Source: Candidatus Heimdallarchaeota archaeon (GTDB lineage Archaea > Asgardarchaeota > Heimdallarchaeia > JABLTI01). From it: a stretch of 11,459 nt of DNA. The translations under genes and the position numbers were made by a program. Under the pieces are notes generated by a model, which did not search any database, was not told the origin of the DNA, and worked only from the letters and a program-made list of their open reading frames with translations. Of the stretch, positions 1 through 11,459 are shown one piece after another. The stretch is from NCBI GenBank assembly GCA_019058275.1, contig JAHLVW010000005.1, positions 1 to 11,459 on the forward strand. The letters are read 5' to 3'. The first letter of the stretch is position 1, and the number at the start of each line of letters is the position of its first letter.

Positions 1-1
1 A

Positions 2-190
2 CCTAAAGCCTATCAATGGACTTTTATGTATCAGTTAGCAGTAGCAACAGATTTCTTTATACAACAAGATTTTGGTTTGCATGAAGTCCTTGATTGGACA
101 GCAAAAAGAACAGCTTGGTTGACAATATCATTAGTGATAGTAGTTTCAGAAATAATTGCATTGATAATGTTTATCGAAACTGAAAGATAA
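2..190 (+). CDS. 3' end of a host membrane protein (possibly an ABC-2-type permease), truncated by the window edge
   Basis: Frame is open from base 2 to TAA at 188-190: PKAYQWTFMYQLAVATDFF...WLTISLVIVVSEIIALIMFIETER*, with a hydrophobic C-terminal helix. The product is a guess. Confidence 0.6.
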   Translation, partial: PKAYQWTFMYQLAVATDFFIQQDFGLHEVLDWTAKRTAWLTISLVIVVSEIIALIMFIETER

Positions 191-211
191 AAAGAAAGTA
201 AAGAAAAAAAA
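189..211 (-). terminator. oligo-T archaeal terminator of the malic enzyme gene
   Basis: Minus strand reads TTTTTTTTCTTTACTTTCTTTTT a few bases after the stop codon at 215-217, between convergent genes. Confidence 0.55.
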
Positions 212-214
212 GGA

Positions 215-1573
215 CTATATTTTAGGTTTAATGTATTCCTTATCCATTAATAGCTTGGTTAAATCTCGAGAATATTTGATTCGTTCTTCAACCATCTTGT
301 ATAGTTCTTTTTCTTCCATTTCAACTCGAGCAATACCTTGTTCAATAGCTTTCATACCGACTGCTGTAGCTTCGTTTGGATAAACTTCCCACTGATCCAT
401 CTTAGGAATAACATATTCATTAGTTAGACCTTTCTTCTCAGCAACAGCTGTTAAAGCATGAGCAGCTGCTATACACATTTCATCAGTAATTGTTTTAGCA
501 TGAACGTCAAGAGCTCCACGGAAAATAGCTGGGAAACCTAAGCTATTGTTTACCTGGTTTGGGAAATCACTTCTACCTGTACCAATAACCTTCGCGCCTG
601 CTTCCTTTGCATCCCAAGGCCAAATTTCAGGCAATGGGTTTGCATTAGCAAAAACTATAGAATCCTTAGCCATATGTGAAATCCATTCTTTCTTTAGAGT
701 TCCTGGTTCAGATCTAGAAGCAGATATGATAACATCAGCTCCTTTTGTTGCTACACCAAAATCACCAGTTAACCCCTCAACATTGGTTTTTTGAGCTAGA
801 TCATATTTGAAAGTATCATAGTCCTTTTTTTCAACTATATCTGGACGATCTTTAACTGCAATTCCTTTTGAATCACACATAATAATATTTTTAGGGTCAA
901 TTCCAGCAGCTATTAACAAATAAGCTGTTCTTGTATTTGCAGAACCTATTCCTAGCATTGCTATTTTTACTTGATCCAATTCCTTACCTACAAATCTCAA
1001 AGCACCTAAAACACCTGCTAAAACAACAGTTGCCGTACCTTGAGCGTCATCATGAAAAACAGGAATTTCTACTTCAGGATCATTTCGCAATGTCTCAAGT
1101 ACTTTATAACATTTAGGTTTTGAAATATCTTCTAAATTAATACCACCAAAAGATGGTTGAATTAATTTGACAGTCCTAATTATATCTTCAGGATCTTTAG
1201 TATCCAAACAAATAGGAACAGCATCTACACCACCCAGATACTTGAACAGAAGACTCTTGCCTTCCATAACAGGCATTGCTGCTTCAGGACCAATATCACC
1301 TAAACCCAATACTCGAGTTCCATCAGAAACAACTGCAACAAGATTAGACTTATTTGTGTGCTTGTAAACTTCTTCCTTATTTTTCTTAATAGCTAAACAT
1401 GGAGCAGCAACTCCAGGAGTATACCAGATGCTAAAAGCATCAAATCCCCAAATCGAGCATTTAGGAACAGTTTGCATCTTTCCTTGATAATAAGGATGAA
1501 GTTTCATAGCTATTCCAGCAGGTTTCTTTGCTTTCTCAAGTAATTCTTCTTTAGTAACCTTTTTCTCAATCAT
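215..1573 (-). CDS. mae: NAD(P)-dependent malic enzyme (malate dehydrogenase, decarboxylating)
   Basis: 452 aa with family motifs [34 protein letters not shown], FHDDxQGT, GIGSA, DSKG, ANPLPEI and [25 protein letters not shown]. Confidence 0.97.
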
Positions 1574-1607
1574 TATATTCGTCTTCTCTATAAATATTCT
1601 GCAAAAG

Positions 1608-1622
1608 CATTTAAACTTTTTT
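1608..1622 (-). promoter_or_regulatory. putative BRE-TATA promoter of the malic enzyme gene
   Basis: Minus strand AAAAAAG-TTTAAATG, about 35 nt upstream of the ATG at 1573. The region is AT-rich, so the match is weakly specific. Confidence 0.4.
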
Positions 1623-1693
1623 ATTTAAAATTTTATTTACTCAAATTGTAAATAGAAGAAAGAAACATGAATTAACTTATTATCAAAAAAAGA

Positions 1694-1707
1694 GAAATGC
1701 TTAAAAC
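1694..1707 (+). promoter_or_regulatory. putative BRE-TATA promoter of the tRNA gene
   Basis: GAAATGC-TTAAAAC, about 36 nt upstream of the mature tRNA 5' end (1743), compatible with a short leader. Confidence 0.4.
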
Positions 1708-1764
1708 AGATAAGAGAAACAAAAAAAATGCTAGGATTACTTGTCGAGGTAGCCTAGCCTGGTT

Positions 1765-1795
1765 TCGGATGTCCACGCGTGTTCATTCGCCGGAA
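1765..1795 (+). other. 31-nt non-canonical tRNA intron in the D loop (about position 20a/21)
   Basis: BHB: central helix CTGG(1759-1762)/CCGG(1790-1793), bulges TT^T (1763-1765) and AA^T (1794-1796), inner helix CGGATG(1766-1771)/CATTCG(1784-1789). Removal restores a normal-sized D loop. Confidence 0.85.
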
Positions 1796-1812
1796 TGGGC
1801 GCCTGACTCATA

Positions 1813-1849
1813 ATCAGATCGAAAAAGTTAGGGCCAGATTTGATGGGAC
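1813..1849 (+). other. 37-nt canonical 37/38 tRNA intron
   Basis: BHB: central helix CTCA(1807-1810)/TGGG(1844-1847), bulges TA^A (1811-1813) and AC^A (1848-1850), inner helix TCAGATC(1814-1820)/GATTTGA(1837-1843). The outer helix is the anticodon stem. Confidence 0.92.
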
Positions 1850-1850
1850 A

Positions 1851-2036
1851 TCAGGAGGTCGCGGGATCAAAGCCCGCCCTCGACACCAATTCTTTATTAG
1901 GTTTAACACGGTTTAAACCCACCTTAGACACTAAGGAGGCAGGAGAATCCTTTGACTCTGTCGGGTTAGAAATCATTTCCAAATTATGTTTGAAACCGCG
2001 TTTCGGCATGTTTTTAGTATTGGTTTTTGAATTCAT
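1851..2036 (-). CDS. 61-aa ORF overlapping the tRNA 3' exon antisense; candidate Int(N) fragment of a split (SSV-type) tyrosine integrase
   Basis: ATG at 2036 overlaps the upstream gene. The frame runs through the tRNA acceptor and T arm (LVSRAGFDPATS*). No catalytic motifs are present, so the call rests on geometry only. Confidence 0.45.
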   Translation of the reverse strand: MNSKTNTKNMPKRGFKHNLEMISNPTESKDSPASLVSKVGLNRVKPNKELVSRAGFDPATS

Positions 2037-2376
2037 TTAATTTTTCTTCCTTATTTCTTGGTCTATGAAGAAAATCCCATAAAATAGCTGCTTTTGAAAT
2101 GCTTTTATCATAACAATCAGCTTTGAGATTTTTCATCGATGGTTTAGGTGGAACTTTCTTTTGATGAGAATTACGTTCTGTAAACCAATCTAGGAAATAG
2201 CTGGTAATAGCTAAAACCTCTTCTTTGGTGTTAGCAATATATCCTCCACCACCACTATGAGAACCAAACTTTTTATCGCATCTTATAGAATATTTGGCTA
2301 TAGTAGATGGCTTGATTTGTATTGAATAAAGAATTTTAGTCATATGAGTAAACTCATCTTTTCTTACCTGAAACAA
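2014..2376 (-). CDS. hypothetical basic protein (120 aa; alternative start ATG 2343)
   Basis: Overlaps both neighbours in the coupled array. No recognised motif. Confidence 0.7.
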   Translation of the reverse strand: MFQVRKDEFTHMTKILYSIQIKPSTIAKYSIRCDKKFGSHSGGGGYIANTKEEVLAITSYFLDWFTERNSHQKKVPPKPSMKNLKADCYDKSISKAAILWDFLHRPRNKEEKLNEFKNQY

Positions 2377-3937
2377 TCATTTCTTTTTCAATCTGAAAGA
2401 GCTCATTATTCTTCAGAGTGTAATCATTAAGAATAGCAGCTGCTTTATCTGCATCAGACCAGATTTTATTCAATAATTCAGCAACTTCAGATTCATTAGA
2501 TGCAGCACGACAGACCTTTTGAACAGTAATTTCTTTGGGAACATTTCTATCCCTAAGCATTTGATTAAAACGTGCTTGGGTCCAGATCTCAATATTTCTT
2601 CTTGCAGCATATTCAGCCACAGAAAGAGTCTCATCACCAAGCTTAATTTTTTCATTACTAAAAGAAGAAGCTGCAAAAATTGGTACTATACCGGACTTAA
2701 TAACTCTACCTCTTTGAGAATCAGTTCCAAAAGCCTTACTCCAACGAAGGACTTCAAAGAAATCATCGAGAGTTTTCTTGGAAACAAGAGACCATTTAGC
2801 CTCGAGAACATAGATAGTTGGAGATTTAGCAAACATGGTAGGTGAAACTTCCCAAACACGATCAACTTCAGCATTTTGCCTGCGATCGCCAACTGATTTA
2901 ATTAAATGCAAAGTGATCCTCCGGGGATGCATGCCTCTCTTAGAAATTAGAGGATCAAGAGCAGCTTTCCTAATATGGTCCTGGGTCCAGAAAGTAACAT
3001 CTCTAGTAAATTTATCAACAAACCAGCCAACGACTGCTTCCCAATTATGGCCTAACCGGTTATATCTTCCAGCAACTTTTCGAAGCCAATTTCCCTTAAG
3101 ATTGATTTGAGCTTGTAATTGCTTTTCATCAATTAGGGTAGAATCATAATAGAATAGAAAACGATTAAAGATCCTAACTGTTTTGAAATGAGGATAAAGC
3201 TCTAAACAACGTTTCAAAGCATAATCTAAAGTTTCTCGAGAAACATCAAGAAGATTATCCAGGTAAAAACGAGCTGTAATTTCCCTTCGGTGAGAATTAC
3301 TAAGAATGGCATCATGAAGCCTGTAAATTCGTTGCAGCAAAGGATTTTCACTAGATCTATCCTGTAGTCTTTTTTCAGTTCGTTCAAGAGCCTCTTCAAT
3401 AGCTTCTCGAATAGGTTTATCTGAATCTAAGAAGGTAATTAAAAAACCCTCACGAAAAGGAGATTCTCTTTCAACATGATGATAGCCACGGACAAAACAC
3501 ATTCGTTTCTTCTCCATTTTGCGGATAGTAGGCATAATATTATGAATCTTAATAGCATGATCTTTCAAAGCTTCAACAATTTCTCGAGAATAGAAAGCCC
3601 GATCTTTGTTCTCAAGAATGAATTCTCTTATCTTTTGAGCTTGATTAATCTTTGAAGGAAGATGTTCTGGTATTAATTCAAAGTCAGCTGTAATGTTCTC
3701 TGGAAGAGTATAAAGATAATAATGCCTGGTATTCCTGGTCCTGCCACGACGACCTCGATGTTGATAATCAATCTCAGAGATTCGTTTTTTAGAACGTGCA
3801 AGATTACCATTGTTCCATTGACGAAGGATAGCATCACTAACAATACCAGCATCAAGTGCTAATTCTTGAGAAATCTGTCTAACACTCCTAGGCTTCTTGT
3901 CTTCGAGAAGCAAGTAAATTTTTGAGATAGTTTTCAA
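2354..3937 (-). CDS. tandem winged-helix + C-terminal PD-(D/E)XK (restriction-endonuclease-like) nuclease protein, 527 aa
   Basis: HTH-like segments RSVRQISQELALDAGIVSDAILRQWNNGNL and FYSREIVEAL...IMPTIRKMEKK. Nuclease-like core GHNWE...EVDRVW...VLEAKW...LDDF...FAASSFS. TTGA start/stop overlap with the RHH gene. Confidence 0.75.
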   Translation of the reverse strand: MKTISKIYLLLEDKKPRSVRQISQELALDAGIVSDAILRQWNNGNLARSKKRISEIDYQHRGRRGRTRNTRHYYLYTLPENITADFELIPEHLPSKINQAQKIREFILENKDRAFYSREIVEALKDHAIKIHNIMPTIRKMEKKRMCFVRGYHHVERESPFREGFLITFLDSDKPIREAIEEALERTEKRLQDRSSENPLLQRIYRLHDAILSNSHRREITARFYLDNLLDVSRETLDYALKRCLELYPHFKTVRIFNRFLFYYDSTLIDEKQLQAQINLKGNWLRKVAGRYNRLGHNWEAVVGWFVDKFTRDVTFWTQDHIRKAALDPLISKRGMHPRRITLHLIKSVGDRRQNAEVDRVWEVSPTMFAKSPTIYVLEAKWSLVSKKTLDDFFEVLRWSKAFGTDSQRGRVIKSGIVPIFAASSFSNEKIKLGDETLSVAEYAARRNIEIWTQARFNQMLRDRNVPKEITVQKVCRAASNESEVAELLNKIWSDADKAAAILNDYTLKNNELFQIEKEMIVSGKKR

Positions 3938-4140
3938 AGCTCATCAGGGATTTGTTTGGACTCTTTTCTAAAGAGTTCTTTTATTGCTTGTCTGATAAGA
4001 TCAGTCTTATTGCCATAGAGTCCTCGAGCAAGCATTTCATTAGCTTGTTCAGCAGGTTCACCTATAATTGAAATATCAGCTCTAAAAACATCTTTTTTAG
4101 GCAATTGCTTTTTTATTTGAGTTTCAGATTTACTAGCCAA
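3934..4140 (-). CDS. ribbon-helix-helix (CopG/Arc/MetJ-type) DNA-binding protein
   Basis: Beta strand RADISI followed by EQANEMLARGLYGNKTDLIRQAIKELF, matching the G-x-Y-x-(S/N)-x-(S/T)-(E/D)-x-IR-x-A pattern of archaeal RHH proteins. Confidence 0.85.
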   Translation of the reverse strand: MASKSETQIKKQLPKKDVFRADISIIGEPAEQANEMLARGLYGNKTDLIRQAIKELFRKESKQIPDEL

Positions 4141-4142
4141 AT

Positions 4143-4391
4143 TTATTTATCAACTCCTTTCTTTTTCACATTACGATTTTGTTCATGCCAAAGCAACCAA
4201 TTAGGACAGAGAGCTTTATTCTCTTTTGTTCTGCCAAAAACTTTGAATAAAGTAGAAATATTACCAACATGATAAGCAATCATCTGACCTTTTTGTTGTT
4301 CTCTAGCTTTTCTTAATTTAAAATCAAATTCTTTGAATAATTTAATTCCTCGATCCTTCAATTGTTGTAATTCCTTAATTTCACTAATCAT
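4143..4391 (-). CDS. hypothetical basic protein (82 aa)
   Basis: Fits the array. Its 3' end carries a GGAG motif upstream of the next gene. Confidence 0.7.
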   Translation of the reverse strand: MISEIKELQQLKDRGIKLFKEFDFKLRKAREQQKGQMIAYHVGNISTLFKVFGRTKENKALCPNWLLWHEQNRNVKKKGVDK

Positions 4392-4418
4392 CTACTCTTC
4401 AAATCCATTTTTTTCTAA

Positions 4419-4562
4419 TCAATCATATCCTGTATCTTCAAGATCATGATTCATCCACCAGTCATCACATGTCTCACAGTAAGACATGTCAAAGCTAGTT
4501 TTCATAGGGTTACCACAAACAGGACAACAATATCCTCTAAAATCATCACTTTCTTCGCTCAT
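4419..4562 (-). CDS. 47-aa CPxCG-type zinc-finger microprotein (not in ORF track)
   Basis: MSEESDDFRGYCCPVCGNPMKTSFDMSYCETCDDWWMNHDLEDTGYD*. ATGA overlap with the upstream stop at 4559-4561. Confidence 0.8.
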   Translation of the reverse strand: MSEESDDFRGYCCPVCGNPMKTSFDMSYCETCDDWWMNHDLEDTGYD

Positions 4563-4786
4563 TTTCTTCCCTCTGTAAAAGTAATAGGTCTCTCTTTTTT
4601 TGCATTATTTAATATTCGAGTAATTTGTCCGATGCAATATGTTGCGTTTGTATTGACAAGCTTTGCTTTCTTCATTTCTTTTCTTAGGACGTCCAGGTTA
4701 AACTTCAGTTCCATGGCTTCATCTATGGATATAATAAATCCTTGTTCCTCAGTTTTGTTTTTTAGATTCTGCATGGTTTTTATCAT
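4559..4786 (-). CDS. hypothetical protein (75 aa)
   Basis: ATG directly follows the upstream TGA, and its stop overlaps the downstream ATG. Confidence 0.7.
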   Translation of the reverse strand: MIKTMQNLKNKTEEQGFIISIDEAMELKFNLDVLRKEMKKAKLVNTNATYCIGQITRILNNAKKERPITFTEGRK

Positions 4787-5128
4787 TCATCCTTCTTTCT
4801 CCTCAAAATCTTCTACTTCATATTGGATAAAATTAGAATTATTTTTCATACTATCCAATATCTCTTTTAATTTGTCATAATCTGCAAGTTGATTATTGTA
4901 TTTTTTGACCAGCAAATTATATTTATCAATTAATTGATTCACTTCTTTTTTCTCTTTTGATTGATTATATTTTTCCGCCAGTCGGTTGTATTCTTCTACA
5001 TTGGTTTTATATTCAGAAAATAAATTATCATAGCATTGTGCTCTCTTATTCATAAATATCAGAGAATAAAAAATATAACCTACCAACATTACTGTTTCTA
5101 TTATCATTATTACATAGCTTGTCATCAT
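4787..5128 (-). CDS. N-terminal membrane anchor + coiled-coil protein (113 aa)
   Basis: Hydrophobic YVIMIIETVMLVGYIFYSLIFM followed by heptad-like repeats EEYNRLA/EKYNQ, DKYNLLV/KKYNNQL/ADYDKLK. Confidence 0.8.
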   Translation of the reverse strand: MMTSYVIMIIETVMLVGYIFYSLIFMNKRAQCYDNLFSEYKTNVEEYNRLAEKYNQSKEKKEVNQLIDKYNLLVKKYNNQLADYDKLKEILDSMKNNSNFIQYEVEDFEEKEG

Positions 5129-5135
5129 TTTCTTA

Positions 5136-5543
5136 TCATCTCCTTTTTTTCTTTAATTCTTCTTTCGTCCCAAGATTTCTTCTCTTATTATCACTCTTCA
5201 CTATCATCTCCAAAAATTCAAGTAACCAACTTACAGAATCTGCTCCAAATAACTTCAGAAATAATAAAGTCAAACATTTATGACAGAAGGACCTTAATTG
5301 TGGATCATGTTCATCTAGAGGTAAATAGATTATTGGTTTCATACATCCACAAGAATAACAAATTCCTTGAATAGTATAAGATCTTAAACGAGAAATCATT
5401 TGATCAATACTCATTAATTGATCTTTACTAAAACCAATTATTCTTGGTTCAACATAATCACTTTTTTTATGGGAAGCAACCTCTTCCATAATTTCTGAAA
5501 ATTTCTTAATTTCTTTGTCAGTTATTTTGATACCATTAATCAA
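5136..5543 (-). CDS. hypothetical zinc-binding protein (135 aa)
   Basis: CYSC...CHKC pair. GGAGGT precedes the TTG start. Confidence 0.75.
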   Translation of the reverse strand: MINGIKITDKEIKKFSEIMEEVASHKKSDYVEPRIIGFSKDQLMSIDQMISRLRSYTIQGICYSCGCMKPIIYLPLDEHDPQLRSFCHKCLTLLFLKLFGADSVSWLLEFLEMIVKSDNKRRNLGTKEELKKKRR

Positions 5544-5545
5544 TG

Positions 5546-5929
5546 TTAAACCTCCAATTTCAAATAGTCGGCTATTCTTGCTTGTCTTGTTATTTGGAAT
5601 TTCTTAAAAGCTAAAGGATCATTCATTCGAGCTGTGAAAACAGAAATATTAACAGAATAGCATTTATCATAACGATTATTTTCAGGATTATATCTATCCC
5701 AGACAAAACATGAAAGATCCTTTTTAGAAATAGAATTAACCATCTGACAATCTTTGCATTGAAAAGCCAAAAGTTTCCCTAAATCAGGAGAATCATAAGA
5801 TCCTAAAAATTGTTGAGATGATCCAAACAAACTATGATGACATAGACATTGAATACTCAAACTATAACCTGTTTTTAAGAAATCTAAAATATCTATTTTT
5901 TTTCTATCTTCATATTCTATAATATTCAT
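5546..5929 (-). CDS. hypothetical zinc-ribbon-like protein (127 aa)
   Basis: CLC...CKDC. GGAGTG precedes the ATG. Confidence 0.75.
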   Translation of the reverse strand: MNIIEYEDRKKIDILDFLKTGYSLSIQCLCHHSLFGSSQQFLGSYDSPDLGKLLAFQCKDCQMVNSISKKDLSCFVWDRYNPENNRYDKCYSVNISVFTARMNDPLAFKKFQITRQARIADYLKLEV

Positions 5930-5932
5930 GTT

Positions 5933-6679
5933 TCAACACTCCAAAATTTTTTGAATAAAAAAATCTATAACAAAAACACCTTTCTGAGAGAAAACATGCT
6001 CAACAGCCCTCCAGGCGGGAACAAATTCTTTGAAAACAAAACTCTCATTATGCGGAAGAATATTACAGAGATAGTGCTCGCCAAAATCATCTAGAATTTT
6101 TAAACAAGCCAACATTTTCTGTTTCTTATTAGTATGAATTTCAAAAGAAAGATTGTTAGGTAAAAATGGCATAGTAGATAGTATCTTATCTTCGTAATTC
6201 TCAGCGTCGATTTTTAGATAGATTGGTTCTTTTTCTGTGAGATTATTGTCACAAAATATTTTTTTGAGAGTAGTTGCTGTTACCTCTCTCGCTTCCTGAT
6301 ATTTATGTCTTTTTTCTTCAAAAAATTCTTGTGAAACAGTAGCAGTAGAAGAAACAGTTCTATCAATATATAATGTTATTTTTCCGTTCTCATTGGAAAC
6401 AGCACAATTAATAATTGATACATTCAAATTTTTCTTGAATTTTTGCTCTAACATTCCGCATATCTCTTTCTGCGGTTCAACAGCAATTACTTTCCTAGCA
6501 TGAAGCATCAACTCTGTCATTGTGCCAATATGAGCTCCTATGTCTATACAGGTCGTTTCCGAATCAATTGTTCTCTTGTAAAATTTCTTCAGCTCTCTTC
6601 TTGCTTTTCCTTTCTTATATGCACGATATATTTTTCTTAGAAAATAATATATTAGATCTGAGAATTTTCCACTCAACAA
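5933..6679 (-). CDS. FkbM-family SAM-dependent methyltransferase
   Basis: Motifs CIDIGAHIG, VIAVEPQ, NCAVSN, LKIDAENYE and FEIH in the order typical of FkbM/Methyltransf_21. Confidence 0.92.
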   Translation of the reverse strand: MLSGKFSDLIYYFLRKIYRAYKKGKARRELKKFYKRTIDSETTCIDIGAHIGTMTELMLHARKVIAVEPQKEICGMLEQKFKKNLNVSIINCAVSNENGKITLYIDRTVSSTATVSQEFFEEKRHKYQEAREVTATTLKKIFCDNNLTEKEPIYLKIDAENYEDKILSTMPFLPNNLSFEIHTNKKQKMLACLKILDDFGEHYLCNILPHNESFVFKEFVPAWRAVEHVFSQKGVFVIDFFIQKILEC

Positions 6680-6683
6680 TCAT

Positions 6684-6830
6684 TCACTCCAATAAGTTCA
6701 TACAATACTCACACCAATGCTTCGGTTCAGGATAACCAATATTATCTTGAGAGCAGGAACAACAGAGATCTCGTTCACCAGGTAGAATGTTTTTGCAGAT
6801 GTTAGTGCAGGCACAGCATTCATTTGTCAT
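6684..6830 (-). CDS. 48-aa Cys-rich metal-binding microprotein (not in ORF track)
   Basis: MTNECCACTNICKNILPGERDLCCSCSQDNIGYPEPKHWCEYCMNLLE*, 9 Cys. It fills the gap between the nuclease and FkbM genes. Confidence 0.7.
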   Translation of the reverse strand: MTNECCACTNICKNILPGERDLCCSCSQDNIGYPEPKHWCEYCMNLLE

Positions 6831-7404
6831 GGTCTCCACGTTTTAGTTCAGGAATAAAATCAGCTAATGAGGATCCAACTACAATAGGATCTGGTTGGAT
6901 TTCTAGGTCCCATAATTTATCGATTATTCTTTGTTTGAAGTCTTTATGTGGTGGATGGATTTTATGTTGAACAGCTCTATGAACATGAAGTACTGCTTTT
7001 GCTATAGTATCATAAAACAAAACACCAAGACCAAATTTCTCAATCATACTGAAATATCTGCCATAATTATGAATTAAATAAGCAGCATCAAAATTATATC
7101 TAAGTGGAAATGCAAAATAACAATAATCAAACCAAATTCTCCTAACATTAGCTTGAGCTAATACTTTCTTGAAATCAGACATTTTCACTTCAATAGAATA
7201 GAGAGTGTATTTGTTAGTCCGCTTGTGTTTGTAACCCGCTACAATATCAAATTCATGAATATTATCTCTTAAACAAAAACGTATCTTATGATTAGTACCA
7301 GTATTTTCAATATGTCTCATAAGCCAATCAGCAAAGAACTGATAGAAGTGAAATTCACTATTGGGATTTTCTTTCTGCTCTTCAACAAATTCATCGGAAA
7401 CCAT
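6820..7404 (-). CDS. PD-(D/E)XK superfamily nuclease (194 aa)
   Basis: E...EFDIVAG...YSIEVK-x8-QA...FDYCYFAFP...GLGVL, i.e. the D...ExK...Q catalytic arrangement. Confidence 0.8.
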   Translation of the reverse strand: MVSDEFVEEQKENPNSEFHFYQFFADWLMRHIENTGTNHKIRFCLRDNIHEFDIVAGYKHKRTNKYTLYSIEVKMSDFKKVLAQANVRRIWFDYCYFAFPLRYNFDAAYLIHNYGRYFSMIEKFGLGVLFYDTIAKAVLHVHRAVQHKIHPPHKDFKQRIIDKLWDLEIQPDPIVVGSSLADFIPELKRGDHDK

Positions 7405-7406
7405 AG

Positions 7407-7718
7407 TTACTCCACCAATCTTTTGAAAATTCTATCGAATAATTCAGACCATTCAATTTTGTTAATCTCTTCCCGGACTATTTGCTCTAAATCATTTTTA
7501 ACATCAAGTTCAGAATCAAACTCAAAATCTGTTTTCGATATGTCATCACTTTTTTGAACAAACAATTTCAGAAGTTTATCCTGATCTTTTTTACCTTGCC
7601 AAAAACTCTTTCTAGAAAATTTGACATAGCAACCAAATGAAAGAGTGAATTTTTCTTCCCTGGAGTCTTTCTCATTTGATGCAAAATCAATTAGTGATTG
7701 TTCTTTTGAAGACATCAT
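7407..7718 (-). CDS. hypothetical protein (103 aa)
   Basis: ATGA overlap with the upstream stop, preceded by GAGGT. Confidence 0.75.
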   Translation of the reverse strand: MMSSKEQSLIDFASNEKDSREEKFTLSFGCYVKFSRKSFWQGKKDQDKLLKLFVQKSDDISKTDFEFDSELDVKNDLEQIVREEINKIEWSELFDRIFKRLVE

Positions 7719-8728
7719 TTCAACCTCATAGATTCAACTCTTTCGCGAGAAATGTGATCTTTTGTCTTATCAGCAATAACATAAGATTTAGCAAAAAAGA
7801 TCCAAGTCCCTCGTTTCAAAAGACGATTCTTTTTCTCCTGCCTTTTTATTCTTCTTTCATGGGCTCGTTTCAAATGGTCATTCCAGTATAATTGATCATA
7901 ATACCAAGAATTAGGATTTTGAAGAACTTTGCAACTATAGCACCCATTGGTCCATTGACTAAAGAATGATTTATCTTTACAATAAGGACAAATAAAGAAT
8001 TGATCATCTCTAATCTTTTTCCTGGCAAATTTTAAGAAAAATTTCCTCCAGAAGGGTCTAATCTTTGTAACTGGGATATGAGAGCCATTCCGTAACTCAA
8101 TAAGATCATAATAGTAAAGATATTCAGGTTGTTTGTTTTTCAGAAGATGTTCTTGGGACCACAAATAGGACCTTAACGATTCTGTAATACAATTATATTC
8201 TTGAGAGATCCTACTTTCAACACGTTCAATAGATCGACATGTGCTAGCCAATCGATCTCTAATTCTCTGCTGCACAAACTGTCCAAGTAGTTCAGGATCT
8301 TGTTGTAAAAGAAATTCTTGCCGGTCCCAAAATTGATTAACTTCAAAACCATCTTTAATGATATAATCTAAATTGTAAATCTTCTGTAATGCTCGAGGTA
8401 TTTGATAAATTTGACCTACACCTAATCGAGGGAGAAGATTATCAATTCTTTTTCTCACAACAGTAATTGCTTTTCTTTTCCTACAATAAAAACAAGTGAG
8501 ATAGACATCTTCAATATTGAGACAATTGCAACAATAAACTCCTGAAAGATCAAGAAATCTTGAAAGATCAGTGAGGAGATTGCAATGGGAATTGCATCGC
8601 ATACAAATACCTGCAGAAAGATAAGCTGTGATAAAATCCTCACGGTATTTCTCAAATGAGATTATTCCAAGAACATGATCTAAAGGATCAGCACTCTTCA
8701 GCAATTCTTGTTGGATGAAATTAGTCAA
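7715..8728 (-). CDS. multi-zinc-finger hypothetical protein (337 aa)
   Basis: CMRC, CCNC and CFYC near the N-terminus, CPYC...CYSC later, basic C-terminus. GGAGG precedes the TTG start. Confidence 0.8.
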   Translation of the reverse strand: MTNFIQQELLKSADPLDHVLGIISFEKYREDFITAYLSAGICMRCNSHCNLLTDLSRFLDLSGVYCCNCLNIEDVYLTCFYCRKRKAITVVRKRIDNLLPRLGVGQIYQIPRALQKIYNLDYIIKDGFEVNQFWDRQEFLLQQDPELLGQFVQQRIRDRLASTCRSIERVESRISQEYNCITESLRSYLWSQEHLLKNKQPEYLYYYDLIELRNGSHIPVTKIRPFWRKFFLKFARKKIRDDQFFICPYCKDKSFFSQWTNGCYSCKVLQNPNSWYYDQLYWNDHLKRAHERRIKRQEKKNRLLKRGTWIFFAKSYVIADKTKDHISRERVESMRLK

Positions 8729-8867
8729 GCTCGTTTTCCTCCTTCTTTGTTTGATTAGAATTACTAAACCAGATTCTCTTTAATGCAAAAAATGCATTAA
8801 TTGTCCAACATAGAGTATATGGAATAAAATAACATAATAGGATTAAAGCCACTAGAGGAATTTTCAC
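8721..8867 (-). CDS. 48-aa single-pass membrane microprotein (not in ORF track)
   Basis: GTG start overlaps the upstream TGA, with GGAGG upstream. MKIPLVALILLCYFIPYTLCWTINAFFALKRIWFSNSNQTKKEENELD*. Confidence 0.75.
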   Translation of the reverse strand: MKIPLVALILLCYFIPYTLCWTINAFFALKRIWFSNSNQTKKEENELD

Positions 8868-9265
8868 AGTAAATCCTCCTTTGGTTCATGATCATTACAA
8901 ATCAATTCTGCTACTTCATCGTAAAGATTAGTTCCATGAAGACCACATTCAAGAAGCTCATCTTCTATAATTATGGCATGCTCGCAATTGTAACACGTAG
9001 GTTTCTTAGTTTTTATTTTGACAAGTATCAAAAGTAATAATGCAGCAATAACAGAGGAGAAATTTAAGCAAATGGAAATTAGATGGTAATTTAGTAAGCC
9101 AAAAGGTATACTAAGAATCGAGGTAATAAACAAAATGGTAAAGATTAGTAATGCAGATAATGATGCTTTCCGTCCTTTGAGTAAGAAACCAAATAGGATT
9201 ATAACCAGTACGAATATAATGAGATTTATTGAAGAACTAATGTAAGATAGGAATTCCAAGTTCAA
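8864..9265 (-). CDS. three-TM membrane protein with C-terminal Cys/His cluster (133 aa)
   Basis: Three hydrophobic segments, then CYNCEH...CGLH...CNDH. TTGA overlap, with GGAGG upstream. Confidence 0.8.
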   Translation of the reverse strand: MNLEFLSYISSSINLIIFVLVIILFGFLLKGRKASLSALLIFTILFITSILSIPFGLLNYHLISICLNFSSVIAALLLLILVKIKTKKPTCYNCEHAIIIEDELLECGLHGTNLYDEVAELICNDHEPKEDLL

Positions 9266-9765
9266 TAGTAATCCTCCCGGTAATCCGGATAATCAGGTTG
9301 ATTTTCTACCCATATATCATAGGCAAGATCACTATCATCACCATCTGGTGCAGGTGGTAGTTGATCTGTAATATAATCATGGCACCAGCCACAGACTTTC
9401 TTAAGATCACCATGGTCGTCATTCATGCCTTTAGGCCATGTGGACCAGAGATACCTGAGATCTGTTTTAATTTCGTGTAATTCCTTGGACCATTTGTAGC
9501 AGATAGGACATTGTTGTAAGCCTTGTTGTTGAAGCCATTTAGCTATTTGCTCTTTGGTTTTCTTTCTGTTGAAAGTCCATTGGACCAAATTAAAAAGTAA
9601 TTCAAGATCAATAAGTAGATCTTCAGCATCAATTACTCCTAGTCCTGCTCGTAAACCATTCAATCCTAAAATCATAGAATTAACTAGTTTTTTCGCTGAT
9701 TCAGGAGAAGACTGTAAACCCTGTTTTAATTGATCCATCTGTTTTTGTAAGTCATCGAAGATCAT
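9262..9765 (-). CDS. hypothetical zinc-binding protein with acidic tail (167 aa)
   Basis: CPIC...CGWC. ATGA overlap, with GGAGGT upstream. Confidence 0.8.
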   Translation of the reverse strand: MIFDDLQKQMDQLKQGLQSSPESAKKLVNSMILGLNGLRAGLGVIDAEDLLIDLELLFNLVQWTFNRKKTKEQIAKWLQQQGLQQCPICYKWSKELHEIKTDLRYLWSTWPKGMNDDHGDLKKVCGWCHDYITDQLPPAPDGDDSDLAYDIWVENQPDYPDYREDYY

Positions 9766-10229
9766 TTAATCTGGACCTCCTCTTCTTCATCAGGACGATG
9801 AATAATGACTTGAAAAAAAGTATCGAAAGTTCGAGTGCTACATTTGGGATTCTTGCATTCAGCATAGCAATACCAATATTCTAATCCTTCAGGATCAAGT
9901 CCATCGCCAAAGTCTTCGAATTCGATACTATCAATTTTCCCTTCCTTCTTACAGAAAGGACAGTGAACTTTAATGTTCCAAGCATCAGCTAATTCTTTTA
10001 CTTCTGCTGCTTCCTTTCGTCGCTTTGGTTCAGTGATCGTTTTTGTATAATAGTGAATGGATTTCAAATAATCAGTCACTGCTTCAGGTATTGATACATC
10101 TTCTTCAAGCATGATGAAAAGATCTCTTTCATAAGCTGCAAATTTCTTAGCAATAGCTGCAAAATCCTTGATCATTTGGTCCTTGTTTGCTTCAATTCGT
10201 TTGATATCATCTTGTCGTTGTATACTCAT
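9762..10229 (-). CDS. hypothetical protein with C-terminal zinc ribbon (155 aa)
   Basis: CPFC...CKNPKC. ATGA overlap, with GGAGGT upstream. Confidence 0.8.
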   Translation of the reverse strand: MSIQRQDDIKRIEANKDQMIKDFAAIAKKFAAYERDLFIMLEEDVSIPEAVTDYLKSIHYYTKTITEPKRRKEAAEVKELADAWNIKVHCPFCKKEGKIDSIEFEDFGDGLDPEGLEYWYCYAECKNPKCSTRTFDTFFQVIIHRPDEEEEVQIK

Positions 10230-10681
10230 TTATCCTGGACCTCCAGAATCGAATATTTAGAAATTAGGATTAAGCTCTTACAAAGACATTTTGTACAAAA
10301 TTTTAGATCTTCTGCAGCACATCCTTTGGGTGCAATCCAACCACATAGAAAACACCAAAAGACTTTTTCTTTTCGTGAAGCTATTTTCTCCATATCTTCA
10401 TTATTCATTGGTCCTTTGATCTCTTTTTGCATAATCTCTTCACAACCACAATATGGACAAACATTAGGTCCTTTAGCAAATTCCTTTCCACATTCTAAAC
10501 AAACCCACTTAGTAGGTCCTGCTTGATTCTTTCTAATTCGGATTATTTTCCTCCAGGCATTTTTTGTAATTGTTTCAACTTCTAGTTCAATATCTAAATC
10601 ATCATCATTGATAATAATCGTATGAACTAAGGATTGTATTTCAGACCCTTTTGGAAAGGGTAAAATTTCCTTTTTACTCAT
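10226..10681 (-). CDS. double zinc-ribbon protein (151 aa from ATG 10681)
   Basis: WVCLECG...CPYCG and WCFLCG...CTKC. Start reassigned to the TAATG overlap preceded by GGAGG. Confidence 0.8.
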   Translation of the reverse strand: MSKKEILPFPKGSEIQSLVHTIIINDDDLDIELEVETITKNAWRKIIRIRKNQAGPTKWVCLECGKEFAKGPNVCPYCGCEEIMQKEIKGPMNNEDMEKIASRKEKVFWCFLCGWIAPKGCAAEDLKFCTKCLCKSLILISKYSILEVQDK

Positions 10682-11457
10682 TAATTCAGATCCTCCTTCC
10701 ATCGCTTGATTTTCTCAAAAGCATCAGCTTTCCAAGAAAGTTTTAGATTATATTTCTCTTTCAAAAGCATGGTTTCATCATAAAAACGAATGTAATCTTC
10801 CTTAGACCAAAGATTCTCTAATTCATAGTTAGCTAATCCACATACCATTGTTGCAGAATCTAGATTATAATTAATCAAATCCTGAACAATCTCAGGAGTA
10901 GGTTTCAATGGTGGTTCTATGCTGGCAAAAATCTTATGACCTAATTTCTTAGCTCTAATTAAAGTAGCAATCCTTGTTAGATGGTTGCTACTATTTGGTT
11001 CATATTTTTCTTTTTCTTTGGATGATAATCTACCGGTAATTGATAGACCAATGATGTGTTTATCTGGATTAAAGAAATTAAGATAACGAATGATCTTTGC
11101 ATTTTTGGTGATAAATAATACCCAATTATTTTGTAAAAGTTGCAGCCATTGTTTGAATATCTGGAAAAACCTTTGTGATTCAAAAAAGATATCCTGAAAG
11201 GGATCAGTCATATTACTGGCAATAATGACAGCATTGGATGGAAGAAATGGTAATTCTTTGACAATCAACTCGAGAGCATTTTTACAAAACTCTATTTTAT
11301 GGAATACTCCAGATTTAGGACCCCAATTTCTGAAATTTTCCTTTTCATATTTGTATTTAACCCAACAATAGAGGCAATTATTACCACAACCTTTTGTTAA
11401 ACTACAGCCAATAAAAATTGGTTCAAAACCAACTATCTCCTTGACTTCATCAATCCA
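10681..11457 (-). CDS. radical SAM protein, spore-photoproduct-lyase-like / DUF5131-like; 5' end outside the window
   Basis: The frame stays open upstream of the track's TTG (11268) to the window edge and contains GCGNNCLYC (CxxxCxxC, 11365-11388), then SNMTDPFQ, ITKN, GLSITG, EPNSS...R...L and FASIEP. Confidence 0.85.
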   Translation of the reverse strand, partial: WIDEVKEIVGFEPIFIGCSLTKGCGNNCLYCWVKYKYEKENFRNWGPKSGVFHKIEFCKNALELIVKELPFLPSNAVIIASNMTDPFQDIFFESQRFFQIFKQWLQLLQNNWVLFITKNAKIIRYLNFFNPDKHIIGLSITGRLSSKEKEKYEPNSSNHLTRIATLIRAKKLGHKIFASIEPPLKPTPEIVQDLINYNLDSATMVCGLANYELENLWSKEDYIRFYDETMLLKEKYNLKLSWKADAFEKIKRWKEDLN

Positions 11458-11459
11458 AG

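Follow-up and report, generated by a model that had tools for sequence, protein, structure and literature searches.

Integration of a Heimdall-group element into a two-intron tRNA-Met gene very probably split a DpdA/TGT-like gene of the element

A reading frame that ends antisense inside a tRNA gene, at the edge of a long array of genes that all point the same way, raises the question of which gene it came from and what interrupted it. Such a frame, here called ORF61, was found in the window analysed in this work, which is the entire 11,459-bp contig C40 of a 4.12-Mb assembly (33% G+C, 118 contigs); the closest homologues carry the source name "Candidatus Heimdallarchaeota archaeon". According to the original prediction, the genes that follow the tRNA on the right form an integrated element whose attP lies inside one of its own genes, and ORF61 is int(N), the N-terminal fragment that an SSV/pTN3-type tyrosine integrase gene leaves at the tRNA. 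The position of the split and the nature of the fragment were therefore examined separately below, and the features of the locus are collected in Table 1.

Table 1. Features of the locus, with coordinates in the window unless another contig is named.
Feature	Position	Strand	Basis or remark
Host malic enzyme gene, left flank of locus	215..1573	-	Pfam malic E 4e-28, Malic_M E 2e-21
tRNA-Met(CAT), two introns, acts as attL	1743..1888	+	ARAGORN call on spliced 78 nt
ORF61, very probable N-terminal fragment of split DpdA/TGT-like gene	1851..2036	-	61 aa, ATG start, in-frame join with C22
13-bp att core, repeated at other element end	1876..1888	+	C22 copy at synteny break
Left arm of integrated element, 21 co-directional genes	1889..11459	-	ORF list; colinear with NODE_459; runs off contig
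120-aa element protein	2014..2376	-	37% identical to same-position 119-aa protein of NODE_459
527-aa wHTH + nuclease-like protein	2354..3937	-	62% identical to 545-aa protein of NODE_459, 67% to P0029
Ribbon-helix-helix (RHH) protein, coupled to 527-aa gene	3934..4140	-	Pfam RHH_8 E 0.0012
Radical-SAM protein	10681..11457	-	Element left arm
655-aa protein with ParB/Noc-like N-terminal domain and PCNA homologue	C95 (L002) 1829-3796, 4404-5210		

No tRNA was detected in the raw window by ARAGORN or Rfam. Once two introns, at 1765-1795 in the D loop and at 1813-1849 (37/38), had been taken out manually, ARAGORN called the tRNA-Met(CAT), which is 86-93% conserved in 12 relatives. The boundary of its last exon is ambiguous because ATCAG is repeated. 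Orthologues of the malic enzyme gene on the left adjoin the same tRNA in the relatives G005, G008, and G009 and in the Heimdall MAG GCA_014730365.1. On the other side, ORF61 overlaps the upstream gene for the 120-aa protein by 23 nt, and its last 12 codons are antisense to 1851-1888, a stretch that spans the CCA end, the acceptor 3' strand, the T arm, and the variable region; both the overlap and the antisense run through the tRNA were as the original prediction had described them. The stop codon of ORF61 is a TGA at 1851-1853, where the last exon begins. When 1889-2036 was shuffled by mononucleotides, just 2.6% of the shuffles were free of stops, and two more related elements have the corresponding frame open and in phase; the ORF61 reading frame therefore exceeds chance. 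A database search for longer relatives of ORF61 returned none.

For the att core, a length of about 35 bp (1854-1888) had been anticipated. The 35-mer has no second copy in the assembly (matches of at least 14 nt) or in the window (three mismatches allowed), and only its last 13 bases are repeated. The core is thus shorter than was thought, and it does keep within the last exon and exclude the TGA: the repeat is 1876-1888, which takes in the two final nucleotides of the T stem, the 3' strand of the acceptor, the discriminator, and CCA. The direct repeat that had been proposed as a second att copy was accordingly found as a 13-mer on contig C22 (152343-152355, minus strand), and it recurs at C6:9619-9631 (plus strand). 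These two are the only matches of at least 12 nt to the last exon of the tRNA in the genome, and repeats internal to the window were at chance level. Base composition predicts 0.008 chance occurrences of this particular 13-mer, or 0.26 when every 13-mer of the exon is counted, so that position has to decide whether the C22 copy is an att site. In G008 and G009, orthologues of C22:151723 down to 147591 follow in reverse orientation within 0.9-3.2 kb of the tRNA, which makes the C22 end, read as its reverse complement, the right flank of the locus. The 13-mer on C22 sits exactly between this host flank and the gene for P0002, a protein that was not found in 40 related genomes. Synteny with relatives thus resumes at the C22 repeat, and the array to the right of the tRNA is colinear with the metagenomic contig NODE_459 described below, which bears out its reading as an integrated element.

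Right-arm versions were located at C6 (L001) and at the C22 end (L003 11343-12322). C6 carries an 86%-identical version of the right arm at the C22 end; the host flank beyond the 13-mer is common to both, and over its final 66 bases C6 is identical to C22. At its other end C40 continues into C95 through a 414-bp overlap, with 97% identity rather than 100%. Two variants of the element, or two subpopulations, are probably mixed in the assembly, and the left arm on C40 may pair with either the C22 end or the C6 version. In this fragmented MAG, attL is on one contig and attR on another, and with a repeat of only 13 bp the element is not closed.

When the ends were joined in silico on the coding strand (window 2036 to 1889, the 13-mer, and C22:152356 onwards), a single 367-aa ORF was obtained. 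The frame thus runs on across the junction, as the original prediction had it; the tyrosine recombinase domain that it was expected to enter is replaced by a TGT/DpdA fold. The C-terminal part is P0002 (318 aa), the start of which is overlapped by the 13-bp repeat, and its C6 version, P0001, is 85% identical; neither has a Pfam family or a PF00589 signal. The C fragment matched the NCBIfam DpdA family with an E of 2e-5, at 23 bits against a cut-off of 200, and PHROG 887 (queuine tRNA-ribosyltransferase) with an E of 3e-3. An AF2 model built from a 12-sequence alignment (pLDDT 90.8, pTM 0.86) shows a TGT-type (beta/alpha)8 barrel, in which residues 1-17 of the C fragment, encoded by att, are predicted to be disordered. 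The best 50 of 358 Foldseek matches (E <= 0.001) were all TGT or DpdA, with E 1e-9 to 9e-9 and TM by query 0.50-0.62; bacterial TGT and DpdA 7ui4 were at the top (E 1e-9 to 2e-9, TM 0.55-0.62), and the family profile run against the PDB matched only DpdA 7ui4 (E 0.02). D78 (DSGAA) and D243 (SLD.SNA) are invariant in 12 family members and are aligned to DCGAF and SIDSTTP of 7ui4, motif positions that we take to be those of the catalytic Asp of TGT and DpdA. A scan of the genome contigs with the TGT-like alignment found nothing. As judged from the model, and from profile matches that stay below the NCBIfam cut-off, the split gene is one for a TGT/DpdA-fold transglycosylase and not for a tyrosine recombinase.

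An unsplit homologue of the joined protein, P0003, the nearest one in the databases, is encoded on NODE_459, a 27,080-bp ENA metagenomic contig on which all genes run in one direction. P0003 has 372 aa, about 54 more than P0002, and is 68% identical to P0002 and 66% identical to the C6 version. The gene order on NODE_459 is RHH, 545 aa, 119 aa, 134 aa, P0003, 362 aa, and the matching order here is RHH, 527, 120, ORF61 joined to the TGT-like gene of C22/C6, and 352; besides the values in Table 1, the identities are 45% for the RHH protein and 24% for the 352-aa protein of C6. The remainder of NODE_459 is colinear with C95 and C40. Parts that are split by the chromosome in our genome are therefore contiguous in NODE_459, which has no terminal repeat, so that a free circle is not shown by it. 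No BLASTP similarity was detected between ORF61 and either the N-terminal extension of P0003 or the 134-aa protein. KELV occupies residues 48-51 in ORF61 and 49-52 in P0003, with the same spacing onward to the conserved KETVERKYYP. At the attP position, the P0003 gene carries a different tRNA-like 3' end, the last 12 nt of which are the end of a tRNA 3' half on C48. This lone 3' half at C48 ~36596-36641 (L037) consists of T arm, acceptor strand, and ACCA, has no 5' half nearby, and may be part of a split tRNA gene or an att scar.

The same arrangement was found in a second genome, GCA_014730365.1. On WJIK01000071, the malic enzyme gene is followed by the two-intron tRNA-Met, a 62-aa ORF, the gene for a 530-aa protein (P0029, 67% identical to the 527-aa protein of the window), and the RHH gene. 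The 62-aa counterpart is 43% identical to ORF61 and has the same C-terminal residues; this fragment (L047) has MVNV.LK in common with the N-terminus of P0003 and EM.SNP in common with ORF61. On WJIK01000017, a host aldehyde dehydrogenase gene is followed after 150 bp by the 3' end of the same tRNA, then by the gene for P0004, which is 59% identical to P0002, and by that for a 341-aa homologue of the 352-aa protein. The junctions in this genome share a 28-bp direct repeat made up of 19 nt of the tRNA and 9 nt past CCA, and joining them in silico gave an in-frame ORF of 374 aa. At a third junction of the integrated type, that of P0005, a host gene is again followed by a tRNA-like end, the TGT-like gene, and the gene for a 353-aa protein. 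The element of GCA_014730365.1 also carries, a few kb from its TGT-like gene, a giant ORF of >2,275 aa (L028 14203-20957), which recalls the giant genes of Heimdallarchaeial aloposons (PMC8813620).

Both junctions were observed directly, as were the 13-bp repeat, the reading frame that continues across the join, a relative in which the gene is unsplit, and a second genome of the same arrangement, and we are confident that integration into tRNA-Met(CAT) split a DpdA/TGT-like gene of the element. An element of ~27-30 kb would recombine via a short core consisting of the acceptor 3' strand, the discriminator, and CCA of the tRNA gene. Its attP would lie ~50 codons into the TGT-like gene frame, so that integration would cut the gene in two. 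At attR, the array would begin with the 318-aa catalytic part, the ATG of which would be assembled from an A of the host flank and the TG of the CCA complement; at attL, it would end with ORF61, terminated by the tRNA-derived TGA. That attP lies inside one of the element's own genes had been predicted correctly, as the in-frame joins of 367 and 374 aa and the unsplit 372-aa homologue indicate, and the in-frame join with C22, the homologue, and the second genome likewise bear out ORF61 as the N-terminal fragment left at the tRNA. The N-terminal extension is basic, poorly conserved, and probably unstructured. Its poor conservation, together with the predicted disorder of residues 1-17 in the C fragment, leads us to infer that it is translated in the free form but dispensable; it may be no functional part, given that family members in integrated settings start at att.

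The rival explanation that survives best, to which we give a small chance, is that ORF61 is untranslated and that attP lies in a ~150-nt spacer before the TGT-like gene, in which case no protein is truly split. The real gene start would then be an ATG, TTG, or GTG at the CCA complement, and in each of the four att-proximal genes a start codon does coincide with or adjoin the TGG of this complement. The integrated copies P0004 and P0005 start at or near att, without an extension, more distant members start at or near a conserved HG motif, and both the predicted disorder at the start of the C fragment and the lack of detectable similarity between ORF61 and the P0003 extension would suit a spacer. 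However, three diverged elements have this frame open and in phase, where chance would give 2.6% for each, and the extension is of equal length in ORF61 and P0003, as the two KELV positions show. The fragment in L047 moreover combines a motif of the P0003 extension with one of ORF61, and the ORF overlaps or abuts the upstream gene, like other genes of the array. The reading as int(N) of a "suicidal" SSV/pTN3-type tyrosine integrase, with int(C) at the far end, fits the SSV-family geometry of an attP within an ORF that is disrupted on integration (PMC7253208, PMC8371274), the ~60-aa N fragment that overlaps the tRNA, and the want of an integrase beside the tRNA, but is very improbable, since the frame enters a TIM-barrel TGT/DpdA-like protein here, in the second genome, and in the unsplit relative, R...HxxR...Y is absent from the joined frame, PF00589 is absent from C40, C95, C37, C6, and the C22 end, and no integrase families were found among the precomputed Pfam matches on the called genes of NODE_459, L028, and L047.

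Splitting of the DpdA/TGT-like gene on integration can be compared with several known systems. In the SSV family, "suicidal" integrases have attP inside the integrase ORF, and the gene is disrupted on integration (PMC7253208, PMC8371274). The present elements resemble SSV1, pTN3, and the TKV elements of that family in that attP is situated in an ORF of the element and overlaps a tRNA in its 3' part, in that a short N fragment reads into the tRNA at one end while a large C fragment lies at the other, and in that different elements carry different tRNA-like sites at the same position of the gene. They differ from them in that the partitioned gene encodes a TGT/DpdA-fold transglycosylase, the catalytic part remains intact and acquires a start codon from the junction, the repeats are short (13 and 28 bp), and no tyrosine recombinase was found in the element DNA examined. 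ORF61 was not filed as int(N) because the catalytic domain of a tyrosine recombinase is absent. The closest precedent is the integration-dependent immunity of mycobacteriophage BPs, in which attP lies in the repressor gene (PMC4557955): as here, attP is inside a non-integrase gene and integration alters the product. In BPs, however, the repressor loses its C-terminal end and a normal tyrosine integrase adjoins, whereas here the enzyme would lose an N-terminal extension.

A third system for comparison is HeimV1, an integrative circular virus-like element of Ca. Heimdallarchaeum endolithica (PMC8813620). By its description, it shares with the present element the host group, a size of ~30 kb, a polycistronic array in one direction, integration at a tRNA, a ParB/Noc-like protein, and one or more DNA methylases. 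It differs in that its description has a recognisable phage-type integrase at the end farther from the tRNA and reports no split gene (PMC8813620). Our element also encodes methyltransferases and many small Cys-rich ORFs, in addition to the proteins in Table 1, and homologues of the RHH gene lie upstream of the homologue of the 527-aa gene in both NODE_459 and L047. A search of 82 other genomes of the class did not turn up the 527-aa protein, and scans of viral contigs with this protein and with P0002 found nothing. By these features it is a HeimV1-like integrative element, probably a provirus, of a Heimdall-group Asgard archaeon.

Of the characterized enzymes compared, DpdA, the DNA preQ0 insertase of the Dpd system, which has phage homologues (PDB 7ui4), is the best match of the split-gene protein in both profile and fold, with the conserved Asp-bearing motifs aligned. 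The setting is also alike, in that the split gene is borne by a mobile element together with a ParB-like and a radical-SAM protein. The two proteins are, however, very distant (12-17% identical, with a profile score far under the family cut-off), and the split-gene protein is shorter. From the similarity to DpdA and the mobile-element context, the TGT-like enzyme would modify the DNA of the element with a 7-deazaguanine-type base. The radical-SAM and ParB/Noc-like proteins could be its partners in this DNA modification; no Que gene was recognised.

Which enzyme carries out the integration was also considered. As predicted, there is no integrase gene beside the tRNA. In the whole genome, PF00589 matches were found only on C55, C5, C9, C20, C36, and C78, and no contig-end overlap was found that would link the element to the tyrosine recombinases of C5, where the contig start truncates the gene, or of C9. 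A 348-aa protein at the link between C6 and C114 was considered as a recombinase and turned out to be a secreted protein. Because no recombinase was found, the integration mechanism is read from the structure of the junctions alone. It is possible, although we hold this only tentatively, that Heimdall elements integrate at tRNAs without a tyrosine or serine recombinase and that the enzyme is of a new kind, for which the 527-aa wHTH + PD-(D/E)xK-like protein would be the first candidate and the TGT-like protein a second, less likely one. Alternatively, the recombinase may be encoded in the unassembled part of the element.

Among the element proteins compared, two stand out as best conserved, the TGT-like protein (59-68% identity) and the 527-aa protein (62-67%). 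The latter belongs to no Pfam, PHROG, or NCBIfam family, and its family profile matched only wHTH in the PDB; the motifs GHNWEA, AEVDR, and KW are invariant in the family. At least 577 relatives with ~42-45% identity occur in Bathyarchaeota, Freyarchaeota, Hadarchaeales, and others. Five distant members (L048-L052), chosen solely for lying on long contigs, were inspected. Upstream of each, at a distance of 128-183 bp, is the end of a tRNA gene in the same orientation, and the five tRNAs have no fewer than three different acceptor stems among them. A position close to a tRNA is typical of integrase genes. No tRNA-derived repeat was found within ~5-6 kb on either side of the members in L048 and L050. 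On this circumstantial evidence, the 527-aa protein is a candidate recombinase, an att-proximal DNA enzyme, or a tRNA-linked module.

The 352-aa family, which in every case comes after the TGT-like gene (L001 7584-8642, minus strand; L027 11130-12218; L028 10968-11993; L004 10856-11698), was also considered as an integrase. It has only 13 relatives in 1.8 billion representatives, and its Pfam matches are to wHTH only. The AF2 model (pLDDT 73.5) consists of a wHTH, a beta-rich domain, and a long coiled coil; Foldseek gave weak TBP-like matches (E ~1e-3), and the VIA-align rows were taken up by the wHTH. No recombinase fold was recognised, although one may be present.

It has been hypothesized that tRNA introns hinder integration (PMC4090602), and the original prediction supposed that the att site bypasses both introns of this tRNA. 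This is so for the present element, since the 13-bp core lies 3' of all introns in the tRNA of the window and in the relatives examined, including a T-arm intron; it does not extend to every element at the same tRNA. The T-arm intron is a third one in the orthologous tRNA-Met of G008 (L022 3355-3543) and G010 (L021 3636-3812), in both of which the 13-bp core is intact. In G005 (L018), a 51-bp partial copy of the 3' part of the tRNA (2827-2973) was seen 1.7 kb downstream, at 4695-4745, with a 293-aa ORF of no assigned family lying between the two. This copy includes 16 nt of intron 2 and keeps the T-stem variant of the window tRNA, not that of the G005 tRNA itself. A probable origin of the copy is a different element that integrated with an att across the intron-exon border and left this scar; other elements would therefore have used att sites that include intron sequence at this tRNA.

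For the intron-protection idea, these results mean that an element needs just the last 13 bases of the tRNA gene, beyond every intron seen in it and in its orthologues in the relatives examined. Gene partition, which has been taken as a hallmark of SSV-family integrases, here affects an enzyme of DNA-modification type, and the partition architecture is therefore not tied to the integrase gene itself. For a provirus family of the Asgard archaea, attL, attR, and predicted attP junctions are now defined, and the elements concerned belong to the archaea that are closest to eukaryotes. Three related elements lack a recognisable integrase, and the 527-aa family is linked to tRNA genes; together these observations provide a concrete candidate for an undescribed archaeal recombinase. 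If either the 527-aa or the TGT-like protein is the recombinase, it would represent a new class of site-specific integrase, and this would explain many of the "integrase-less" islands at archaeal tRNA genes.
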